Sequence record: PP712906.1
Reading direction: 5' to 3' (one strand)
Length of the DNA: 64,000 nucleotides
Shown: positions 1 through 64,000 of the stretch, piece after piece
Position numbering within the stretch: the first letter of the stretch is position 1
Layout: every line of letters begins with the position of its first letter
Made by a program: the position numbers and the translations under genes
Notes under the pieces: generated by a model
Told to the model about the DNA's origin: nothing
The model's database searches: none
What the model saw: only the letters and a program-made list of their open reading frames with translations

Positions 1-1
1 A

Positions 2-757
2 GAAGCATTGGCTGATAGTGATGTGATCACAGTCAGATGGTACGATAACGTAATCGGAACTCTTTTGACATGGGATGAAGGCGATGACAACTTGCAAGAG
101 CGTACACGTGAGATTTTCGTTTCTCGTGACGACTGGGCAGACGTTCGTCGATTCAACAAGATCATTTACACTGATCCACAAAACCCGTCTGCGGCTGTTA
201 CTGAAGTTCTACCAGACCCAGAGACATTTGCACCAGGCGGAACGCTAGTTTCGTTATTTGAAAGTATATTCCCGATTGGCTCAGTGTATACGAATGCAAA
301 CAACCCGAACAACCCCGCCGATTACATGGGATTTGGTACTTGGGTTCGCTATGCGCCAGGTCGTACAATCGTGGGATGGAACCCAAATGATGATGGAAAA
401 TTCCATCGAAACAATAACAACGAAAACATTGTTCAAGCAGGTGGTACAGGCGGCTCGATTGGTGTGACTCTTACTAAAGAGAACATCCCTGAGCTAATAA
501 GTACAACAAACCCTGACTACAACAGTGCTGGTGAACGCGACATCGGAAATGTCAACGAGCAATATAGCTTAGTTGCGCGTTCAGCAACATCGGGTGGTGA
601 CATTAACTTGAACGGCTGTCTTGGTGACCCAGAGAACACAGTTCCTCTAGCTTACTACAAAGAAGAGCCAATCAAAGTCAACCACGGTCAAATCGCACAA
701 GCAGTTGACGTAACTCAGCCATACATCACTGCATACACTTGGTTAAGGACTGCATAA
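2..757 (+). CDS. 10: Baseplate wedge subunit gp10, C-terminal part (gene starts before the window)
   Basis: Frame open from the window edge. It has SIFPIGSVYTNANNPNNPADYMGFGTWVRYAPGRTIVGW and ends QPYITAYTWLRTA, as T4 gp10 does. Lies directly before 11 and 12. Confidence 0.9.
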   Translation, partial: EALADSDVITVRWYDNVIGTLLTWDEGDDNLQERTREIFVSRDDWADVRRFNKIIYTDPQNPSAAVTEVLPDPETFAPGGTLVSLFESIFPIGSVYTNANNPNNPADYMGFGTWVRYAPGRTIVGWNPNDDGKFHRNNNNENIVQAGGTGGSIGVTLTKENIPELISTTNPDYNSAGERDIGNVNEQYSLVARSATSGGDINLNGCLGDPENTVPLAYYKEEPIKVNHGQIAQAVDVTQPYITAYTWLRTA

Positions 758-1443
758 TGACAACTAAAGCAAGACATGCGTCACGAGTGTGGAGCAATGA
801 CTCGCGCATGAAGATTTTCGATCAAACAGCAATTGACGACTCGGGTTTATTCCCGGGTGGTCGCTTCAATTTCCGCGGTGCGGTATTAGGCGATTCAACA
901 ATTGACGAAATTCAAGAAGGCGCGTGGGATCCGAACGTTCAAGCTGCAATTATGCAGCTTGCAATGGCAGCAATTTTGCCAGTCGGTACTATTATCTCGT
1001 CAACAGACGCAACGAACCCGTTTAACACGAACCAGTTCAACGAAACAATTACATTCACTGGGACTTCGGCAGTTGATAACATCAGCTTATATGGCGTTTC
1101 AGTGCAGTTGACTGTGGGCGATTCAGATAATGACATTGCAGAAAAAGTTTTCACGGCTCTGCACGCATCGAATCTGTTTGACACCGTTCCGACAGACCAC
1201 GTCGCGCCGTCAAACACGTTTCTATTGAAGCACCGCAGTTCTAGACCGCATAATCCTGCGTACTCAACGACGTTTGAAGACATTTTAGACCCAGAAGGTA
1301 GTCCAACTGGGATTCAAGCTAAAAGCGTCGTCACGGGTTCGTCAGACGGTCAGAAGAGCTTAGGTTACGGGGAATGGGAATTGTATCACACTGATACAAC
1401 AACATTCACTGATACTGTATATTACTACAGAAGGATTGCATAA
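757..1443 (+). CDS. 11: Baseplate wedge subunit / short-fibre connector gp11 (228 aa)
   Basis: ATG overlaps the gp10 stop (TAATG), so I prefer 757 over the track start at 739. C-terminus GYGEWELY...YYYRRIA is gp11-like. Synteny 10-11-12. Confidence 0.85.
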   Translation: MTTKARHASRVWSNDSRMKIFDQTAIDDSGLFPGGRFNFRGAVLGDSTIDEIQEGAWDPNVQAAIMQLAMAAILPVGTIISSTDATNPFNTNQFNETITFTGTSAVDNISLYGVSVQLTVGDSDNDIAEKVFTALHASNLFDTVPTDHVAPSNTFLLKHRSSRPHNPAYSTTFEDILDPEGSPTGIQAKSVVTGSSDGQKSLGYGEWELYHTDTTTFTDTVYYYRRIA

Positions 1444-2981
1444 TGTCAGGAACAAACATATTCACGCACGCGAGTGACGAGGCAAAATATGTTTACCTGC
1501 AACCGTTCACTTCTCCCGGTTCAGCTTTTGAAGCGGGAGGAGATGTTCAGAGTATTTTGGAGCAAATTGATCCAAGCGCATTGCTACCACTGCCGCCGTT
1601 ACCTTATGCAACTTCGACTGAGAACGGTGCAGTTGAGTACTCGACTCAAGCAGAAGCTAATGCACTTGATGATTTATTGACTGTTCTTACACCCGAAACA
1701 TTAGACGGTGTTGATCAGTTTGTATCACCAGCAACCGATACTCAGCTAGGTAACTTACTTGAATTACGTTCAAGTGATTTGACTCGAACATATGCATCAT
1801 CAGATGCCAGTCGTTTGCTTTCATATCGTCGTCTTGAAGAAATGATGACGACTAGAAATGCACTTGCAGATGACACAACCAATGATTCTCAGGGGTTTGC
1901 TCAGTTTGCAACTCTAGCTGAATCATTAGCATACAACCCATCACGCATAATCTCGCCTATGCGAACTTGGAACTTGATTAAAAAAGAAATTCCAAACCCA
2001 TGGGCGCAAGCAACGGAGACATCAACTGGTGTTGTTAGAACAGTAGCACCGAGTGATTCATTGAAATCAGATGCTTCTATCGCGATTAGTGTTAAAGGTT
2101 TGAATCATGTGTCAGCGACAACTTCAAAGCGAGGTGCGTTTAAGTTAACACAAAACAACTATGACCGCAATGCAAGTGATGCAAACGAATATGCAATAAC
2201 TCCCGGTACGATTGATAATTTATTGGCAACGAGTGATAAGGTTGGATTCTTTCAACTTCCTGCTACGTTCACAAATGACTCAACTCAAGCAACTAGTGCG
2301 GCATTAGGCTACGAACTTGCAAGTAAACTAGGTCCAGATGGTGGTACGATTACAGGCACGCTTCAATGTGACAACATTTACAGTAATATTGTCACGAGAC
2401 AAAAGCAATACAGCTATGGCGGCTCATATTACGTTAATGTAAAAGAGACACGAGAAGTATTCCCGAATAATCAACTTGATGCTAAAATCGGATTAGCAGG
2501 TCGACCAGTCGGAAGTATTTTCCATTGTACTGAAAATGTAGACCCGAATGTTGTATTTGGCGGCGTGTGGTATAGAATCAGAGCAGGTCAAACAATGATC
2601 GGTCAAGGTACGGGTGATGATGGCGTGCGTCGTCGTTACTTCTCAGCCGGAACATATGGTGATGATGATCGAGTTACATTGTACGAACGTCATTTGCCTA
2701 GTCACAGTCACAAAAGCTGGGGTGAAACATACTCAGGTTCGAAATCTTCATGTGTTAAGTACGGTACATACCGAAACCCGTACGGCGTGACATATTACTG
2801 TAAAGAATACAGTTATGTTGATTACTGGCGATTCGGTTATACGGGTAGTCGGAATAATATAGGCATGGGTTCTACTGACCGAGATAATTACATGTATTAC
2901 ACATCACCGGTAGGTGGCGGTCAAGCTCATGAAAACATGATGCCATTCTATCCCGTTTATATTTGGAGACGAGTTAAATGA
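1443..2981 (+). CDS. 12: Short tail fibre gp12, copy 1 (512 aa)
   Basis: N-terminus MSGTNIFTHASDEAKYV resembles T4 gp12. It has YATSTENG / AQATETSTGVV fibre repeats, a collar motif (PVGSIF...FGGVW) and an HxH tip motif (HLPSHSH). Confidence 0.85.
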   Translation: MSGTNIFTHASDEAKYVYLQPFTSPGSAFEAGGDVQSILEQIDPSALLPLPPLPYATSTENGAVEYSTQAEANALDDLLTVLTPETLDGVDQFVSPATDTQLGNLLELRSSDLTRTYASSDASRLLSYRRLEEMMTTRNALADDTTNDSQGFAQFATLAESLAYNPSRIISPMRTWNLIKKEIPNPWAQATETSTGVVRTVAPSDSLKSDASIAISVKGLNHVSATTSKRGAFKLTQNNYDRNASDANEYAITPGTIDNLLATSDKVGFFQLPATFTNDSTQATSAALGYELASKLGPDGGTITGTLQCDNIYSNIVTRQKQYSYGGSYYVNVKETREVFPNNQLDAKIGLAGRPVGSIFHCTENVDPNVVFGGVWYRIRAGQTMIGQGTGDDGVRRRYFSAGTYGDDDRVTLYERHLPSHSHKSWGETYSGSKSSCVKYGTYRNPYGVTYYCKEYSYVDYWRFGYTGSRNNIGMGSTDRDNYMYYTSPVGGGQAHENMMPFYPVYIWRRVK

Positions 2982-4399
2982 GTAAAGGAACTCAAATTTT
3001 CAATCACGTGATTGATGATGCGGGTACGGTTACAGTTGAAGTCGCTGGTACTGCCTTTGACGGGCAGACTGGCGGCAACGATGATCTTCAGACGTGTCTT
3101 GAATTGATTCAAGATCACGCTGTTCAGCCGTTACCTGATTACCCAGTCGCGTCAACGACTGTGGCTGGTATTACGAAATTAAGTGATGAAGCCGCTGTAA
3201 TTGATCCGCTAAACACAGATAGCGCGGTTACGCCAAGTTCGCTTGATTATTGGATGCAAAATCACGCAACCGCAACTGAATTGCAGTATGGTTTCGTAAA
3301 GCTGATAACCGAAAGCACAATCGACACAGTAGCACCGTCAGACCCTGTAGAAGCTGCACAAAAGCACGCATTCACGTTAAAAACGCTGAACTACGCTCTT
3401 AACACTCGATTTTACGCGACTGAATCTGATCCAGGTGCTGTGCGTCTCGCGACGAATGCGCAAGCAACGACAACAGGCACACTTTCAACTACTGTAGCAA
3501 TGACGCCGCAGCGAGTTAAAGAAATGCTTGACGTATGGGCAAACACAACTGCATCAGATGCATCCGAAACTACAAAGGGGTTGATTCGTCTAGCAAACGG
3601 GACTGAAGTCAACAGTACATTAGCGACTGAAGATAACTTGGCAATTTCGCCATATCGTTTTAACTTTAGAACAGCAACCACGACTCGTAAGGCAGGGTTT
3701 TATCTACCCGACGCTACAGTTGCCAACGCTCGTGCGTCGAACGAACATGCAGTTACAGTGGGCACATTGAATCTATTCAGTGCAAATAGTTCTCGTGTGG
3801 GTGTTGCTAAAATAGCAAACAATCTGACGACGAATGATCCGTTACAAGCTCTAAGTGCAGCAATGGGTTATAAGTTGAACAACGAGAAGATTGGCGATGC
3901 GGGTGGTACAGTCACGGGTACGCTGAAGATCAACAATGTTCAGTCAGTCGGCGGAACTCAGTTGATGACTAATGGTCTAATTGAATCACGAGCAATGCTT
4001 AATATGTATCCAGTCGGTTCAGTTTACATGTCGTTAGTATCAACATCACCTGCTACGCTTTTCGGCGGTACATGGGCTAGATTAGCACAAGGTCGTGTTC
4101 TTGTTTCAGAGGGTTCATATGGCGGGAGAACTTTTGCAGTTCGCCAAACTGGCGGCGAGTATGAAGTTAAGCTAACTGAAGCAACAATACCAGCTCATAA
4201 ACACGCTGGTTGGGGTGAACATTACGACGGTAACGGTATCGGGTTTGGCGTTGCGAAGCAATACGGGCGTAATAACCCAGGTTCTCGTAGAACAGACAGT
4301 GACAACTATCTATACTACACATCGCCGGTCGGCGGTAACCAAGCACACAACAACGTACAGCCATACTATACTGTTTACATGTGGGAAAGAACTGCATAA
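2978..4399 (+). CDS. 12: Short tail fibre gp12, copy 2 (473 aa)
   Basis: Same architecture as the upstream gene: ASTTVAGITKL / ATELQYGFVKL repeats, YPVGSVYMS...FGGTW collar, IPAHKH tip. ATGA overlap with copy 1. Confidence 0.85.
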   Translation: MSKGTQIFNHVIDDAGTVTVEVAGTAFDGQTGGNDDLQTCLELIQDHAVQPLPDYPVASTTVAGITKLSDEAAVIDPLNTDSAVTPSSLDYWMQNHATATELQYGFVKLITESTIDTVAPSDPVEAAQKHAFTLKTLNYALNTRFYATESDPGAVRLATNAQATTTGTLSTTVAMTPQRVKEMLDVWANTTASDASETTKGLIRLANGTEVNSTLATEDNLAISPYRFNFRTATTTRKAGFYLPDATVANARASNEHAVTVGTLNLFSANSSRVGVAKIANNLTTNDPLQALSAAMGYKLNNEKIGDAGGTVTGTLKINNVQSVGGTQLMTNGLIESRAMLNMYPVGSVYMSLVSTSPATLFGGTWARLAQGRVLVSEGSYGGRTFAVRQTGGEYEVKLTEATIPAHKHAGWGEHYDGNGIGFGVAKQYGRNNPGSRRTDSDNYLYYTSPVGGNQAHNNVQPYYTVYMWERTA

Positions 4400-4439
4400 A
4401 GACAAGCATAGTATAACGCATATGTCAATGTGAATAAAC

Positions 4440-4467
4440 GGGTGAGATTGATTTCTCACCCTTTTTT
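4440..4467 (+). terminator. Intrinsic terminator after gene 12 copy 2
   Basis: GGGTGAGA-TTGATT-TCTCACCC followed by TTTTTT. Confidence 0.85.
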
Positions 4468-4494
4468 GTATGAGCGAAGCGGTAGAAACGGATC

Positions 4495-4568
4495 GAGGCG
4501 GAAAAATTCCGTCTCATCTTAGTAGTATTAGTGGTTTTAGTGAAGTTAGAGATATTAGTATGATTAGT
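4495..4568 (+). repeat. 74-bp non-coding element, copy A (hairpin plus six TTAG at 9-bp period)
   Basis: Ungapped 63/74 match to the reverse complement of 32589-32662. TTAG starts at 4519, 4528, 4537, 4546, 4555 and 4564. Confidence 0.9.
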
Positions 4569-4580
4569 ATTAAATACTTG

Positions 4581-4609
4581 TTTAAATCCATGAATGTACC
4601 TGCTATTAT
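4581..4609 (+). promoter_or_regulatory. Putative sigma70-type promoter (GTTTA class) after repeat copy A
   Basis: (G)TTTAAA 4581-4586, 17-nt spacer, TATTAT 4604-4609. Confidence 0.5.
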
Positions 4610-4650
4610 AAACGCATAAAGACATCTCCCTCCTTGATCCTTTGTATTGC

Positions 4651-4658
4651 TATAAATA
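4651..4658 (+). promoter_or_regulatory. T4-type late promoter for wac-13-14-15
   Basis: Exact TATAAATA 40 nt before the wac ATG. Confidence 0.9.
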
Positions 4659-4697
4659 GTAGTAAGCTATGTTCATTTACAATACAAGGGAACAAAA

Positions 4698-6377
4698 ATG
4701 ACAATTCAAAAGCCTATCATTACAGAGCTTAGATATGTAAATGGTCAACCAGATCCTTCTCAACGTCCCGATCAAACTCGAATTAACTGGGCTAAGAATG
4801 GTGAAAGCATCAATGGTGCTTCTGGTGACACAGTTTCTGACGGTGTGTTAAACCGAGCAGGAGTACAGATCCAAGAAAACGTTCTGAACACACATTATAA
4901 TACAAAAGCACAGCAAACGACAATCGAGGAACTTGTCGATACCGTAAACGAACTGACGGGTGGTGGCGACGCAAACCTTGGTGCTCGTGTTTCTCAGACT
5001 GAATTCGATATTGATGTTCTTGAAAATCAAGTAGATGATCTTCAAGACAATGTTGGTGTACCGTCTACTATTGATGTTATGGCAACCGGTTTATATCGTC
5101 GCGCTGAAGACATCGAAGCTGATATTGGTGTTCGTAACCCAAATGACATCCCAAATGACGTTGAGAATAATGACACGATTCGTAAAGACTTGTATTTCAT
5201 CAAACGTCGTATTGGTAACGACCGTAACTATGATGTAAACGGGAATTCTTCTCCAAGTACAAACCCAACTGGTATGAAATATCAGATTGGAGATTTGTAT
5301 AACAAAACTGCAACGATCAATGCTGAAATTGGTGAAAACGCAATCCCGTTGACTATCAATGGTCGTCTGTATGAGTTGGAGCAGAACTCACAGGTCGGTG
5401 ATGTTGCTGAAATTCGTAGCGAAATCGGTGATTCTCAAGATGCAGACCCTGCTCGTACGATTTATTTGCGCCTTGACGACGCAGAAAGTGCGATTAGTGA
5501 CAACTCATCAGACATCAATTTGTTGCAACAAGAAATCGAGACTCCAACAACTGGTCTAATTGATCGTGTTTCGGCTAATGAAACTGCAATTTCAGACGGT
5601 CAGACGCAAATCACTGCTAATGCTCAGTCGATTACTGATATTACAACTGATCTCGGATCGTACTCAGTAGGTGACGTGTATGCAGGTACCGTTAAAGCTC
5701 GTCTATCGACGTTTAACGACGACATTTCTAATCTATGGAGCCGTTTAGGGGCTACTGACGCAGAGACCGGCACAGTGTCTTATAGAGTGGCAGGATTAGA
5801 GGCTAGTCTCGGGGATCGCGATAGCCCGGTTGAATTCACAGCTTGGTACACTATTCAAGAAAACCGTGGTCTGATTGATTCTGCTCAGTCTGAGGTTGAC
5901 GGTCTTTTGACTGTGGTTGGTCAGAGTGATACGGAAGTGGGTACTTTGCGTGCTCGTGTTCTTGAGCTTGAAGCCAATTTGGATTATGCAATGTTGACTT
6001 CAGACACGCCAAACACAGCATCATTGACAACAACACCGACAGACATGTTCAGTTTATTCAACGTTGAATCGGACGTAAGTGGTTTTACATACACTGGTGG
6101 CGTTTTGACCAGAACTGGTCTTGATATTAAGAAGCCGATCATGTTGAACTGGGTAGTTGTTTCTCCGACTACAACAACACTTACAATCAAGATTGATATT
6201 GTCAATCCGAGTGGTAGTGTTACTATCGAAAAAACACGTACGCTTCGTGCGGGATTGGTTACACCGATCAATATTGTTCACGTTGCTGACATTGAAGACA
6301 CTGGTGATATTACTATTCTTGCTAGTACTGCGGCAAACGTTACGATTGAACACGAATCGTTCTTCATGCAACTATAA
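4698..6377 (+). CDS. wac: Fibritin (neck whiskers), 559 aa
   Basis: N-terminus LRYVNGQPDPSQ...RINWAKNGESINGAS...GVLNRAG matches fibritin, followed by long segmented heptad coiled coils. Position between 12 and 13. Confidence 0.9.
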   Translation: MTIQKPIITELRYVNGQPDPSQRPDQTRINWAKNGESINGASGDTVSDGVLNRAGVQIQENVLNTHYNTKAQQTTIEELVDTVNELTGGGDANLGARVSQTEFDIDVLENQVDDLQDNVGVPSTIDVMATGLYRRAEDIEADIGVRNPNDIPNDVENNDTIRKDLYFIKRRIGNDRNYDVNGNSSPSTNPTGMKYQIGDLYNKTATINAEIGENAIPLTINGRLYELEQNSQVGDVAEIRSEIGDSQDADPARTIYLRLDDAESAISDNSSDINLLQQEIETPTTGLIDRVSANETAISDGQTQITANAQSITDITTDLGSYSVGDVYAGTVKARLSTFNDDISNLWSRLGATDAETGTVSYRVAGLEASLGDRDSPVEFTAWYTIQENRGLIDSAQSEVDGLLTVVGQSDTEVGTLRARVLELEANLDYAMLTSDTPNTASLTTTPTDMFSLFNVESDVSGFTYTGGVLTRTGLDIKKPIMLNWVVVSPTTTTLTIKIDIVNPSGSVTIEKTRTLRAGLVTPINIVHVADIEDTGDITILASTAANVTIEHESFFMQL

Positions 6378-6387
6378 GGGGTAATTT

Positions 6388-7311
6388 ATGCAAGCGTATA
6401 ACGCTACATCGCCTCGCGAAATGAAAGATTTGATTTTAAGGCGCCTAGGTGCGCCTATTGTCAACGTCGAAGTATCTGAAGATCAGGTATACGACTGTAT
6501 TTCTCGTGCGCTTGAATTATACATTGAGTATCACCCAGACGGTGTTAATAAAACGTATTCTATCATTTCATTATCTGAAGAGCAAGCTCAGACAGGCATC
6601 ATCGACTTGGATATCCCTGCGACTGCTATCACTAAGATTTTGCGTGCAGAAAGTTCGTTTTTCACTATGGATGGTAATGCTACTTACTCATGGTTTAGTG
6701 ATTTTCTACAAGGTCTAGCTGGCGGTCCCGGTGCAGGATCGTGTAACTCATATCATCAGGGGATGTTAGGTCAAGGTAGTCTAAGTGACTACTGGAACTT
6801 GATGTCCTACAAAAATATGTTGACTGACTTGTTATCGCCTGAATACGATTATTGGTATAATGGCGTAAACAAGCAGCTTCGAATCAATGCAAACTTGAGT
6901 GCAGGTGAGCTTATTGTAGTTGAAGCATTTGTTCCTAGCGCGTTATTGGTTTCTGAATCAGCAACTGGTATTATAGGTAACAAAGCAGCGACTATCGGCT
7001 CGTATGAAGATACGACTTCACAAGAACGTTGGGATGACCCATACAGCATTCTTCGTCAGAACAACACAATCGGTAACTCGAACCAATTCGCTGAACAAAA
7101 TGCTTATTCAGTTCGCTGGGTTAAAGACATGGCAACCGCTATGACTAAGCAAATGAACGGCATTATCTTGAAGAAACATCAAGGGTTGCAATTGCCAGGT
7201 GGAATTACAATTGATGGTAAGGAAATTTACGATGAGGCAACTCAAGAGATTGAGAGACTACGTGAAGAGCTAATGTCATTGACTGTTCCACTAGGCGTAT
7301 TCATGGGGTGA
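6388..7311 (+). CDS. 13: Neck protein gp13
   Basis: SPREMKDLILRRLGAPIVNVEVSEDQVYDCISRALELY...LPGGITIDG, as in T4 gp13. Confidence 0.95.
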   Translation: MQAYNATSPREMKDLILRRLGAPIVNVEVSEDQVYDCISRALELYIEYHPDGVNKTYSIISLSEEQAQTGIIDLDIPATAITKILRAESSFFTMDGNATYSWFSDFLQGLAGGPGAGSCNSYHQGMLGQGSLSDYWNLMSYKNMLTDLLSPEYDYWYNGVNKQLRINANLSAGELIVVEAFVPSALLVSESATGIIGNKAATIGSYEDTTSQERWDDPYSILRQNNTIGNSNQFAEQNAYSVRWVKDMATAMTKQMNGIILKKHQGLQLPGGITIDGKEIYDEATQEIERLREELMSLTVPLGVFMG

Positions 7312-7314
7312 TTT

Positions 7315-8151
7315 ATGGGAGCATACGACACTAATACGGGTGGTATGTTCGCTAAGTTAGAAAGTCAAAAAGGGTATGATCAGATTTACAACAATCACTT
7401 GGTCAACCCTTATTTTAACTGGGTGAATCATACTAATGAGCAGAATCTAACTGACATGCTCGTAGCAGAATCAATCATCAACCGAGGGGTTGAATGTGTG
7501 TATCTGCGAAGAGAAATGGAAAAAGTCGATCTTGTGTTCGGCGAAGACCCAATGAGTAAATTCACTCAGAACTTTCGAATGTCTCTTTACGTCGAATCAT
7601 TTGAGGGGTGGGATGGTGACGGCGATTGGTACAGTAAATTCGGATTTCAAGTGAATGATGAAATGAACGTCTGTATCAACCCGAAATTATTCGCTCAACA
7701 AGGCGACGGTAAGCAGCCGTTAATGGGTGATTTAATTTACTTCCCGCTTGCAAATAGTCTTTTTGAGATTAGTTGGATTGAGCGCGAAGACCCGTGGTAT
7801 ATGAACGGTGTTTTACCTATGCGCAAGATGAAAATGACCAAATTCGTTTACTCTGGTGAAGAAATTAATCTTGAGAAGCCAGAGGCAGTCATTGATTCAA
7901 TTGACGATATTCTAAACTTTGGAGAAGATACTGACGAAATGATTGACATTGACAAAATCAATGCACTTGACGGGCGTTGGGATATTGGTATCGAACAAGG
8001 TGCTGAAATTACTCAAATCGAAGATGAAGTTGACAAGTTCTATGAGTCTGAGCAAGTCGTGCCTAGCGGCAGTGATGTTCAGCCTACAGACCCGCGCAAC
8101 GCAACGATTGGTTTCAATGTAAATAACAGTAATCCATTCGACAGTTTTTAA
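7315..8151 (+). CDS. 14: Neck protein gp14
   Basis: NPYFNWVNHTNEQNLTDMLVAESIINRGVECVYL...FGEDPMSKF...GDLIYFP, as in T4 gp14. Confidence 0.95.
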   Translation: MGAYDTNTGGMFAKLESQKGYDQIYNNHLVNPYFNWVNHTNEQNLTDMLVAESIINRGVECVYLRREMEKVDLVFGEDPMSKFTQNFRMSLYVESFEGWDGDGDWYSKFGFQVNDEMNVCINPKLFAQQGDGKQPLMGDLIYFPLANSLFEISWIEREDPWYMNGVLPMRKMKMTKFVYSGEEINLEKPEAVIDSIDDILNFGEDTDEMIDIDKINALDGRWDIGIEQGAEITQIEDEVDKFYESEQVVPSGSDVQPTDPRNATIGFNVNNSNPFDSF

Positions 8152-8160
8152 GGGGGCATC

Positions 8161-9513
8161 GTGAAAGGGTATTTCTATCACAGATCGATACGAAAATACG
8201 TTCTCTTGATGGGAAACTTGTTCTCTAACATATACGTGTCTCGCGGAGACGGGTATAGAAAGGTGCCAATTACAGTTTCATCAAAGGAGCACTTTGTTGC
8301 ATCTTTGAACAGTCAAGAGCTTAACGGCGACGGTAGCGTGGCAAATGTAGCTACGCTGCTACCAAGAATTGGCTTGGACATGGTTTCGTGTACGTATGAC
8401 GCTACGCGAAAGACAAACATTGCAAATCGTAAGCTGACACGTGACTTTACGGGAGACCGACCTAAGTCGAACAAGTTGTTTAACCCTGTCCCTTACGACT
8501 TCGAATTTGAAGTGAGCGTTTATACGCGACATCAGGATGATGCATTTCAGATTATAGAACAAATACTACCATACTTTCAACCTCAGTTCAATACAATGAT
8601 CAAAGAGCTTGATGAAAATGAAGTTGTGGTAGACCAGCGTGATATTCCGATCATCTTAGAATCGGCTGTTCCTGAGACAACGTTCGAGGGTGCGGCTGGT
8701 GATATGAGACACATCGAATGGACGCTTAACTTGCGAATGAAAGGTTGGCTATATCCGCCTACAAACGCACAGTTTGGTGAAATCAGAACGATTTACCTAA
8801 ACTTTCAAGATGAAGAACAAACGATCATTCACGCAGAGCGCGAAGCGGTTACAAGCTCTTACGACATTCTTTGGAAAGTTCGCTCAGAGGTTGAAGCACT
8901 TAATACGTTCGGATGGCGTCATAGCGTTGATAGTCTATACGGTCTTGTATGGAACACACGTGGTGATATTGTCAGCGATCTTGAAATTGACTGGAATCGT
9001 CGATTCAGCATCACAGATGCATTGCAAATTGATTGGTCAACACGTTCAAGCGCGAGTTCTGAGCTATTGGTTGATTGGAATATTCGTGATGTCGTCGGTC
9101 GAGACTACGATGTTGACTGGTACAACCGTCAGATCATTGAAAGCACATACGAATCGCCTTGGGGCGTATCACCAATTGCTTCTAATGAACTGGCAATCGA
9201 CTGGGATACACGTGAGTTTGTTGAACTCAACACCGACATTCAGTGGTCAGAGGGTGCAATTGCTGAAAGTAGCTTAGATGTTGATTGGAATCGTTCTCAA
9301 TATGTTGAAGCAGTGTCAGACATAGATTGGTCGACTCGCGCAGTCGTAACATCGGTCAATGACATAGATTGGTCAACACGTTCTGAACTATCGGCATCTA
9401 CTGATATTAACTACAACATGTCTTCACAAGTAACAAGCAGCTACGTAATGTACTACCTACCGGGTGAACTTGCTTGGAACTTCACTGACGTGACGTACAA
9501 CATTGAAAACTAA
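8161..9513 (+). CDS. 15: Tail terminator / sheath stabiliser gp15 with a C-terminal repeat extension of about 220 aa
   Basis: YFYHRSIRKYVLLMGNLFSNI...VPITVSSKEHF...LLPRIG...QILPYFQPQF...GWLYPP. The gp15 similarity ends near residue 230 and Trp repeats follow. Confidence 0.9.
   Translation: MKGYFYHRSIRKYVLLMGNLFSNIYVSRGDGYRKVPITVSSKEHFVASLNSQELNGDGSVANVATLLPRIGLDMVSCTYDATRKTNIANRKLTRDFTGDRPKSNKLFNPVPYDFEFEVSVYTRHQDDAFQIIEQILPYFQPQFNTMIKELDENEVVVDQRDIPIILESAVPETTFEGAAGDMRHIEWTLNLRMKGWLYPPTNAQFGEIRTIYLNFQDEEQTIIHAEREAVTSSYDILWKVRSEVEALNTFGWRHSVDSLYGLVWNTRGDIVSDLEIDWNRRFSITDALQIDWSTRSSASSELLVDWNIRDVVGRDYDVDWYNRQIIESTYESPWGVSPIASNELAIDWDTREFVELNTDIQWSEGAIAESSLDVDWNRSQYVEAVSDIDWSTRAVVTSVNDIDWSTRSELSASTDINYNMSSQVTSSYVMYYLPGELAWNFTDVTYNIEN
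8851..9450 (+). repeat. Protein-level 14-aa tandem repeat (consensus xxL/xD-I/V-D-W-x-x-R) in the gp15 tail
   Basis: LEIDWNRR, LQIDWSTR, LLVDWNIR, YDVDWYNR, LAIDWDTR, TDIQWSEG, LDVDWNRS, SDIDWSTR, NDIDWSTR. Trp recurs every 14 residues. Confidence 0.9.
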
Positions 9514-9525
9514 TACGTATGGTCT

Positions 9526-9533
9526 TCTAAATA
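9526..9533 (+). promoter_or_regulatory. Late promoter variant TCTAAATA
   Basis: One mismatch to TATAAATA, intergenic, 35 nt before the 9568 ORF. The same variant recurs before several other late genes. Confidence 0.65.
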
Positions 9534-9567
9534 TGAAGACCATCCTTATCTTTTTGGAGAGCTAACA

Positions 9568-10116
9568 ATGCCTATCGTAACAGGTGATTTGAAATTTAAG
9601 AAAAGTCTGCACGTAGTTGCAGCGGGACCGGGTAACGGCAATACGCATGATCTAGAAATTGATTCACTTGGTGGCGGTATTAGTGCTACTGAATTAGTGT
9701 CTGGTGAATTGCACGGTCTTTTTGATGCTGTGCCGTCAGCGGAAGCAGCATCAGGACGTGTTGAGTATCGTTTGATTTACGTACAGAACACACACGCTAC
9801 ATTGACACTGTATGATGCGAAAGTATTCATCTTTGCAAATACAGCATCGCCAGATTCAACAATCGAAATCGGTCTGGACCCTGTAGCAGGCAATGGCGTT
9901 GACTCGCTGATCTTGCTAGATGATGAAGTTGACTCAGGTAATGAATTGTCTGCGGTAGTATTCGGTGAACATTCTGATTTCGCATCAGGTCTAGACATCG
10001 GTAATCTACAAGCAGGTGAACAACGCGCCGTTTGGGTTCGTCGTACAATCAGTCCGGGTGCAGCGGCAGCGGCAGAAACTGCAACAATATCATTGCGCGG
10101 TGACACTGACGCTTAA
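9568..10116 (+). CDS. Hypothetical, probably structural, beta-rich protein (182 aa) inserted between 15 and 16
   Basis: GGAG ribosome-binding site and late promoter. The motif SLGG...LFDAV..AEA.SG.VEYR..YV.N recalls a family of phage tail-associated hypothetical proteins. Confidence 0.75.
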   Translation: MPIVTGDLKFKKSLHVVAAGPGNGNTHDLEIDSLGGGISATELVSGELHGLFDAVPSAEAASGRVEYRLIYVQNTHATLTLYDAKVFIFANTASPDSTIEIGLDPVAGNGVDSLILLDDEVDSGNELSAVVFGEHSDFASGLDIGNLQAGEQRAVWVRRTISPGAAAAAETATISLRGDTDA

Positions 10117-10227
10117 ATGCTTATTTTAACGCTGTGTGCAGCTCGTACGCAGCGTTTGTCTATTTTATTGAGTGTTTGTACTCATATTATTGAAAAGACG
10201 CTCACAGAGCGTTTTAGAGAGGAACGT

Positions 10228-12538
<2,311 letters not shown>

Positions 12539-12539
12539 T

Positions 12540-12547
12540 TATAAATA
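12540..12547 (+). promoter_or_regulatory. Late promoter for gene 18
   Basis: Exact TATAAATA. Confidence 0.9.
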
Positions 12548-12584
12548 TTGAATGAACAAACAACTTAATGGTAAGGAAAAATAA

Positions 12585-14600
12585 ATGACTCTTTTATCTC
12601 CGGGCATCGAAAATAAAGAGATTAACCTTGCAAGTGCTATCGGTCGTGCGGCTACAGGTCGTGCGGCTATGGTGGGGAAATTTGAGTGGGGTCCAGCTTA
12701 CAGCATCACTCAGGTAACTTCAGAGTCTGACTTGGTTACTATTTTCGGTCGTCCAAACGACTATACCGCAGCTTCATTCATGACTGCAAACAACTTCTTG
12801 AAGTATGGTAACGATCTGCGTTTGGTTCGTATCTGTGATGCAACAACTGCACAGAACGCGACTCCACTGTACAACGCAGTTGAATACACCATCGGTGCTT
12901 CAAACGGTTGTGTTGTGGGTGATGACATTACAATCACTTACTCGGGCGTTGGTGCGCTAACTGCAAAGGGTAAAGTTCTAGAAGTTGACGCTGGTAACAA
13001 CAACGCTGCATCGAAGATTTTCTTGCCTTCTGCTGAAATCGTCGCTGCTGCGAAAGCTGACGGGAACTACCCGGGTGTGGGTACTATCACACTTCAGCCA
13101 ACTCAAGGTGACATTGCACTAACAAACATTGAAATCATCGACACGGGTTCAGTTTACTTCCCTAACATCGAGCTTGCTTTTGATGCGTTGACAGCAATCG
13201 AAACTGAAGGCGGTGCGCTGAAATACGCTGATCTAATCGAGAAGCAAGGTTTCCCACGTCTTTCTGCACGCTATGTAGGCGACTTTGGTGATGCAATCTC
13301 AGTAGAGATCATCAACTACGCTGATTATCAGACTGCATTTGCATTCGCAGCGGGTCACACACTAGGCGACATCGAACTTCCAATCTACCCAGATGGTGGT
13401 ACACGTTCGATCAACCTATCGAGCTACTTCACATTCGGTCCGTCGAACAGCAATCAATACGCTGTAATCGTTCGTGTATCTGGTGAAGTTGAAGAAGCGT
13501 TCATCGTTTCGACTAACCCAGGCGACAAAGACGTAAACGGTCAATCAATCTTCATTGATGAGTACTTTGAAAACAGTGGGTCGGCTTACATCACTGCTAT
13601 CGCAGAGGGATGGAAAACTGAATCTGGTGCGTACAACTTCGGTGGTGGCTCAGATGCTAACGCAGGTGCTGACGATTGGATGTTCGGTCTAGACATGCTA
13701 TCTGACCCAGAAGTGCTTTACACTAACCTAGTTATTGCGGGTAACGCGGCGGCTGAAGAAGTTTCAATTGCTTCAACTGTTCAGAAATACGCGATTGACT
13801 CAGTTGGTAACGTTCGTCAAGACTGTGTGGTATTCGTATCTCCGCCTCAGTCACTGATTGTTAACAAGCAAGCAGGTACTGCGGTAGCGAATATTCAAGG
13901 CTGGCGTACGGGCATCGACCCTACGAATGGTCAAGCAGTAGTTGACAATCTAAACGTAAGCACAACTTACGCAGTGATTGACGGCAACTATAAGTATCAA
14001 TACGACAAGTACAACGACCGCAATCGCTGGGTTCCACTAGCAGGTGATATTGCTGGTCTATGTGCGTACACTGATCAAGTATCACAACCTTGGATGTCGC
14101 CAGCGGGCTTCAACCGTGGTCAGATCAAGGGCGTAAACCGTCTAGCAGTAGACTTGCGTCGTGCGCATCGTGATGCACTGTATCAAATCGGTATCAACCC
14201 TGTAGTCGGCTTTGCTGGTCAAGGTTTCGTACTGTACGGTGATAAGACTGCTACACAGCAAGCAAGTGCATTTGACCGCATCAACGTGCGTCGCCTGTTC
14301 AACTTGCTGAAGAAAGCAATCTCAGACGCTGCTAAGTACCGCCTATTTGAATTGAACGATGAGTTCACACGCTCAAGCTTCAAGTCAGAGATCGACGCTT
14401 ACTTGACTAACATTCAAGATCTAGGTGGCGTATACGACTTCCGCGTTGTGTGTGATGAGACTAACAACCCTGGCTCTGTCATCGACAGAAACGAGTTTGT
14501 GGCAAGTATCTACGTGAAACCTGCTAAGTCAATCAACTTCATTACGCTGAACTTCGTAGCAACGTCAACTGACGCTGACTTCGCAGAAATCATCGGTTAA
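12585..14600 (+). CDS. 18: Tail sheath protein gp18
   Basis: MTLLSPGIENKE...GKFEWGPA...SPAGFNRGQI...FDRINVRRLF...KPAKSINFITLNFVA. Confidence 0.98.
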   Translation: MTLLSPGIENKEINLASAIGRAATGRAAMVGKFEWGPAYSITQVTSESDLVTIFGRPNDYTAASFMTANNFLKYGNDLRLVRICDATTAQNATPLYNAVEYTIGASNGCVVGDDITITYSGVGALTAKGKVLEVDAGNNNAASKIFLPSAEIVAAAKADGNYPGVGTITLQPTQGDIALTNIEIIDTGSVYFPNIELAFDALTAIETEGGALKYADLIEKQGFPRLSARYVGDFGDAISVEIINYADYQTAFAFAAGHTLGDIELPIYPDGGTRSINLSSYFTFGPSNSNQYAVIVRVSGEVEEAFIVSTNPGDKDVNGQSIFIDEYFENSGSAYITAIAEGWKTESGAYNFGGGSDANAGADDWMFGLDMLSDPEVLYTNLVIAGNAAAEEVSIASTVQKYAIDSVGNVRQDCVVFVSPPQSLIVNKQAGTAVANIQGWRTGIDPTNGQAVVDNLNVSTTYAVIDGNYKYQYDKYNDRNRWVPLAGDIAGLCAYTDQVSQPWMSPAGFNRGQIKGVNRLAVDLRRAHRDALYQIGINPVVGFAGQGFVLYGDKTATQQASAFDRINVRRLFNLLKKAISDAAKYRLFELNDEFTRSSFKSEIDAYLTNIQDLGGVYDFRVVCDETNNPGSVIDRNEFVASIYVKPAKSINFITLNFVATSTDADFAEIIG

Positions 14601-14610
14601 GAGCAATCAC

Positions 14611-14636
14611 GAGGGGCTTTTTAGCCCCTCTAAATA
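14611..14636 (+). promoter_or_regulatory. GC-rich hairpin abutting a late promoter (TCTAAATA 14629-14636) for gene 19
   Basis: GAGGGGCT-TTTT-AGCCCCTC, then TAAATA. No U-tract follows. Confidence 0.65.
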
Positions 14637-14650
14637 AAAGGTAAGAGAAA

Positions 14651-15151
14651 ATGGCACTTAATGTAGACAACATTAAAAGAGCTTTCAGCAACGGTGATTT
14701 CGCTCGTCCTAACTTGTTCGAAGTTGAGATTCCGTATCTGGGACAGAACTTTAAATTTCAATGTCGCGCCTCTTCAATGCCGCCGGGCAGTGTTGAGAAA
14801 GTGGAAGTTTCATATCAAAACCGTAAGTACAACATTGCGGGCGACCGTACGTTCGACGATTGGAACGTTACTGTGTACAACGATGAAACTCACGACATTC
14901 GCAAAGCAATTATGGCATGGCAAGCTCGTGCTGTAGGCTTAGGCAAAGACATTTCAGGTGAAACGCCTGATCAGTACAAACGTACTGGTACAATCACACA
15001 GTTAGACCGTAACGGTGATCCGACTACTTCGGCAACTGTATACGGAATTTTCCCGACTGTGGTGGGTGAAGTTGCGCTTGACTGGGATTCAAACAACGAA
15101 ATCGAAACGTTTGAAGTAACATTCAGCCTTGATTACTTCACATTAGATTAA
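14651..15151 (+). CDS. 19: Tail tube protein gp19
   Basis: GDFARPNLFEVEIP...AGDRTFDDWNVTVYND...LDWDSNNEIETFEVTF. Confidence 0.97.
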   Translation: MALNVDNIKRAFSNGDFARPNLFEVEIPYLGQNFKFQCRASSMPPGSVEKVEVSYQNRKYNIAGDRTFDDWNVTVYNDETHDIRKAIMAWQARAVGLGKDISGETPDQYKRTGTITQLDRNGDPTTSATVYGIFPTVVGEVALDWDSNNEIETFEVTFSLDYFTLD

Positions 15152-15158
15152 GAACAAT

Positions 15159-15180
15159 AGGGGCGTTCAGCCCCTTTATT
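15159..15180 (+). terminator. Probable terminator after gene 19
   Basis: AGGGGC-GTTCA-GCCCCT-TTATT. Confidence 0.6.
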
Positions 15181-15190
15181 GAGGTAAAAT

Positions 15191-16738
15191 ATGTTAGAGT
15201 TTATGAAATTCTGGACAAAAGAAGAAGAGCAGGACATTCAAAAAATCGAGAAAAACCCTGTCCGTTCGTTTTCTGCGCCAGATAACGTAGATGGTGCTAA
15301 AGAGATTCATACTAACTTATTAGCACCTCAACTTGGTCATGCAATTATCCCGTCGGATGCTCAATCTGAAGGGACGATTCCAGTTAAGGAACTAATCAAG
15401 AGCTATCGTGCTCTAGCAGAATATCACGAAGTCGATGATGCGATTCAAGAAATCGTCGATGAAGCAATCGTTTATGAAAACGATAAAGAAGTTGTGTGGT
15501 TGAACTTAGACAACACCGACTTTTCAGAAAATATCAAAGCTAAGATCAATGAAGAATTCGACCGCGTTGTAAGCTTGCTTCAAATGCGTAAACATGGTTA
15601 CAAGTGGTTTAGAAAGTGGTATGTTGACTCTCGAATCTATTTCCACAAAATCTTAGACAAAGATAACAACATTATCGAATTGCGCCCGCTAAACCCGATG
15701 AAAATGGAGCTAATGCGCGAGATTCAGAAAGAAACTATTGATGGCGTAGAAGTTGTAAAAGGAACGCTTGAGTATTACGTTTACAAGCAGTCTGACTACA
15801 AAATGCCGTCATGGATGAGCGCAACAAACCGTGCTCAGACATCATTCAGAATTCCAAAAGATGCAATTGTTTTCGCTCACAGCGGATTAATGCGCGGTTG
15901 TGCCGATGACCCGTACATTATCGGTTATCTTGATCGTGCTATCAAGCCTGCAAACCAGTTGAAAATGCTAGAAGATGCGTTGGTAATCTATCGTCTAGCA
16001 CGTGCGCCCGAGCGTCGCGTATTCTATGTTGACGTTGGTAACTTGCCGACTCAGAAAGCACAGCAATACGTAAATGGTATCATGCAAAACGTTAAAAATC
16101 GCGTTGTGTACGACACACAGACTGGTCAAGTTAAAAATACGACTAATGCAATGTCGATGCTTGAAGACTACTACCTACCACGCCGAGAAGGTTCGAAGGG
16201 TACTGAGGTAAGCACACTACCTGGCGGTCAGTCGCTTGGAGACATCGAAGACGTATTGTACTTCAACCGTAAGTTGTATAAAGCAATGCGAATTCCGACA
16301 TCACGTGCAGCGTCTGAAGATCAGACGGGCGGTATTAACTTCGGTCAGGGTGCAGAAATCACACGTGACGAATTGAAGTTTACTAAATTCGTGAAGCGTT
16401 TGCAAACAAAATTCGAAACTGTAATTACCGATCCGCTTAAACATCAGTTGATTGTAAATAATATCATAACTGAAGAAGAGTGGGATGCTAATCATGAAAA
16501 ACTTTACGTTGTATTCAACCAAGACTCATATTTTGAAGAGGCTAAGGAATTAGAGATTCTAAATAGTCGTATGAACGCAATGCGTGACATTCAAGATTAT
16601 GCTGGGAAATATTACAGTCATAAATACATTCAGAAAAACATTTTACGTTTGTCTGACGATCAGATCACTGCAATGCAGAGCGAAATTGATGAAGAAGAGA
16701 CAAACCCACGATTCCAACAAGACGATCAAGGATTTTAG
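15191..16738 (+). CDS. 20: Portal protein gp20
   Basis: EVDDAIQEIVDEAIV...FRKWYVDSRIYF...NQLKMLEDALVIYRLARAPERRVFYVDVGNLP...EDYYLPRREG. Confidence 0.98.
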   Translation: MLEFMKFWTKEEEQDIQKIEKNPVRSFSAPDNVDGAKEIHTNLLAPQLGHAIIPSDAQSEGTIPVKELIKSYRALAEYHEVDDAIQEIVDEAIVYENDKEVVWLNLDNTDFSENIKAKINEEFDRVVSLLQMRKHGYKWFRKWYVDSRIYFHKILDKDNNIIELRPLNPMKMELMREIQKETIDGVEVVKGTLEYYVYKQSDYKMPSWMSATNRAQTSFRIPKDAIVFAHSGLMRGCADDPYIIGYLDRAIKPANQLKMLEDALVIYRLARAPERRVFYVDVGNLPTQKAQQYVNGIMQNVKNRVVYDTQTGQVKNTTNAMSMLEDYYLPRREGSKGTEVSTLPGGQSLGDIEDVLYFNRKLYKAMRIPTSRAASEDQTGGINFGQGAEITRDELKFTKFVKRLQTKFETVITDPLKHQLIVNNIITEEEWDANHEKLYVVFNQDSYFEEAKELEILNSRMNAMRDIQDYAGKYYSHKYIQKNILRLSDDQITAMQSEIDEEETNPRFQQDDQGF

Positions 16739-16750
16739 AGGTAGCAGATT

Positions 16751-16918
16751 ATGAGCTTAGAAACAATGGTAGCAGCGGCACGCGACGGTAAACTAGCAGA
16801 TTTTGAAGCGCAATTCCGCCAAGAAATCGGGCAACGTGTAGCGGCTCGCATTGACGACATGAAGCAAGAGCTTGGTCGCTCAATCAAAGTAGACGGTGAA
16901 ATCAATCAGGAGGACTAA
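16751..16918 (+). CDS. 67: Prohead core protein gp67 (55 aa, absent from the ORF track)
   Basis: Translated by hand: MSLETMVAAARDGKLADFEAQFRQEIGQRVAARIDDMKQELGRSIKVDGEINQED*. Position between 20 and 68, with TAATG coupling to 68. Confidence 0.8.
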   Translation: MSLETMVAAARDGKLADFEAQFRQEIGQRVAARIDDMKQELGRSIKVDGEINQED

Positions 16919-17409
16919 TGAAGTTCATTTCCGAAGCCGTACAAGAGAAAATGGTTGAAGACTTGGTTGAAGCAGTACTTGGCGGTCATCTTGATCGTCA
17001 AGATATTAGCGACACAATCAAGGCGTTCGCCGAAGCTGAAGACATCGGCGTACACAGCAATAAAGACATCACAGATGAAGTCAATGTTGTTCTTGACGTG
17101 CTGAGTTCTCTTGAAAACGGATTAACATTTGAAGAAGCATGTGCAGAGTTCAATCTGTCTGAAAAACTGGTTAAGCAAGTATCGGTAGCTAATCAGAAAG
17201 CGGGCGGGCCTCTGATCTCTAAGCGCATCGACCGAAAAACTGCCTCACGAAAAGCGACGCAGACAACTGGTCTAAGTAAATCGAAGAGACAAAAAACGGC
17301 TCGCAAAGCAGCTAAAACGCGCAGACGCCAAAAGGGCACAAGTGCAGAGCGAAAAGCTAATAAGTTGCGTAAAAAGTCGCTGAAGAAGCGTAAGCAAATG
17401 GGGCTTTAA
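16918..17409 (+). CDS. 68: Prohead core protein gp68
   Basis: Acidic N-half and very basic C-half (RKATQTTGLSKSKRQKTARKAAKTRR). Synteny 67-68-21. Confidence 0.85.
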   Translation: MKFISEAVQEKMVEDLVEAVLGGHLDRQDISDTIKAFAEAEDIGVHSNKDITDEVNVVLDVLSSLENGLTFEEACAEFNLSEKLVKQVSVANQKAGGPLISKRIDRKTASRKATQTTGLSKSKRQKTARKAAKTRRRQKGTSAERKANKLRKKSLKKRKQMGL

Positions 17410-17411
17410 TT

Positions 17412-18053
17412 ATGGAATTACAACTCTTAATTGAAGACTGGGGCGTATCGAGCTATGCAACTGCTGAGACTGGCGAAAAGCCGCTTGTTGAAGCGAAAAT
17501 GCCCGCTGAAAAAGGCGGCGACTTGTACATTGAGGGTATTTTCATGCAATCGAATGTCGTGAACCGTAATGGTCGCAGATATCCGAAAAAAGTCATGGAA
17601 AATGCCGTATCTAAATACATTCAAGAGCAAGTCAAGACGAATCAAGCGTTGGGCGAGCTTAATCACCCTAGCCGTTCGAACGTCGATCCTGCTGAAGCTG
17701 CAATTCGTATCACTGAGTTGTGGTGGGATGGCGATAACGTAATGGGAAAAGCAATCGTACTAAATACTCCGAAGGGACAAATCGTACGCGGTCTAATCGA
17801 AGGCGGTTGGGTTCCGGGCGTAAGTTCACGAGGTCTTGGTTCAGTTAAGCAAGTTGACGGGATCAACGAAGTACAAGACTTTCGTCTTACAGTTGGTGTA
17901 GATGTAGTGTGGGGTCCGAGTGCGCCTGCTGCATACGTTAAGCCAGTAACTGAGTCAAATGAAGCTGCTAAATCAGTAAAAACAGAAGAAATTACAGAAA
18001 GTAATGACGCTGAGTTTGCGAAACTAGCGGAAACGTTAAAAACTCTCTTATAA
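17412..18053 (+). CDS. 21: Prohead protease gp21
   Basis: YIEGIFMQSNVVNRNGRRYP...ALGELNHP...GWVPGVSSRGLGS...DVVWGPSAP. Confidence 0.97.
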   Translation: MELQLLIEDWGVSSYATAETGEKPLVEAKMPAEKGGDLYIEGIFMQSNVVNRNGRRYPKKVMENAVSKYIQEQVKTNQALGELNHPSRSNVDPAEAAIRITELWWDGDNVMGKAIVLNTPKGQIVRGLIEGGWVPGVSSRGLGSVKQVDGINEVQDFRLTVGVDVVWGPSAPAAYVKPVTESNEAAKSVKTEEITESNDAEFAKLAETLKTLL

Positions 18054-18056
18054 ATA
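18049..18056 (+). promoter_or_regulatory. Late promoter for gene 22
   Basis: Exact TATAAATA overlapping the gene 21 stop. Confidence 0.88.
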
Positions 18057-18085
18057 TATAAAACATATTTAAGGAATTGAAGAAG

Positions 18086-18928
18086 ATGCAAATCAAAGAG
18101 CAACTACTTGAAGCGGTATCAAAAGACGATACTAAAATCACTACTGCTTTGGATGGCATTTTTGAATCAGTTGAACTTTCCGAAGATGTTCGTAATAAGT
18201 TCAGCACTGTTTTCGAAAGTGTAATCAAGACTAAAGCCGTTGAGCTTGCTGAAGCACATATTGCTGAAGCTGCTGAAAAGGCTGAAGCAGTAATCAACGA
18301 ACACAAAGAAGAGCTAAATGAAGCTGCTGAAAAATACGGCGAACATCTAGCAGAGCAAATGGCGAACAAACTTGATTCATACCTAGATCACGTTGTTGAA
18401 GCTTGGATGGCTGAAAACAAACTAGCGGTTGAAAATGGTCTGAAAGTTTCTATGTTCGACGGCTTGATGGAAGGCATGAAAAATGTATTCATCGAGAACA
18501 ACGTTCACTGCCCAGACGAGAAGATCGACATGATCGAAGCTCTTGAAGAAAACATTCAAGATCTTGAAAGCCGTCTAGACGCAGTTATCGTCGAAAACCG
18601 CCAACACAAAGAATACGCTAACTACGTAGAGAAAAACATCATCATCGAGCGCGTGACTGCTGGTATGGCTGAATCTCAAAAAGAGAAAGTTGCTGACCTA
18701 GCCGAGTCAATCCGCTTCGACGAGAACTTTGAAGACAATCTAAATAGTGTTATCAAGTTCGCTTCTGGTATCAAGCTTGCTGAAAAAGAAGATATGGAAG
18801 ACGACAAGAAGCCGGCTGAGAAAAAAGACGGTGAAGACGACGCTGAGAAGAAAGACGACAAAGAAATGAAAGAATCCGCAGTACCATCTATGGCTGCATA
18901 CTTGAAAGCTGCTCGTACTACTCGATAA
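18086..18928 (+). CDS. 22: Prohead scaffold (core) protein gp22
   Basis: FSTVFESVIK...YLDHVVEAWMAENKLAVENGLK...F..NN. Helical and acidic. ATG 10 nt after AAGGA. Confidence 0.93.
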   Translation: MQIKEQLLEAVSKDDTKITTALDGIFESVELSEDVRNKFSTVFESVIKTKAVELAEAHIAEAAEKAEAVINEHKEELNEAAEKYGEHLAEQMANKLDSYLDHVVEAWMAENKLAVENGLKVSMFDGLMEGMKNVFIENNVHCPDEKIDMIEALEENIQDLESRLDAVIVENRQHKEYANYVEKNIIIERVTAGMAESQKEKVADLAESIRFDENFEDNLNSVIKFASGIKLAEKEDMEDDKKPAEKKDGEDDAEKKDDKEMKESAVPSMAAYLKAARTTR

Positions 18929-18952
18929 GCAATAAAACGTGATTTCACGTTA

Positions 18953-18960
18953 TATAAATA
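18953..18960 (+). promoter_or_regulatory. Late promoter for gene 23, preceded by the palindrome AACGTGA-TT-TCACGTT (18936-18951)
   Basis: Exact TATAAATA. Confidence 0.9.
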
Positions 18961-18998
18961 CTTTTGTAAATTTTAGAATTAATTAAGGAATCATTCAA

Positions 18999-20543
18999 AT
19001 GAACCTAACTGAAAAATGGAAAGACTTGCTTGAAGCAGAAGGTGCGGATATGCCAGAGATTGCAACTGCAACTAAGCAAAAAATCATGTCGAAAATCTTT
19101 GAAAACCAAGATCGCGACATCAACAACGATCCGATGTATCGTGACCCGCAACTAGTTGAAGCATTCAACGCTGGTCTTAACGAAGCTGTAGTTAACGGCG
19201 ACCACGGTTACGATCCTGCGAATATCGCACAAGGCGTTACTACTGGTGCAGTAACTAACATCGGCCCTACCGTAATGGGTATGGTACGTCGTGCTATTCC
19301 ACAGCTTATCGCTTTCGATATTGCTGGTGTTCAGCCAATGACTGGTCCAACTAGCCAAGTATTCACACTTCGCTCAGTATACGGTAAAGATCCTCTAACT
19401 GGCGCAGAAGCATTCCATCCGACTCGTCAAGCTGACGCTTCGTTCTCTGGTCAGGCTGCTGCATCGACAATTGCAGACTTCCCAACTACTGGTGCTGCAA
19501 CTGACGGTACTCCGTACAAAGCTGAAGTAACTACTTCTGGTGGCGACGTTTCAATGCGTTACTTCCTAGCACTAGGCGCTGTTACTCTAGCAGTAGCTGG
19601 TGAAATGACTGCAACTGAATACACTGACGGTGTTGCGGGTGGTCTGCTTGTTGAAATCGACGCTGGTATGGCAACTTCTCAGGCTGAACTACAAGAGAAC
19701 TTCAACGGTTCAAGCAACAACGAGTGGAACGAAATGTCATTCCGCATCGACAAACAAGTTGTTGAAGCGAAATCTCGTCAATTGAAAGCTCAATACTCAA
19801 TCGAGCTTGCGCAAGACCTACGTGCTGTACACGGTCTAGACGCTGACGCTGAACTGAGCGGTATCCTAGCTAACGAAGTAATGGTTGAACTGAACCGTGA
19901 AATCGTTAACCTAGTTAACTCTCAAGCTCAAATCGGTAAGTCTGGCTGGACTCAAGGCGCAGGTGCTGCTGGTGTGTTTGACTTCTCAGACGCAGTAGAC
20001 GTGAAAGGCGCTCGTTGGGCTGGTGAAGCTTACAAAGCTCTATTGATCCAAATCGAAAAAGAAGCGAACGAAATCGGTCGTCAAACTGGTCGTGGTAACG
20101 GTAACTTCATCATTGCATCACGCAACGTAGTTTCTGCACTATCAATGACTGATACTCTTGTTGGCCCTGCTGCACAAGGTATGCAAGACGGTTCAATGAA
20201 CACTGACACTAACCAAACTGTGTTCGCGGGTGTTCTAGGTGGTCGCTTCAAAGTGTACATCGACCAATACGCAGTGAACGATTACTTCACAGTTGGTTTC
20301 AAAGGTTCTACTGAAATGGACGCTGGTGTGTTCTACTCACCTTACGTACCGCTGACTCCACTACGTGGTTCAGACAGCAAGAACTTCCAACCAGTAATCG
20401 GGTTCAAGACTCGTTACGGTGTGCAAGTTAACCCATTCGCAGATCCAACTGCTTCGGCAACTAAAGTTGGCAACGGTGCTCCAATCGCTGCATCAATGGG
20501 CAAAAACGCTTACTTCCGTCGCGTATTCGTTAAGGGTCTGTAA
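18999..20543 (+). CDS. 23: Major capsid protein gp23 (514 aa)
   Basis: GMVRRAIPQLIAFDIAGVQPMTGPTSQVF...IDKQVVEAKSRQLKAQYSIELAQDLRAVHGLDADAEL...QPVIGFKTRYG. Confidence 0.99.
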   Translation: MNLTEKWKDLLEAEGADMPEIATATKQKIMSKIFENQDRDINNDPMYRDPQLVEAFNAGLNEAVVNGDHGYDPANIAQGVTTGAVTNIGPTVMGMVRRAIPQLIAFDIAGVQPMTGPTSQVFTLRSVYGKDPLTGAEAFHPTRQADASFSGQAAASTIADFPTTGAATDGTPYKAEVTTSGGDVSMRYFLALGAVTLAVAGEMTATEYTDGVAGGLLVEIDAGMATSQAELQENFNGSSNNEWNEMSFRIDKQVVEAKSRQLKAQYSIELAQDLRAVHGLDADAELSGILANEVMVELNREIVNLVNSQAQIGKSGWTQGAGAAGVFDFSDAVDVKGARWAGEAYKALLIQIEKEANEIGRQTGRGNGNFIIASRNVVSALSMTDTLVGPAAQGMQDGSMNTDTNQTVFAGVLGGRFKVYIDQYAVNDYFTVGFKGSTEMDAGVFYSPYVPLTPLRGSDSKNFQPVIGFKTRYGVQVNPFADPTASATKVGNGAPIAASMGKNAYFRRVFVKGL

Positions 20544-20568
20544 TAGACTCTTAATTGAAACAGACAAC

Positions 20569-20594
20569 AAAGGGACTCTTCGGAGTCCCTTTTT
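20569..20594. terminator. Bidirectional terminator between 23 and cca
   Basis: AAAGGGACTC-TTCG-GAGTCCCTTTTT (C(UUCG)G tetraloop). Confidence 0.92.
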
Positions 20595-20598
20595 GCGT

Positions 20599-21696
20599 TT
20601 ATAGACTATGCAAATAATTGTAGGCGATACTGACTCGCTTATCTTCTAGTGCTTCGCCGTATGCAGGTCCCGGTTCAACGTCAACTTTGACATTTCGAGT
20701 TAGTTCAATTAACTCAATAAGCATTTTACGCTTCACTTCATCTTTTACTTGCGATAATGCAACTTCGAACGGTAGACCTTCTTTGTATGCACCTAGTTTA
20801 CGTAAAACAATGACAATCGTTTCATCAAATGCATTAGCAACGTTTAGACTCATCAAGATCTCAGATGCTTTATCAAATTGCTTAGTCGCACCGAATTTTC
20901 GAGTGTAACGATTACGATGGTCGAATGATGCCCATTTAGCAATTAGCTGCACGTCTTCACACTTGAAAGGCATACGATTGTAGAACTTCAATTCAAGCAA
21001 TTCACGGGCGCTTGGTACTGCACAGAACCCAATTTGACCTAAAAATGCGAAGTACATGTGCGCGTCTTTCTCAGACAGTGCTTTTTGAGTCTCTAGCCAC
21101 ACACGTTCTTTAGGTAGATTCTCAAGCATGCCGTCATTGATCATCTTCTTGCATAGCTCAATCGTTTCTTCTGCGACTGTAAATCCCATACTGTAGTAAC
21201 GAGCATAGAAACGAGCAACACGCAGAACACGCAATGGATCTTCAGCAAATGCTTCAGTCGTGTGGCGAAGAATCTTATTTTTCAAGTCGTCTAGACCCCC
21301 GTACGGGTCGATGACATCATCAGTCGAGCCCCACATAAACAGACTATTTGGTGTCATGTCTGGTATAGCCATTGAGTTGATAGTCAGATCTCGACGAGAT
21401 AAGTCGTCTTCTAACGTAACACCGTCAGTCGTGAAAGTGAAGTCAGTAGTTTTACCGCCAGTGCTACGCTCTACACGAGCAAGCGCGACTTCATTACCGT
21501 CTTTATCAAGCCAAACAGGGAAATCAGCGCCGATTGGTTCACCGTACATAGCCATCATTTGCTCATGCGTACAACCGGTTACGACGTAATCAATGTCTTT
21601 CGGGAATCTAGACCAACCCTCGACATGTTTCAGAATAGAGTCGCGTACTGCGCCACCGACAATGTATTTTTTCATCAAGTTAAGATTCGCTTTCAT
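20599..21696 (-). CDS. cca: Class II tRNA nucleotidyltransferase (CCA-adding enzyme)
   Basis: YIVGGAVRD...KDIDYVV, DFPV, EVALARVER, DLSRRDLTINSMA, DPYGGLDDL, AFAEDPLRVLRVARF. Confidence 0.93.
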   Translation of the reverse strand: MKANLNLMKKYIVGGAVRDSILKHVEGWSRFPKDIDYVVTGCTHEQMMAMYGEPIGADFPVWLDKDGNEVALARVERSTGGKTTDFTFTTDGVTLEDDLSRRDLTINSMAIPDMTPNSLFMWGSTDDVIDPYGGLDDLKNKILRHTTEAFAEDPLRVLRVARFYARYYSMGFTVAEETIELCKKMINDGMLENLPKERVWLETQKALSEKDAHMYFAFLGQIGFCAVPSARELLELKFYNRMPFKCEDVQLIAKWASFDHRNRYTRKFGATKQFDKASEILMSLNVANAFDETIVIVLRKLGAYKEGLPFEVALSQVKDEVKRKMLIELIELTRNVKVDVEPGPAYGEALEDKRVSIAYNYLHSL

Positions 21697-21718
21697 TGTG
21701 TTCTCCTTTTGAACCTAT

Positions 21719-21747
21719 ACAGTACATGACTAAATAATATAAGTCAA
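21719..21747 (-). promoter_or_regulatory. sigma70-type early promoter for cca
   Basis: Minus strand TTGACT-17 nt-TACTGT. Confidence 0.6.
21729..21736 (+). promoter_or_regulatory. Late promoter variant ACTAAATA inside the spacer of the divergent cca promoter
   Basis: CTAAATA core, upstream of the 21768 and 22119 genes. Confidence 0.5.
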
Positions 21748-21767
21748 CCAGATTTATGGGAAGATTT

Positions 21768-22109
21768 ATGGAATACACAAAATACGAGATTCAGAAATAT
21801 CGTAGTCGTCGAAGTCATGGCATCAATCTGCCAGATTACAACGGAGCGATATACATCGACTTGCCAAGTAGCCCGTGTGGGTCTGATAGCAATTACTTTG
21901 CTGTACTGAACAGCGAAGAGCAAATCGCAGTTGAGATTGCATTTGGTGGGTATTACAACGAAACTGAGGGTGATAGAGACCCTATACCAGAAGATACCGA
22001 TTTTCATTTGATTGGTTCTCAGGGTCATTATGAAGCTCAGGGGCGAATGTTTAATAGCAACTTGCGCGTATGGCTGCGAGGGGCAGGTAAAATCACTATA
22101 ATTTACTAA
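21768..22109 (+). CDS. Hypothetical protein (113 aa; alternative start 21756)
   Basis: ORF with a GGGAAG site before 21768. No family recognised. Confidence 0.65.
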   Translation: MEYTKYEIQKYRSRRSHGINLPDYNGAIYIDLPSSPCGSDSNYFAVLNSEEQIAVEIAFGGYYNETEGDRDPIPEDTDFHLIGSQGHYEAQGRMFNSNLRVWLRGAGKITIIY

Positions 22110-22118
22110 GGGAATACT

Positions 22119-23573
22119 ATGTCAAGTATTAATATACCTGGCTTCGGCTACTCGGCTGTACCTGAATCGCCAAACGATGGGCAGCTATACGGTAGACGAA
22201 ATGCCACATGGGAGTTAATTTCTCTCTCAGACGGTGTGCTAGAAGCACCCGCCGACGGACAAGAATATGTTCGAAAAGATTATCAATGGGTTTTGCCAAA
22301 TTACCCAACTTATAACGCAAGTAATATTAGCCTAACGTCGTCGTTATTCGCGTCAACGAATGTTCACGATGCGCTTGAGGAACTTTACTACGAAAACCCA
22401 CTCAATGTCGTGCTTGTTCGCAGCGAAGATGACCTGCCAGCACCGCAACTTATCAATGGTGTGTTGACGCACAAACTCGAAGAAAAGGAATATGTCATTG
22501 ATGGTAATGTTACGATTGCCAATTCACTAGGGTTTCCGGGAGCGGGGATCAGTGCAACGATTAAAGCGATAAACCGTTCAGTGTTGACTTATACTGGAAC
22601 CGATGCCATGTTCTACGATCAAGGTGCACAGGGTAGTATTGAAATCGCTGGCCAAACTGAGTTTCAAGCGCCGAATGGTGACATGTTCAATTTGATTTCT
22701 GGTGCAGGTGGTTTCTCATTTCAGTCACGATATGCTGACCGCTTCATTAACTGTGATCGTATAGGTGAAGTTTACTGCGGTGGATTATCTACGATTGTGT
22801 TCAATAACGGTACATTCAGAAACTTCAATCAAGGACTTGTTGTTCACGACCCGGGCTTTTTTGAAGTAAATACGTTCTTCGTATTCGGTAATAACCAAGC
22901 TGGATGCACATATTTCACATTACAAGGGACATCATCAACTGGCTCGATTAACATCGACACAGTGACATGTTCTATCGGGACAAATGAGACAATTTTCAAT
23001 TTCAACCCGAATATTCAGGCAACGATTGATACGATCAACGTTCGAAACTGTAGTCTTCGTGGACCACTGAACGGTACGCTATTTGCACCGGGAAGCTTGA
23101 CACCGCGTGATTTCAAATTTGAAAGTCTTGGTAACACTCTTATCCCAAATACGGTTCAGGGTGGTTTATTGTCACTATCTGGCAATGCGACCCCAACTGT
23201 AGTCGGTGCAGTAAATACTCCAACACTTGCGGCAGGTACATGGGTTGTTCAAGAAACATCACATTTCATAGGTTCAACGGGAGGTCGTTTGACTTCTCAA
23301 GTAATCAGAGATATTTCGACTAGTATTGATGCGTCAATTACGGTTGAGCCATCATCGGGTCAGGGTATTGTAATTCGCGCATACTTAGCTAAAAACGGCG
23401 TTCCAATTGCCGCTAGTGCGAAAACAACGACGGCTGATAGTGGCAGAGAGGGCTTCTTGTCATTGACATGGCAAATGGACATATCTAAAGACGATTATAT
23501 CGAGTTATTTGTTGAAAACCGTTCTGGTTCAACGTCGATCATTGTCACAGATGCTGCGTTACGCATCCCGTAA
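22119..23573 (+). CDS. Putative fibre or decoration protein with two N-terminal foldon-like motifs and a beta-helix-like body (484 aa)
   Basis: VPESPNDGQLYGRRNATW and VLEAPADGQEYVRKDYQWVL versus the T4 foldon [21 protein letters not shown]. The rest is rich in Gly, Asn, Thr and Phe. Confidence 0.75.
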   Translation: MSSINIPGFGYSAVPESPNDGQLYGRRNATWELISLSDGVLEAPADGQEYVRKDYQWVLPNYPTYNASNISLTSSLFASTNVHDALEELYYENPLNVVLVRSEDDLPAPQLINGVLTHKLEEKEYVIDGNVTIANSLGFPGAGISATIKAINRSVLTYTGTDAMFYDQGAQGSIEIAGQTEFQAPNGDMFNLISGAGGFSFQSRYADRFINCDRIGEVYCGGLSTIVFNNGTFRNFNQGLVVHDPGFFEVNTFFVFGNNQAGCTYFTLQGTSSTGSINIDTVTCSIGTNETIFNFNPNIQATIDTINVRNCSLRGPLNGTLFAPGSLTPRDFKFESLGNTLIPNTVQGGLLSLSGNATPTVVGAVNTPTLAAGTWVVQETSHFIGSTGGRLTSQVIRDISTSIDASITVEPSSGQGIVIRAYLAKNGVPIAASAKTTTADSGREGFLSLTWQMDISKDDYIELFVENRSGSTSIIVTDAALRIP

Positions 23574-23579
23574 TAAATA
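23572..23579 (+). promoter_or_regulatory. Late promoter variant AATAAATA
   Basis: One mismatch to consensus, 30 nt before the inh-like gene. Confidence 0.55.
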
Positions 23580-23609
23580 TAATTGAATGAATAAATTTGG
23601 AGATTCACA

Positions 23610-24101
23610 ATGAGTCAATTGAAAACACACGCAGATTCACTAACTAAAGCCGAACTAGATGAGTTTGCACAAGAATATTACGGCATCGAGCTTGATCGTC
23701 GTAAATCAAAAGGCGCTATGACTAAAGCTCTTCTTGAAGGCGCTGAAGGTAAAACTCCGCTGAAGCAACTTCCATGGGAAGAACTTCTTCTTGAAGAAAC
23801 ACCTGAGCCAGTCGTAGAGACGAAAGTCAAAGAAGAATCCGAAGCTGTTAAAGTTGAGCTTCCGAAAGATGATTCTTTCGAGCCTCTACCACTACCTTTC
23901 AAACGCGGTCATGAACGTTTCATGATTGCGTCTGATTCTGCCGTTGAATCGGCAAAGGGAATTGTTGCAGGTAAAGCCTCGCTTGACGATGTGCTTGCAT
24001 CAGATCTTCGCGTAGTTAAATCAATCTTGCATTATGTCGAGCAAGACGGCAAGGTGCTAGTGCGTGAAACTCGCAATAGTCAATTCATCACAATTAAATA
24101 G
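23610..24101 (+). CDS. inh: Inh-family inhibitor of prohead protease, copy A
   Basis: ELDEFAQEYYGIELDRRKS and C-terminal LHYVEQDGKVLVRETRNSQFITIK, close to T4 Inh YYINRDGSVLIRETRNSSFVTLK. Confidence 0.8.
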   Translation: MSQLKTHADSLTKAELDEFAQEYYGIELDRRKSKGAMTKALLEGAEGKTPLKQLPWEELLLEETPEPVVETKVKEESEAVKVELPKDDSFEPLPLPFKRGHERFMIASDSAVESAKGIVAGKASLDDVLASDLRVVKSILHYVEQDGKVLVRETRNSQFITIK

Positions 24102-24109
24102 GAACTGAA

Positions 24110-24442
24110 ATGACAACACCAATCAATACTGATATGAACCTTGCAGTCGAACTTGATGATTTGACTGTAGCAGCGGCAATCGCTGCGAAAAGTGGGTACG
24201 ATGATGTGACAACTTCCGCGCTAAATCACGCGGGTGAGTCATACATCATTGTAGACAAGCAAACTTATGAAGAGCTTAAAGCTGCGATTGAGACTGCTAG
24301 TCCGCTGAGTTCAATTACTGGTCTTTCTCAAGAGTGCATTGACATTCTAGCAGGAGCAGTTGATTCAGCAACGACACTTTGCCGCGAACACACTAACAGT
24401 CGATTCTTCCGAATCGCATGGACTGTTACAGTAACGCCATAA
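24110..24442 (+). CDS. Hypothetical protein, possibly a divergent Inh C-terminal-domain paralogue (110 aa)
   Basis: DILAGAVDSATTLCREHTNSRFFRI aligns by eye with SILHYVEQDGKVLVRETRNSQFITI. Confidence 0.6.
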   Translation: MTTPINTDMNLAVELDDLTVAAAIAAKSGYDDVTTSALNHAGESYIIVDKQTYEELKAAIETASPLSSITGLSQECIDILAGAVDSATTLCREHTNSRFFRIAWTVTVTP

Positions 24443-24445
24443 TAG

Positions 24446-24472
24446 AAAAGCCCGCATTTAGCGGGCTTTTTT
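24446..24472. terminator. Bidirectional terminator
   Basis: AAAAGCCCGC-ATTTA-GCGGGCTTTTTT between convergent genes. Confidence 0.9.
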
Positions 24473-24500
24473 GTGTCTACGAGACGCGCTGTAAGCGATT

Positions 24501-25685
24501 CTAAGCGACGAACGCTACGCGCTGTACGATTGTCTGTTTTTCGTCGCGAAACTCGTCGTGAGCTTTTACAGTCGCTTTTACAGTTACTGTAGTGCCGTTC
24601 TCAATCGTTTCGCCGTCTTTGTCACGTAGGCGAGTTGAGCCAAACCACACGATTAGGTTGTTTTGTCCGTCGCGGAAATGATGAATGAACGTGTCGCCAT
24701 AGTAGCCTTCAGATACGATGACTTTTTCAAGTGTCACATTGAAGTTTTCACGTTTTTTGATAGTACCGACGTGCTCAGATTCTGGTAACTCTGCTTTACG
24801 TTCAGCTTCGCGTTTAGCTAGAATCTCACGCTCTTTTGCTTTGTTAAAAGCCAAGATAGCTGCTGCAATGTAACCAGTTTGCTTGTACTCGATGAATGGA
24901 GCAGCACATGACGCGATAACATTGTGCATGAAATCGTTCGTCGCTTCTTGAGTTGCAACCCATTCTAAGATCTCTTTTGCTTGCTCTTCACACTTATCGT
25001 AATCGTATTCAGCAAGCATTGCATCACGCTCTTCACGCAGTGCTGGTGAACCAACATTAATCATGTCGATAACCCACTGACGAGTCACGCCACCACCATG
25101 GTAACAGCCTTTGTGCTTAACATACATAGCAGCCCATGTAACAATCTGAAGTGCGTTGTATGAGATTTTACGAGAACCACCACCCCATGACTCTTCATCG
25201 CCGAAATCAGCGATTGCAGTGTAGAACGTAGCTAGTGAGTCGATAGATTTAGTTGGTAGGTAGTATTTCAAGCATGAACCACCGACGCGCATTTCTTCTT
25301 TCGTATCTTCATTTTGAATGACGTAAGTTACATTACGCTGACGCTTAGAGTTGCAGTGATCGCAAGTTGTGTCACCTAGAAGATGACGATGATTAGTCTC
25401 GTTGTTAGAGCGAACAAGATTTGTTGCGTGGTCAAGTTGAGTCAAGAAAGACCAACCTTTAGTTGACGGGTATTCACCGCGAATAGTAACATCAACGTAA
25501 TATTCACGATATTTTTGATGATTGATTATAATGACTTCTGAGTACACTTCACCGAACTCAAATGTGATTTCAGCAACACCAAGACGTTTTGCAATCTTGT
25601 TAGTAGATGCAACACGCGCTTCGAACTCGCTCATGTAGATTGATTTGATTGTGTAAGTGTTTTCGAATTTGTTTAGTGAAGTCAT
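24501..25685 (-). CDS. Conserved phage early protein with a CxxC...C zinc site and a C-terminal OB-fold-like domain (394 aa)
   Basis: TCDHCNSKRQR...VGGSCL. C-terminus HVGTIKKRENFNVTL...HHFRDGQNNLIVWF...VTVKATVKAH. Confidence 0.75.
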   Translation of the reverse strand: MTSLNKFENTYTIKSIYMSEFEARVASTNKIAKRLGVAEITFEFGEVYSEVIIINHQKYREYYVDVTIRGEYPSTKGWSFLTQLDHATNLVRSNNETNHRHLLGDTTCDHCNSKRQRNVTYVIQNEDTKEEMRVGGSCLKYYLPTKSIDSLATFYTAIADFGDEESWGGGSRKISYNALQIVTWAAMYVKHKGCYHGGGVTRQWVIDMINVGSPALREERDAMLAEYDYDKCEEQAKEILEWVATQEATNDFMHNVIASCAAPFIEYKQTGYIAAAILAFNKAKEREILAKREAERKAELPESEHVGTIKKRENFNVTLEKVIVSEGYYGDTFIHHFRDGQNNLIVWFGSTRLRDKDGETIENGTTVTVKATVKAHDEFRDEKQTIVQRVAFVA

Positions 25686-25727
25686 AATATTCTCTCTTGT
25701 TGTGGACGATTCGTTTCGTTGATAGAG

Positions 25728-25756
25728 ATATTACGGCTTTTTGGTGTAGTCGTCAA
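25728..25756 (-). promoter_or_regulatory. sigma70-type early promoter
   Basis: Minus strand TTGACG-17 nt-TAATAT, then the leader ...AGAGAGAATATTATG. Confidence 0.75.
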
Positions 25757-25767
25757 CCAATAGATAC

Positions 25768-25792
25768 AAAAAAAGCGCAAAAATGCGCTTTT
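25768..25792 (-). terminator. Terminator after the 25795 gene
   Basis: AAAAGCGCA-AAAA-TGCGCTTTT with a 7-A run that is the U-tract on the minus strand. Confidence 0.8.
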
Positions 25793-25794
25793 CT

Positions 25795-26757
25795 TTATTT
25801 GTCGAGCATGAATATTGTCACATCATCTTGAGATTCAAACGATGGTTTGTAACCGTATTGCGGTCCAAGACGATTGAATAAACGCTTGTACAGACTGATT
25901 CGTTTCTCGTTTTCATCTTTGATTGATGTTGCAATTGTCTCACAGTTGTATTTCTTAGCAAAGTTCACTGTTTCATTGACTACCGTTGCAAATACTTGCA
26001 TTGGGTTTTCAGAAGCAGTCAGATCATTAGTCCAACCACTCTCACCGCGAACTTGAAAATGCACTTCAACAGCTTTTACAAACTCAGGCGGATTGAAATT
26101 GAAAATCTCATCATTACTACCCCAATCAATGCCTCGCGGTATTAGAATGACGCGATAAACTTGTTTACCTATCTGAAATAGACCCTCAATTGGTTTCTTG
26201 TTACCCACGGGAACGTCGCCTTTCGGGTACATGACTTTAGCGGGCTTGTCAAGTGATTCCGTCAAATTAACCGAAGACAGCCACTCGCGCCATGTCTTTT
26301 TATTTCCGATTTTCGCAAACGGAATATCGTCATGATCTAGCCACTGTGCCGAGCGATCATACGACTGAGAAGTATCAAATCCGCGGTAATCATCGCCAAC
26401 CCATAGCCATTTATGATGCCAGATTTGATTGACTTGACGTGGCTTAGAAACAGCACCGTCTTTGTAAGTGATCATCATACCCGCGGCTGGTTCTTGTACA
26501 GTGTCAAATTCAACTGAGTCATAGAACGCAACGCCACCTTTTTTATAGTCAATTCTGACAATGTTCGGTGTGAATTGCGGATTTGCTATTGATACTTGAG
26601 TACGAACATCAGCAACCATTTGCTTGAACTCGTCAGGAACATAGTCAACGTGAACATATAATGAACCGCCAATGTCTTTACCAACGCCCCATTTGCTGCG
26701 TTTTACTGCACTACCTTTTCGGGTTTTTAATGTAGCGCGTTCAAAAATTATGCTCAT
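25795..26757 (-). CDS. Two-domain late protein (320 aa); N-domain resembles the accessory domain of phosphorothioation-associated putative methyltransferases
   Basis: VGKDIGGSLYVH, FDTVQEP, IWHHKWLWVGDDY, IGNKKTW, then linker NLTE/SLD and a second domain ending RISLYKRL. Confidence 0.7.
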   Translation of the reverse strand: MSIIFERATLKTRKGSAVKRSKWGVGKDIGGSLYVHVDYVPDEFKQMVADVRTQVSIANPQFTPNIVRIDYKKGGVAFYDSVEFDTVQEPAAGMMITYKDGAVSKPRQVNQIWHHKWLWVGDDYRGFDTSQSYDRSAQWLDHDDIPFAKIGNKKTWREWLSSVNLTESLDKPAKVMYPKGDVPVGNKKPIEGLFQIGKQVYRVILIPRGIDWGSNDEIFNFNPPEFVKAVEVHFQVRGESGWTNDLTASENPMQVFATVVNETVNFAKKYNCETIATSIKDENEKRISLYKRLFNRLGPQYGYKPSFESQDDVTIFMLDK

Positions 26758-26759
26758 TA

Positions 26760-27353
26760 TTACCTCGTTGCTGCGTTTGTGATATTTCTGATCATACGCA
26801 CTGCGAATTGAGTGTCGCCTGTCATGGCTGCTGACGCCGCCTTATCAACGTAAAACGTGCTATCTTCGATCATGTTCAAGTGATGATAGATTTCACGAAA
26901 ATCGTGACGGTCGAACTCTTTAGTCGTGAATCGAAGTGCACCTGCTTTCTTGTCATCATCGTGAACACGTTTGTATTCATCAATGACTCGAATCATTTCA
27001 CTAGCGTATTTCTTCATTTCCATGTTATCGAGCTTCAAACGTTTTGCTGCTTGAATTACCTCGTCACGAGGACGCTCAAGTTCAATCGCATCTTTAAGAA
27101 TGTTCAGACTGTGAATGGTATTCACTGCTGCCTTTTCCATTTGTAATTTGTGATCTTCAAGCGTTCGATTGTGCTTTCTCAATTCACCGGTTGCGGTAGC
27201 ACTTGCAATCAAGCCAGCAAAAACGCCCCAGAACCCGCCTTTACGCTGCAAGCGTTTCTTAACTTCGCCTTTCGAACCTGCTGTAATTGCTTGAAATTGC
27301 GCCCATTTTCCGCTTTTTCTTGCTTTATCCATTTCTGTTAAAAATTCAATCAT
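26760..27353 (-). CDS. Late basic helical protein, candidate internal head protein (197 aa)
   Basis: Starts MIEFLTE, directly after a minus-strand late promoter. Confidence 0.7.
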   Translation of the reverse strand: MIEFLTEMDKARKSGKWAQFQAITAGSKGEVKKRLQRKGGFWGVFAGLIASATATGELRKHNRTLEDHKLQMEKAAVNTIHSLNILKDAIELERPRDEVIQAAKRLKLDNMEMKKYASEMIRVIDEYKRVHDDDKKAGALRFTTKEFDRHDFREIYHHLNMIEDSTFYVDKAASAAMTGDTQFAVRMIRNITNAATR

Positions 27354-27378
27354 AGTTTTAACCCCTTATTGTTTACTG

Positions 27379-27386
27379 TATTTAGA
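27379..27386 (-). promoter_or_regulatory. Late promoter variant TCTAAATA (minus strand)
   Basis: Plus strand TATTTAGA, 25 nt upstream of the 27353 start and just after a terminator. Confidence 0.7.
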
Positions 27387-27394
27387 CGTAAACG

Positions 27395-27420
27395 AAAAAA
27401 GGGCGACCGAAGTCACCCTT
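27395..27420 (-). terminator. Terminator after the 27436 gene
   Basis: Minus strand AAGGGTGAC-TTCG-GTCGCCC-TTTTTT. Confidence 0.88.
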
Positions 27421-27435
27421 TAACAGTTGGTTAAA

Positions 27436-28062
27436 TTAACCGTAGATTGCTTTGATGTTATCAAAGAATGCGCTTGATTTGTTCACTTTCGCAATGACAT
27501 ACCGAGCGTTAGTGCAAACTAGCGACTTAACATTGATGTTCTCTAGTTCAGATTTCGTTAGATTTGCGTTTTGCACAAGTGTTAGGATCTCACGAGCGTC
27601 GTCGCGTAGTGCAATAGATGCCAAATAACGAACCTGCTGCTTTGTTTCGAGATTCTTGAAGGCATCAATCGCATTCTGACCTGCGATAGCTACTGAAGCG
27701 CCTAGACCACGATTCAGTGCGCGAGTCAAAAGCTTCTCAAGACCAACAATCGGGTTTCGCGGTGTTCCACGCTGTGGAATATCAACTGAAAGCTTACCAC
27801 TGTTCTTCAGTGAGTATACGTGAACTTCTTTCGATCCGAACTTCTCAAAACGACATACGATAATCTCGTCTGATTTTTGAACGTTGTCTTGAACTCGACG
27901 GCGAAGTTGTTCGTTATATTCACCGCCATTCAGCGCATACACGATTTCAGCAACTGTTAGATCGCGTTTCGAAAGGAGTTCGATGATCGCAGGGCGAAAA
28001 TTAGTACGGCTAACAGTTTCGTTGTTTGCTAGTGCTTTGCGTACGATTTCAATATTTTTCAT
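27436..28062 (-). CDS. Early protein with a probable N-terminal winged helix-turn-helix (208 aa)
   Basis: RPAIIELLSKRDLTVAEIVYAL...LRRRVQDNV...KEVHVYSL pattern, GAGAGA leader. Confidence 0.65.
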   Translation of the reverse strand: MKNIEIVRKALANNETVSRTNFRPAIIELLSKRDLTVAEIVYALNGGEYNEQLRRRVQDNVQKSDEIIVCRFEKFGSKEVHVYSLKNSGKLSVDIPQRGTPRNPIVGLEKLLTRALNRGLGASVAIAGQNAIDAFKNLETKQQVRYLASIALRDDAREILTLVQNANLTKSELENINVKSLVCTNARYVIAKVNKSSAFFDNIKAIYG

Positions 28063-28078
28063 GATATAATTCTCTCAA

Positions 28079-28354
28079 TTAAATTTGTTTTTCGACGGGA
28101 ACTTGTGTTTCGTTGAAATACTTACCTGTATATTCAGTGTAAGCTTCGTGAAAGCTGTCAAGCTCATCATCTACAATAATCTGTTCGCCGGTTTCGAATG
28201 TATACATGATACAATCATATAAACCCGTGGCAGCATTGTACATTGGTTCAGTTGTGAATCTCACACCGCACGGCGTGAAAAGCTCAATTCTGACTTCAGG
28301 GACTGGTACTTGCTCTGCATTGTGTACTGCAAATGCTTGTTCTAATCTAGTCAT
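28079..28354 (-). CDS. Hypothetical early protein (91 aa)
   Basis: Start moved to the ATG after the AGAGAGCACATTATG leader. Confidence 0.65.
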   Translation of the reverse strand: MTRLEQAFAVHNAEQVPVPEVRIELFTPCGVRFTTEPMYNAATGLYDCIMYTFETGEQIIVDDELDSFHEAYTEYTGKYFNETQVPVEKQI

Positions 28355-28386
28355 AATGTGCTCTCTGTATTGTCTCAACGAAAACA

Positions 28387-28415
28387 AGTTTAGGTCAAGA
28401 CAATACTAATGTCAA
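28387..28415 (-). promoter_or_regulatory. sigma70-type early promoter
   Basis: Minus strand TTGACA-17 nt-TAAACT. Confidence 0.7.
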
Positions 28416-28904
28416 TTACTTTTTGCGCCATTTTGCAAGTTTTTCATCGTATTCACTGTGCTTCCACAAATCAAACACGATAGTACCGCTCTGAAACCAC
28501 CACACAAGTGAGATTGTATCATTCAGCTTAGGATCTTTAGGGTTCTTTCCTAAGTAAAGCTCAGTACTCGGGTGCGAGTGGTAGATTGCTTTTTTGACAG
28601 CGAACTTATATCCGCCTTCTGGCATACCAATTTCTTTCGGTGGGTAGATATTACCCAGATACGCTACTTGATATACTGTGTTTTTGAACACAACACGAGC
28701 CGAGTCAATATTGAAAAGCAAGTTTTGATACTTAGCAGCATTCGGGGCAATCTTCCATTTATTCTTAGGCTTGGTTTCGAGTAGTTTATCAATCTCGGGT
28801 TCTGGTATCAATTTACCGAGATTGTGATTTCCCCATTCTTCCTCAAGAGAAAGACTAATATGAATGCCGTAAAGCGTGTTTTCATATTCGTTAAATCGAA
28901 GCAT
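28416..28904 (-). CDS. Hypothetical protein, candidate internal head protein (162 aa)
   Basis: Starts MLRFNEY...LSLEE. Last gene of the minus-strand late unit that contains the inh-like gene. Confidence 0.65.
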   Translation of the reverse strand: MLRFNEYENTLYGIHISLSLEEEWGNHNLGKLIPEPEIDKLLETKPKNKWKIAPNAAKYQNLLFNIDSARVVFKNTVYQVAYLGNIYPPKEIGMPEGGYKFAVKKAIYHSHPSTELYLGKNPKDPKLNDTISLVWWFQSGTIVFDLWKHSEYDEKLAKWRKK

Positions 28905-28908
28905 GTTG

Positions 28909-29415
28909 TTACCTCAGATAAGTGAAGCTATTTGAATTGCGTTCATGAACTAACAATTCACCGCGAAGCTTAACCCAATGTTCAATTGTCTTTAGATCGT
29001 GCGAGTCTCGACGACCGATGTGCCAATCATGAATGATTTCAGCCGATAACGGTTGATATAATTCATCACCGCGACGATATGTAGGCATCCATTTAGGTTT
29101 GAATTCATCTTCGACCTTAATCGCATCAACTGGATCGACTAGAACTACGTCAACACGTTCTAAATGCTCGTGAGATTCAACGTCAACGAATTCAGTGTCT
29201 TTGGCATCTGATTCATCGACTAAATCACAACGAGTCTCAGAATCAATTACAGCGCATTCTAGCGGTACTTCGGTTTGAGATACGATTTCATGAGCGATAA
29301 GCTCTTCGATCATTTTGCTCTTGGTAAGTGATTTGTCAAGTTCGATGTCATAATGTTTCAACGCGAATTCAGCGACAGCTCGCTTAGTCTGTTTCTTTAG
29401 ATATTCAGTAATCAT
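28909..29415 (-). CDS. inh: Inh-family protein, copy B, in the T4-syntenic position opposite uvsW (168 aa)
   Basis: VAEFALKHYDIELDKSLTKSKMIEEL and C-terminal IEHWVKLRGELLVHERNSNSFTYLR. Start after AAGGA. Confidence 0.7.
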   Translation of the reverse strand: MITEYLKKQTKRAVAEFALKHYDIELDKSLTKSKMIEELIAHEIVSQTEVPLECAVIDSETRCDLVDESDAKDTEFVDVESHEHLERVDVVLVDPVDAIKVEDEFKPKWMPTYRRGDELYQPLSAEIIHDWHIGRRDSHDLKTIEHWVKLRGELLVHERNSNSFTYLR

Positions 29416-29423
29416 ATTATTCC

Positions 29424-29630
29424 TTAGCAATTAATAGTGACCCATTCGTTTTGGTTCAAGTCAAAGAATGTCAGAGTATCGACACAACGTTCATTCTTCC
29501 TCATTTCTTCGCGATTCGTTTCAAGAACAGGCAAATAATGCTTGCACAATGTGGCGTGATATTGGCACCCGTCGCGTTCTAATTTAAGACATCCTTGCGT
29601 CATACAGGACATCATTTCTTCTCGTGTCAT
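29424..29630 (-). CDS. Hypothetical protein (68 aa)
   Basis: ORF with a GAGG site directly after a minus-strand late promoter. Confidence 0.6.
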   Translation of the reverse strand: MTREEMMSCMTQGCLKLERDGCQYHATLCKHYLPVLETNREEMRKNERCVDTLTFFDLNQNEWVTINC

Positions 29631-29643
29631 GATTTTAGACCTC

Positions 29644-29669
29644 TATAAATACAGTTATACATATTTAGA
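29644..29669. promoter_or_regulatory. Crossed pair of late promoters: TATAAATA (+, 29644-29651) for uvsW and TCTAAATA (-, 29662-29669) for the inh unit
   Basis: Both motifs lie in the 63-nt intergenic gap. Confidence 0.75.
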
Positions 29670-29693
29670 CAAAACTCGCATAGAGAGAAAAAC

Positions 29694-31217
29694 ATGACAG
29701 ATATTAAAATTGAGTACTTCGATGAGAGTTATGCGAGAGTCGTAGCCGAGCCAAGCATTACTCATGAAATGATTGATTACTTTTCATTTCTAACTGACGG
29801 GTACAAATTCAACCCTAAATTTAAAATGGGCATATGGGATGGCAAGATTCGACTAATGACGTATCAAGGTCTATTACCATACGGTCTAGTCGGTCAAGCT
29901 AAAGCGTTTGCATCAAACATGATGTACACGATTGAAACTGATCCACTACTTGATCCGATTGAGAAAATTTCTCGTGAAGATTTTGAAGCATGGGTTGCTT
30001 CTCTTGATATTTACGGTGGCAGCAATAAAATTAGCCCGTACTGGTATCAAATGGATTCAGTATTTCACGGTATTAACAATCAGCACAGCCTTTTGAATCT
30101 ACCAACATCTGCGGGTAAGTCGCTGATTCAGTCACTTTTGACACGTTGGTTTTTAGAAAATCACGAAGCTCAGAAAGTGTTGATTATCGTCCCAACGACT
30201 GCACTAGTTCAGCAAATGCGTGACGACTTTTTAGACTATCGCTTGTTTGAACATGGTGACATATATCAAATTCGAGGTGGCGTAGATAGAGACGCAATCG
30301 GAGATTGTCGTATTGTTGTTTCAACATGGCAATCGGCTGTTAAGCAAGATAAAGCATGGTTCGATCAGTTCGGTATGCTTCTAGTCGATGAATGTCACTT
30401 AGCAACGGGTAAGTCGCTTGACGGCATCATCAAAAAAATGACCAGTTGTGAATACAAAATCGGTCTTACTGGTTCACTTAGAGACGGTAAAGCTAATATT
30501 CTACAGTACGTGGGTTCATTTGGTGATATTTTCAGACCTGTATCGACTGCACAGCTAATGGAAGAAGGGCAAGTAACTGATCTGAAGATCAATTGCTTGA
30601 TGCTTGAATATCCTCAGCCACTACGTGATGAAATGAAAGGCAGTTCATATCAAGAAGAAATGAAATTCATTCTTGAGAACAAACAGCGAAATCGTTACCT
30701 GATTAAGCTTGCTCATCATCTGAGTGCTAAGAAAGGCGAGAACACGCTATTACTGTTCAAGAACATCAAACATGGTAAATTGCTTTACGAAGCATTGAAG
30801 AAAGTATACGACCCTGAGAAAGTGTTCTACGTATCAGGTGAAACTAAGACTGACGACCGTACACATGTTAAGAAAATTGCAGAAGATATTGACGGGGCAG
30901 TTATTGTCGCATCATACGGTGTATTCTCGACTGGTATCAGTATCAAGAAACTACACAACGTAATTTTCGCACACCCGACAAAGAGTAAGATCATCAACTT
31001 ACAGTCGATTGGTCGTATTCTACGTAAGCACGGTTCGAAAGTTACTGCGAAGCTGTTTGACATTATCGACAACTTAGCGATCAAGCCGAAACGAGCTAAC
31101 GCTAAGAAGCCGTATACGCATGTCAATTATACTATGAAGCATGGGATGCAGCGTATTGAGCTTTACAACCAAGAAGAGTTCAAGTACGCAGTCAAAAAAG
31201 TTGACCTTGCTGCATAA
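29694..31217 (+). CDS. uvsW: SF2 DNA/RNA-DNA helicase UvsW
   Basis: YWYQMD Q-motif, LPTSAGKS Walker A, LVDECH, GLTGSL, FSTGISIKKLHNVIF, LQSIGRILR. Confidence 0.97.
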   Translation: MTDIKIEYFDESYARVVAEPSITHEMIDYFSFLTDGYKFNPKFKMGIWDGKIRLMTYQGLLPYGLVGQAKAFASNMMYTIETDPLLDPIEKISREDFEAWVASLDIYGGSNKISPYWYQMDSVFHGINNQHSLLNLPTSAGKSLIQSLLTRWFLENHEAQKVLIIVPTTALVQQMRDDFLDYRLFEHGDIYQIRGGVDRDAIGDCRIVVSTWQSAVKQDKAWFDQFGMLLVDECHLATGKSLDGIIKKMTSCEYKIGLTGSLRDGKANILQYVGSFGDIFRPVSTAQLMEEGQVTDLKINCLMLEYPQPLRDEMKGSSYQEEMKFILENKQRNRYLIKLAHHLSAKKGENTLLLFKNIKHGKLLYEALKKVYDPEKVFYVSGETKTDDRTHVKKIAEDIDGAVIVASYGVFSTGISIKKLHNVIFAHPTKSKIINLQSIGRILRKHGSKVTAKLFDIIDNLAIKPKRANAKKPYTHVNYTMKHGMQRIELYNQEEFKYAVKKVDLAA

Positions 31218-31225
31218 TAGATACG

Positions 31226-31253
31226 AAAAAGGGAGCAAATTGCTCCCTTTTTT
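31226..31253. terminator. Bidirectional terminator
   Basis: AAAAAGGGAGCAA-A-TTGCTCCCTTTTTT between convergent genes. Confidence 0.9.
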
Positions 31254-31254
31254 A

Positions 31255-31365
31255 TTAGTCAGAAAAGATTGCCGAGAGAATCGCACCGATTAACTCGAAC
31301 AGAAATTCAAATGGCGCCCAGAGCCAGTCGAAAAACCCACGATCTCGTTTACGATCTCTGCTCAT
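31255..31365 (-). CDS. Small membrane peptide (36 aa, absent from the ORF track)
   Basis: MSRDRKRDRGFFDWLWAPFEFLFELIGAILSAIFSD*. AAGG site, and it fills the gap to the terminator exactly. Confidence 0.6.
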   Translation of the reverse strand: MSRDRKRDRGFFDWLWAPFEFLFELIGAILSAIFSD

Positions 31366-31369
31366 ACCT

Positions 31370-31540
31370 TTACCCGTTTAGAAGTTGTGTTTCGACAAGT
31401 TGCTGATCGCCGCCAGATTCAGAAATAGCCATTTCTGCTAGATGTTGCTGACATTGACCTGCGTGAACTGTGCCTTGTGGCGTATCAATCGTGACATCGC
31501 CTTCTTTGATAGGTTGCTTGCATACAACACAATGTGCCAT
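31370..31540 (-). CDS. uvsY.-2: UvsY.-2-like small protein (56 aa)
   Basis: MAHCVVCKQPI...TPQGTVHAGQC...ISES...LVETQLLNG matches the T4 UvsY.-2 pattern. Start corrected from the track. Confidence 0.8.
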   Translation of the reverse strand: MAHCVVCKQPIKEGDVTIDTPQGTVHAGQCQQHLAEMAISESGGDQQLVETQLLNG

Positions 31541-31713
31541 TAGTCTAACCCCGATTTTGTAAGTGATTGGTAGAGTGCGAAGTCGTTGACTTGCAATGAG
31601 CCATTCAATTCCCACTCGTCGTTTAGTAGCTCTTGCACCTCTTCTTCGAATTCATCTGCGAACTCATGACGCCGAGATACTACTTTGTATTTATGTCTAA
31701 GCCAGTTCTGCAT
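31540..31713 (-). CDS. Small hypothetical protein, DUF1737-like (57 aa, absent from the ORF track)
   Basis: MQNWLRHKYKVVSRRHEFADEFEEEVQELLNDEWELNGSLQVNDFALYQSLTKSGLD*. TAATG coupling to the next gene. Confidence 0.65.
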   Translation of the reverse strand: MQNWLRHKYKVVSRRHEFADEFEEEVQELLNDEWELNGSLQVNDFALYQSLTKSGLD

Positions 31714-31714
31714 A

Positions 31715-32128
31715 CTACATACCTATTGCTAGTTTGAATAGAGCAGACGCTTTACCACCATCGAAAACTTTACCTGTAGCCTTTAGAGCGCCCATTAGTT
31801 TGCCCATATCACGCATAGAATCTGCACCAGTTTCTAGCACGAAGTTAGAAACAAACGTGTCTAGCTCTGAATCAGATATTTTTGCTGGTAGCAAAGACTC
31901 AAGAACAGCGTTTTCAGCGTTCAGAATGTCAACATGGTCGCCCTGTGCGTGTTCAAGTGCGAGTTTGTTGTTGTCGATTGCGCTTGAGATCACTTTGATG
32001 CAAGATTCATCATCGTGTTTTTGACGACGGTCAAGTTCACCCATAATGACACCCAAGACAGACGCAACTGCGTTGTTGCGGTCTTTACGAGCTTGTAGGC
32101 GTGTTGCTTTGATTGTTTCGATGATCAT
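31715..32128 (-). CDS. YqeY/GatB-domain protein (137 aa)
   Basis: ARKDRN...ENAVLESLLPAKISDSEL...GADSMRDMGKLMGALK...DGGKAS. Confidence 0.85.
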   Translation of the reverse strand: MIIETIKATRLQARKDRNNAVASVLGVIMGELDRRQKHDDESCIKVISSAIDNNKLALEHAQGDHVDILNAENAVLESLLPAKISDSELDTFVSNFVLETGADSMRDMGKLMGALKATGKVFDGGKASALFKLAIGM

Positions 32129-32538
32129 ACTATACCACTCTCAATTTTTCTATTATCAATAATGTGTTTAATTGTGAAGCCCATTTGGATAATGCCTTTC
32201 AAAGCTTCTTCGATGAAAGATAACACATCTTTCATGTGTTGAAAACGTGCAATCGCTAATTGAAGAGCCTCATCACCAGCGAGTGCGTATTTCATTTCAC
32301 TTTTTTCAACGATAAAATCACAAACTTCATCGTCATGCTTGCCGCTATAAAAGAGCCAGCGGTCTTTTCTCACTGCTTCCATTTTCATTTCAGCTTTAAT
32401 AAGAAGCTGTCTTGCATCGGCTCTATATGCAAGCCACTTTGCATGAAGTACTGGGATTCGAATGGCTGCTGTTTCTAGTGCAGTCGTATCGATCTTAACG
32501 TCTTCATGGTATTCTGCTTTTAAATCTTGTAACTTCAT
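32125..32538 (-). CDS. uvsY: Recombination mediator UvsY (137 aa)
   Basis: DVKIDTTAL...IPVLHAKW...RWLFYSGK...EKSEMKYALAGD...GFTIKHII. Start at MKLQ. Confidence 0.93.
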   Translation of the reverse strand: MKLQDLKAEYHEDVKIDTTALETAAIRIPVLHAKWLAYRADARQLLIKAEMKMEAVRKDRWLFYSGKHDDEVCDFIVEKSEMKYALAGDEALQLAIARFQHMKDVLSFIEEALKGIIQMGFTIKHIIDNRKIESGIV

Positions 32539-32558
32539 ATAATACCCTCGCTTCATCA

Positions 32559-32587
32559 AGTATACATATCAAACGGGTTTTTGTAAA
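32559..32587 (-). promoter_or_regulatory. sigma70-type promoter (GTTTA class) for uvsY
   Basis: Minus strand (G)TTTACA-17 nt-TATACT, like the T4 early consensus GTTTAC. Confidence 0.75.
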
Positions 32588-32588
32588 C

Positions 32589-32662
32589 ACGAATCTCACT
32601 AATACTTCTAATATCACTAAAAGCACTAATTCTACTAAGATGATGCGGAATTTTTCCGCCTC
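32589..32662 (-). repeat. 74-bp non-coding element, copy B
   Basis: Reverse complement matches 4495-4568 at 63/74 with no gaps. Five TTAG plus one TTCG at 9-bp period. Confidence 0.9.
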
Positions 32663-32682
32663 TTACCTTTTGCTTCGCGTAT

Positions 32683-32705
32683 AAAAAAAGCCCCGAAGGG
32701 CTTTC
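32683..32705 (-). terminator. Terminator after gene 35
   Basis: Minus strand AAAGCCC-TTCG-GGGCTTTTTTT. Confidence 0.9.
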
Positions 32706-35390
32706 TTATTGCATTGCGTAATCAATCGCAGTGATTGTGTCTTCATAGAAACAAGCAACTTTGACTTCAGACACGATAGGCAAAGCCCACATTGTCTGGC
32801 TTTCAGTTACAGATCCCTCATCACGATAGCGCAAGAACATCTTGGCGTGGTCTGATTTCCATCTGTAGAAGCTAACTGCGTTCGGTGTGTATGAACCAAC
32901 GCCTTTTGCTGTTAAGCTACTTGGATCATCTTCAGGGTTGTAAACGCCGAAGTAGTTTTCATATTTGTCTTGGAACGCTTGATGTTGAGCATCTGTCCAC
33001 GTATGCGGTAGAATGAATGCTTGCATCAGAATCCATTTTCCGTTAGCGGCTGGGAAGTTATCAACACGATCAATCGTTGCAAATGTTGAAGCATCTGTCC
33101 CGTCAGCTAATTTCAATGTGCTAAACGCATCAGCGCCATCTTTGACTCGACAACTAAAATGTAAATAACCCGCGTCTTTATCAATTGAGTTTACCCACAA
33201 TGACAAGAAGTATGGTCTTGTCGGGTCAATATTGATTTCAGACATTTCAATCATTGATTGTGTGCCTGTAGAGCGTGTGAAACACTTCTCGCCATTCGAA
33301 AGAACATAATTCCCCCAATGAACGTTATCTGTTTCTCTGACTGGCATATTGACATTCTCGTATAGATTCGAGTTCGAGTTGTATGCATTAAACCAGCTTG
33401 TGTCATTCACTACGTTGCCTGATATTGGTGAATTTACAATATCTTGAGCAGCTAGACCATTTATATTCGAAATCAAATGAGGAGTTCCGCTAGGAACTGC
33501 AAACCCGCCTTTGTAAACGAGTGCATAATCGAAGTACTCTTGGTCAAGATCTGACCAAACGCCAAATGTAACTGCACCTGCTGGGACTTGAACAAAAAAC
33601 TCTTGAGTTTCGAATAATTCCGATGACCCGAAGAAAATATTCTGCCTTGCAACTTCAGTGTTCACTGCATTGTACATTCTCAAGTTACACGACTTCGTAC
33701 CGCCACCGATAGCAGTAGTTCTATCAATACACGCTCTTACTTTGTAGATCAGGTATTGACCTTCAACAACACCGAAGTCAGATAGATTGTATCGAGTATC
33801 AACGGGTACCGTATCACGTGCTAGAAGCGCGTTTCCGAATCCTGCTGAACCGATTCCATCTTTGTCTTCGAATGCAGTATCAACAATGCTGTCGCCGTCT
33901 GACGGGTGGTCGAATATACATCGATCATATACAATACCTAAATCAGCACGACCGAATGCTGCATAACTGTAGCTGTATTGGCTGAAGTACGAACTTCCTC
34001 TATACTCGACGGGATTGTATTGATTAATTGCAGCATCAACCGCCACATCGCCGTACATCGAACCGTTCGATACGATGATGAATATTTCATTCGTCAGGTT
34101 ATTCAACGCATTGACGAAGTTTCCGCGTTCAGTTGAACTACTCAAAAGATACTTGCTGCTTGTTTTCACTGTCAAATCATCATTCATAATCAGAAGACGA
34201 ATTTGATATGCTTGTTTAGTTTCGGGCGTGAATAGACTAACATCATTCAAATAACATGATGCTAGATTCGAACTACCGTTTGCAACACCAGTAGCAACTA
34301 GACGATAATTGTTATTCGAGAACTCGCGAATGTGTCTAGCCGCAAGTTCATATTCACCTACTCGTGATCCTACAGGCGCATAGATCCACAATTCAGTTAC
34401 ATTGACTGTTTGTCCGGGACCTGGCGTAGAGCCGCCCGACGCAGCTTGCGCACCGATTGCATAATACCAGTTTGAGTGATTCACTGACCCATCAGCAAGT
34501 GAGTTTGAGCCTGTGTTGTACTCAATACCACCCCAATACTGAACGTCAGATTGGATTGAAATCGCTTCGTAGCCACGAACCCCACCAGTACGAGCATCAT
34601 AATCCCCTGTGTAGTTTTTAATCAACGGAGCATCGGAAATCATGAAGTTAGTCAACCAACGTTTTCCAGTTGGTAGTTTAGCAACATCTGACGTATACCC
34701 ACAATACCAGTACATATTACTTGTTGACAGAGTACTAGGCGTCGTGAAACGAGCATAATGACGCTTCCATAGAATCCCATCAACTATGCGTTCATTGCCT
34801 GCTGACTCAAACACATCACCCGGGATGTGACCTAGTGTATATGGGTTTGATGCACCGTCATACCAGCGAGAGTGAAACAGAGCTGCGGTATCATGATCAG
34901 TATCGACTTCATATCCAACCCAACATGACATTGTGTATGTTCGATTCGGGAGAAGTCGAGTTTGTGGAACTGAAAACACAATTTGATCGAAGATCGCCGC
35001 AGTTGGCTGCTCGACAACGTATTTTGATGACCCTGGGTTTTCTTTTTCAACAACGACCCATGAGCCTGTTTTTGTCGTTTGTTCAGTAACAAATTGACCT
35101 CCAGCCAAGTTACCGTTTGTCAGATACTGACCTACGCCTTTCGCTGCGAAGTTGTTACTTTGTTTCCAAATATTCGTAATGCCGACTTCAGGGTAATGCA
35201 GCTTGAATTGGAATTTACCGTCCTCACGACGAAATTCTTCAAGTGAGTTTAACGCACTGAATTTGGCTTCAATGTCGGGATCCGTCCCGACACTTCTAGC
35301 CTCAGCATCGGAGGTGAAAAATACACCTCCTGTAGAATCATGGCGAAAGATTAGTAACCAATCGCCTTCACGTTTAAGTCTTTCGTACAT
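32706..35390 (-). CDS. 35: Enlarged long-tail-fibre hinge protein gp35 (894 aa) with fibrinogen-like, CBM-like and GG/ILEI-like domains
   Basis: Directly downstream of 34. WLLIFRHD...FKLHYP...WKQSNN and GYEAI...WGGI...DG...WYYAIG motifs. Central YRLVATG...FIIVSNG...YSYAAFG. Confidence 0.75.
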   Translation of the reverse strand: MYERLKREGDWLLIFRHDSTGGVFFTSDAEARSVGTDPDIEAKFSALNSLEEFRREDGKFQFKLHYPEVGITNIWKQSNNFAAKGVGQYLTNGNLAGGQFVTEQTTKTGSWVVVEKENPGSSKYVVEQPTAAIFDQIVFSVPQTRLLPNRTYTMSCWVGYEVDTDHDTAALFHSRWYDGASNPYTLGHIPGDVFESAGNERIVDGILWKRHYARFTTPSTLSTSNMYWYCGYTSDVAKLPTGKRWLTNFMISDAPLIKNYTGDYDARTGGVRGYEAISIQSDVQYWGGIEYNTGSNSLADGSVNHSNWYYAIGAQAASGGSTPGPGQTVNVTELWIYAPVGSRVGEYELAARHIREFSNNNYRLVATGVANGSSNLASCYLNDVSLFTPETKQAYQIRLLIMNDDLTVKTSSKYLLSSSTERGNFVNALNNLTNEIFIIVSNGSMYGDVAVDAAINQYNPVEYRGSSYFSQYSYSYAAFGRADLGIVYDRCIFDHPSDGDSIVDTAFEDKDGIGSAGFGNALLARDTVPVDTRYNLSDFGVVEGQYLIYKVRACIDRTTAIGGGTKSCNLRMYNAVNTEVARQNIFFGSSELFETQEFFVQVPAGAVTFGVWSDLDQEYFDYALVYKGGFAVPSGTPHLISNINGLAAQDIVNSPISGNVVNDTSWFNAYNSNSNLYENVNMPVRETDNVHWGNYVLSNGEKCFTRSTGTQSMIEMSEINIDPTRPYFLSLWVNSIDKDAGYLHFSCRVKDGADAFSTLKLADGTDASTFATIDRVDNFPAANGKWILMQAFILPHTWTDAQHQAFQDKYENYFGVYNPEDDPSSLTAKGVGSYTPNAVSFYRWKSDHAKMFLRYRDEGSVTESQTMWALPIVSEVKVACFYEDTITAIDYAMQ

Positions 35391-35398
35391 AAGTCACC

Positions 35399-38300
35399 TT
35401 AAATTGCGTGACCGAATGTGAACTCCAGCACGCCTTGATTGTTTGTTGACATTCTTACAGAGCCAACTTGAATGTAGTCTCTGTATTTAACGTTGTCACC
35501 AGTACCGCCATCTGGCGTGAACAAGTCAATTCGCTCAGATAGAGTCTTACCTGCACCAGCCGATAGAGCTTGGTGTGGGTCTGAAGCATTCACTGGGTCT
35601 GCTGTACGTACATCACTTGTTACTTGAACAATACCCGGGTTCGTACGACTTGACTTGATTAGTCGGTCGTTCGAGATCGTACCGCTCGTGATGTTCTCAC
35701 CTGAGTGATTGTGACTATTGTCGTTAACTTGCACGTTTGTAGAAACGTTTCCGCTTCCGTCAATTGTGAAGTTACCAGTCAAGTCGCCAGTGAACGTCAC
35801 TGTACGCGCTGTAACCCACTTCTCAGCCGCTTTTGCTACGTTATTGATACCCAAGTACTTCTGACGAAGTGTACCTGCTGCTGGGCTTGAATAAGTCCCG
35901 TATGTTGCATCAACGTTTGCGCTTGATTCGTTTTCAGTAACTGTGCTACCGAAAGTCGCACCACTTGCTTGTGTAGTATAACCAGACGAATTAACTTGCC
36001 AGCGAACAAAATCAGCCGCGCCTTGAATCGAGAACGTAGCAGTTGATGAAGCACCGCTTCCCCCGACGCGAATGCGGGGAGCAGAATCAAACCAATCTAG
36101 CTTAACAATATCACCAGTCGGTGCATTCTGTACTTGAAGCCAGCCACCTGCATTAATTTCGACGTTTTTAGCATTGAACGTATAAGTTCCGTTGATCGTT
36201 TGATTAATATCACGACGAGCAAACTGAGTACTGTCTAAACCATCTAGCAATTCTGAGTCATCAGCCTTTGCATTCAATGGCAAGTAGTTGCGCAATGCAT
36301 AATGCAAGCTGTACGGCGTAACTGCATACGGTGTACGCAAGTAAGCTGTATATGCTTGAGTTGAACCGTCAGTGCTGTTACCAACGAATGTTTCTGCTGG
36401 CGTAGCTAGACGAACAACACCGAAGCGTGTTTCATCAGAACGTGAATTCGTAGAAGTACGAGTCCAACGAAGCAAGTCTTTTGGCGATACGTAAACTGGT
36501 GTGTTATCAACGCCACCGATTGTCGCAGTGTCAATTTCAGCATTTGTTGCACGACGTGCAAGACCGTATTGTGTTTCAGTGGCACGACGGCGATCAAGTG
36601 TCAATGGTGTGACAATTTTATCGGCTGCTGCTGCTGTGCCGTCCCAAGACGTACCGTTCCACGTTTGCTGAACTTTAGCTTCTGTTTCAGTCGCTGTTTC
36701 TAGAGTACCGCGTTGCGTTGTTGTTGCAAGTGCGATTTCTAGATTGATGCCGTTCCAAATGTCACCTGTATGTGAGATACCCGATACGCCGTAACCGGCG
36801 CCTTGAGCAACCCCATCACTAGTAAAGTGATCGTATGCAAGCCATGTTGCAACTTTCAGAGGCGTAACGATACGTGTATCATCAGTCCCTGCGTCAACTT
36901 CTACTTGAGTTGCAATCTCAGCTACGCCTCGACGAGATTCAGTCGCTGTACGACTGTTTAATGTCTCGGGTGTAACGAAAACAGTTGTCCATGCTTCACC
37001 TGTTCCGCTGATTGCGTTTGTTTCAGCTTGGGTTGCCGAACGTGCAATACCGCGAATTGTAGAGCTTGCTTTCCACGCTGCTAATTTCTTAGGCGTGATG
37101 ATTGCATCATCAACTGTTGAGTCGTTTACACGAAGCTCAGTGCTCTTAGCAACCCATAGAGTACCCGGTTGGTTCTCAGTAGCTCGATATTCATCAAGCA
37201 TTTTCGGAGTTACAATGCGAAGATGATCAGTTTTGTCATATACAGTATCAACAACACCGTTAACTGTTCTATCAGAACGCATATTTGCAGTAGAAGCTAC
37301 TGTGCCATTAGCGTTAATGTTGTTTGACGCCTTGACAAGTTCTGCAACGCCTGTTAAATTCTCTTCCGCTTGCGCAGCATGAAACTTCTTAGGCGTGATC
37401 ACTTGCACATCGTTAGTTGTGCTACGTGTTTCAGTCTGTGTCGCAATTTCAACAACACCGCGACGTGTTTCAGTTGCTGTACGAGCGTTCAAGCTTCTCG
37501 GCGTGATCATGATGTCATGACGGAATGCACTATCTGGGTAGCGAACTAACGCGCCAGAACGTGATTCTTCAAGTGCTTCATCAACACCAAGAGTCGCGAT
37601 ACGAGCCATACCGACTTGATCTTCGGCTGCACGACGTGCATCTAAAGTTTCAACGGTAATTACGTGATCTTTCAACGGACTCTGATCAGCCCATGGTTTT
37701 GCAACATCTTCTGGATGTGCATATTCAATGCCGTGAGCTAGAGCCTCAGTTGGGTCAGCTAGTGGCACGATACCCGGACGTTTGCGGTGAAGTTCATCTG
37801 CAATGTCGATACGAGTTGCAATGTTACCGAATGACCATACTTTACGAGTTCCGTCATAGTACAGTACGAATGAGTAACCGCTGTCATAGTCGCTAATATC
37901 GAACGATTCTACGAAGAATGGAACGAAATCGACGTAATGACGATATTTTTGATAACGGTAAGTCTCGAAGTCCAAGAATACTTTGTATTCATCTGGGCCG
38001 TGACCTGGGTCATCATCGCCAAAATTCGGGTGAACTTGAACTGTTACAGGTTTGTGCGCAGTCTTGTTGTGTGAAATCTCGATCCAGTCACCATCAACTG
38101 GTTTTTCTGGTAGCGTGATTGTCATTGCACTAACTGCATCAGCGATTTCAATCGCGTAACGAGTACGTGGTTTTAGCGTAACTGCACTTGATTCACCCAC
38201 ATAGTTCCACAAATGCGGGTTGTTCGCAATAGTGACAACCCAAACGCCAGTGCCGTTGTCATCAATAAACGTGATGTCAGCTCCACCTATTGTGTCTAAG

Positions 38301-39169
38301 CTGATTACTGCACTGCGATCACCTGAAACAGGGTCTTGAACAACCTGACCTACTGCTGTTGGTCGAACGCCGATTTGAATTGTCGTTTGACTTTCAAGAT
38401 ATGCAACATCTTTAAGATGAATTGTATCGCCCACGTTCGGGTGTAGCGGTAGAGAGATCGCGATTGTTTTTACTGAACCTTCGTATGTGACAGTTTCACC
38501 TACGTTCGTAAAGTAACCACCAGTAGTTAGATAGCCACCTTGTTGACTTGGATGGCTGTCATCTAGGTACGTGTGGTATAGTTGCTGTTCAATTTGATAC
38601 GTCCATGCAATCCCGTTGTACACAAGATAAATTGTACTGTTCGGGCGATTGAATGATAGACTTGCATCAGATTGAATTCCGCCATTAATGCCATACGACT
38701 GGATAGTTAGACCGCCTGCTGCTGCAATCGTACATGGGTAAGTCGATAGAATACCGCGCCCATCTTTGATTGTAACAGTATCGCCGGTTAATGGCGTTTC
38801 TGGTAGTGTAATTGTAATTGCTGAACTAGCTGTCAACAATAAGAAGTCACCTACGTTTGCACCAACTGAAGAATCTGTATCTTCCCACTCTGGGTCGGTA
38901 CGCATCTTCTTCCACTTCTGTGGGTCAAATGGTTCGGGCGCGGTGATTTCAATGATGTTTTTGTAGAGACGTTGGTTAAATTCAACGATGAAATCTACTT
39001 TGTAGTGCGCTCGTGATGGATCATACTCTTGAACAGTGTTTTCATCAATGAAGTAGCCTTGGTTAATACCGTCGAGCAATTCATCTACTCGTGGGTTTGC
39101 TACGTTAATTACATTTTGACCACTTGCATCAAGACCTGACGCACGAAATGCTCTGCGGAATTCCGACAT
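35399..39169 (-). CDS. 34: Long tail fibre proximal subunit gp34 (1256 aa)
   Basis: MSEFRRAFRASGLDASGQNVINVA as in T4 gp34, many ATETRRGVVEIATQ.E / IVTP.TL repeats. Start after AGGAG, not the track start at 39271. Confidence 0.95.
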   Translation of the reverse strand: MSEFRRAFRASGLDASGQNVINVANPRVDELLDGINQGYFIDENTVQEYDPSRAHYKVDFIVEFNQRLYKNIIEITAPEPFDPQKWKKMRTDPEWEDTDSSVGANVGDFLLLTASSAITITLPETPLTGDTVTIKDGRGILSTYPCTIAAAGGLTIQSYGINGGIQSDASLSFNRPNSTIYLVYNGIAWTYQIEQQLYHTYLDDSHPSQQGGYLTTGGYFTNVGETVTYEGSVKTIAISLPLHPNVGDTIHLKDVAYLESQTTIQIGVRPTAVGQVVQDPVSGDRSAVISLDTIGGADITFIDDNGTGVWVVTIANNPHLWNYVGESSAVTLKPRTRYAIEIADAVSAMTITLPEKPVDGDWIEISHNKTAHKPVTVQVHPNFGDDDPGHGPDEYKVFLDFETYRYQKYRHYVDFVPFFVESFDISDYDSGYSFVLYYDGTRKVWSFGNIATRIDIADELHRKRPGIVPLADPTEALAHGIEYAHPEDVAKPWADQSPLKDHVITVETLDARRAAEDQVGMARIATLGVDEALEESRSGALVRYPDSAFRHDIMITPRSLNARTATETRRGVVEIATQTETRSTTNDVQVITPKKFHAAQAEENLTGVAELVKASNNINANGTVASTANMRSDRTVNGVVDTVYDKTDHLRIVTPKMLDEYRATENQPGTLWVAKSTELRVNDSTVDDAIITPKKLAAWKASSTIRGIARSATQAETNAISGTGEAWTTVFVTPETLNSRTATESRRGVAEIATQVEVDAGTDDTRIVTPLKVATWLAYDHFTSDGVAQGAGYGVSGISHTGDIWNGINLEIALATTTQRGTLETATETEAKVQQTWNGTSWDGTAAAADKIVTPLTLDRRRATETQYGLARRATNAEIDTATIGGVDNTPVYVSPKDLLRWTRTSTNSRSDETRFGVVRLATPAETFVGNSTDGSTQAYTAYLRTPYAVTPYSLHYALRNYLPLNAKADDSELLDGLDSTQFARRDINQTINGTYTFNAKNVEINAGGWLQVQNAPTGDIVKLDWFDSAPRIRVGGSGASSTATFSIQGAADFVRWQVNSSGYTTQASGATFGSTVTENESSANVDATYGTYSSPAAGTLRQKYLGINNVAKAAEKWVTARTVTFTGDLTGNFTIDGSGNVSTNVQVNDNSHNHSGENITSGTISNDRLIKSSRTNPGIVQVTSDVRTADPVNASDPHQALSAGAGKTLSERIDLFTPDGGTGDNVKYRDYIQVGSVRMSTNNQGVLEFTFGHAI

Positions 39170-39184
39170 TTCATTGCTCCTTTG

Positions 39185-39217
39185 TTTAGATATGCAATTC
39201 GCTATGTTATATTTAGA
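39185..39217. promoter_or_regulatory. Overlapping divergent promoters: GTTTAGA-17-TATATT (+, rnh) and late TCTAAATA (-, 39210-39217, gene 34)
   Basis: TTTAGA 39185-39190, TG-n extended -10, TATATT 39208-39213. TATTTAGA 39210-39217. Confidence 0.65.
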
Positions 39218-39248
39218 CACACGATATACACATATAGGAAACGGTAAC

Positions 39249-40181
39249 ATGAGTTTAGAGGGTTTCTTCAAACGAAAGACAAAATCGTTTGACGGATTGC
39301 CAGCGGGGGTTAATCTCGTTGACTTCAGTCAGATTGTTTTGAGTACAATCATGGCGACATACAAGCCAACTGACTTGCTTACAGTCGATTTGATTCGGCA
39401 TATCGTTTTGAACACGCTACGAAGTAACGTGCTTAAAAACAAGATTAAATATCCACGCATCATCTTGTGTATTGATAACGGCAAAGGCGGTTATTGGCGC
39501 AAGAAAGAGGCATGGTATTACAAATTCAAGCGTAGTGAACAGCGTGACGAATCTGGTTGGGATTTTGAGACTATTTTCGATGCAATGGCACAAATCAAAG
39601 ACGAAATAAAGCAGAATATGCCGTATTACGTCATGGACATTGAAGGCGTTGAAGCCGATGATCATATTGGTGTGCTGACTAATTACTACGTGAGCAAAAA
39701 CGTACCAGTTTTGATTACTTCTTCGGATGGCGACTTTACTCAGTTGCACACAAGCAAACTTGTAAGTCAATGGTCACCTATTCAGAAGAAGTGGGTCAAG
39801 CCAAAACATGGTTCGCCAGAAATGGACATCATGTACAAGTGCATCAAAGGCGATAAGAAAGACGGAATAGCTCCGTTGAAAGCGCCGAGCGATCACTACA
39901 CGCATGGCGATGGTCGACGAGCGCCTTCTGTTCGCAAAGAAGAGCTTCGCACGCTCATGACATCAACGCCAGAAGAGCTTAAAAAGCTTTTAACCGACGA
40001 GCAGTACGCTCGTTATGAAGAAAACAGAAAATTGTTAGATTTTGCGTTTATCCCTGAACATATCAGTGATAGTATTATCGAACAGTTTGAAACGCAAAAG
40101 CCTGCTCCTCGCAGTAAAATCATGATGTATTTCGCTTCTAAGAAGTTAGATAAGCTGATTGAGAGCATGAGCGAATTTTAA
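39249..40181 (+). CDS. rnh: T4-type RNase H (5'-3' flap exonuclease)
   Basis: LVDFSQI, ILCIDNG...YWRK...YYKFKR, EGVEADDHIG, SSDGDFTQL, IKGDKKDGIA. Confidence 0.95.
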   Translation: MSLEGFFKRKTKSFDGLPAGVNLVDFSQIVLSTIMATYKPTDLLTVDLIRHIVLNTLRSNVLKNKIKYPRIILCIDNGKGGYWRKKEAWYYKFKRSEQRDESGWDFETIFDAMAQIKDEIKQNMPYYVMDIEGVEADDHIGVLTNYYVSKNVPVLITSSDGDFTQLHTSKLVSQWSPIQKKWVKPKHGSPEMDIMYKCIKGDKKDGIAPLKAPSDHYTHGDGRRAPSVRKEELRTLMTSTPEELKKLLTDEQYARYEENRKLLDFAFIPEHISDSIIEQFETQKPAPRSKIMMYFASKKLDKLIESMSEF

Positions 40182-40189
40182 AAAAAGTG

Positions 40190-40227
40190 TTTAGAACGAA
40201 ACGTGCTGCTGTATAATGAGCAGCACG
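40190..40227 (+). promoter_or_regulatory. sigma70-type promoter for dsbA-33-59, with the -10 box in the loop of a 9-bp inverted repeat
   Basis: GTTTAGA, 16 nt, TATAAT (40212-40217), flanked by CGTGCTGCT and AGCAGCACG. Confidence 0.7.
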
Positions 40228-40263
40228 AAACAACGACATTGAACAAAACATATTGAGGTAACG

Positions 40264-40536
40264 ATGGACATTCTTGAATACGAAACAATTTCAACTCCGC
40301 AAGACAAGCAAGAAGTGGTTAACATGGTTAAGGAAGCTTCTGCATCTTTGTTGCGTATTGATTCTGAGCGCGATCTTATCAAAGACATTGCAAACCGCGC
40401 AAAAGAAGAATTTGAGATCAAGCCTGCTGATTTCAATAAAGTTGTGAAAATGTATCACAAGCAAAACCGCCAAGAAGAACAGGCGAAGTACGAGAAGATC
40501 GACAATCTATACGAGAAGCTATTTGATGAAGAGTGA
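40264..40536 (+). CDS. dsbA: dsDNA-binding protein DsbA
   Basis: VKEASASLLRID..RDLIKDI..RAKEEFEIKPADFNKVVKMYHKQ. Synteny rnh-dsbA-33. Confidence 0.88.
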   Translation: MDILEYETISTPQDKQEVVNMVKEASASLLRIDSERDLIKDIANRAKEEFEIKPADFNKVVKMYHKQNRQEEQAKYEKIDNLYEKLFDEE

Positions 40537-40819
40537 AGACTACGTTCTTAAAGAAGAGCTTGGTGATTTAGTGCCACCTATTAAAGGTAGCCTTAGACAG
40601 CAAATCTCTCTAGAAATTGAAGAGATTTACAATAGCTGTCCCGCCATGACCTATCTTGAAGCGTGTTTATTCTTTATTGAGCAATACGATTACGACATTA
40701 GTCGCTTCCCGTATCTGATTAATCAGACGTTGCGAGACAAAATTGAGACTGAGGCGATAAATGAAAAGACTATTAGAAGTCGATTTGGTTCTGCCTCGGA
40801 CTTGGGTCAATGGGTATAG
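40526..40819 (+). CDS. 33: Late transcription co-activator gp33
   Basis: MTYLEAC..FIE...LRDKIETEAINEKTIR matches gp33 MSYLEA..FLE...IEKIQSEAIDENLLR. Confidence 0.85.
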   Translation: MKSEDYVLKEELGDLVPPIKGSLRQQISLEIEEIYNSCPAMTYLEACLFFIEQYDYDISRFPYLINQTLRDKIETEAINEKTIRSRFGSASDLGQWV

Positions 40820-41411
40820 CGTATTTCGCGTCTATTGCGCTGTCAAAGCGCATATGGGTGGCAAGTACGACATCTCCAAGTACAAACTCGGGATGAAAAC
40901 ACCTAGATCTGCGTTCGAGAAGCGTTCAGATAAGGTGTTTTTTGAACGGCTAGCCAAACGGCTAACACTGAACGATTGCTATCAGTTGCTTGTTAGCAAC
41001 TTAGCAGCTAACCCGAACGCTATCTCATACGAGATAGCGGGTGCTGACGCTCATGAATTCTGGTTGAAACATACGGGATTTTTGGAAATTTACAGTCAAC
41101 ACTACAAAAACGAGTTACTTTCGATTTTTACTCTTATAAATAAAGAGAATAAAAAATTCAAAGATTTGTTTAGAGGCGAAGGGCATCCAGTTATAATGCA
41201 ACTCGTATTACGAAACACTATCTCGATTGAGACGTTCGTAATTCTGAATAGACTTTTGAACTTCGTCCCTGTAATCGACAAGACATACAGTGATGACATT
41301 TTCTGGCACGAGTTCAAGACGCGAGCTTTAGCATACGATAAGTTGCTGAAAATCGACGAAGAACTTGCGAAGGAATTGTTTATTCAAGTAAAAAATCAAA
41401 GTAAAATATAA
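40761..41411 (+). CDS. 59: Helicase loader gp59
   Basis: NGYSVFRVYCAVKAHMGGKYDISKY...FEKRSDKVFFERL...ISIETFVILN. Confidence 0.92.
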   Translation: MKRLLEVDLVLPRTWVNGYSVFRVYCAVKAHMGGKYDISKYKLGMKTPRSAFEKRSDKVFFERLAKRLTLNDCYQLLVSNLAANPNAISYEIAGADAHEFWLKHTGFLEIYSQHYKNELLSIFTLINKENKKFKDLFRGEGHPVIMQLVLRNTISIETFVILNRLLNFVPVIDKTYSDDIFWHEFKTRALAYDKLLKIDEELAKELFIQVKNQSKI

Positions 41412-41461
41412 AACACAATACGATACAATATCATACTATACAATACAAGGTAATATACAAT

Positions 41462-42373
41462 ATGTCTATGTTCAAACGCAAATCTCCAGCACAACTTCAA
41501 GAAAAACTAGAAAAAATGTCAAGCAAAAAGTCATTTGACAACGCTGACGAGTGGAAACTAACCACTGATAAACTAGGTAACGGTTCTGCGGTGATTCGCT
41601 TCCTTCCTGCAAAAGGCGAAGACGACCTACCATTCGTAAAAATCTTCACTCACGGTTTCAAAGAAAACGGCAACTGGTTCATCGAAAACTGTCCATCGAC
41701 TATCGATCTTCCTTGTCCATGCTGTGCAGCTAACGGCGAGCTTTGGAAAACTGAGAACGAAGACAATCAAAACATTGCGCGTAAACGCAAGCGTACTCTT
41801 TCATACTGGGCTAACATCGTTGTAATCAAAGATGACGCAGCGCCAGAAAATGAAGGCAAAGTTTTCAAATACCGCTTCGGTAAGAAAATTCTTGACAAGA
41901 TCACTCAAGCTGCTCAAGCAGACGAAGATCTAGGTGTACCGGGCATGGACGTGACTTGTGTATTCGACGGTGCTAACTTCAGCTTGAAAGCTAAGAAAGT
42001 ATCTGGGTTCCCTAACTACGACGACTCTAAATTCGGCCCAAGCACTGAGCTATACGGCGGTGACGAAGCTAAACTTAAAGAAGTTTGGGATGCAATGCAC
42101 GATCTGAACGCAATCATTGCGCCTTCAGCTTTCAAATCAGAAGCTGAACTACAGAAACGCTTCTTGCAAGTAACTGGTGCGGCTCAGCCAAAAGCATCGG
42201 CTGCTCAGAATCTTGAAGCGCAACTGAACACTTCTGCACCTGCTCAAGCAAATGCTCCAAAAGCGGCTGCTAAGCCAGCGGCATCAGTAGACGTTGATCC
42301 AGAGCCAGTAACTGACTCTGTTGACGACGAGCTAGACGCACTGCTTGCTGACCTAGAGCTAGGCGACGATTAA
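41462..42373 (+). CDS. 32: ssDNA-binding protein gp32
   Basis: MFKRKS, EWKL..DK.GNGSAVIRFLP, HGFKENGNWFIENCPST..CPCC, acidic tail DDELDALLADL. Confidence 0.97.
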   Translation: MSMFKRKSPAQLQEKLEKMSSKKSFDNADEWKLTTDKLGNGSAVIRFLPAKGEDDLPFVKIFTHGFKENGNWFIENCPSTIDLPCPCCAANGELWKTENEDNQNIARKRKRTLSYWANIVVIKDDAAPENEGKVFKYRFGKKILDKITQAAQADEDLGVPGMDVTCVFDGANFSLKAKKVSGFPNYDDSKFGPSTELYGGDEAKLKEVWDAMHDLNAIIAPSAFKSEAELQKRFLQVTGAAQPKASAAQNLEAQLNTSAPAQANAPKAAAKPAASVDVDPEPVTDSVDDELDALLADLELGDD

Positions 42374-42380
42374 TGAATGG

Positions 42381-42405
42381 AAAGGGGCTGTTAAGCCCCT
42401 TTGTT
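42381..42405 (+). terminator. Terminator after gene 32
   Basis: AAAGGGGCT-GTTA-AGCCCCTTTGTT. Confidence 0.75.
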
Positions 42406-42423
42406 CTCTCTATAGGAGATTAA

Positions 42424-42969
42424 ATGAAAGTTCAAATCGTTTTTGCACATGCTATGAGCAAATCACCACATGCCCCTTTTGGCAATCAAAACGCACTCCC
42501 TTGGAAACACAATAAAGAAGACTTAGTACGATTTAAAGCCGCGACAATGAATAGCGTGCTTGTAATGGGTTCTAAGACGTTTGAATCACTACCGGGTAAG
42601 TTGCCCCATCGTCCTCACATTGTGCTTAGTAGCAGCGATACAGCGACGGCTAGAAATGGTCAGCGTGCCGATGTTTACTGTTCGTGTGACGACTTCGGAG
42701 CGTTAATTAAGAACATCGAAAATGTTTATCTTATCGAAGGCTTTGATAAAATAAGTGTTATCGGTGGCCCTAGTGTTATCGAGTCTGCATTACCTTTTGC
42801 AGACTGCATATATAAAACTACAATCGTTGAAGAAATTGAATCGTACGACGTTACAATTGATTTGACTAAAATATTCTGGCATTTCCCTCACAGAGTGGAA
42901 TCGGAGGTCGTTGAATGTCAAAATGGCTCAACGATTTTCATTGAAAAGTTAACAAAGGGTGACTTATGA
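42424..42969 (+). CDS. frd: Dihydrofolate reductase
   Basis: FGNQNALPWKH.KEDLVRFK..T...VLVMGSKTFESLPGKLPHR, VIGGPSV. Confidence 0.93.
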   Translation: MKVQIVFAHAMSKSPHAPFGNQNALPWKHNKEDLVRFKAATMNSVLVMGSKTFESLPGKLPHRPHIVLSSSDTATARNGQRADVYCSCDDFGALIKNIENVYLIEGFDKISVIGGPSVIESALPFADCIYKTTIVEEIESYDVTIDLTKIFWHFPHRVESEVVECQNGSTIFIEKLTKGDL

Positions 42970-43685
42970 TTTTTAAGAACAACATTGGATGGTATGCAGG
43001 GGCAGGTTCTGTACGTCATGATTTCTACATCAACGGCCCGATTGAAGAGCCAAGCGATTATGAAGAAATGCTTCAGATTCTACATACCGCGTCTGAAACG
43101 GACTTGGTTTACTTGCACTTGAACACACCTGGCGGTAACTTTGCTGCTGCTTGTCAAATCTGTGATGCAATCATGCAATCCAAAGCGGGCGCGGTTATTG
43201 CGTGCGCTGAAGGCGAAGTATGTAGCGCAGGTACTATGATTTTCCTTGCTTGTAACGGCTGGCACGTATCGCCATTTGCAACGTTTATGTTCCACACATC
43301 TAGCGGTGGTCAAATCGGTAAAATGCCTGACACGTTGAAACAAGCTAAGGCACATGAAGAGCATCTTAACCGCGTTTGTGGTTTGCTTTACGAGCCGTTC
43401 TTCGATGCTGACGAAATCGACGAGATCATCAACCATAACCAAGACTTGTGGTTGACGCCAGACGAAGTTACTGAGCGTCTACAGCTTATGTCTAAGAAAT
43501 TTGAATCAGACATGAAAGAAGCTGAAGAAAAAATTGCTGGTGACATCGAAGCTCAATTAGAAGAGCAAATTGCCGAGCGTGTTGCTGAAGAGCTTCGCAA
43601 GCTGAAAGAAGATCCTGACGACGAAGAAGTTGAAGAGATTGAAGAAAAGCCGAAGCGCAAACGCAAAACTGCGAAAAAAGCCTAG
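42966..43685 (+). CDS. ClpP-family serine protease subunit (239 aa)
   Basis: YINGPI, LHLNTPGG, VCSAGTMIFLA (Ser), FMFH (His), QDLWLTPDE (Asp). Confidence 0.8.
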   Translation: MIFKNNIGWYAGAGSVRHDFYINGPIEEPSDYEEMLQILHTASETDLVYLHLNTPGGNFAAACQICDAIMQSKAGAVIACAEGEVCSAGTMIFLACNGWHVSPFATFMFHTSSGGQIGKMPDTLKQAKAHEEHLNRVCGLLYEPFFDADEIDEIINHNQDLWLTPDEVTERLQLMSKKFESDMKEAEEKIAGDIEAQLEEQIAERVAEELRKLKEDPDDEEVEEIEEKPKRKRKTAKKA

Positions 43686-43705
43686 TTTAGTTTCTGTTGT
43701 AATTT

Positions 43706-43734
43706 AAGGGGTGGCAATTTGCTGCTCCTTTCTT
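43706..43734 (+). terminator. Probable terminator (G.U-rich stem)
   Basis: AAGGGGTGGCAA-T-TTGCTGCTCCTT-TCTT. Confidence 0.6.
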
Positions 43735-43751
43735 AGTTAAAAGGTAAAATA

Positions 43752-44852
43752 ATGTCAGATTTAATGAAATCACTGAAAAAGTCGAGCACTTCTGGTTACG
43801 CGCAAGTTCTTTCTGAAAGCCAGTTTATGTTTGACAAAGACCACACTCGTACGTATGTACCTGCGATTAACATTGCATTCAGTGGTGAAGTAGATGGTGG
43901 CTTGACTTCAGGGTTAACTGTTCTAGCGGGTCCATCTAAGCACTTTAAATCAAACTTAGGTCTAGTCGCCGTCGCTGCTTATCTGAAGAAGTACCCAGAC
44001 GCAGTTTGTGTGTTCATTGATACAGAATTCGGTATTACACCGTCATATTTGCGTTCTCAAGGGGTTGACCCAGACCGTGTTCTTCATATACAATGTGAGA
44101 GCGTTGAGCGTATGAAGTTTGAAATGGCTAATCAGCTTAAAGATCTTGCAGAGCGTAAGCGTGCGAAGAAAGCGGGTGAAGAGCCAGACCGCGTTATCTT
44201 CTTCATTGACTCGGTTGGTAACGTAGCATCAGCAAAAGAAATCGACGACGCTCAAAACGAGAAGTCGGTTGCTGATATGTCACGTGCGAAACAGTTGAAA
44301 TCACTGTTCCGTATCATCACGCCGTATTTCACAATGCTAGACATTCCTTGTATTGCGATCAACCACACGTATCAGACACAAGAAATCTACTCAAAAACTG
44401 TCATGTCTGGTGGTACGGGTATCATGTATTCTGCTGATACGGTAATCATTCTTGGTAAGCAACAAGAAAAAGACGGCAAAGACATCATCGGTTATCACTT
44501 CATCATGAACATCGAGAAATCGCGTTTCGTGAAAGAGAAAATGAAAGTTCCGTTGACTGTTACATACGAAAACGGTATCGACCCGTTCTCTGGTCTTCTT
44601 GACATTGCTCTTCAGACTGGTCACGTTGTTAAGCCGTCTAACGGATGGTATCAGCGTGCGACTGTTGACGAAGAAACTGGTGAAATGATCGTCGAAGAAA
44701 AGAAATATCGCGCAAAAGAAACGCAGACTATTTCTTTCTGGAAAGACATCATCAATTCGCCTACGTTCAAAGAAGGCGTCAAGCGCATTTACTGCCTCGG
44801 TCAATTAGACGAATCTGAACTATTCGGCGAAGTTGACAGCCTATTCGACTAA
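43752..44852 (+). CDS. uvsX: RecA-like recombinase UvsX
   Basis: INIAFSGEVDGGL, AGPSKHFKS Walker A, DTEFG, IDSVGN, VADMSRAK, SGGTG, IEKSRFVKEK. Confidence 0.97.
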   Translation: MSDLMKSLKKSSTSGYAQVLSESQFMFDKDHTRTYVPAINIAFSGEVDGGLTSGLTVLAGPSKHFKSNLGLVAVAAYLKKYPDAVCVFIDTEFGITPSYLRSQGVDPDRVLHIQCESVERMKFEMANQLKDLAERKRAKKAGEEPDRVIFFIDSVGNVASAKEIDDAQNEKSVADMSRAKQLKSLFRIITPYFTMLDIPCIAINHTYQTQEIYSKTVMSGGTGIMYSADTVIILGKQQEKDGKDIIGYHFIMNIEKSRFVKEKMKVPLTVTYENGIDPFSGLLDIALQTGHVVKPSNGWYQRATVDEETGEMIVEEKKYRAKETQTISFWKDIINSPTFKEGVKRIYCLGQLDESELFGEVDSLFD

Positions 44853-44860
44853 TACCCACG

Positions 44861-44889
44861 AGACCCGTTGATTTGTCAGCGGGTCTTTT
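44861..44889 (+). terminator. Terminator after uvsX
   Basis: AGACCCGTTGA-TTTG-TCAGCGGGTCT-TTT. Confidence 0.7.
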
Positions 44890-44911
44890 AGCCATTTGAG
44901 GACGCCAAATT

Positions 44912-45214
44912 ATGTCACCGACTCAAGCTAGTGAAATACTGACTGAACTACAAGAACGAGTGAAATTTAGTATCATGATTGATGATATTGAAGTTTATAT
45001 CACTGATATTATAGTAGATAATAGCGGGAGACTCAAAATTGAATTTGTTACTCAACATCCAGACAAAGAAGATCAAATTCGTCCGCATGTTGAGGCATGT
45101 ATTATGAAACTTATTAGTGAAGAACAAAAACGTAACGGGGTAGAAGAACAATGCAAATCGAGAAGTCGATTTTCTCAAATCTTATCGAAAATCAAGAGTA
45201 CTTTGCTACCGTAA
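44912..45214 (+). CDS. 40: Head vertex assembly chaperone gp40 (Sp)
   Basis: VYITDI...IEF.T...RPHVEACI. Synteny uvsX-40-41. Confidence 0.75.
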   Translation: MSPTQASEILTELQERVKFSIMIDDIEVYITDIIVDNSGRLKIEFVTQHPDKEDQIRPHVEACIMKLISEEQKRNGVEEQCKSRSRFSQILSKIKSTLLP

Positions 45215-46551
45215 TCCCGCACTTAAAGAAAGAGTATTTTCAGTCAACTGCTCATCAGCACATTTTCATGATGATTAAGAATCACGCGGATGAGTATAAA
45301 CGTCGTGCAACGCCTGAAGTGCTTAAAGTATGTCTTGAATCTCTCACGGGGATTAGTGAATACGACTATGCGGAAATTCAGCAAACTATTAATGAATTAG
45401 ATCCACATCCGAGCCATGATTTGCGTTGGCTCATTGACATGACTGAACAGTTTTGTATTGAACAAAGTGTTTTCAACGCCCTGAGTGAATCATTAGCGAT
45501 TCAAGAAAACGCAGCAAAGCCACTTGATCAACAAAACAAGCGTATTAAGCCGCTAGGCGCGATTCCCGAATTAATGCGTGACGCGCTCAACGTGTGTTTT
45601 GATACGTCAGTAGGTCATGATTATTTTGAAGACTGGGAACCTCGATACAAATCATATATCGAGAAAGCAGCAAAAATCCCGTTCAAAATGAACATTCTTA
45701 ACAAGATCACTCAAGGTGGTGTTGAAAGAAGTACTCTGAATCTTCTTCTAGCGGGTTCTAACGTAGGTAAATCACTTGCATTATGTCACTTAGCGACTGA
45801 GTATCTTCTGCAAGGCTACAACGTTCTATACATCAGTATGGAAATGAGTGAAGCGGCAGTATCGAAGCGTATTGATGCCAACTTAATGGACATCAGTATG
45901 GACGATTTCGATACTATTACTGAAAAAACATACGGCAACAAGATTCAGAATCTTGAGAAGAAAACTCAAGGTAAGTTATTCATCAAACAGTTCCCAACGG
46001 CTGGTGCTAACGTAACTCACTTCAACACGCTCATGAACGAGCTTCGTACGAAGAAGAACGTTATTCCAGACATCGTGATTGTCGATTACTTGGGTATCTG
46101 TGCGAGTTCTCGTGTAAGCAGTTCTGAAAACACATACGTACACGTTAAAGCAATCGCTGAAGAGATTCGTGGTTTTGCTGTTGAACACAACGTAGCTGTT
46201 TGGTCGGCTGCTCAGACCACACGTAACGCATGGGATGCAAGCGACATGGGAATGGGTGACATTGCTGAATCGGCTGGTCTTGCACATACTGCTGACTTGA
46301 TTCTAGGTATAATGGAAACTGAAGAAACAGTTGCACTTGGACAACAACGAGTCAAGCAGATTAAGTCGCGTTATGCCGACCGAAATCAAGATCAGACATT
46401 TATGATTGCTGTTAATAAAGGCAAACAACGATGGGGTGATATTGATGGTACAGCGAATTATTCAGCGCCTGCTCAGTCTCAAGCGAAATCGGCGTCTCCT
46501 TTCGCGCAGAAGAAAGAATCGTCGGCAAAAGCAGAGGCGGTAAATTGGTAG
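45151..46551 (+). CDS. 41: Replicative helicase gp41
   Basis: FDTSVGHDYFED, LAGSNVGKS Walker A, YISMEM, IVDYLGI, WSAAQTTR, QIKSRY. Confidence 0.97.
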   Translation: MQIEKSIFSNLIENQEYFATVIPHLKKEYFQSTAHQHIFMMIKNHADEYKRRATPEVLKVCLESLTGISEYDYAEIQQTINELDPHPSHDLRWLIDMTEQFCIEQSVFNALSESLAIQENAAKPLDQQNKRIKPLGAIPELMRDALNVCFDTSVGHDYFEDWEPRYKSYIEKAAKIPFKMNILNKITQGGVERSTLNLLLAGSNVGKSLALCHLATEYLLQGYNVLYISMEMSEAAVSKRIDANLMDISMDDFDTITEKTYGNKIQNLEKKTQGKLFIKQFPTAGANVTHFNTLMNELRTKKNVIPDIVIVDYLGICASSRVSSSENTYVHVKAIAEEIRGFAVEHNVAVWSAAQTTRNAWDASDMGMGDIAESAGLAHTADLILGIMETEETVALGQQRVKQIKSRYADRNQDQTFMIAVNKGKQRWGDIDGTANYSAPAQSQAKSASPFAQKKESSAKAEAVNW

Positions 46552-46790
46552 AGATCATCGGGTCTAAGTATTGTCTGGCGTGTCGCAAATTATGTGAGAC
46601 GCTAGACAAGAGAGACATTAAATACACATTTTATGACGCATTTGTTCCAAATGAACGCTATGTGATTCTTCAGAAAATTGCTGAAGACGAAGGTTATATT
46701 GCCCACCCGATAGCGTTCTACAACGGCGAATGCCTTGGCGAGGGTGTGAGCGTCTTATCTCGCATCGACAAACGGTTAGAAGAGGAATGA
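46545..46790 (+). CDS. Glutaredoxin / NrdH-like redoxin (81 aa, TTG start)
   Basis: IIGSKYCLACRKL (CxxC), cis-Pro motif HPIAF, adjacent to nrdD. Confidence 0.75.
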   Translation: MVEIIGSKYCLACRKLCETLDKRDIKYTFYDAFVPNERYVILQKIAEDEGYIAHPIAFYNGECLGEGVSVLSRIDKRLEEE

Positions 46791-48625
46791 ATGAAAGACG
46801 ACATTTTAGACATTGTTAGCGGTTCGGGTAATATTAAAGAAAATGCCAATAAAGACTCGAAAGTGATCCCTACAATGCGTGACTTGGTAGCTGGTACAGT
46901 GTCGAAACAATATGCACTGGAAGAATATCTACCGAAGCACATTGCAGACGCTCATATCGACGGCGATATTCATTTTCACGACCTTGATTACAGCCCACTA
47001 TTCCCACAATTCAACTGTATGCTTATCGACATCAAGGGGATGTTCGAAGGTGGGTTCAAAATGGGTAACGCTGAAATTGAAGAGCCAAATAGCATTGCGA
47101 CTGCTGCGACTATCGTAACTCAGATCATTCAGCAAGTAAGCAGCCACATCTATGGCGGCAACACAATCAATCGCATCGACGAAGTGCTTGCTCCTTATGT
47201 TCGCAAGTCGTACTACAAATGGTTAGAAATCGGTCGAGAAGAACATCCAGATTCAGATTCAAAAGCCGCGATCTTTGCTCGTAAACGAGTTGAGAAAGAA
47301 ACGTATGATGCGTTTCAGACTTTTGAATACCAAGTCAATACAATGCAGACTTCAAATGGTCAGACACCATTCACGACAATCAACTTCGGTTTAGGCACGT
47401 CGTGGGAAGAGAAACTGATTCAGAAAAGCATTCTGCAAAATCGTATTGCTGGTCTAGGCAAGACTAAGAAAACTGCTATCTTCCCGAAACTTGTTTTCAC
47501 GTTGAAAGACGGTGTTAACTTGAAAGAAGGTGATCCGTGCTACGGTATCAAGAAGCTTGCTCTTGAATGTGCAAGTAAACGCATGTACCCAGACATCTTG
47601 AACTATGAAAAGCTAGTTGAAACAACTGGTGGATTTAAGTCGCCGATGGGATGTCGTTCATTCTTGGGTGATTGGAAAAATGAAGACGGTGAGACTGTAT
47701 TCGACGGTCGTAATAACTTAGGTGTTGTTTCTATCAACATCCCGCGTATTGCAATCGAAGCATCGGGAGACACTGAACGTTTCTTCGAGATCTTGCACGA
47801 ACGTTGTACACTAGCTTACGAAGCGTTGATGCTGCGTATCAAGCGTTTTGACGATGTTACTGCATCAGTTGCACCGATTCTATATTGTGAAGGCGCAATG
47901 GGCGTACGCTTGAAGCCAACTGATAAAGTCAGTGAAGTGTTCAAGAACGGTCGCGCAAGTATTTCACTCGGTTACATCGGTCTGCATGAAGCTGTAACGC
48001 TGCTGTCGCCTGACAAAGACATGCACACATTCGAGTCACAGCACAAGCAATTCCTAGCTGAAAAGATTGTTGAGACGCTTAGAGCGTACACAGACGCATG
48101 GAAAGAACTGACTGGTTACGGTTTTAGTCTATACAGCACGCCAAGCGAATCGCTATGTGATCGTTTCTGTCGTCTCGACCAAGAGAAATACGGTATCATT
48201 ACGGGTATCAACGACAAAGACTATTACACGAACTCGTTCCACTTAGATGTGTTCAAGAAAGTGAACCCGTTTGAGAAGATTGATTTCGAAGCAGCATACC
48301 CGATGTACGCGAATGGTGGTTTCATCTGCTATGCTGAATTCCCGAACATGCGAGACAACATCAAAGGTCTAGAGCGCGTATGGGATTACGCATACACGAA
48401 AGTTGCGTACTTCGGCACAAACACGCCTATTGACCAGTGTACTTGTGGTTGGTCTGGTGAAGCACATACGGATTCGGATGGTTATTCATGTCCTGTATGT
48501 GGCGAACGCGACCCTGAAAAATTACACGTGACACGTCGTGTCTGTGGCTATCTCGGTAACCCGGTGCTCGTGGATGGAATCACGGAAAGACTGTCGAAAT
48601 GCAAAATCGAGTTAAACACTGCTAA
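46791..48625 (+). CDS. nrdD: Anaerobic (class III) ribonucleotide reductase with an apparent one-base frameshift at 48561-48565
   Basis: ENANKDSK, IHFHDLDY, NCML, MGCRSFL, NLGVVSINIPR, YSTPSESLC, CxC..CPVC, RRVCGY. The conserved tail GARGWNHGKTVEMQNRVKHC* lies in the -1 frame and ends at 48625. Confidence 0.92.
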
Positions 48626-48626
48626 G

Positions 48627-48654
48627 AAAGCGCCTTCGGGCGCTTTTTTTGTTT
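48627..48654 (+). terminator. Terminator after nrdD
   Basis: AAAGCGCC-TTCG-GGCGCTTTTTTT, 1 nt after the -1-frame stop. Confidence 0.92.
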
Positions 48655-48669
48655 TGTCGAAGAAAAAGG

Positions 48670-48698
48670 TTGCAACGCGAATCAGAAGTGCGTAATAT
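48670..48698 (+). promoter_or_regulatory. sigma70-type early promoter
   Basis: AAAAAGG-TTGCAA-17 nt-TAATAT, then the leader ...AGAGAGAGAAACATTATG. Confidence 0.7.
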
Positions 48699-48741
48699 TA
48701 ACTTCATCGAGACGACATCGACTAACAGAGAGAGAAACATT

Positions 48742-49161
48742 ATGCTATACATCAACTTGACTACTTGCAGCGTAACAGATGAACATTCAGTAGCTGAACT
48801 GTGGCGTATTCGAGAGGGTCACAATGTTGAATCTCGATGGGATTGGGATTCACTTGAGCGAGTTACTGAAGTCTGTAATATGCTTGACCAAGATCTATAC
48901 ATGGTTACAGACGAAGGTTCTGGCTGCTCACCGCGCTTTGACATTATCAAAAAGCCACGTGTAGGTGATTCAGTTAGCTATTGTTTCAATGGTGACAGTC
49001 GTCCCGACGGTGAAATCACTAAGATTTCAAAAACAATGAAAATGATCACGACATCAACTGGCAGCAAATACTATCGCCGTAAGTTGACTGGTCGATGGGT
49101 TCGGGGCGGCTGTTGGACGTTAGTACACGGTCATGTGTCTAAAATAAATGAGGAATTTTAA
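48742..49161 (+). CDS. Hypothetical early protein (139 aa)
   Basis: Start moved to the ATG after the GAGAGAG leader. C-terminal SH3-like PRVGDSVSY..NGD..P.GEITKISKT. Confidence 0.7.
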   Translation: MLYINLTTCSVTDEHSVAELWRIREGHNVESRWDWDSLERVTEVCNMLDQDLYMVTDEGSGCSPRFDIIKKPRVGDSVSYCFNGDSRPDGEITKISKTMKMITTSTGSKYYRRKLTGRWVRGGCWTLVHGHVSKINEEF

Positions 49162-49730
49162 TGTATTTCCCACGAGAGCGAAGAGTTCCTGTCATGCAGC
49201 CAACGCCTTTAGCTGTTGGCAGTATGGTTCGAGTATACGTTGATCAAAAACAATATCTCGGTGCTAAATTTGTGTATCAAGGCGAGTGTGAAGAGTACAT
49301 TCTGTATGATTACATGAACACTGAGACTTTCATTGTCGAGAATGGTCTAATACGCTCAAACACAAGCGGATTATTGATCTCGCGCATCGAAGAACAAGCA
49401 ACATGTCAAGAACTGTTTATGCACGACGGTGTTCTGTCATACAATACAGAAACATTTGAAACGAAGATGGAATATGTTCGTATCAAAGCGGGCGACAAGA
49501 TCAAAGTCTATATGAACTGTCAGTTCTCACCTAGACAAGAAGAAGCAACGGTTGTGTTCTGTAATGACGACTTTCTAACCGTTGTTTGCGACGGTATACC
49601 GTTTACATTTTCTCGTCGTGAAGTTATGTGCAAAAATATTGTTCATGTGTCTAACGACGGTATCAGAGAATCTTGCCGCATAAACGAAGACGTTTTTGTA
49701 GGTAGACCTAGTGAAGTATCAAAAAATTAA
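49161..49730 (+). CDS. Hypothetical protein (189 aa)
   Basis: TAATG-coupled ORF. Appears to hold two similar VGSMVRVY / AGDKIKVY units. Confidence 0.7.
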   Translation: MYFPRERRVPVMQPTPLAVGSMVRVYVDQKQYLGAKFVYQGECEEYILYDYMNTETFIVENGLIRSNTSGLLISRIEEQATCQELFMHDGVLSYNTETFETKMEYVRIKAGDKIKVYMNCQFSPRQEEATVVFCNDDFLTVVCDGIPFTFSRREVMCKNIVHVSNDGIRESCRINEDVFVGRPSEVSKN

Positions 49731-50187
49731 CGAATTTGATTTTGCAAACGGCGAAGGTGTTCGATTGAGCATCTTCGTTTCGGGCTGTGAGCACCGCTGT
49801 GCGGGCTGCTACAACGAATCGACGTGGGACTCGAACGATGGTATTGATTTTACCGAAGAAACGCTTAGAGACGTTCTGACGAGCTTAGAACAGCACGATG
49901 GTTTGAGTCTCACGGGCGGGGATCCGTTATACCCGAGCAATCGCGAAGCGATTTTGCGAATTTGCAAAGCAGTGAAAGAACGCTATCCCGACAAAGACAT
50001 TTGGATGTGGAGCGGGTACAAGTTATCTCATGTTTATCATTTAGAGATAATGAATTATATTGATGTTTTCATTGATGGACGTTACAAGAGACATCAACCA
50101 ACGCAGAAAGCGTGGCGCGGCTCTGACAATCAAATATTGTACGTTCGGGTAAATGATGAATTAGTTATTGACGAAGAGAGAAATTAA
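49711..50187 (+). CDS. nrdG: Anaerobic RNR activase (radical SAM)
   Basis: FANGEGVRLSIFVSGCEHRCAGCYNESTWD (CxxxCxxC), GLSLTGGDPL, WRGSDNQ. Confidence 0.95.
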   Translation: MKYQKINEFDFANGEGVRLSIFVSGCEHRCAGCYNESTWDSNDGIDFTEETLRDVLTSLEQHDGLSLTGGDPLYPSNREAILRICKAVKERYPDKDIWMWSGYKLSHVYHLEIMNYIDVFIDGRYKRHQPTQKAWRGSDNQILYVRVNDELVIDEERN

Positions 50188-50711
50188 TGAGTTGTGTTTG
50201 GATTACAAGTGACTTGCATTTAGGTCACAGAAATATTGGTAAGTTTCGCGACGGGATTGAAGACACTCAAGCGAACACCGACTGGATTGTTGACTTCTGG
50301 CTGAAGAACGTTCGCAAGCGTGACACTGTGATCATGCTTGGCGATACTGCATTCACTGAAGAAGCTATTGGCATTCTTGCGGGTCTACCGGGTCGTAAAG
50401 TACAATATGGCGGAAATCACGACGACCTGCCTGTTTCAAGCTACATGCGTGCATTTGACGTAATCCGTGGTTGTGAGAAGTTCAAGAAGCTTGGGTGGTT
50501 GAGTCATTTCCCTCTGCACCCTGCTGAATTACGTGGTCATTTCAGCATTCATGGTCACGTGCATTACGAAACAATTGACGACTATCGTTATGTTAACGTT
50601 TGCTGTGACAATTTGCAACGTCACATTGGTCAACCGATGATCCGTCTTACCGATTTGCGGCAACTTCTTGACAAACGACGCGAGTCTAAAGAGGTCAGTT
50701 ACGACTTCTAG
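50187..50711 (+). CDS. Calcineurin-like metallophosphoesterase
   Basis: SDLHLGH, LGD, GNHD, SHFP, HGHVH. Confidence 0.9.
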   Translation: MSCVWITSDLHLGHRNIGKFRDGIEDTQANTDWIVDFWLKNVRKRDTVIMLGDTAFTEEAIGILAGLPGRKVQYGGNHDDLPVSSYMRAFDVIRGCEKFKKLGWLSHFPLHPAELRGHFSIHGHVHYETIDDYRYVNVCCDNLQRHIGQPMIRLTDLRQLLDKRRESKEVSYDF

Positions 50712-50734
50712 AACGTAGTCTATCTGCATGAACA

Positions 50735-50742
50735 TCTAAATA
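50735..50742 (+). promoter_or_regulatory. Late promoter variant TCTAAATA for the 50776-52925 unit
   Basis: Intergenic, 33 nt before the ATG. Confidence 0.6.
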
Positions 50743-50775
50743 CTGGTATGGTATTAAAGATGGTGTTCATGCACT

Positions 50776-51621
50776 ATGATAGATGTTTTGTTAAGATATG
50801 ACGCAAGGATCATCAATAGCAGAAAGATAGTCATCTATACAGATGAAAATCGTCTCAGTCTTATTGTGAAACTCGCGAAAGAGCTTAACGGGACGTACAA
50901 GAAGTGCGATCCCGGTAGTTCAATTGGTTGTATACAGATGGAAAAATGCAGAGTATACGTCAAACCAACATCTAATCCTGGCATCGAGAATGAACGCAAT
51001 TTCTATACTATTGTAAAGCAACACATTGATTCTGGCTGTACGCGGATTAAAATTGGTGGGCGTCTTATAAAAGGTGTTCAGTCAATCGAAATGACTGGTC
51101 ACGACACGAAAAACAATAAGAAAGCCGATATGGTCTTGAAAACAGACAAAGGCGACTTTCCGATTTCAATCAAAAAATCAAATGCAGAACGTTGGGCGAG
51201 TACTGACGTTATTCACGGCACAGAAGCATGTAAGCTGTTAAATCGCATGGTAGACAAGAAAATCGTCACACTAACCGATTTCTCAGATGACGGAAAAGTA
51301 AAACGACTGAGCCAGCCCATTGCTAGACGACTTAGAGACGATGAGATCAATCACGTTGTATTCGGGTCTGATATTCTCGGGAAGGGTCTTGTTGTCGTCA
51401 ATAGCTTTACTCTAGATGATTTTGTATTCAAGCGCGGTACTTTACATATTAGCGGTGAAGTGCTTTTAGATTCAAGTGATGTAAAAGACACAATTTACCA
51501 CCCATATATGATGATTAGAAATGATGCATGTCGCCGCTCGAAGGCATTGCCTTATGGTGTACGTGTTGAAGTTGTATTCGAGTCAAGAATTACTAAAAAT
51601 ACGATTGTTTACGAGGAGTAG
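50776..51621 (+). CDS. Putative PD-(D/E)XK-fold nuclease (281 aa)
   Basis: GIENERNF helix, KKADMVL and PISIKK: E...D...(S)xK catalytic layout. Confidence 0.55.
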   Translation: MIDVLLRYDARIINSRKIVIYTDENRLSLIVKLAKELNGTYKKCDPGSSIGCIQMEKCRVYVKPTSNPGIENERNFYTIVKQHIDSGCTRIKIGGRLIKGVQSIEMTGHDTKNNKKADMVLKTDKGDFPISIKKSNAERWASTDVIHGTEACKLLNRMVDKKIVTLTDFSDDGKVKRLSQPIARRLRDDEINHVVFGSDILGKGLVVVNSFTLDDFVFKRGTLHISGEVLLDSSDVKDTIYHPYMMIRNDACRRSKALPYGVRVEVVFESRITKNTIVYEE

Positions 51622-51624
51622 CTA

Positions 51625-52449
51625 ATGGCTATCAAAGATAAATTGGAAGAACTTATTGCGTCGGTTCACCAATGTACTACAAAAGACGGCGTAGTTGAAA
51701 TTGAAAAACTATATACGCAAAAGAAAAAAGAACTCGGTGCCAACATCACTCCGATGATGGATATTCGCGTTCGTGACGCAATTCGTGGTAAAATCACGAT
51801 GTTCGATAAAGAAAATGCTGCTGCTAAAGAAGAAGCTAGACGCAAAAAACAACAAGAAGAAGCTGACGCAATTGCGGCTAAACTCGATGAGGGTCTTTTT
51901 GTTGTTTCAGAGAAAGAGTTCTTTGATCACGAAACCGTTGTGAATGAGTGTGCGATTGATGCTGCGTGTATTATGGACGTAGACTCAAGCATCCCTTCTG
52001 TTGGTCATAAAGAACTGACTAAAACGCTTTCCGAGGCATGTGAGCATGTTGGTGCAGTAGGTAAAATATTTGTACCTGAGTCACAGAACAAAGTATTGTC
52101 GCTGCAAGAGCGCGTTGAACTATTTGAATCATTCTCAGATGTTGATGTTGCACCCAAAGGTGTGATGTTTGCTGAGGTTGAGAGCATGATTCAGAAAGGC
52201 ATTACTCGTGTGTTTGCATTCGTAGAAGCGAATAAAGTCGCTGAGTATCGTCGTCTCGGTCGCCATTTCTTGCGTGTTGGTGGCACTCGCTTTGAGATTG
52301 TTGAAGTCAAGAACAAAGTACCATCTAGCACGATTGAAAATCTGATTCGTGAGGATAATCTCATTGAGTTTATGCGTAGTGTACCGATGCCATTAAACGA
52401 AGCCGAGAAGATCTTTGATCGTCAGCTTGAACAACTACTGGGGGCGTAA
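51625..52449 (+). CDS. Helical N-domain plus a degenerate cytidyltransferase-like (HIGH-superfamily) domain (274 aa)
   Basis: IPSVGHKEL (cf. NPPTIGHEKL), IFVPESQNK, RVFAFVEANKVAEY, PSSTIENLI...FMRSVP (cf. SASKMR...F..GLP). Confidence 0.55.
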   Translation: MAIKDKLEELIASVHQCTTKDGVVEIEKLYTQKKKELGANITPMMDIRVRDAIRGKITMFDKENAAAKEEARRKKQQEEADAIAAKLDEGLFVVSEKEFFDHETVVNECAIDAACIMDVDSSIPSVGHKELTKTLSEACEHVGAVGKIFVPESQNKVLSLQERVELFESFSDVDVAPKGVMFAEVESMIQKGITRVFAFVEANKVAEYRRLGRHFLRVGGTRFEIVEVKNKVPSSTIENLIREDNLIEFMRSVPMPLNEAEKIFDRQLEQLLGA

Positions 52450-52925
52450 TGAGTTTAGCTAAACGCGGTGCAGATGGGTTTTATGCTCTTCGCTTATCTC
52501 GTTTGCTTCATCTTCGTTTTGATCGTTGGGAAGCATATCGAATGGGGATCATCGACGCAGATGGTAAAAAACTGCGTGACCCTGTAACTGCTCAAGAAAA
52601 GAGTAACTGGACGTTGTTTCACGTAACTGTGCGCAATATCAAGCGAATGGTTGGCGCATTGCCGGGTGGTAAGACAGCACTTGATTACGGCGCGTCATAT
52701 CTGTTGCTAATTGAACTTGCAAAAGAGTACGGTTTATCTGATCAATTTGCAGATGAGTGTATTCGAGTAGAAGAATCCGTTGTTGCGGGTGATTCGGGTG
52801 GTGATGTAGGCGCTATTGCTTCTGGTGAAACTACTGGTGCAGTTACAAGCGCAGGTCCCGAGACTATTGGTGACAAGAAGAAAAAGAAAAAGAAGAAGCT
52901 GAAAAAGTTCAGACACTTCGACTAA
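52449..52925 (+). CDS. Conserved T4-like hypothetical protein (gp61.1-type), 158 aa
   Basis: EAYRMGIIDADGKKLR...TLFHVTVRNIKR motif, Gly/Ala/Thr linker and poly-Lys tail. Sits just before primase. Confidence 0.65.
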   Translation: MSLAKRGADGFYALRLSRLLHLRFDRWEAYRMGIIDADGKKLRDPVTAQEKSNWTLFHVTVRNIKRMVGALPGGKTALDYGASYLLLIELAKEYGLSDQFADECIRVEESVVAGDSGGDVGAIASGETTGAVTSAGPETIGDKKKKKKKKLKKFRHFD

Positions 52926-52932
52926 TTAAAAT

Positions 52933-52954
52933 GCCTCGTTTTCGGGGCTTTTTT
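52933..52954 (+). terminator. Terminator
   Basis: GCCTCG-TTTT-CGGGGC-TTTTTT. Confidence 0.75.
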
Positions 52955-53005
52955 ATGTTTATCGTATCGTGATGCCGTGTAATAATAAGACACGGAGGTT
53001 ATATT

Positions 53006-54064
53006 ATGCAGATTTTGATTGATATACAATATGCCAAAATGCTTCAGCATCGTTTGTTATTGCCAAAAGTGCATAGCAATCGACCATTCAAAATAAATGC
53101 TCGTTGCCCGATTTGCGGCGACTCAAAAAAGAACAAGTACAAAACTCGTTTCTGGATTAATGAAGTCAAGACAAAAAGCGGTGAACTTCACTTGCGCTGC
53201 TCTTGTTGGAACTGTGACTACAACGAATCGCTGTACACTTTTTTGAAAGATCACGAGCCCGCTCTATTTTCTCAATATCGAGTTGATCTTTTCAAAGAAC
53301 GCAACTCACGCGAACGCAAAGAACGCGAGCCTGAACCAGTCGTTGAAAAGAAAGAAGCGACGGTTATCGAGAAAGAACAAGAAGAACAGCTTTTTTACAA
53401 CATCACTGCACTGAAAGAAGGTCATGTGATGCACAAGTATCTTGAATCTCGTAAAATACCGAAAGATAAGTGGCATTTGCTTGGGTTTACTCGCGGTTGG
53501 ACTACAATGGCGAAGACATTACGCCCCGACTTGTACGAAGGTGAGATCAAGAATGACCACCCGCGTCTTGTAATTCCTATTTACAACAAAGACGGTCTGG
53601 TTGCAGTTCAAGGTCGTGCGTTGACGAACAAACATGCTCAACGTTATATGACGATTAAAATCGACGATGATTTTGACAAAATCTATGGTACTGAGCGCAT
53701 CAACGAAGATGATCCTGTAATTTTCGTTGAGGGCCCGATTGATAGTTTATTCCTATACAATTGCTGTGCTATAGTAGGTGGACAAGTCAGCCCAAACAAC
53801 GCACCATATGCTGGTAATCGCATATGGGCGCTTGATAACGAGTGTAGGCACCCTGACGTTATAAAGCGTATGCAGACTCTGATTAGAGCGGGTGAACGTG
53901 TTGTTATTTGGGATAAGCTCCCACCGCAAATCATTGGTAAGAAAGACATCAATGATTTCATCAAAGCTGGCGTATCTGCTGAGTTCATTCAGCAATACAT
54001 TTATGAAAATGCCGTTAGTGGTCTAATGGCTACAAATCGACTTAACAGATGGAAGAAAATTTAA
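53006..54064 (+). CDS. 61: DNA primase gp61
   Basis: RCPICGDSKKNKYKTRF...CSCWNC zinc finger, RLVIPI, QGRAL, YMTIK, TOPRIM VEGPIDSLF, LDNE, KDIND. Confidence 0.96.
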   Translation: MQILIDIQYAKMLQHRLLLPKVHSNRPFKINARCPICGDSKKNKYKTRFWINEVKTKSGELHLRCSCWNCDYNESLYTFLKDHEPALFSQYRVDLFKERNSRERKEREPEPVVEKKEATVIEKEQEEQLFYNITALKEGHVMHKYLESRKIPKDKWHLLGFTRGWTTMAKTLRPDLYEGEIKNDHPRLVIPIYNKDGLVAVQGRALTNKHAQRYMTIKIDDDFDKIYGTERINEDDPVIFVEGPIDSLFLYNCCAIVGGQVSPNNAPYAGNRIWALDNECRHPDVIKRMQTLIRAGERVVIWDKLPPQIIGKKDINDFIKAGVSAEFIQQYIYENAVSGLMATNRLNRWKKI

Positions 54065-54561
54065 TGAAGATTATTTACCTGCCGCACTACAAAGAAAACA
54101 AAGAACTTGGTCTGGACGCAATTGAGCCAATCGGTGTTAAAGACCCAGATGACGCGGGTATTGATCTGCGTGCTGCAATTGAAGAATCAATCGAGTTACA
54201 ACCGGGTGATTCAGTCGTTATCCCGTCTGGTGTCAAGATTCACATTGGGTCGCACCCGCTTCACCAACAATACACTGATTTGGGTGTATACGGTGCAATT
54301 GCACCGCGCAGTGGTCTTGGGTTCAAGCACTTCTTGCGTCTAGCAAACACAATCGGGATTATCGACGCTAATTATCAAGGCGAAATCATGATCAAAATTC
54401 GCAACGAAGGCGACGACGTACTGCATATTGAGCGCGGTGATCGTATCTGTCAATTGATTTTCCACACTTACGTGAAGAACGTTCAGTTTGAAGAAGTTGA
54501 TACTTTTGACGAAGAAACTGACCGTGGTGCTCGTGGGTTTGGTGGTAGCGGGGTGAAATAA
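54064..54561 (+). CDS. dut: Trimeric dUTPase (165 aa)
   Basis: AGIDL, IAPRSG, GIIDANYQGEI, RICQL, RGARGFGGSG. TAATG coupling to primase. Confidence 0.95.
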   Translation: MKIIYLPHYKENKELGLDAIEPIGVKDPDDAGIDLRAAIEESIELQPGDSVVIPSGVKIHIGSHPLHQQYTDLGVYGAIAPRSGLGFKHFLRLANTIGIIDANYQGEIMIKIRNEGDDVLHIERGDRICQLIFHTYVKNVQFEEVDTFDEETDRGARGFGGSGVK

Positions 54562-54797
54562 TGCATACACCTATTTCTAGAACTGGTGAGATTCTAGGGT
54601 CAATGCGTTCTGTGCTCATGGACGAGCGCATTGAAGCTGCTCTTCGCATGGATATTGCACGCGATCAAGAGCAAAAGGAAAAGATGTTGAATTCGAATCG
54701 AACGATGATTTCGGATATTGACAAGCAACAACGCAGAATCGAATCTAAGCTCGATTTACTACATACATTACTTGACGTGAAGAAGGAAATATCATGA
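54561..54797 (+). CDS. Hypothetical coiled-coil protein (78 aa)
   Basis: Coupled ORF that fills the dut-dexA gap. Confidence 0.65.
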   Translation: MHTPISRTGEILGSMRSVLMDERIEAALRMDIARDQEQKEKMLNSNRTMISDIDKQQRRIESKLDLLHTLLDVKKEIS

Positions 54798-55486
54798 GTG
54801 ATAAACCCGTCTATGACATTCTAATCGACTATGAGGGATTCGACGTGACTCCCGACGCAGCGGTTATCGAACTAGGTGCAGTTGAATTCGAGCACGATTT
54901 TACTAAAGTTCCCGATTACCAAGAGCTTGTGAAGAACTCGTTTCGCTGTAAGTTTGAGATTAAATCTCAAAAAGGCAAACGCAGCATCAATAAAGCGACT
55001 GTGCAATGGTGGTCTGAGCAGTCTCAAGAAGCTAAAGAAATTCTAATCCCTAGCGCAGAAGACGTGACGGTTGAAGAAGGTCATAAGCTTTTTATCGAGT
55101 GGATTGAACAAAACACTCGTTACGACGGTCGTTCGCATTTCTACTGCCGTGGCAACAACTACGATATTCCGCTCATGGCTGATTGTTTCCGTTACAGCGG
55201 TTTGCGTCATGCGATCATCGAGCGATTCTGGAAATTCCGTGACGTTCGTACTCGTATTGAAGCATTGATGCTGCAACGCGACATGTGTAAAGTGCCGATT
55301 CGACGTGATGCAATGCCAGGGTTTATTCACCACAACGGCGTTCACGACTGTGCTAAAGATGCAATGATGCTTATCATGGCAGCGCGTTACGCACTTGACT
55401 TAGAAGATCTGCCCGAAAAAATGGAATGCCATGAAGTATCGGTTGACTTCACTGACGAAGAGAAAGAGGAACTTGGGCTACTATGA
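54794..55486 (+). CDS. dexA: DexA-like DEDD 3'-5' exonuclease
   Basis: ILIDYEGF, TVQWWSEQS.EA, CRGNNYDIP, FRDVRTRIE, HNGVHDCAKD. Confidence 0.9.
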   Translation: MSDKPVYDILIDYEGFDVTPDAAVIELGAVEFEHDFTKVPDYQELVKNSFRCKFEIKSQKGKRSINKATVQWWSEQSQEAKEILIPSAEDVTVEEGHKLFIEWIEQNTRYDGRSHFYCRGNNYDIPLMADCFRYSGLRHAIIERFWKFRDVRTRIEALMLQRDMCKVPIRRDAMPGFIHHNGVHDCAKDAMMLIMAARYALDLEDLPEKMECHEVSVDFTDEEKEELGLL

Positions 55487-55644
55487 TGATTGCTGTACAT
55501 CTACTATCACAAGCCAAGCCAGTTGTTCATGAGCACGTAAAGAACGCTTACACCAAAGACGGTCTTTACTGCTTGATGATGAAAGACGGTATGGTTTACA
55601 AATACCCACTGATCAATATTTTCCGAATCACAGAAAATATGTAA
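55483..55644 (+). CDS. Small hypothetical protein (53 aa, absent from the ORF track)
   Basis: MMIAVHLLSQAKPVVHEHVKNAYTKDGLYCLMMKDGMVYKYPLINIFRITENM*. ATGA overlap with dexA. Confidence 0.65.
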   Translation: MMIAVHLLSQAKPVVHEHVKNAYTKDGLYCLMMKDGMVYKYPLINIFRITENM

Positions 55645-55651
55645 AAAGTGG

Positions 55652-55680
55652 TTGCGTTGTCGGTGTGACTTGTGTAATAT
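55652..55680 (+). promoter_or_regulatory. sigma70-type early promoter
   Basis: AAAAAGTGG-TTGCGT-17 nt-TAATAT, then the leader CATCGACAACGAAAAGAGAATATTATTATG. Confidence 0.7.
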
Positions 55681-55712
55681 ACTCACATCGACAACGAAAA
55701 GAGAATATTATT

Positions 55713-55850
55713 ATGACAACGAATCGCCTAGATTGGACAATTGAAAAGAAAGCTCAGTTCATCGCGACATACAAAGACGGGACTGTTTTAGTTGCGCGAA
55801 CTCGCGAAGCTCTTAATTCTCAAATCAATGAGTTTGAAAAGACGCTATGA
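55713..55850 (+). CDS. Small hypothetical early protein (45 aa)
   Basis: ATG after the AGAGA leader. ATGA coupling downstream. Confidence 0.6.
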   Translation: MTTNRLDWTIEKKAQFIATYKDGTVLVARTREALNSQINEFEKTL

Positions 55851-56245
55851 ATTTCCAAACTTTCATGTACAAATGGAAAAGATTTTCATTTGATTTCAAC
55901 AATTACGCAGTTGAGAAGCAACGCGGGTTAGTCGGGGTTGTTGACTTTGTGATGAAGAAACACTTCACGCATCGAGTATATGATCGATTCTGTGCTGCTG
56001 AATTCTCGATTCTACGTAGAATGTTGTATCATACTGTTAACAAACACTTAGGTGAAGTTCTGTTTTGGTACTACAGCACTGATAAGCGTGTACTTGCTAT
56101 CAAGCGTGAAGATATTTTCATCATCATGCAACGTGGTATCACGGGTTGTATTTTGATCACTACGGTATATCGTAATGAACATAAGCAAAACTCTGATAAG
56201 TTCTTTTTGATTGACATAAGCAGAAAGCAAAATGAAGCAGATTAG
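55847..56245 (+). CDS. Hypothetical protein (132 aa)
   Basis: Coupled ORF with an HFTHRVYDR motif. Confidence 0.65.
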   Translation: MNFQTFMYKWKRFSFDFNNYAVEKQRGLVGVVDFVMKKHFTHRVYDRFCAAEFSILRRMLYHTVNKHLGEVLFWYYSTDKRVLAIKREDIFIIMQRGITGCILITTVYRNEHKQNSDKFFLIDISRKQNEAD

Positions 56246-56477
56246 ACTTGGTGACTTCATTGAAGTCACTGAAAGACTTGACCAAGAGAGCTTTTTTGGT
56301 CAGTTAATTGATATTGCACCGTGTCTATGGGCACGTGGTGATTTTCTACGACTTGTCGATGACGCAGGTAATGAAGTTCAAGTGAACACTGTGAACATCG
56401 ACATGATTAATGGCACTGTTGTGAGCGAAATCATTCGCAACGCTCATGGCTTTATGTATTGTGAGGAAAAGATTTGA
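56232..56477 (+). CDS. Hypothetical protein (81 aa)
   Basis: Overlapping ORF in the early operon. Confidence 0.6.
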   Translation: MKQIRLGDFIEVTERLDQESFFGQLIDIAPCLWARGDFLRLVDDAGNEVQVNTVNIDMINGTVVSEIIRNAHGFMYCEEKI

Positions 56478-56917
56478 AAGGTTACGTATTTGTAAATCGC
56501 TACTGTAAAGGTATTCAGGCTGGCATTCAAGGCGCTCATGCGTTGCTACGTCTTGCGCGTAAAGCAGAAAATCCGGTTTTCAACAAATGGCTAAATGACC
56601 ACGAGACGATTTGTGTTCTGTCTGCGTCTGGTCACGACCATCTTGAAGAAATCGAAAAGACCATTCGTGAAATGAATGTTGTAGAAGACATCACGTTTTT
56701 TCAAGAAGAAGGTTTACATCACTCTCTAACGGGTGTAGCATTCATTGGTGACGACACGCTAATGAAAGTTCAAGCCGAAATGAAAGAATGGCGCGAACTT
56801 CGTAAAATTGGCGAAGGTCCGAAGCGTCGAGACTTCGACTCAGATATGTTCTACAAGTACGGTCGAACATATGAACTTGCAAAATACTTAGAGGGGTTTC
56901 ATTCTCATCATGGATAA
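56474..56917 (+). CDS. Peptidyl-tRNA hydrolase 2 (Pth2)-like protein (147 aa, TTG start)
   Basis: GIQAGIQGAHAL...KWL...TICVL...LEEI...FFQEEG...LTGVAF follows the Pth2 layout (AQ.AHA, W, K.VL, DAG, T..A). Confidence 0.55.
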   Translation: MKGYVFVNRYCKGIQAGIQGAHALLRLARKAENPVFNKWLNDHETICVLSASGHDHLEEIEKTIREMNVVEDITFFQEEGLHHSLTGVAFIGDDTLMKVQAEMKEWRELRKIGEGPKRRDFDSDMFYKYGRTYELAKYLEGFHSHHG

Positions 56918-57140
56918 CTTAAATCTTAAATTGACTACTGCTTCTCGTTTTGAAGAATTGATGACGCGCCCTGGCGTCATCGTCAAGAACAGCTCTTCGG
57001 GTCCTGAATACATCACGACTGTTTACGATAAAGGTGAGTTAATTGCCGAACGTGTCCTGTACGTATCGCAAGCAGAGCATTTCGAGCTACAACTTCCTGA
57101 AGCAGTAAAGGCAGTTCGAAAGCCTAGTAAACTGCCGTAA
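56910..57140 (+). CDS. Hypothetical protein (76 aa)
   Basis: Overlapping ORF in the early operon. Confidence 0.6.
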   Translation: MDNLNLKLTTASRFEELMTRPGVIVKNSSSGPEYITTVYDKGELIAERVLYVSQAEHFELQLPEAVKAVRKPSKLP

Positions 57141-57176
57141 AAACTGTTTAACAACTAACTTTGTGAGTGTAATATT

Positions 57177-57377
57177 ATGAAATCTAAAGGTTTTACTCTG
57201 ATCGAATTGATAGTCGTGATTGTGATTTTAGGTGTTTTGGCGTCAATCGGCGCAGGTGCATTGGGTTTAGGTCAAACTGCATCGTACACGACTCAACCGC
57301 AATCAGTGACATATGAAATTGATGGTCAGTTGATGCAATGTACTCCTGTGCAATCTGCATGGGACGATGATTTTTAA
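57177..57377 (+). CDS. Type IV prepilin-like mini-protein (66 aa)
   Basis: MKSKG/FTLIELIVVIVILGVLASIG: class III signal peptide with Gly-1, Phe+1, Glu+5 and a hydrophobic helix. Confidence 0.75.
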   Translation: MKSKGFTLIELIVVIVILGVLASIGAGALGLGQTASYTTQPQSVTYEIDGQLMQCTPVQSAWDDDF

Positions 57378-57386
57378 AGGTAATTG

Positions 57387-58286
57387 ATGAAAAACTACTT
57401 GCAACTATGTACTGAAATTCTCAACGAAGGTGATTTTCTTGAGAATCGAACAGGCACAAACACTGTTAGCGTGATTTCGCGTGAGCTTCGCTGGGATTTA
57501 TCGAAAGGTTTCCCGTTACTGACGACTAAGAAAATGGCAACTAAAGCCATCTTCGGTGAACTTCTATGGTTCTTGAGTGGTTCGGGACTGATCAGCGACT
57601 TGCGCAAATACACTGAGCTTTCAGACGAAGATTTCTGCATTTGGCAGCAAAATCTCGACGAGCTAAACGAGCGTGCAAAGAAAGCAGGTATTGTTCGAAA
57701 TGAAGACGATCTCGGTTATGTTTACGGTAAAGTATGGCGTAAGCGTCTATCTGTGACTGCTGACAAAGAAGTGACTGAGTTCGATCAGATTCATCAATTG
57801 CTGTGCGATATTGCAGCGGTTAAAGAAGACCCGACGCAAAGTGCGCAGCGTCGCATGATAGTTGAAGCATGGGACCCGTACTTCCACACTGAAAGCAACT
57901 CGGTTGACGTAGCTCTACCGCCGTGTCACTATGGCTTTCAAGTGTTCGTGCGTAATGGTAAGATCAGTCTGAAGTGGAATCAGCGTTCAGTTGACACATT
58001 CTTGGGTCTGCCGTTCAATATCGCATCGTATGCACTATTGGTTCACATTCTAGCACAGCTAACTGGCTTGAAAGTAGGTGAACTGATTTTCTCTGGTGGT
58101 GATGTTCACATTTATGAAGATCACATTGTGCAGGTACTGAAACAATTGCGACGTACTCCGCGTGAGTTACCGCAAATTCAACTACCTGAATTTGATACGT
58201 TGTCACAATTGTTGACTAAACGTGCAAGCGACTTTGTTGTGTACGACTATGATCCGTACCCAGCACTAAAAGGTAAAATGTCATGA
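57387..58286 (+). CDS. td: Thymidylate synthase (no intron)
   Basis: NRTGTNT, FPLLTTKK, GELLWFLSG, GYVYGKVWR, RRMIVEAW, ALPPCH, QRSVDTFLGLPFNIASY, GDVHIYEDH. Confidence 0.97.
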   Translation: MKNYLQLCTEILNEGDFLENRTGTNTVSVISRELRWDLSKGFPLLTTKKMATKAIFGELLWFLSGSGLISDLRKYTELSDEDFCIWQQNLDELNERAKKAGIVRNEDDLGYVYGKVWRKRLSVTADKEVTEFDQIHQLLCDIAAVKEDPTQSAQRRMIVEAWDPYFHTESNSVDVALPPCHYGFQVFVRNGKISLKWNQRSVDTFLGLPFNIASYALLVHILAQLTGLKVGELIFSGGDVHIYEDHIVQVLKQLRRTPRELPQIQLPEFDTLSQLLTKRASDFVVYDYDPYPALKGKMS

Positions 58287-58477
58287 TCAGCAAAACCGAT
58301 TATTTTGAACTGAAAACAGGTACGCCAATCATCGTGATTGAGCGTATTGACACAATCGACGGTGAGCTTCTAAAGCTCCCGTTCAGTAAAGTTGTTGCCG
58401 CAGATGATCCGAATATCAGCGAATCGTTAGCTGACGGTAAAATTCACTATCTTTTTGACTTCGAAATAGGTGAGTAA
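58283..58477 (+). CDS. Hypothetical protein (64 aa)
   Basis: ATGA-coupled ORF. Confidence 0.6.
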   Translation: MISKTDYFELKTGTPIIVIERIDTIDGELLKLPFSKVVAADDPNISESLADGKIHYLFDFEIGE

Positions 58478-58479
58478 TC

Positions 58480-58686
58480 ATGAACGTTGGTGAGTTCGTA
58501 GAAGGGTTGTTGACATTAATGATATATGGTATCATTGCAGTTTGTCTTATTCTCGTACTGTCAGTTGGCGGGCTTATCTTCGGAACGTGGCTCATCATTT
58601 CGGGTCATACAATCGCTGGGTGGGTTGTTTCTGTTGTCTCAGCGATTATTTTTGCTTTCATATGCGCATTAATGAGGAATTTGTAA
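58480..58686 (+). CDS. Small two-helix membrane protein (68 aa)
   Basis: Almost entirely hydrophobic. GGTGAG site. Confidence 0.65.
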   Translation: MNVGEFVEGLLTLMIYGIIAVCLILVLSVGGLIFGTWLIISGHTIAGWVVSVVSAIIFAFICALMRNL

Positions 58687-58976
58687 TGTCTTTACACATT
58701 TACGTAGAAGTTGACACCAACGACGGTGATTATGTCGGCGGTCTAACCGCAGCATCAAGTGAAGAAATCGAAAGATTTGAAACACTTGTTCATCTTTCGG
58801 GTGATAGTCTAGCGAGTTGGACAGAAGGCGAATGCCAAGACCGCCCGAATTCAGAAGTATACCCGCAGTTTAGCGAAAATGACATCGAGTTCATTTCCGA
58901 TAAAATGCCCCACTGTGAATACGGCTTTCACACCGTTGAACAAATTAAAATTGTTGATGTGTTGAATACGCTATGA
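58686..58976 (+). CDS. Hypothetical acidic protein (96 aa)
   Basis: TAATG-coupled start (MSLHIYVEVD), after GAGG. Confidence 0.65.
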   Translation: MSLHIYVEVDTNDGDYVGGLTAASSEEIERFETLVHLSGDSLASWTEGECQDRPNSEVYPQFSENDIEFISDKMPHCEYGFHTVEQIKIVDVLNTL

Positions 58977-59293
58977 TCAATGAAATTCTAGCTTCAAGCA
59001 AGCGAATCGACAACGGTCGAACTGTTAAAGACGTTCATATGAGCGTTGTTGAAGAAGTAGGCGAACTAGCAACTGAAGTTCGCGTCAAGTACGGCACGTC
59101 GTACAAAAACGCTGACGTTGACGGCATTCTGGGTGAAGCAGTAGACGGGATTTTGTGTCTCGTTGATCTGATTTACGTTGATAACCCGAACATCACTGAA
59201 GCTGAAATCATGAACGTTGTTCGTAACAAGCTCGCCAAATGGGAGCGCAAAGAAAACGAACACAAAACAAAATCTGAACAAATGGTGAAATAA
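58973..59293 (+). CDS. MazG-like NTP pyrophosphohydrolase
   Basis: VVEEVGELATEV...GILGEAVDGILC (EExxE...ExxD motif). Confidence 0.8.
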   Translation: MINEILASSKRIDNGRTVKDVHMSVVEEVGELATEVRVKYGTSYKNADVDGILGEAVDGILCLVDLIYVDNPNITEAEIMNVVRNKLAKWERKENEHKTKSEQMVK

Positions 59294-59590
59294 ATGACAA
59301 ATCGTTATACATTCGAAGAAATTCTTGGTGAAGACTACGAAAACAAAGACTATCTTGACTTTCTGCTATATGGCGATGGTGACTTCTCGGGCGTAAACTT
59401 CATTGAACAAGATGGTGGTGGCGAAGGTGGTTCTGAATACTGCTACACGATTCTTGAAAAAGACGGTCGTTACTTCAAGACTGAATACAGTTACTACAGT
59501 TACCACGGTTACGACAACTACGGTGATTCGTTCGTTGAAGTTTACCCAAAGCAAGTTACGGTCACCCAATACGTGAGCACTCCTCAGTAA
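59294..59590 (+). CDS. Hypothetical Tyr/Gly/acidic protein (98 aa)
   Basis: QDGGGEGGSEYCYTI...YFKTEYSYYSYHGYD. Confidence 0.7.
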   Translation: MTNRYTFEEILGEDYENKDYLDFLLYGDGDFSGVNFIEQDGGGEGGSEYCYTILEKDGRYFKTEYSYYSYHGYDNYGDSFVEVYPKQVTVTQYVSTPQ

Positions 59591-60351
59591 TGCGTATTGT
59601 TGTCGGGTCAACTGCGTTGCATCATAATGGTATTCGACTGCGTAAGACCATTAAAGATCTAGATGTATTCGTAGACTCGCCCGACTCGGCTAACGACGGG
59701 GATGATTTTATTGTCATGCCCGTCGAGATATTGCAGATGTTCGATGGTGATATAGCAACTGCTGACGAAATATACACGATTAAGTGCAGTCATCTTGGTT
59801 GGGATGAGCATAAAGTCGGATATAGTCAGTTTGGTGGTTCGACATTGTGGGACAAGCATAAGCGTGATGTTATGGCGCTGTCGCGATTCTGCAAAATCAA
59901 GCCTGAGCTATACGCAGCGTTGACGAATCATTGGCGAAGAACGCTTGGCAATAAAGAGTATCTGTGCTTGAACAAAGACGCAGACGACTTCTTTAATGAC
60001 AAAGTGAGATACGTATATGACCATGATGAGCTCCATCGAATGGTTGCAGCACCAAATCGCCCGTTGTATGAGAAAATTCTCAAAGACGACTGTGATGTTT
60101 TAGTCAGTAAAGAGAAGTTCGAACAATTGTCATTCGAAGACAAGATCAATTTGTTCCACGAGGAAATTTCGGTGATTGCTATTGAACGATATATTGTTCA
60201 CGGTATGATGCCGCTGAATGCGTGGAATCATGCGTTGAAGAAGACAATTACACGGCTGACCAAGAATTGGGCATGTGATTTCATTTGTGCAAACATGAGT
60301 CATTACATGAAGCCGAAATATAATTTGAATATTCTTGAAGAAAAGGGTTGA
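59590..60351 (+). CDS. Pol-beta-superfamily nucleotidyltransferase-like protein (253 aa)
   Basis: N-terminal VVGSTAL...KDLDVF (hGS...DxD). YTIKCSH, FFND.V.Y.YDHD.LH, EE..V.A.ER motifs. Confidence 0.6.
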   Translation: MRIVVGSTALHHNGIRLRKTIKDLDVFVDSPDSANDGDDFIVMPVEILQMFDGDIATADEIYTIKCSHLGWDEHKVGYSQFGGSTLWDKHKRDVMALSRFCKIKPELYAALTNHWRRTLGNKEYLCLNKDADDFFNDKVRYVYDHDELHRMVAAPNRPLYEKILKDDCDVLVSKEKFEQLSFEDKINLFHEEISVIAIERYIVHGMMPLNAWNHALKKTITRLTKNWACDFICANMSHYMKPKYNLNILEEKG

Positions 60352-60377
60352 CTGCGGTCAGCCCTTTCGCGTATTAT
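60348..60377 (+). promoter_or_regulatory. sigma70-type early promoter
   Basis: AAAAGGG-TTGACT-18 nt-TATTAT, then the leader ...AGAGAGAACATTATG. Confidence 0.7.
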
Positions 60378-60420
60378 AGCTTCATCAACACGACGTTGAC
60401 CAAAACAAAGAGAGAACATT

Positions 60421-60750
60421 ATGACTGACCTAACTAAATTCGACATCAAATTTGCTGAAATCAAAGTCGTTTATTCTATGCGTGCAGAACACCAAAAAGT
60501 AGCAATGCGCCTTGAAGACGGTACAATCATGCTGCATGAAGTGCTTTTCATGGATGCGAAAGGTTCATATTGTGAAAGTCGCAAACTGTGGAGCACTACA
60601 GTTGAAAAGGCATGTGCATGGCCAGGTTATGAGTCAGCGCAGCTTATTGACAAAATCAAAGCAGCGGGTAAAGTGTCACTTAAACACTGGCGCGCAGCAT
60701 CAAACGGCGACTACGAAATCTTTCGCCTTATCGAATCATTTGAGGGTTAA
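60421..60750 (+). CDS. Hypothetical early protein (109 aa)
   Basis: First ORF after the early promoter. Confidence 0.7.
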   Translation: MTDLTKFDIKFAEIKVVYSMRAEHQKVAMRLEDGTIMLHEVLFMDAKGSYCESRKLWSTTVEKACAWPGYESAQLIDKIKAAGKVSLKHWRAASNGDYEIFRLIESFEG

Positions 60751-60752
60751 TC

Positions 60753-61154
60753 ATGACAGAAGTTTACCAAATGTGGGAAAAGAACATCCAACGCCTTGAC
60801 GAAATGCACAAGAAAATCTACGACATGGGTCAACTTGCTGCTGGTGATGAAGGCAAGTATATTTTCAAGACTGAAATGAAGCGTGAACATCTATCACGCG
60901 AGATTTCACATGAAATTGACCATAAAGGTCTAGATCTACACCATCTTATGTACAAAGGTTTGCATGAGACAGCACGTGAATATCAAAGTGCAATCATGAT
61001 TTTCTGCAAAGAAATGCCTCTTGAACAGCGTCGAGAACTGTTTGACAAGATTCGCGCTGTGTTCAATATTGATGCTTACACCGACGAAGCATGGGACGGC
61101 GTTCTTAAACGTTTTAAAGATTCACTGTTAAGCCAAGGTATGATTGAGGAGTAA
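60753..61154 (+). CDS. Hypothetical helical protein (133 aa)
   Basis: GAGG site, tight operon spacing. Confidence 0.7.
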   Translation: MTEVYQMWEKNIQRLDEMHKKIYDMGQLAAGDEGKYIFKTEMKREHLSREISHEIDHKGLDLHHLMYKGLHETAREYQSAIMIFCKEMPLEQRRELFDKIRAVFNIDAYTDEAWDGVLKRFKDSLLSQGMIEE

Positions 61155-61157
61155 ATT

Positions 61158-61865
61158 ATGAGCAGCTACAATGTCAAGAAAGCAGAGTGTGAAAAGCGCG
61201 GCATTGCATTCAACTTCACAGAAGAACAATGGAAAACATTACAAAATATGAAGAACGGTGGTCGTTGTGCGTACACCAACCACCCGTTTAATCCAAGCAG
61301 CAAGAAAATGCGTGCTACAGTCGAGCGAATTGATGAGTCGATGCCGTATGAACCAAAGAATTGTGTTCTTGTGACTCAGCTTGCTAACAACGTAAAGTGT
61401 AACTACATCGAGCAGAATCAGCCCGTGAGTAAAGCAAATGCTGAAGAAGTTCATACATTGAAGCAGATTCAACGTGTTCTTGCTGATGATAAGAAAGTCA
61501 AAAGCATCATTCAGACATATATTGAACGCTACAAAGGTGAAGTTATTGAAACTCCGATGACTGATCTTGAGATCACCAAGCTATACGTGAAGTACGCAAC
61601 TGAAGCACAGCGCAAAGGTAAGCACTTTGAAATCACGATAGGCGACTTCAAACGAACTGTATCGCGTAAACGCTGTCAGGTTAGTAAAGTATTACTGCCG
61701 AACATGAAACAGCGCGTAGTGCGCGTCATAGACGATTCTAAGCCTATTACGTGCGACAACATTCAAGTAACTTCGCGTCAAATCGACGAAATCATGACTG
61801 CCATTGAAGAAATGGACATGACACTCGCGCAAAAACGAGCAATGATGAAATCAATTGGAGCATAA
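61158..61865 (+). CDS. srd: Srd-like protein (putative anti-sigma / RpoS regulator) with two degenerate HNH-like repeats
   Basis: KRGIAFNF...CAYTNHPF...TVERID...Y...NCVLV...AN resembles T4 Srd (FNL...CAYSGEPF...SLERFD...Y..GNV). A second unit follows: RKGKHFEI...CQVS...RVID...DNIQV. Confidence 0.6.
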   Translation: MSSYNVKKAECEKRGIAFNFTEEQWKTLQNMKNGGRCAYTNHPFNPSSKKMRATVERIDESMPYEPKNCVLVTQLANNVKCNYIEQNQPVSKANAEEVHTLKQIQRVLADDKKVKSIIQTYIERYKGEVIETPMTDLEITKLYVKYATEAQRKGKHFEITIGDFKRTVSRKRCQVSKVLLPNMKQRVVRVIDDSKPITCDNIQVTSRQIDEIMTAIEEMDMTLAQKRAMMKSIGA

Positions 61866-61866
61866 C

Positions 61867-62127
61867 ATGAGCTATTTGTTATCAATGAACAAAGGTTGTT
61901 CAACTGTAGTAATGGTTAGTGGTGTACCGTTAGTTGTTGTTCACGAGATCGAGTACGTGACGGTTGATAAAAATGGTTATGTAACGGGGTGGACTGACCG
62001 CCCTTATTTCGACGAAGACGATAAAACGTGGTCGTGTTACGAGCTATATGGTGAACAATGGCATCTTGCAACGATTGCAAATCCAACACTAGAAGCAATT
62101 GAAACATTAATTGAGGTATATCCATGA
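61867..62127 (+). CDS. Hypothetical protein (86 aa)
   Basis: ATG after GGAG. YVTVDKNG.V.GW..RP motif. Confidence 0.65.
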   Translation: MSYLLSMNKGCSTVVMVSGVPLVVVHEIEYVTVDKNGYVTGWTDRPYFDEDDKTWSCYELYGEQWHLATIANPTLEAIETLIEVYP

Positions 62128-62492
62128 AAAACGTAATGCAACAACTTGCAGATGAGTATCGTAACTCAGACAAAAATGATCCAGAGTTACACTGTGACAT
62201 TTTTCTTTTACCCGTTAATGAAGGCGATGGGATTGATTCAGAGTACATCAAAGAAACACTTTCTGCGGTATATGCTGAAATTCGTCGATTTACGGGAATG
62301 ACTCTCACTGAAGCAAGAGAATGGTTCTCGACACAACAATGTGAAACGTGGTTTGGTGAATCAAAAATCGTAAACGAAAAAGTTTATAAGTCGTTCTACG
62401 TGCGATACGATATTCCTGAAGACTTATTGAAACCCGTATTCACGTCAGATTGGACACAGGGTCCGTCTGCAACAGTTGAGGAAGCAATTTGA
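62124..62492 (+). CDS. Hypothetical protein (122 aa)
   Basis: ATGA-coupled ORF. Confidence 0.65.
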   Translation: MKNVMQQLADEYRNSDKNDPELHCDIFLLPVNEGDGIDSEYIKETLSAVYAEIRRFTGMTLTEAREWFSTQQCETWFGESKIVNEKVYKSFYVRYDIPEDLLKPVFTSDWTQGPSATVEEAI

Positions 62493-63229
62493 GAATTTTT
62501 ATTTTTAGTGGTGCTGGACTTGACGCCGAATCAGGTATCAGCACGTTTCGAGACGCAAATGGTTTGTGGGAAAATCATGATATTATGCAAGTTTGCAATA
62601 TCAATACATTCCTCAACAACTACGAGTTGACTCACAAGTTTTACAACCAACGTCGCGTGCAATTGGCAGATGTTCACCCGAACGCAGCACATTACAAAAT
62701 TGCTGAACTATGCGAAAAATACGACGTTGACAATTACACTGCGAACGTTTCTGATCTATTAGAGCGTGCGGGGTGTAAAGATGTGAAGCACATTCACGGT
62801 GAATTGACCAAGATTGTGCAAGATTACACATCAAAAGACAGTACGGTCATTGACATTGGTTACAATGAATATGAACTACGCACTGGTCGACGCGATAAAC
62901 CGGGTGTTGTATTCTTCAATGAAGGCGCGCCGATGTACACGCAGCTCTGGGGTGATATTGACACTCTATTGCCAAGCGACATTGCTATCGTTGTTGGTTC
63001 AACTCTCGAAATCAACCCAATCCATTGGGATTTGGCAAAAACGGGTTGTAAATTCATTTTAATTAATCCGACTGGCATTGATACAGAGAAACACACTGAA
63101 TTGAATGAAGCTATCCGAATGTGTGATATTTTCATCAACAAGCCAGCCACTGAGGCATTTGATGAAATTGACAAGCATATTGAAGAACATGTTTCTATTC
63201 ACTTTCCACATGGCATCCCTTCTGTTTGA
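62489..63229 (+). CDS. Sir2/CobB-family NAD-dependent protein, atypical (TTG start)
   Basis: FSGAGLDAESGISTFRD..GLWE, PNAAH, IHGEL, KPGVVFFNE, VGSTL, INP. Confidence 0.9.
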   Translation: MRIFIFSGAGLDAESGISTFRDANGLWENHDIMQVCNINTFLNNYELTHKFYNQRRVQLADVHPNAAHYKIAELCEKYDVDNYTANVSDLLERAGCKDVKHIHGELTKIVQDYTSKDSTVIDIGYNEYELRTGRRDKPGVVFFNEGAPMYTQLWGDIDTLLPSDIAIVVGSTLEINPIHWDLAKTGCKFILINPTGIDTEKHTELNEAIRMCDIFINKPATEAFDEIDKHIEEHVSIHFPHGIPSV

Positions 63230-63392
63230 AGCAATCGGGATTATCATTAGTGCGAGTGGTGCTGCTGTTTCTTTCATATCAGCGTTTTTACTCATTCTAG
63301 ATAAGTTGTATATTTTAGCAGTATGTGCGTCTATACTAGGCGCACTGTTAACGTACTGCTATGTGAAATTGAGTGAGGAACATGATGTCTAA
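63189..63392 (+). CDS. Small membrane protein (start uncertain: 63189 or 63210)
   Basis: Two long hydrophobic stretches. Overlaps the end of sir2 and the start of gene 39. Confidence 0.5.
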   Translation: MFLFTFHMASLLFEAIGIIISASGAAVSFISAFLLILDKLYILAVCASILGALLTYCYVKLSEEHDV

Positions 63393-64000
63393 GCAAGACA
63401 ATTTTCAAATTTTATCAGACAAACAACACGTGCTTAAACGCCCGGGCATGTACATCGGGTCAGTTGATAGAGAAGCACATGAACGTTTTGTTCTAGGCGA
63501 ATACAAGCAAATCGAATATGTACCGGGTCTTGTGAAAATCATCAACGAAGTGATTGACAACTCTCTTGACGAGGCGATTCGTACGAAATTCAAATTTGCA
63601 AATGTCATCGAAGTCAAGGTCGAAGGCAATCGAATTACTATTGCAGATAACGGTCGCGGTATTCCGCAAGACAAGGTTATCGACCCGCATGGTAATGAAC
63701 TTCTTCGACCAGAAGCTGCGTGGACTCGCACAAAGGCAGGTAGCAACTTTGAAGACGACCGAACAACGGTTGGTATGAACGGGGTTGGTGCTGCATTAAC
63801 AAACTACTTCAGTCATCAATTCATCGGTAAGACGTGTGATGGTAAGAACACAGTTACCGTAAGCTGTTCGAACAACGCAGAGCGTATTTTCGTTAGAACT
63901 TCGAAAGGTGGCACACAAGGTACGTCGGTTGAATTCATCCCTGATTTCAATCGTTTTGGTGTCTTCGGTATTTCACCACAAGACGAAGAAATCATCAAAG
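63385..64000 (+). CDS. 39: Type II topoisomerase large (ATPase) subunit gp39, N-terminal part, runs off the window; absent from the ORF track
   Basis: Translated by hand: LSDKQHVLKRPGMYIGS...PGLVKIINEVIDNSLDE...DNGRGIP...KAGSNFEDD...GMNGVGA (GHKL). GAGGA site at 63375. Confidence 0.95.
   Translation, partial: MSKQDNFQILSDKQHVLKRPGMYIGSVDREAHERFVLGEYKQIEYVPGLVKIINEVIDNSLDEAIRTKFKFANVIEVKVEGNRITIADNGRGIPQDKVIDPHGNELLRPEAAWTRTKAGSNFEDDRTTVGMNGVGAALTNYFSHQFIGKTCDGKNTVTVSCSNNAERIFVRTSKGGTQGTSVEFIPDFNRFGVFGISPQDEEIIK

What the first reader, a model, noticed from the sequence alone, without database searches (positions are those of the whole stretch)
4472..4609. A 74-bp non-coding element repeated 28 kb away: hairpin plus an exact 9-bp-period TTAG array between a terminator and a promoter
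Seen: 4495-4568 aligns without gaps to the reverse complement of 32589-32662 at 63/74 identity. Both copies have the same layout: tail-fibre gene terminator, GCGAAGC, a GAGGCGGAA-AAA-TTCCG(T/C) hairpin, TTAG repeated every 9 nt (4519, 4528, 4537, 4546, 4555, 4564), then a GTTTA-17-TA..T promoter. The mismatches fall almost entirely between the TTAG units (only one TTAG becomes TTCG), which suggests selection on a protein-binding array. Copy A's promoter points into wac, a late gene that already has its own TATAAATA, so transcription of wac does not explain it. Inference: an iteron-type replication origin, a packaging or recombination hot spot, or an operator array for a phage protein. No feature above accounts for it.
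Basis: partly seen in the sequence, partly recalled or inferred. Interest (0 to 1): 0.82.

Follow-up and report, generated by a model that had tools for sequence, protein, structure and literature searches.

The report
Six-copy hairpin-plus-TTAG-array phage element
The two look-alike stretches are real and belong to a family of six conserved, evenly spread non-coding elements found only in KVP40-like Vibrio phages; their function is untested, and the sequence favours a single-stranded-DNA site, perhaps a replication start site.

Summary
In detail: 63/74 identity, TTAG at the stated positions, and no such array in shuffled sequence. The window is a KVP40-like Vibrio phage. The two copies belong to a family of six per genome, at the same six loci in KVP40, VH7D and, where checked, nt-1, and found only in this phage clade.

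Each copy has four parts:
- a GCGAAGC-type DNA mini-hairpin
- a 6-9 bp hairpin with compensatory changes
- five or six TTAGTRRWA units in strict 9-nt phase
- usually a terminator upstream and a sigma-70-type early promoter 0-27 nt downstream, as in the published PeSL cassettes

All six copies point the same way as their neighbouring genes and are evenly spread around the genome (P about 0.005). They exchange sequence with each other. Three features are strand-specific: the mini-hairpin, the G-T wobble in the stem, and almost no C in the spacers (1.4% against 25% G). The array is among the least stable DNA in the window. Copy B sits at the uvsY promoter, where T4 has oriF.

Best guess (about 0.3): a single-stranded-DNA helicase/primase loading or origin module. 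Rivals are an operator array for the early promoters and an RNA leader. Nothing is proven, and I found no published description.

The parts
2978..4399 (+). Gene 12-2 (short tail fibre), the gene upstream of copy A
   Evidence: ORF list; KVP40 annotation of the orthologous stretch
4440..4467 (+). Intrinsic terminator after gene 12-2 (8-bp stem, T run)
   Evidence: Terminator scan; conserved in nt-1, VH7D, D482 and F86
4474..4480 (+). GCGAAGC mini-hairpin motif (GCGNAGC class), the 5' arm of the element
   Evidence: a motif of this class (GCGNAGC or CCGAAAGG) is present in 20 of 22 aligned copies; motif class described in PMC13037366
4495..4515 (+). Main hairpin of copy A (up to 9 bp including one G-T, AAA loop)
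4519..4567 (+). Array of six TTAG units at 9-nt period in copy A. It lies in the longest C-free run of the window (4519-4576)
4581..4609 (+). Sigma-70-type early-promoter-like site with a TG extension, pointing into wac
   Evidence: the TGnTAnnAT pattern is kept in five divergent phages
4651..4658 (+). Late-promoter-like octamer of wac, inside a 60-nt leader that is nearly invariant in five phages
   Evidence: the function is assigned from my own knowledge of T4-type late promoters
4698..6377 (+). wac (fibritin), the gene downstream of copy A
32706..35390 (-). Gene 35 (long-tail-fibre hinge), the gene upstream of copy B
32683..32704 (-). Intrinsic terminator after gene 35 (GC stem, TTCG loop, T run)
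   Evidence: Read directly; the scan tool did not call it
32672..32678 (-). GCGAAGC mini-hairpin motif of copy B
32642..32662 (-). Main hairpin of copy B (the CA form of the 3' arm)
32590..32638 (-). Array of copy B: five TTAG units and a sixth that reads TTCG, same 9-nt phase
   Evidence: the TTCG is also kept in KVP40 and nt-1 at this locus
32559..32587 (-). Sigma-70-type early-promoter-like site (10 of 12 matches) that starts 2 nt after the array and points into uvsY
32125..32538 (-). uvsY (recombination mediator), the gene downstream of copy B

Best explanation
The element is one of six copies of a cis-acting DNA module specific to KVP40-like phages. It sits inside terminator/early-promoter (PeSL-like) cassettes.

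What is shown:
- The sense (non-template) strand carries a GCGNAGC-type DNA mini-hairpin and a 6-9 bp hairpin that keeps its pairing through compensatory changes.
- Next comes a C-free, unstructured, easily melted tract of five or six TTAGTRRWA units in strict 9-nt phase.
- All copies point the same way as the local genes and are evenly spread around the genome.

What I infer: the module works as single-stranded DNA. When the array melts, the two hairpins form on the top strand and mark a single-strand/duplex junction. Melting could be helped by negative supercoiling behind the adjacent early promoter, or by a protein that binds the phased units. The phased tract then serves as a landing platform for an oligomeric protein and for the phage helicase/primase. 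A helicase loaded on that strand moves 5' to 3', so the fork would run in the same direction as transcription. This is the polarity known for T4 oriF and oriG.

In short: an origin-like or primosome-loading site of a type that does not use MotA. The binding protein, the melting step and any replication start are all untested.
For: - Family and conservation: there are six copies, at the same six loci in KVP40 and VH7D and at the four loci checked in nt-1. Only Vibrio phages of this clade carry it (51 records).
- Orientation and spacing: 6 of 6 copies are co-oriented with their flanking genes. The gaps between copies are 26-54 kb, and six random points are this even with P = 0.003-0.006.
- Hairpin: the inner stem is always paired. 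Two pairs change GC to CG in three copies. One pair is GC in 10 copies and GU in 10, which works only on the sense strand.
- Mini-hairpin: GCGAAGC is the usual form. Variants are GCGCAGC, GCGTCAGC and a CCGAAAGG core. All fit the GCGNAGC/GCGNNAGC class. That class is very stable as DNA and is reported at phage G4, St-1 and alpha3 priming sites and at RSF1010 ssiA (PMC13037366).
- Strand asymmetry: the spacers hold 7 C against 123 G out of 500 positions.
- Melting: the arrays are among the 0.4-0.9% least stable 50-bp windows and are unstructured when folded as a single strand.
- Position: copy B lies directly upstream of uvsY, where T4 has oriF. T4 gp59 needs a single-stranded gap on the lagging-strand arm to load the helicase (PMC3016281).
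- Minor point: the trinucleotides I recall as T4 primase start signals occur in repeat 2 of 19 of 22 copies (own knowledge, weak).
Against: - No replication data exist.
- GC skew shows no consistent step at three copies.
- The defining parts of T4 oriF are missing. There is no MotA-type promoter, and the array lies upstream of the promoter, not downstream.
- No initiator gene lies next to any copy.
- Two KVP40 copies (c2, c3) have no upstream terminator, so they must be transcribed through.
- At c3 a gene starts 1 nt after the array, with its ribosome-binding site inside a repeat. This shows the element tolerates, and may use, an RNA role.
- The mini-hairpin is missing in 2 of 22 copies.
- The even spacing and the uvsY position were noticed after the fact.
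Confidence: 0.3

Rival explanations
1. Operator or enhancer array on double-stranded DNA. A small oligomeric phage (or host) protein binds the phased TTAG units side by side, wrapping around the helix because 9 bp is less than one turn. It then switches the adjacent early promoters on or off together.
For: Five of six KVP40 copies have a sigma-70-like promoter 0-27 nt downstream. At c1 and c6 the -35 hexamer touches the last repeat. TTAG and its phase are invariant while the spacers drift. nt-1 lost exactly one 9-nt unit at two loci, which keeps the phase. KVP40 encodes AsiA, and no early or middle control system is described for it.
Against: The distance from array to -35 differs between loci (about 1, 2, 13, 24 and 27 nt), with no common helical phase. 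Copy c3 has no promoter at all in four phages (KVP40, VH7D, nt-1, 6E35-1b). A duplex-binding protein would not be expected to forbid C but allow G at all five variable positions of every unit. It also does not explain the mini-hairpin or the compensatory changes in the stem.
Confidence: 0.25
2. RNA-level element. In read-through or polycistronic transcripts, the hairpin plus an unstructured C-free tract acts as a processing, stability or protein-binding leader. This resembles the structured-plus-unstructured operator of T4 gene 32, or a ribosome standby site.
For: All copies are in the sense orientation. KVP40 c2 and c3 follow an ORF with no terminator, so they are transcribed. At c3 the Shine-Dalgarno sequence lies in a repeat and the start codon comes 1 nt after the array, in four phages and with two different genes. 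G-U pairs are allowed in the stem. The centroid RNA fold shows only the hairpin, and the array is open. A C-free, G-containing tract cannot fold on itself.
Against: Four of six copies sit just after an intrinsic terminator. Five of six have a promoter between the array and the gene, so the main mRNAs lack the element. No Rfam family matches. A 2-bp GAA-loop stem is weak as RNA, while the same letters are unusually stable as DNA. Even genome spacing has no RNA rationale.
Confidence: 0.2
3. A passively maintained recombination module. It would be a long-homology version of the PeSL cassettes that spreads and homogenises by gene conversion and helps to swap neighbouring genes, with no other role.
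For: Some copies resemble copies at other loci more than their own counterpart in a related phage. VH7D c2 matches VH7D c4 at 72/74 but KVP40 c2 at 67/74. KVP40 c6 matches window c6 at only 66/74, while c5 is 74/74 between the same two phages. A two-letter dimorphism (TC/CA) flips between related phages at the same locus. The gene downstream of c3 differs between KVP40 and nt-1. Upstream ORFs end inside the 5' arm of the element at c2 and c3. PeSL-mediated shuffling is published (PMC2839356, PMC4122927).
Against: Neutral repeats would not keep TTAG, the 9-nt phase, the stem pairing and the C-avoidance across genera while the spacers change. Copy number (5-6) and the loci are stable in about 50 genomes. 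Direct repeats 26-54 kb apart that flank essential genes should be selected against unless they are useful.
Confidence: 0.1

Closest known systems
PeSL cassettes (promoter-early stem-loop) of T4-type phages, including nt-1/KVP40 (Arbiol 2010, PMC2839356; Comeau 2014, PMC4122927)
   Same: An intergenic stem-loop/terminator, then an AT-rich stretch, then a sigma-70-like early promoter with N17 spacing, then the next gene. There is sequence exchange between copies, and a gene replacement at one copy (c3).
   Different: PeSLs are numerous, cluster in the hyperplastic regions, and share only the stem-loop and promoter consensus. This family has six copies spread evenly, three of them between conserved core genes in the late-gene regions (3/1, 12/wac, 35/uvsY). 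It carries about 95 nt of extra conserved sequence (mini-hairpin, second hairpin, phased array) that is not part of the PeSL definition. Two copies lack the terminator and one lacks the promoter. I could not check whether the authors' figures include these loci, because the figures and supplements are not held.
T4 oriF (uvsY) and oriG R-loop origins (review PMC3016281)
   Same: Copy B is at the uvsY promoter. There is an easily unwound AT-rich tract next to a promoter, and the polarity is co-directional with transcription. Several origins per genome lie partly inside late-gene regions.
   Different: T4 uses a MotA-dependent middle promoter with the unwinding element downstream of it, and the T4 origins share no sequence motif. 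Here the promoter is sigma-70-type, the tract is upstream of it, and all six copies share a long motif.
Single-strand initiation signals with DNA mini-hairpins (phage G4/St-1/alpha3 complementary-strand origins, RSF1010 ssiA; PMC13037366)
   Same: A GCGNAGC/GCGNNAGC-type mini-hairpin plus a larger hairpin on one specific strand, with strand-specific structure.
   Different: Those signals act on single-stranded genomes or plasmid strands and have no phased short-repeat array. No priming has been shown here.
Iteron-type origins, including the evenly spaced 12-nt repeats reported at T4 oriE (PMC3016281)
   Same: Direct repeats in fixed phase next to a promoter.
   Different: Iterons are longer and are bound by an initiator encoded nearby. 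Here only 4-5 of the 9 positions are fixed, no initiator gene is adjacent, and there are six loci. The only evenly spaced repeats I found near T4 gene 5 lie inside the gp5 coding region at a 24-nt period, so they may be coding repeats.
T4 gene 32 translational operator (own knowledge)
   Same: A structured 5' element followed by an unstructured repeat-bearing tract that can run into a ribosome-binding site, as at copy c3.
   Different: In both window copies a promoter separates the tract from the gene. The phage's own gene 32 leader (window 41411-41462) uses a different repeat.

Membership tests
PeSL (promoter-early stem-loop cassette) | Intergenic stem-loop/terminator just upstream (nt-1 type: A3-4 G3 - loop - C3 T3-4) | tested here: met
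   Copy A 4440-4467. Copy B 32683-32704 is of the A3G...C T7 type. Also present at c1 and c4, but absent at KVP40 c2 and c3.
PeSL (promoter-early stem-loop cassette) | Sigma-70-like early promoter (TTGYVH-N17-TAWWAT) followed by SD and ATG | tested here: inconclusive
   Copy A is TTTAAA-17-TATTAT and copy B is TTTACA-17-TATACT. The spacing and -10 fit, but the third base of the -35 does not. In copy B the SD and ATG follow at once. In copy A wac starts 89 nt later, after a late-promoter-like site. c3 has no promoter.
PeSL (promoter-early stem-loop cassette) | Many copies, concentrated in hyperplastic regions, next to indels | tested here: not met
   Exactly six loci in KVP40 and VH7D, evenly spaced. 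c4, c5 and c6 lie between conserved core genes in the late-gene regions. Only c3 shows a gene replacement.
T4-type R-loop origin (oriF/oriG) | MotA-dependent middle promoter (TGCTT box near -30) | tested here: not met
   No such box was seen upstream of the -10 sites of either copy. The promoters have -35-like hexamers at 17 nt.
T4-type R-loop origin (oriF/oriG) | AT-rich unwinding element downstream of the promoter | tested here: not met
   The low-stability tract exists but lies upstream of the promoter in all five copies that have a promoter.
T4-type R-loop origin (oriF/oriG) | Persistent R-loop and replication start | not testable with these tools
   Needs wet-lab mapping. GC skew gave no signal, which is not decisive for T4-type genomes.
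Iteron-type origin | Repeats bound by an initiator encoded next to them; one locus per replicon | tested here: not met
   The neighbours are tail-fibre genes, wac, uvsY, nrdH, gene 1 and small ORFs. There are six loci.
Single-strand initiation signal with mini-hairpin | Strand-specific hairpins that include a GCGNAGC/GCGNNAGC mini-hairpin | tested here: met
   A motif of this class (GCGNAGC or CCGAAAGG) is on the sense strand in 20 of 22 copies. The stem G-T pair works only on that strand.
Single-strand initiation signal with mini-hairpin | Recognition by a primase, and primer synthesis | not testable with these tools
   No data.
Any Rfam RNA family | Covariance-model match | tested here: not met
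   The best hits had E > 1 and lay far below the gathering scores.
Protein-coding gene (some records annotate an ORF here) | The same reading frame is open, with a start codon, in all copies | tested here: not met
   Copy B has no ORF spanning the element. Read by eye, the ORFs annotated at c4 of nt-1 and c5 of other phages use different frames. The conserved positions do not follow codon periodicity.

The most novel reading that the evidence does not exclude
KVP40-like jumbo vibriophages carry a previously unrecognised, sequence-defined class of replication start or primosome-loading sites. There would be six evenly spaced modules, each made of a DNA mini-hairpin, a second hairpin and a 9-nt-phased C-free array read as single-stranded DNA by an oligomeric phage protein. 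This would be a MotA-independent counterpart of the T4 origins, which share no motif.
Probability: 0.25. Interest if true: 0.8.

Novelty: new variant of a known kind. Interest (0 to 1): 0.6.

Why it matters
Origins of replication are mapped in T4 itself but not in its many distant relatives, and the T4 origins share no sequence motif that could be searched for. A conserved, strand-specific element present in six copies, one of them at the uvsY promoter, gives a concrete set of sites to test with simple descriptive mapping. If it proves instead to be an operator array or an RNA leader, it would still be the first defined early-control element in a phage group for which the KVP40 genome paper, as I recall its abstract (the paper is not held), reported no early- or middle-mode transcription features. 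It also shows that several database records annotate spurious small ORFs across the element.

Tried and rejected
- Coding ORF across the element: rejected, because the frames differ between copies and copy B has no start codon.
- Rfam: no match.
- Promoter inside the element, or a MotA-type box: none seen by eye.
- More copies in the window: only a 3-mismatch chance hit at 15043-15059.
- Loose scan of viral contigs for four phased TTAG: unspecific, and its 120 loci are unusable.
- Tighter scans of viral contigs: found only KVP40 and VH7D, plus one chance hit in a coding region.
- Scan of bacterial genomes: in the roughly 80 of 107 rows shown, only chance matches in unrelated genomes and no Vibrio host copy.
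- Metagenome scan: four true relatives and eight unrelated hits.
- Analogous element upstream of uvsY in the Aeromonas phage AS-sw: no intergenic space there; in T4 only a 76-bp gap, whose sequence I did not read.
- GC-skew step at the copies: none consistent.
- T4 oriE 'iterons' as a comparator: the only evenly spaced repeats near gene 5 lie inside the gp5 coding sequence.
- The idea that the array G's are targets of the phage DpdA2 deazaguanine transglycosylase: left as speculation, because DpdA2 also modifies plasmids in E. coli.
- The KVP40 genome paper could not be read because it is not held.
- Large loci were not available to scripts, so some counts were made through the alignment tools.

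Full report
Yes. Window 4495-4568 matches the reverse complement of 32589-32662 at 63 of 74 positions without gaps. TTAG starts at 4519, 4528, 4537, 4546, 4555 and 4564. Copy B has five TTAG and one TTCG in the same phase. Three TTAG at 9-nt spacing occur seven times in the window, all inside the two arrays, and never in 100 shuffles. The 17-nt hairpin core is identical in both copies. Mismatches fall 1/24 inside TTAG against 8/26 in the spacers (p = 0.024). The scan tool finds the copy A terminator and a sigma-70-like site downstream of each array; the copy B terminator I read directly.

**2. What is the genome, and how many copies are there?**
- The window is 100% identical to Vibrio phage TCU-VP03-AIR1 and 96% identical to KVP40.
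- Copy A lies between gene 12-2 and wac. Copy B lies between gene 35 and uvsY.
- A sensitive search with the copy A region found matches in 51 records, all KVP40-like Vibrio phages, usually six places per record.
- I fetched KVP40 in five pieces and found exactly six loci:
  - c1: before nrdH-24-55
  - c2: after ORF 0135
  - c3: between ORFs 0251 and 0252
  - c4: between genes 3 and 1
  - c5: between 12-2 and wac (copy A)
  - c6: between 35 and uvsY (copy B)
- VH7D has the same six loci. nt-1, which belongs to a different genus, has at least c3 to c6.
- Outside this clade I found nothing. Viral contigs gave only KVP40 and VH7D. Metagenomes gave four relatives. Bacterial genomes gave only chance hits. 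The Aeromonas phage AS-sw has no intergenic space upstream of uvsY, and T4 has only a 76-bp gap whose sequence I did not read.

**3. Anatomy, from 22 aligned copies**
From 5' to 3' on the sense strand:
- A GCGAAGC motif, with variants GCGCAGC and GCGTCAGC. At c1 a terminator with a CCGAAAGG core takes its place.
- 10-17 variable nucleotides.
- A hairpin whose inner six pairs are always formed. Two pairs switch from GC to CG in three copies. One pair is GC in ten copies and GU in ten.
- The linker ATC.
- Five or six units with consensus TTAGTRRWA. TTAG is almost invariant and position 6 is always a purine. The other spacer positions vary.

The spacers hold 7 C against 123 G in 500 positions. 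nt-1 lacks exactly one 9-nt unit at c5 and at c3, which keeps the phase.

Copy A lies in the longest C-free run of the window. The arrays rank in the 0.4-0.9% least stable 50-bp windows. Folded as a single strand, the hairpin dominates and the array stays open.

**4. Context**
- Four KVP40 copies follow an intrinsic terminator. c2 and c3 follow an ORF directly, and that ORF ends inside the 5' arm of the element.
- Five copies are followed by a sigma-70-like promoter at about 1, 2, 13, 24 and 27 nt.
- The wac promoter keeps a TGnTAnnAT pattern in five divergent phages.
- At c3 a gene starts 1 nt after the array, with its ribosome-binding site inside a repeat. This holds in four phages (KVP40, VH7D, nt-1, 6E35-1b), although nt-1 has a different gene there.
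- All six copies are co-oriented with their neighbouring genes.
- The gaps between copies on the KVP40 circle are 26-54 kb. Six random points are this even with P about 0.003-0.006. I noticed this after the fact.

**5. Evolution**
- Vertical descent is mixed with exchange between copies. VH7D c2 is closest to VH7D c4 (72/74), not to KVP40 c2 (67/74).
- KVP40 c6 and window c6 share only 66/74, while c5 is identical between the same two phages.
- The GC-to-CG stem variant sits at c4 in KVP40 but at c2 and c4 in VH7D. A two-letter dimorphism after the stem flips between orthologous copies (the same locus in different phages).

**6. What is known**
- The terminator / AT-rich / early-promoter layout matches the PeSL cassettes described for T4-type phages, including nt-1/KVP40 (PMC2839356, PMC4122927). 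The PeSL definition contains no second hairpin, mini-hairpin or phased array. PeSLs are many and are clustered in variable regions.
- T4 origins oriF (uvsY) and oriG consist of a MotA promoter plus a downstream unwinding element and share no motif. oriE has evenly spaced 12-nt repeats of unknown role (PMC3016281).
- GCGNAGC and GCGNNAGC are unusually stable DNA mini-hairpins, reported at phage G4, St-1 and alpha3 priming sites and at RSF1010 ssiA (PMC13037366).
- No Rfam family matches.
- I found no paper that describes this element. The KVP40 genome paper is not held.

**7. Interpretation**
Three independent features point to the sense strand acting as a single strand: the DNA-type mini-hairpin, the G-T-tolerant stem, and the ban on C but not on G at variable positions. 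Together with the low duplex stability, the polarity, the even spacing and the uvsY position, I rank an origin-like or primosome-loading single-stranded-DNA module first, at about 0.3.
- An operator array for the early promoters (0.25) explains the phase and the promoter neighbourhood. It does not explain the strand asymmetry, the variable distances or c3.
- An RNA leader (0.2) explains c2, c3 and the sense-strand features. It does not explain the upstream terminators or the intervening promoters.
- A purely recombinational module (0.1) does not explain the selective pattern.
- The remaining probability is for something not considered. None of this is tested.

Noticed in passing
window 41411-41462: The leader between genes 59 and 32 carries ACAAT-type short repeats (the tandem-repeat finder gives 6.8 copies) and is the least stable DNA of the window. 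It looks like this phage's version of the unstructured gene 32 translational operator.
   Followed up: partly
L271:317-484 (T4 record OZ209023.1, 78316-78483): The only evenly spaced repeats near T4 gene 5, where oriE is placed, have a 24-nt period and lie inside the C-terminal coding part of gp5. The oriE 'iterons' of the literature may therefore be coding repeats.
   Followed up: partly
window 4470-4619 (+); L142:184-387; L143:223-396; L147:5097-5237: Several GenBank records annotate small 'hypothetical protein' ORFs across the element (TCU-VP03-AIR1, F86, D482, nt-1 ORF204). The frames differ between copies, so these ORFs are probably spurious.
   Followed up: yes
L138:2618-2680, L135:365-430, L150:447-490, L151:446-480: At c2 and c3 the upstream ORFs run into the 5' arm of the element. 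Two unrelated proteins therefore end in the same ...KSEA-type tail, which is encoded by the GCGAAGC region.
   Followed up: partly
window 4620-4697: The roughly 60 nt around the wac late-promoter-like octamer and leader are almost invariant in five phages whose genomes differ by about 20%. This is far more conserved than the early-promoter region beside it.
   Followed up: no
whole genomes of nt-1 and VH7D (literature): These phages carry only a few hundred or fewer 7-deazaguanine modifications per million nucleotides, inserted by DpdA2, whose target motif is not reported (PMC6884629, PMC10516641). Whether the array G's are targets is open.
   Followed up: no
window 18798-18861 and 10154-10193: Two further tandem repeats, with periods of 27 nt and 22 nt, were listed by the repeat finder. 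I did not examine them.
   Followed up: no
L150:548 onward compared with L006:29733 onward: The gene that follows element c3 differs between nt-1 (a non-lipoprotein) and KVP40, VH7D and 6E35-1b (a lipoprotein with a signal peptide and a cysteine). The replacement junction is exactly at the end of the array.
   Followed up: partly

Follow-up and report, generated by a model that had tools for sequence, protein, structure and literature searches.

What does the two-domain protein encoded among the head genes of a KVP40-like Vibrio phage do, and what does its likeness to bacterial proteins associated with DNA phosphorothioation mean? We addressed this question in a window of 64,000 nucleotides from sequence record PP712906.1 (the whole stretch of DNA that was analysed, here called the 64-kb window), in which a putatively late gene with an ATG start encodes 320 amino acids. 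A sequence-only reading of this DNA had noted a resemblance to TIGR04096-type putative methyltransferases, had called for a profile comparison, and had proposed a protein that enters the head, is processed by gp21 in a linker between two domains, is injected, and acts on or mimics Dnd/Ssp phosphorothioate defence. Its observation of the resemblance was confirmed and its interpretation was partly supported, as set out below.

Gene and operon

The 320-aa gene is the second of a two-gene operon that has a terminator-like hairpin on either side. The features of the operon are as follows.

25795..26757, minus strand: gene for the two-domain protein (KVP40.0371 homologue, PHROG 16075)
26760..27353, minus strand: partner gene lying upstream and coupled to it in translation (197 aa, PHROG 16422, KVP40.0372 homologue)
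27398..27421, minus strand: terminator-like hairpin, end of the preceding transcription unit
25768..25795, minus strand: terminator-like hairpin directly 3' of the 320-aa gene, overlapping the first base of the ORF coordinates
27379..27386, minus strand: late-promoter-like variant TCTAAATA, 25 nt before the first ATG of the operon

The start codon of the 320-aa ORF lies 2 nt past the stop of the upstream ORF and is preceded by the ribosome-binding site GAGG. The protein is 97% identical to KVP40.0371, and homologues of its gene are conserved across 51 Vibrio Schizotequatrovirus records; the partner gene is always found 5' of the gene carrying the N-terminal domain. Head genes, two inh paralogues and uvsW surround the operon, which lies in the variable hoc-inh region. 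The window also encodes a gp21 homologue (17412..18053) and, 4 kb from the 320-aa gene, a CCA-adding enzyme (20599..21696). A search of the 64-kb window for paralogues of the N-terminal or C-terminal domain found none.

The gene had been placed under a late promoter; a variant, TCTAAATA, lies in front of the operon, and an exact TATAAATA is absent from the minus strand of the window. Copies of TCTAAATA are intergenic in 5 of 9 cases in the window, where they stand 14–34 nt upstream of gene starts. From the match to the consensus, it is plausible that a late promoter precedes the two-gene operon.

The N-terminal domain and its relatives

The strings on which the resemblance to TIGR04096 had been based, VGKDIGGSLYVH, NIVRIDY, FDTVQEP, IWHHKWLWVGDDY, IGNKKTWREWL and VNLTE/SLD, followed by a second domain, are all present in the translation in the same order. 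The N-terminal domain and its invariant H-H-K core map to the following positions.

26272..26736, minus strand: N-terminal domain, aa ~8–162, a homologue of the non-methyltransferase domain that is repeated in TIGR04096 proteins
26410..26418, minus strand: H114-H115-K116, invariant core of the IWHHKWLWV motif

Searched alone, the window protein found no match in NCBIfam at E≤10, and single-sequence scans of Pfam, NCBIfam and PDB sequences returned nothing for the N-terminal domain. When profiles were compared, hhalign aligned the domain with the N-terminal copies of four annotated TIGR04096 proteins at 98.7% probability (E 3.3e-16, 148 columns), and 24 of 43 relatives matched the TIGR04096 model itself, at profile positions ~315–468 of 478 (best E 3.9e-10). 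Solo relatives score 12–29 bits on this model, compared with 510 bits for a true member and an NCBIfam cut-off of 150 bits. At the level of sequence, these comparisons confirm that the likeness to the TIGR04096 domain is well beyond chance. The domain is also homologous to a methyltransferase-linked domain in phage polyvalent proteins. The sequence-only reading had further noted that no SAM-binding motif is visible in the phage protein, and this proved accurate: no methyltransferase family was matched, and a profile of the partner methyltransferase found nothing in the window or in phage relatives.

All of the residues that are invariant in the family are kept in the window protein (G26, K27, P90, H114, H115, K116, W117, V120, Y124, F127 and S136). 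The H114-H115-K116 core aligns with the H-R-K of the NPP[IV]LHRKE motif of TIGR04096 proteins, which is their best-conserved stretch and is conserved as strongly as their SAM motif. Polar and aromatic residues make up the conserved set of the domain (G-K, Y-x-H, F-D, P, H-[HR]-K, I-G, W), and the polar residues K27, H36, H114 and K116 are common to phage, polyvalent and bacterial members.

The AlphaFold model of the domain has a pLDDT of 95.8, and Foldseek found no structural neighbour for it in the PDB (best E 0.37, TM≤0.25). In a viral library its sole match was part of a phage protein of 1232 aa that itself belongs to the family. A profile built from 43 relatives likewise found no match among PDB sequences, and Pfam holds no model for the family. 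Three candidate assignments were rejected. The H-x-K in the domain suggested a PLD/HKD-type phosphodiesterase, but the acidic residue is one position off in its spacing, and the fold search returned no PLD structure. A PUA-like reader had no fold match. The sulfur-binding domain (SBD) of the ScoMcrA type is a phosphorothioate reader with a solved fold, and it too was absent from the PDB fold matches of the domain.

We then considered the bacterial relatives, which number at least 561 species for the TIGR04096 form. Each of these proteins has the domain twice, once on each side of a class-I SAM methyltransferase. A Dnd or Ssp modification gene is found at most 10 kb from the TIGR04096 gene in 40 of 64 bacterial loci (Dnd genes in 22, Ssp genes in 18), including loci of Vibrio metoecus, V. 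satsumensis, V. halioticoli and Photobacterium, while 16 of the 64 have no phosphorothioation gene within that distance. The link of the bacterial relatives to phosphorothioation, on which the earlier proposal had relied, is upheld by these neighbourhoods, several of them in Vibrio. Dnd or Ssp homologues were sought in the 64-kb window and in phage relatives, and none was found.

At E≤1e-3, the family as a whole comprises 1009 clusters. A search of 50,697 cultured phage records found the domain in the KVP40 group only. Of 105 multidomain proteins, 65 have a related SAM methyltransferase directly next to the domain, as do 34 of the 37 giant phage polyvalent proteins. The latter, of 2000–6450 aa and from uncultured phages, also contain LPD38, SNF2, an Eco57I-type methylase, ART-PolyVal and DarA_C; two relatives (P0024 and P0028) combine several unrelated effector domains with polyvalent-specific domains, as polyvalent proteins do, and the gene of one giant protein lies between tail/DGR genes and lysis genes. 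Two solo relatives on metagenomic contigs have uninformative neighbours (unknown phage or plasmid genes, integrases and DarA_C). A GNAT also occurs with the domain in two further members of the family. No named relative emerged from a word-based search whose query was a domain alignment headed by a 504-aa protein.

The C-terminal half and the linker

The remainder of the protein contains the following features.

25798..26202, minus strand: C-terminal domain, aa ~186–320, with a GNAT-like fold in the predicted structure
26203..26271, minus strand: interdomain linker, aa 163–185
26257..26265, minus strand: L165-T166-E167, proposed gp21-type cleavage motif
26740..26748, minus strand: I4-F5-E6, another [LI]xE, located at the very N-terminus and invariant among orthologues

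The second domain had been recognized from the translation, but its GNAT-like character, which emerged from Foldseek, had been missed. With the full-length model as query, the top match was 4nxy (E 9.5e-4, probability 1.00), and GNATs made up almost the whole list of 50 matches. The fold matches of the C-terminal domain include the AtaT-type toxins 6ajm and 7f37, GNAT toxins that act on aminoacyl-tRNA. The modelled domain has neither the first two helices nor the glycine-rich CoA loop of GNATs: the loop before the long helix (T247..N251) contains no glycine in any orthologue, and the CoA pyrophosphate loop Q/R-x-x-G-x-G/A is missing. A motif-B-like R..LY.R stretch is conserved among orthologues. 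In Pfam, the domain reached only DUF6934 (E 0.012, below its cut-off) and no GNAT model; a search with the C-terminal domain alone gave no match. The assignment to GNATs stays structure-based because the full-length orthologue profile gave no GNAT match in PDB sequences. With a pLDDT of 66–95 and a shallow alignment behind this half of the model, the C-terminal half looks like a minimal GNAT-like fold.

Conservation among orthologues is far lower in the C-terminal than in the N-terminal domain. The C-terminal domain is swapped for a divergent version in the VH7D/nt-1 group and is missing in 1.081.O and D479; in D479, a relative of it adjoins an RNA ligase gene and tRNA genes. This variability bears on an explanation in which the protein has no enzymatic activity and serves the head as a structural or scaffolding accessory, and its likeness to TIGR04096 proteins reflects a shared ancient fold only. 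A variable or dispensable C-terminal domain, a position among head genes and two inh paralogues, and expression that is likely late from the promoter match would all suit such a role. However, K27, H36, H114 and K116 are conserved as in a ligand-binding or catalytic site, and the domain occurs mostly in non-structural contexts across the family; we regard a head accessory as very unlikely.

The fold matches to toxins acting on aminoacyl-tRNA are in line with a different explanation, in which the N-terminal domain would bind an RNA end or tRNA and the GNAT-like domain would modify it. Such an enzyme would act unpackaged, with the tRNAs and CCA-adding enzyme of the phage, and might, for example, repair or protect tRNAs. 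Fusions in the family point the same way: the domain is joined to a CCA-adding enzyme and HD (P0055; PolyA_pol is present in 2 of 65 proteins scanned), to YafQ/RelE RNases (P0014 and P0167), to NFACT-R (2 members) and to Tpt1/KptA. So do the CCA-adding enzyme gene of the window, its counterpart in phage D479, which abuts the solo-domain gene, and the D479 neighbours of the C-terminal relative. Among solved structures, the partner methyltransferase matches the tRNA methyltransferase Trm9 best, but this match is weak (E 1.6e-4) and of a generic class-I type. RNA-enzyme fusions account for only about 7 of 105, and polyvalent-type fusions do not require functional coupling. The gene order near the CCA-adding enzyme amounts to a single observation because it is shared by descent within one phage genus, and the bacterial relatives associate with DNA-modification genes. 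On balance, an RNA or tRNA enzyme seems to us rather unlikely, while being the most serious of the alternatives.

The proposal of packaging and cleavage had drawn on the late promoter and on the LxE of the linker, LxE being the T4 gp21 cleavage consensus. The LTE motif is indeed present in the linker, within the block with the lowest confidence inside the model (aa 161–170, pLDDT 68), and L165 and E167 are invariant in 9 orthologues. The count of such motifs carries no weight by itself because 2 are observed in the 320-aa protein and 1.8 are expected, and the linker LxE may simply be the end of the domain because the solo versions in 1.081.O and D479 keep it 2–3 residues before the stop codon. 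The N-terminal I4-F5-E6 would be compatible with a short cleaved propeptide. An N-terminal [LI]xE is found also in the upstream partner and in the gp21, gp22, gp23 and inh-like ORFs of the window; within the first 10 residues, the motif occurs in 16 of its 82 ORFs.

Packaging, gp21 cleavage and injection of the phage protein, as read from these motifs, are conjecture. The full proposal, that a head-packaged protein is cut at LTE/S, injected and then neutralizes or mimics Dnd/Ssp phosphorothioate defence, gains from several lines of evidence: the homology to phosphorothioation-associated proteins, the strong Dnd/Ssp neighbourhood of bacterial relatives, Vibrio included, the late-promoter-like site, the invariant [LI]xE at the N-terminus and in the low-confidence linker, the same start in the partner and head ORFs, and the gp21 homologue in the window. 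The domain is moreover common in polyvalent proteins, for which PMC5512222 argues delivery by virions. On the other side, motifs are as frequent as composition predicts, 16 of the 82 ORFs of the window have an [LI]xE near their start, and cleavage would be purposeless in solo versions that end 2–3 residues later. The literature searched yielded no virion proteome of a KVP40-type phage. Together with the comparisons to head-internal and anti-Dnd proteins given below, these points lead us to consider the full proposal improbable.

Proposed role and comparison with known systems

Our preferred explanation, to which we give an even chance, is that the N-terminal domain is the recognition or ligand partner of a group-transfer enzyme and that the phage protein is a host-conflict effector with a GNAT-like domain replacing the methyltransferase. 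The first module (aa ~8–162) would provide target recognition or ligand binding, and the place held by the methyltransferase in relatives would be taken by the GNAT-like module. The most specific candidate is the ligand of the bacterial relatives, which would be nucleic acid with a phosphorothioate or another backbone modification, or a component of the phosphorothioation machinery; RNA or tRNA is a serious alternative ligand. Late expression would permit head loading and trimming at the two [LI]xE sites, which is again conjecture.

Some observations sit uneasily with an effector built on a ligand partner. These are the RNA-enzyme fusions, the 16 of 64 TIGR04096 loci free of phosphorothioation genes, the absence of such genes and of the partner methyltransferase from the window and the phage relatives, the score of the window protein under every NCBIfam threshold, and a GNAT assignment that no sequence profile backs and that goes with a missing glycine-rich CoA loop.

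A bolder version holds that the ~160-aa domain is a reader or processor, of new fold, of phosphorothioate- or thio-modified nucleic acid, that bacteria pair it with a methyltransferase beside Dnd and Ssp writers and phages do so inside virion-delivered polyvalent proteins, and that the methyltransferase-free, GNAT-fused version of KVP40-type phages, possibly loaded into the head, blunts Vibrio phosphorothioate immunity. We consider this a long shot. If the domain does read or act on phosphorothioate-modified nucleic acid, it would form a second class of reader, new in structure, and would hint at a phage response to phosphorothioate immunity that is widespread.

The 320-aa protein is a lead worth following. 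An abundant domain, which forms ~1000 clusters and occurs in at least 561 bacterial species as the TIGR04096 form and in dozens of phage giants, is still unnamed and without a Pfam model. It joins three things that had been unconnected: a phosphorothioation-linked methyltransferase, a standard polyvalent-protein module and a putatively late gene of a cultured T4-like phage. The TIGR04096 methyltransferase, for its part, accompanies two unrelated systems that write phosphorothioates, Dnd and Ssp. Because the domain occurs only there among the cultured phage records, the KVP40 group is the natural place to learn its role.

The closest known proteins are those of TIGR04096 (dnd_rel_methyl, 'DNA phosphorothioation-associated putative methyltransferase' in NCBIfam), such as WP_316704580.1 of Piscinibacter and QWV06574.1 of Pseudoalteromonas. 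They share with the phage protein the ~160-aa domain and the order G-K, Y-x-H, x-V-K, F-D..P, H-[HR]-K, I-G....W. Unlike them, the phage protein is without the SAM methyltransferase core (motif I DYGCGxG[DEG]D) and has a GNAT-like domain instead; it is encoded in a head-gene region devoid of phosphorothioation genes and scores far under the 150-bit cut-off.

In phage T4, IPI, IPII, IPIII and Alt are gp21-processed head-internal proteins, Alt being an enzyme that the head delivers. The T4 proteins are expressed late and carry short [LI]xE motifs at the N-terminus and internally; the 320-aa protein has such motifs and a late-promoter-like site, but no search that we ran detected sequence or profile similarity between them, which counts against the packaging proposal. 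GNAT acyltransferases, among which AcrVA5 is an anti-CRISPR acetyltransferase, have in common with the phage protein the fold predicted for aa ~186–320, whereas the phage domain is without helices 1–2 and the pyrophosphate loop.

Polyvalent proteins, of which DarB and DarA of P1 are the archetypes, are argued to accompany the DNA and to act early, as are the solo versions of their domains (Iyer, Burroughs, Anand, de Souza, Aravind 2017, PMC5512222). The window protein contains the same domain as some of them, but it has two domains only, with neither an LPD nor a processing peptidase. Neither the domain nor its methyltransferase partner was found in the methyltransferase and LPD passages of that article (PMC5512222).

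Finally, the only phage protein described as acting against DndBCDE-FGH is JSS1_004, which is made early and combines a kinase with a shutoff domain (PMC12345140). Its lack of relation to the window protein in sequence and architecture is a further point against the packaged anti-phosphorothioate proposal, although the two would share Dnd as their target system if that earlier idea is right.

Gene, surroundings and two modules

Over the 3 kb around the gene at 25795..26757, identity is 100% to Vibrio phage TCU-VP03-AIR1 and 93% to KVP40 (Straboviridae, Schizotequatrovirus). The encoded protein is 97% identical to KVP40.0371, annotated there as "hypothetical protein", and its translation contains all of the peptide strings named in the sequence-only reading, in the order claimed. 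The gene lies in a variable region with head genes on one side and uvsW on the other, within a minus-strand cluster bracketed by two inh paralogues, and was present in 51 phage records, every one a Vibrio phage of Schizotequatrovirus.

Features of the window
~15.2-20.5 kb: head genes gp20, gp21, gp22, gp23
20599..21696, minus: CCA-adding tRNA nucleotidyltransferase gene, directly after gp23 (PDB sequence match 1vfg, E 1.5e-16)
23610..24101, plus, and 28909..29430, minus: inh paralogues (prohead-protease inhibitor, PHROG 8608)
24501..25685, minus: 394-aa ORF, PHROG 2319, with a cysteine-rich segment
25795..26757, minus: gene under study, 320 aa, ATG start, GAGG ribosome-binding site
26760..27353, minus: upstream partner ORF, 197 aa, PHROG 16422, 100% identical to KVP40.0372
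27421-27398 and 25795-25768: terminator-like hairpins bracketing the gene pair
29694..31217: uvsW
9526, 14629, 27379 (minus), 29662 (minus), 50735: intergenic TCTAAATA copies, 14-34 nt upstream of gene starts

Phages 1.081.O and D479 have a separate gene encoding the first ~170 residues only, and identity in the VH7D/nt-1 group exceeds 60% over the first half but is only ~30% over the second. The protein therefore consists of two separable modules, a conserved core at the N-terminus (the N-domain, residues ~8-162) and a variable second module.

The full-length model (pLDDT 87.6, pTM 0.59) dips in confidence to 68 at residues 161-170, the linker, and its Foldseek matches in the PDB were almost exclusively GNAT acyltransferases (top match 4nxy, E 9.5e-4, probability 1.00; target-normalised TM-scores up to 0.44). 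The N-domain model matches nothing there, so the GNAT matches are assigned to residues ~186-320, for which the predicted structure supports a GNAT-like fold. The modelled C-domain has no counterpart of the canonical fold's first two helices, its loop at the CoA-pyrophosphate site of GNATs is free of glycines, and its second helix carries a conserved R..LY.R stretch. Weak sequence matches were to DUF6934 (E 0.012), PHROG 6387 (7e-10) and PHROG 27801 (6e-5), none with an assigned function, and a profile of the full-length orthologues had no GNAT match among PDB sequences. In D479, a C-domain relative makes up the N-terminal half of another protein, 259 aa long and of PHROG 6387 type (L006:3465-4244), adjoining an RNA ligase gene and three tRNA genes; a CCA-adding enzyme gene abuts the solo N-domain gene of the same phage.

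The N-domain family and its likeness to TIGR04096

The N-domain family is large and unnamed. An exhaustive search of 1.84 billion representative proteins with a six-relative profile returned 1009 clusters at E<=1e-3 and 814 at E<=1e-10, in which the domain either stands by itself in a protein of ~160-180 aa or is embedded in one of up to 6451 aa. The window's own copy matched neither Pfam nor NCBIfam. Of 50,697 cultured phage records, only those of the 51 KVP40-type phages yielded the domain. A further 10 Vibrionaceae plasmids or chromids (Vibrio/Photobacterium; for example L005:7974-8426) carry solo copies, and the one inspected has a phage-plasmid-like setting with a Ref nuclease, an integrase and many small unknown genes. 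In 43 solo members G26, K27, P90, H114, H115, K116, W117, V120, Y124, F127 and S136 (window numbering) are invariant, and R20, Y34, H36, Y39, F78, F84, D85, E89, W139 and G151 nearly so. The AlphaFold2 model from their alignment is very confident (pLDDT 95.8, pTM 0.89); Foldseek found no similar solved structure (best E 0.37, TM-scores <=0.25), the sole match in the viral library was another member of the same family, and the sequence profile had no match in the PDB.

The proposed resemblance to TIGR04096, the NCBIfam family of DNA phosphorothioation-associated putative methyltransferases, proved real. Scanned singly against NCBIfam, 24 of the 43 members matched TIGR04096 (best E 3.9e-10) with no other family recurring, and the matches span the whole N-domain and occupy positions ~315-468 in the C-terminal part of the 478-position profile. 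An annotated member reached by tblastn of plasmids, Piscinibacter WP_316704580.1 (850 aa), matches TIGR04096 with 510 bits across residues 179-671 and has an additional N-terminal copy of the N-domain with identical motifs in identical order. Seven further plasmid-borne members likewise carry this ~180-residue extension. In annotated proteins that have it (L004:11995-14547, L011:8434-10506, L012:8443-10482 and L013:1909-4527), the extension is not covered as such by the 478-position model; it duplicates that model's own C-terminal domain and is the better conserved of the two copies. Four N-terminal copies aligned to the 43-member alignment with 98.7% probability (E 3.3e-16, 148 columns), the first-copy stretch NPP[IV]LHRKE falling on phage IWHHKW; this stretch and the SAM motif are the most conserved peptides of the bacterial family. 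The N-terminal copy and the C-terminal match together give a TIGR04096-type layout of domain, class-I SAM methyltransferase, domain, and by sequence comparison the phage module is homologous to the flanking domain.

Methyltransferase partners and phosphorothioation genes

The usual partner of the N-domain is a METHYLTRANSFERASE. Methyltransf_23 was the commonest Pfam co-resident in 65 larger family members (15), followed by Methyltransf_12 (4), and an iterated profile built from the flanks of the N-domain found a related methyltransferase immediately N-terminal to it in 29 proteins and C-terminal in 36. It stands beside the domain in 65 of 105 multidomain proteins and in 34 of the 37 with at least 2000 aa. 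The profile also recognises the Piscinibacter methyltransferase (E 5e-11), and the best solved match of the partner methyltransferase is Trm9 (E 1.6e-4), a generic class-I match. The sequence-only reading had seen no SAM-binding motif; the protein itself has no SAM methyltransferase, and the partner profile found none in any of the 51 KVP40-type phages with the N-domain.

The giants with an N-domain are phage-type polyvalent proteins, with LPD38, SNF2 helicase, Eco57I-type methylase, ART-PolyVal, LPD3 and DarA_C domains; one, the 4871-aa P0028 (L014:10001-24616), which has the methyltransferase-domain pair, is placed between a diversity-generating retroelement (DGR)/tail region (Mtd_N, RVT_1) and a holin-amidase lysis cassette on a 52-kb phage contig. 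Proteins of this type have been argued to enter along with the DNA and to act early, and LPD38 to be confined to phage-type ones (Iyer et al., PMC5512222); the methyltransferase and LPD passages of that paper do not describe the N-domain or its methyltransferase partner.

When one genome per species was scanned, at least 561 had a TIGR04096 relative. The best 64 loci with at least 12 kb of sequence were searched with DndB-E from a Pseudoalteromonas locus and with Ssp-type queries from two other loci (DUF4007, large ATPase, PAPS-reductase-like, cysteine desulfurase). The relatives do adjoin phosphorothioation genes: at least two of DndBCDE lay within 10 kb at 22 loci and Ssp-type B or C genes at 18, while 8 had a cysteine desulfurase or PAPS-reductase gene only and 16 had none of these genes. 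Positive loci include Vibrio metoecus, V. satsumensis, V. halioticoli, V. variabilis and Photobacterium. This association with two differently built writer systems suggests that the modification itself, and not a single protein partner, is what the TIGR04096 protein relates to. A literature search found no paper on the family. On Azospirillum and Microvirga plasmids (L016:2158-7473, L018:1639-6630) the TIGR04096 gene follows a ~5-kb FtsK/SpoIIIE-domain gene, with no phosphorothioation genes within 8 kb, which may be a second, different context. The N-domain habitually adjoins a SAM methyltransferase: next to phosphorothioate writers in bacteria, and as part of polyvalent proteins in phages.

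In such company the N-domain would provide target or ligand recognition to a group-transfer enzyme. The bacterial neighbourhoods make phosphorothioate-bearing nucleic acid the most specific candidate ligand. The main alternative is RNA or tRNA, because of the small fusions and the CCA-adding enzyme gene nearby at 20599..21696: among the rarer partners, a CCA-adding enzyme with an HD domain (fused to the N-domain in family member P0055), YafQ/RelE, NFACT-R and Tpt1 are RNA-related. Partners of other kinds are GNAT, DUF5662, ParB_N and NlpC/P60.

Probable late operon, LxE motifs and comparison with known systems

The gene starts 2 nt past the stop of the 197-aa ORF. All relatives examined, solo forms included, have that ORF ahead of the N-domain gene. 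The two are always translationally coupled, even where the GNAT-like half is missing; the 197-aa product, with a hydrophobic stretch at residues 40-58 and the N-terminus MIEFLTE, matched no family or structure. The ORF at 24501..25685, whose C-terminal part is common to three other PHROGs, is placed after the gene's terminator and has its own sigma-70-like site. Of the late promoter claimed earlier, the exact TATAAATA is absent from the minus strand of the window, but TCTAAATA stands 25 nt ahead of the operon's first ATG (27379, minus). Copies in the window are mostly intergenic (TCTAAATA 5/9, TATAAATA 5/6) and lie 14-42 nt upstream of gene starts, as at 14629 ahead of gp19 (start 14651), making late transcription likely; judged by its placement, TCTAAATA behaves as a second late-promoter form.

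The protein contains exactly two [LI]xE motifs, IFE (4-6) and LTE (165-167), where 1.8 are expected. Both are invariant in nine orthologues, two of which have extra copies inserted in the linker. A motif within the first ten residues also occurs in the gp68-like, gp21, gp22, gp23 and inh-like ORFs and the 197-aa partner, and in 16 of 82 window ORFs overall. Cleavage and packaging are possible on these motifs; since solo N-domain versions stop two or three residues beyond the same LxE, LTE may simply be the end of the N-domain. No search returned a likeness to known head-internal proteins. The full earlier proposal, of a protein packaged, cleaved, injected and directed against Dnd/Ssp, requires four conjectural steps, and we consider it improbable. 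We favour instead a conflict effector whose GNAT-like module would stand in for the methyltransferase.

The product of 25795..26757 is a phage protein of a probable late operon that joins a TIGR04096-type flanking domain to a predicted GNAT-like domain. The described anti-Dnd phage protein JSS1_004 is an early kinase and shutoff protein, to which no search returned any likeness. The second half resembles GNAT acyltransferases by predicted fold only. One domain is shared with TIGR04096 proteins, but the phage protein lacks their methyltransferase, score and neighbourhood and is not a member. Nor is it a polyvalent protein, although its N-domain is a common part of theirs.

Follow-up and report, generated by a model that had tools for sequence, protein, structure and literature searches.

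The vibriophages of the KVP40 type carry a small gene, here called the mini-prepilin gene, which is evidently a genuine and conserved gene of these phages. Purifying selection, fixed synteny and the presence of G-1, F+1 and E+5 in all relatives mark it as real. What distinguishes its predicted product is a build that goes no further than the N-terminal half-helix of a pilin (alpha1N), a conserved cysteine-bearing hairpin of its own, and a fixed place at the side of the thymidylate synthase gene td.

The window, that is the whole stretch of 64,000 nucleotides of record PP712906.1 analysed here, belongs to a virulent T4-like vibriophage of the Straboviridae, Schizotequatrovirus. Over 56000–59000 its identity is 100% with Vibrio phage TCU-VP03-AIR1 and 99.3% with KVP40, so that the lytic T4-like phage named in the first-pass annotation of this DNA was correctly recognised. 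As an observation, the pilin resemblance of the KVP40.0030 group is not new. The KVP40 record already notes a pilin Pfam match, the GenBank labels of ValKK3 ORF231 and QD01_029 are PulG and PilE, respectively, and the UniRef cluster is named as a prepilin-type domain protein. A 2026 paper on ValKK3 mentions the pilin match without analysis (PMC13142089).

The gene and its predicted product

The mini-prepilin gene is located at 57177–57377 on the + strand, as are all of the features described below, and consists of 66 codons and a stop, from ATG to TAA. It is the ortholog of KVP40.0030 and a member of phrog_13280, a phage protein family without assigned function. The match to the phrog_13280 profile is full-length, with residues 1–66 aligned to profile positions 1–67 of 67 (147 bits, E 1.9e-43).

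A class III prepilin signal had been read from the letters of this small ORF alone, and profile searches bear that reading out. The score against Pfam PF07963 (N_methyl) is 36.3 bits, with a curated cut-off of 21.2 (E 3.4e-9), and that against TIGR02532 is 36.6 bits, with a curated cut-off of 16.3. Both alignments span residues 2–25, and the predicted prepilin peptidase cut is after residue 5. Signals of this class (SPIII) are defined by a short leader ending in Gly or Ala, 20–25 hydrophobic residues, and usually a Glu at +5 (PMC10191384). The leader peptide MKSKG (residues 1–5, 57177–57191) is short, hydrophilic and basic and ends in Gly at -1, the G5 that is kept in 9/9 relatives. After it come Phe at +1 and Glu at +5, the latter being the invariant E10 of the precursor, in an alpha1N-like hydrophobic segment of residues 6–29 (mature 1–24; 57192–57263) with F1, E5, G14 and a Gly at 22. 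The second half of this segment is rich in Gly and Ala. To judge from the sequence, the signal is a complete one of the short-leader, type IVa or T2SS type.

Beyond the hydrophobic stretch, which runs to about residue 29, the product has some 37 mostly polar residues. These begin with a variable linker rich in Gly, Thr and Gln (residues 30–43, 57264–57305), the region of lowest model confidence. The linker is followed by a conserved C-terminal hairpin motif with a single cysteine, C55 (residues 44–58, 57306–57350), and by an acidic tail that ends in Asp-Asp-Asp-Phe (residues 59–66, 57351–57374). The tail is lineage-restricted, being present in the window, KVP40, VH7D, ValKK3, D484 and P0009, and absent from QD01, nt-1, CZ01 and P0006.

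Two AlphaFold2 runs, with 4 and 9 family sequences, gave models of moderate confidence (mean pLDDT 67.5 and 68.8). Both predict a helix at residues 8–28 (pLDDT up to 93), an unstructured linker, strands at 44–48 and 51–55, and a disordered tail. The first-pass annotation had stated that there is no globular pilin head, and the models agree: the helix and the hairpin are the only structured parts, an alpha1C helix and a globular head are absent from both, and no pilin domain match extends past residue 28. The lollipop architecture of pilins, in which an alpha1 helix of about 50 residues stands on a globular head, is therefore not that of the 66-residue product. When the AlphaFold model was used for a fold search of the PDB there was no match at E <= 0.001, the best being fragments of 17–19 residues, and the C-terminal 33 residues matched nothing among PDB sequences even at E 10.

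Models of individual pilins and pseudopilins (GspG, PpdD, GspH, PilA and MshA) align with residues 2–28 only, at 21–26 bits. The full-length ComG model is likewise restricted to residues 2–28, and, as with those of GspG, PpdD, GspH and PilA, its score is far under the cut-off. For full-length membership of TIGR01710 (GspG) the score is 26 bits, where 88.85 is required, over residues 4–28, and for TIGR01708 (GspH/FimU-type) it is 23.5 bits, where the cut-off is 80, over residues 3–25. Since GspG, PpdD, GspH, PilA and MshA all match the same N-terminus of about 25 residues, this part is too generic for a target machine to be named. A scan of all six frames of the 64 kb for a simple pattern (Gly / aromatic-or-aliphatic / Ser-Thr / ... 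/ Glu) found no second prepilin signal, and the PADLOC defence models matched neither the mini-prepilin gene nor its two left neighbours.

Conservation and gene neighbourhood

Using tblastn, the gene was found in 35 phage records, all of them from Vibrio phages, and at full length in 28; none of the 35 contains a stop or a frameshift in it. Seven further phages, the D48x group, are matched weakly by tblastn and have a syntenic ORF of 65 aa that aligns end to end with about 50% identity. The family was defined by a profile search of 1.84 billion representatives together with a second search of 5.8 billion proteins. It comprises nine clusters with scores of 87 bits or more; the next matches in the search of 5.8 billion proteins, which are generic prepilins, score 58 bits or less. 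One of the contigs, L013, has no isolated relative by DNA or protein search.

Among 185,579 species genomes (one genome per species) there was no full-length bacterial or archaeal relative. A bacterial source of the whole protein was considered and rejected, as the matches from Pelagibacter and elsewhere are ordinary pilins of 128–183 aa that align at the N-terminus only. An orphan Vibrio pilin of 183 aa (L097) is 81% identical to the mini-prepilin over residues 1–26. The mini-prepilin family is, so far as these searches indicate, small and phage-only.

Residues 4, 5, 6, 7, 8, 10, 19, 50, 55 and 56 are invariant in 9/9 members, which share as little as about 45% identity. In mature numbering those of the signal are K-2, G-1, F1, T2, L3, E5 and G14, and those of the hairpin, in precursor numbering, are G50, C55 and T56. 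Hairpin positions 48, 53, 54 and 57 are common to at least 7/9 members. In type IVa pilins and pseudopilins the helix is broken at mature positions 14 and 22; the residue at 22 is Gly in the KVP40 clade and the canonical Pro in P0030 and P0036, the most distant members.

Selection on the protein is apparent from pairwise dN/dS values of 0.04–0.31 (Nei-Gojobori). Within the clade of KVP40, VH7D, QD01 and nt-1 there is a deficit of non-synonymous changes, with binomial p values from 8e-5 to 2e-9; between the window and nt-1, for example, 19 of the 53 changes are non-synonymous when 75% would be expected (p 2e-9). By region, pN/pS is 0.75 in the linker, 0.51 in the hairpin and 0.39 at the N-terminus, all with synonymous sites saturated. 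On these values the linker is the least constrained part of the predicted protein.

The surroundings of the gene are equally constant. Its left neighbour is an ORF of 76 aa (56910–57140, +), the ortholog of KVP40.0029, for which no signal peptide and no Pfam or PADLOC match was found, and an ORF of 75–77 aa occupies the same slot in D484, L009, L010 and L014. Its right neighbour is td (57387–58286, +), whose ribosome-binding site overlaps the mini-prepilin stop codon. The adjacency of mini-prepilin and td is repeated in L008, L009, L010–L012 and L014. In every T4-like relative found, the order is a PTH2-like hydrolase, the 75–77-aa ORF, the mini-prepilin and thymidylate synthase, and this slot sits in a block of early, nucleotide-metabolism genes that includes primase, dUTPase, DexA and td. 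Synteny with td is fixed across Schizotequatrovirus, Mylasvirus, the D48x phages and three metagenomic T4-like lineages. The exception is P0030, on a metagenomic contig, where the gene is one of several small ORFs in an early region that adjoin N4-like RNA polymerase genes.

Promoter and expression

A site like the early promoters of T4 lies immediately 5' of the gene, at 57146–57175 (+). It is comprised of GTTTAA (57146–57151), an 18-nt spacer and TAATAT (57170–57175), with a GT-rich run (GTGAGTG) before the TAATAT and a single base between TAATAT and the mini-prepilin ATG. Early promoters of T4-like phages have GTTTAC at -36 to -31, A at -11, T at -7 and a GT-rich sequence before -12 (Nolan et al., PMC1524935), and the site at 57146–57175 has the features of a T4-type early promoter. 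Both hexamer blocks are identical in the window, KVP40, VH7D, ValKK3, QD01, nt-1 and CZ01. In the same seven-phage alignment there is free variation in the spacer and at synonymous sites of the genes on either side. The abutting promoter had already been picked out by the first-pass annotation; it can now be described as conserved in both blocks and probably functional, with a predicted start inside the ORF.

Similar promoter-like sites are present in three intergenic gaps on the same strand (40182–40263, 52926–53005 and 55645–55712). Two of these three carry the same nine bases around the -10, a 9-mer count that has no significance of its own, being reached in 15 of 100 shuffles. A further site with the promoter pattern given in the first-pass annotation, at 50032–50061, falls within an ORF and was put down to chance. 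A terminator at 57344–57364 was also considered and rejected: the hairpin is no better than those of shuffled sequences and is not conserved in QD01 or nt-1. Nor was there an RNA element, since a search of 56800–57700 with Rfam gave only a sub-threshold chance match.

With T(-7) at 57175, transcription from this promoter is predicted to start at about 57182, five bases into the mini-prepilin ORF, so translation of the mini-prepilin needs transcripts that read through from upstream. Only a weak Shine-Dalgarno-like sequence, GAG at 57165–57167 (+), lies 9 nt before the ATG, as had been noted at first pass. Together, the weak ribosome-binding site and the geometry of the promoter point to a low level of expression in the KVP40 clade. 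The more distant relatives are without the promoter; in these the upstream ORF runs up to or into the mini-prepilin gene, whose start has a stronger, purine-rich ribosome-binding site or overlaps the upstream stop codon. In the KVP40 clade the promoter would feed td, and the mini-prepilin would be translated at a modest level from early transcripts that read through from upstream. In the literature neither a transcriptome nor a proteome was found for any phage like KVP40.

Is the ORF translated at all in the KVP40 clade? The first-pass annotation had raised this doubt, and it stands in part, in that a transcript from the local promoter would probably lack the start codon. It could be argued further that the stretch is now only the 5' leader of a td mRNA made from the abutting promoter, given a predicted +1 after the ATG, a weak Shine-Dalgarno and promoter blocks that are perfectly conserved. 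This is scarcely credible when the deficit of non-synonymous changes is found in that very clade, when all 35 phage records are free of frameshifts and stops, and when no RNA family matches. Selection on the protein indicates that the ORF is translated, presumably from the upstream transcripts, and to that extent the doubt has been answered.

Possible action on host type IV filaments

Several known systems resemble the mini-prepilin in part. The P-FimU proteins are prophage-encoded mimics of FimU from F10-like Pseudomonas phages, which are incorporated in the pilus and keep out phages that bind its tip (Sztanko et al., Cell Rep 2026, PMC12952977). The mini-prepilin is likewise phage-encoded and has a prepilin signal, and it may share with P-FimU the entry into a host type IV pilus and the benefit of exclusion. 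P-FimU is, however, a minor pilin of full size, globular domain included, comes from prophages and leaves the pilus functional, whereas the window protein is headless, has 66 aa and belongs to a virulent T4-like phage of a Vibrio host; the two are related in sequence through the signal only. The same paper also reports four groups of PilA-like proteins found in virulent phages by a database search. One group consists of truncated proteins of about 60 residues from six virulent Pseudomonas phages, for which incorporation or inhibition of assembly was proposed (PMC12952977). These have the size of the mini-prepilin, are built on the same idea, contain the N-terminal pilin segment only and are from virulent phages. 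They differ in family and host, and the main text names no Vibrio phages in this connection. Compared with them, the conserved Cys hairpin and the fixed position beside td are traits of the KVP40 family's own.

Among PDB sequences the mini-prepilin is closest (E 1.5e-4 to 9e-3) to PilA-N of Geobacter, 'Geopilin domain 1' (7tgg, 9egp and 2m7g/6vk9), which is also a short headless pilin of similar length, with about 61 mature residues. The similarity is confined to the signal and alpha1N, however, and PilA-N has a long continuous helix and a head protein that is encoded separately. A split pilin of the Geobacter type does not describe the window gene, in which the helix ends at about residue 28 and the flanks are a 76-aa ORF without a signal and td. 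For want of a signal peptide or a family, the upstream ORF was rejected as a head partner of the Geobacter kind. MshA-type pilins of Vibrio and GspG are near-identical to the mini-prepilin over the first 25 or so residues (MshA, PDB 9lab, and TIGR01710 both match), and differ in their length of 134–183 aa and in having alpha1C and a globular domain. The outcome presumed for the mini-prepilin, with filaments disabled and competitors excluded, is also that of Aqs1 of DMS3 and similar binders of PilB. Unlike the mini-prepilin they are cytoplasmic, bind the extension ATPase, lack a prepilin signal and have no sequence relation to it (PMC13436744).

Short prepilins are also found elsewhere among phages. 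In a scan of IMG/VR, an N-terminus of this type was found in 143 viral stretches. In 21 of the best 80 of these 143, the product is of 100 aa or less by a crude ORF call, and the tails are unrelated. Examples adjoin DNA ligase, clamp-loader-like and NadR-like genes on contigs of 168–291 kb, and one such family is present also in isolated Synechococcus, Acinetobacter, Aeromonas and Vibrio phages. Several unrelated families of prepilins with 43–100 residues belong to the replication or early modules of large virulent phages, the hosts being Vibrio, Aeromonas, Acinetobacter and cyanobacteria. From the IMG/VR examples and the family in isolated phages, short prepilins look to be recurrent in the replication modules of large virulent phages.

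What might a prepilin without a head do in an infected vibrio? Prepilins with signals of this class enter the membrane by SRP/Sec, their leader staying on the cytoplasmic side, and prepilin peptidase cuts after the Gly; Glu5 makes a salt bridge to the amine at the N-terminus of the adjacent subunit, which is thought to drive docking into the growing filament, and the tip-capping pilin is a subunit without Glu5 (PMC10191384). The mini-prepilin would be inserted in the inner membrane by the same SRP/Sec route and cut after Gly5 by the host prepilin peptidase (PilD/VcpD). The result would be a 61-residue 'stub pilin' made up of alpha1N (F1, E5, G14, G22), a short periplasmic linker and the Cys-bearing hairpin. 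The stub could enter at least one of the type IV filament machines of the host (MSHA or ChiRP pili, the T2SS pseudopilus) as a non-productive or surface-altering subunit, with specificity for a periplasmic partner conferred by the conserved hairpin. The pay-off would be a cell surface that is altered during infection, most plausibly to the exclusion of competitor phages that depend on pili.

Entry of a stub pilin into host type IV filament machines, which it would block or alter, is the explanation that we favour, and we put it forward tentatively. It is favoured because the docking residues G-1, F1, E5 and G14 have been kept while alpha1C and the head are gone. Glu5 is invariant though a mere membrane anchor would not need it, and the conservation of a hairpin with a lone Cys leads us to infer a specific periplasmic contact. 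In V. cholerae the ratio of minor to major pilin tunes pilus dynamics (PMC13249403). As the receptor of KVP40 is OmpK and not a pilus, removal of the phage's own receptor does not apply, and the benefit would be in excluding other phages or in another effect. A dominant-negative pilin, titration of PilD and the exclusion of pilus-dependent phages had all been suggested at first pass, and as a set these suggestions would still be plausible. It is also conceivable, though we think it unlikely, that alpha1N-only stub pilins are chain terminators. In that case docking by Glu5 at the base of the filament would stall or break it, the Cys hairpin would lock onto a periplasmic component of the machine, and the mini-prepilin would be one case of a general strategy that has evolved independently.

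Alternatively, the signal may be for delivery and anchoring only. The hairpin would then be held at the outer face of the inner membrane with a target outside the type IV filaments, and the mini-prepilin would resemble the small membrane-anchored early periplasmic proteins of the T4 type, which act in superinfection exclusion or lysis timing. Outside the signal it is the hairpin that is best conserved (G50, C55 and T56, then 48, 53, 54 and 57), which argues for a specific partner; the tail beyond the hydrophobic segment resembles no pilin; release from the membrane is conceivable given the Gly/Ala-rich second half of that segment; and KVP40 does without a pilus. Yet G-1, F1, E5, G14 and a Pro or Gly at 22, retained at about 45% identity, are needless in a plain anchor, where a charged Glu is costly unless it is used. 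No similarity between the mini-prepilin and known periplasmic effector or defence/anti-defence families was found, and we consider it rather less probable that the signal is an anchor alone than that it leads into a filament machine.

Low expression, which is probable here, would suit the stoichiometry of a minor subunit, and the retention of E5 is compatible with docking. Both fit a functional extra subunit that is built into working host pili and changes or masks the surface to which other phages bind. P-FimU sets the principle, being incorporated with pilus function kept and tip-binding phages blocked, and that paper suggests for the truncated phage PilA-like proteins that they might be incorporated and be without phage-binding sites (PMC12952977). 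However, without alpha1C and the head the mini-prepilin could not make the head-to-head contacts made by all known filament subunits (PMC10191384). Even in Geobacter the short pilin has kept a helix of full length and has its head as a protein apart, and no candidate for a head partner with a signal peptide adjoins the mini-prepilin gene, so that a working subunit is quite doubtful. The same low expression bears on pure competition for substrate, by which prepilin peptidase would be occupied and the prepilins of the host left unprocessed. The recognition site for the peptidase is perfect, and a product this small is cheap to make, but such titration needs high expression, and the mini-prepilin gene has a weak ribosome-binding site and a nearest promoter that is predicted to leave out its start codon. 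Titration on its own also leaves the selection on invariant Glu5, Gly14 and the C-terminal hairpin unexplained, and is very improbable.

Should the mini-prepilin turn out to be merely a membrane-anchored peptide with another target, it would be one more small early phage protein with its role unassigned. If the favoured entry into filament machines is true, virulent T4-like vibriophages shut down or re-dress the type IV filaments of their host within minutes, using a peptide of 61 residues. The filaments concerned would be the MSHA and chitin-regulated pili and the T2SS pseudopilus. This would bear on competition between phages in marine vibrios, and on attachment, secretion and DNA uptake by infected cells. 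It would bear also on the minimal determinants by which a pilin is recognised, extracted from the membrane and docked, a question for which a naturally occurring subunit limited to alpha1N, its F1, E5 and G14 all invariant, would be a ready-made probe.

The promoter and genes around the mini-prepilin

A conserved T4-type early promoter abuts the mini-prepilin ORF and, with its predicted start included, occupies window positions 57146-57182. The predicted transcript start lies 5 nt inside the ORF. The downstream thymidylate synthase gene, td, is probably driven by this promoter, with the mini-prepilin left relying on read-through transcripts. In more distant relatives the T4-type early promoter before the mini-prepilin gene is wholly absent.

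Two genes upstream of the mini-prepilin, and kept in all relatives, is the gene for a 147-aa 'hydrolase' (window 56474-56917). Its match to PTH2 (peptidyl-tRNA hydrolase) is weak yet above threshold, at 24.6 bits against a cut-off of 23. Two genes downstream of td there is an extremely hydrophobic 68-aa ORF (window 58480-58686), which has two or three membrane spans and for which a family match was sought and none was found.

Homing endonucleases near td

In a metagenomic T4-like relative the thymidylate synthase is called as two pieces with a GIY-YIG / I-TevI-like ORF between them (L014:4222-6099). T4 is known to have this layout, in which td holds an intron with a homing endonuclease. The Vibrio phage ValKK3 carries the homing endonuclease gene ORF234 (L004:1-418), on the opposite strand and immediately upstream of the PTH2-like hydrolase. 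Neither the window nor any of the other relatives has ORF234.

Among the KVP40-like genomes, the record for Vibrio phage V07 (MT135025.1) is 349 kb and all of the others are about 100 kb shorter. The extra length may have arisen in assembly, as an artefact, or may reflect a genuine expansion.

Short prepilins in other viruses and possibly in bacteria

The 73-aa family member on metagenomic contig L013 (L013:3113-3334) shares the hairpin motif of the mini-prepilin family, but has two Cys. This contig carries N4-like RNA polymerase genes, and has no relatives among isolated phages.

Other mini-prepilins, of 76-91 aa, are present on IMG/VR viral contigs of 57-292 kb (L021:3001-3276, L052:3001-3249, L046 and L088). 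These have unrelated tails with two Cys and are adjoined by DNA ligase, clamp-loader-like and NadR-like genes. Genes related to them are found in Synechococcus phage BUCT-ZZ01, Acinetobacter phages MD-2021a and Acibel004, and Aeromonas phages Asfd_1 and PX29. Additionally, protein database matches include dozens of prepilin-type proteins of 58-61 aa from metagenomes and MAGs, labelled for example Candidimonas or Chloroflexota. Bacteria, too, may commonly encode pilins of very small size.
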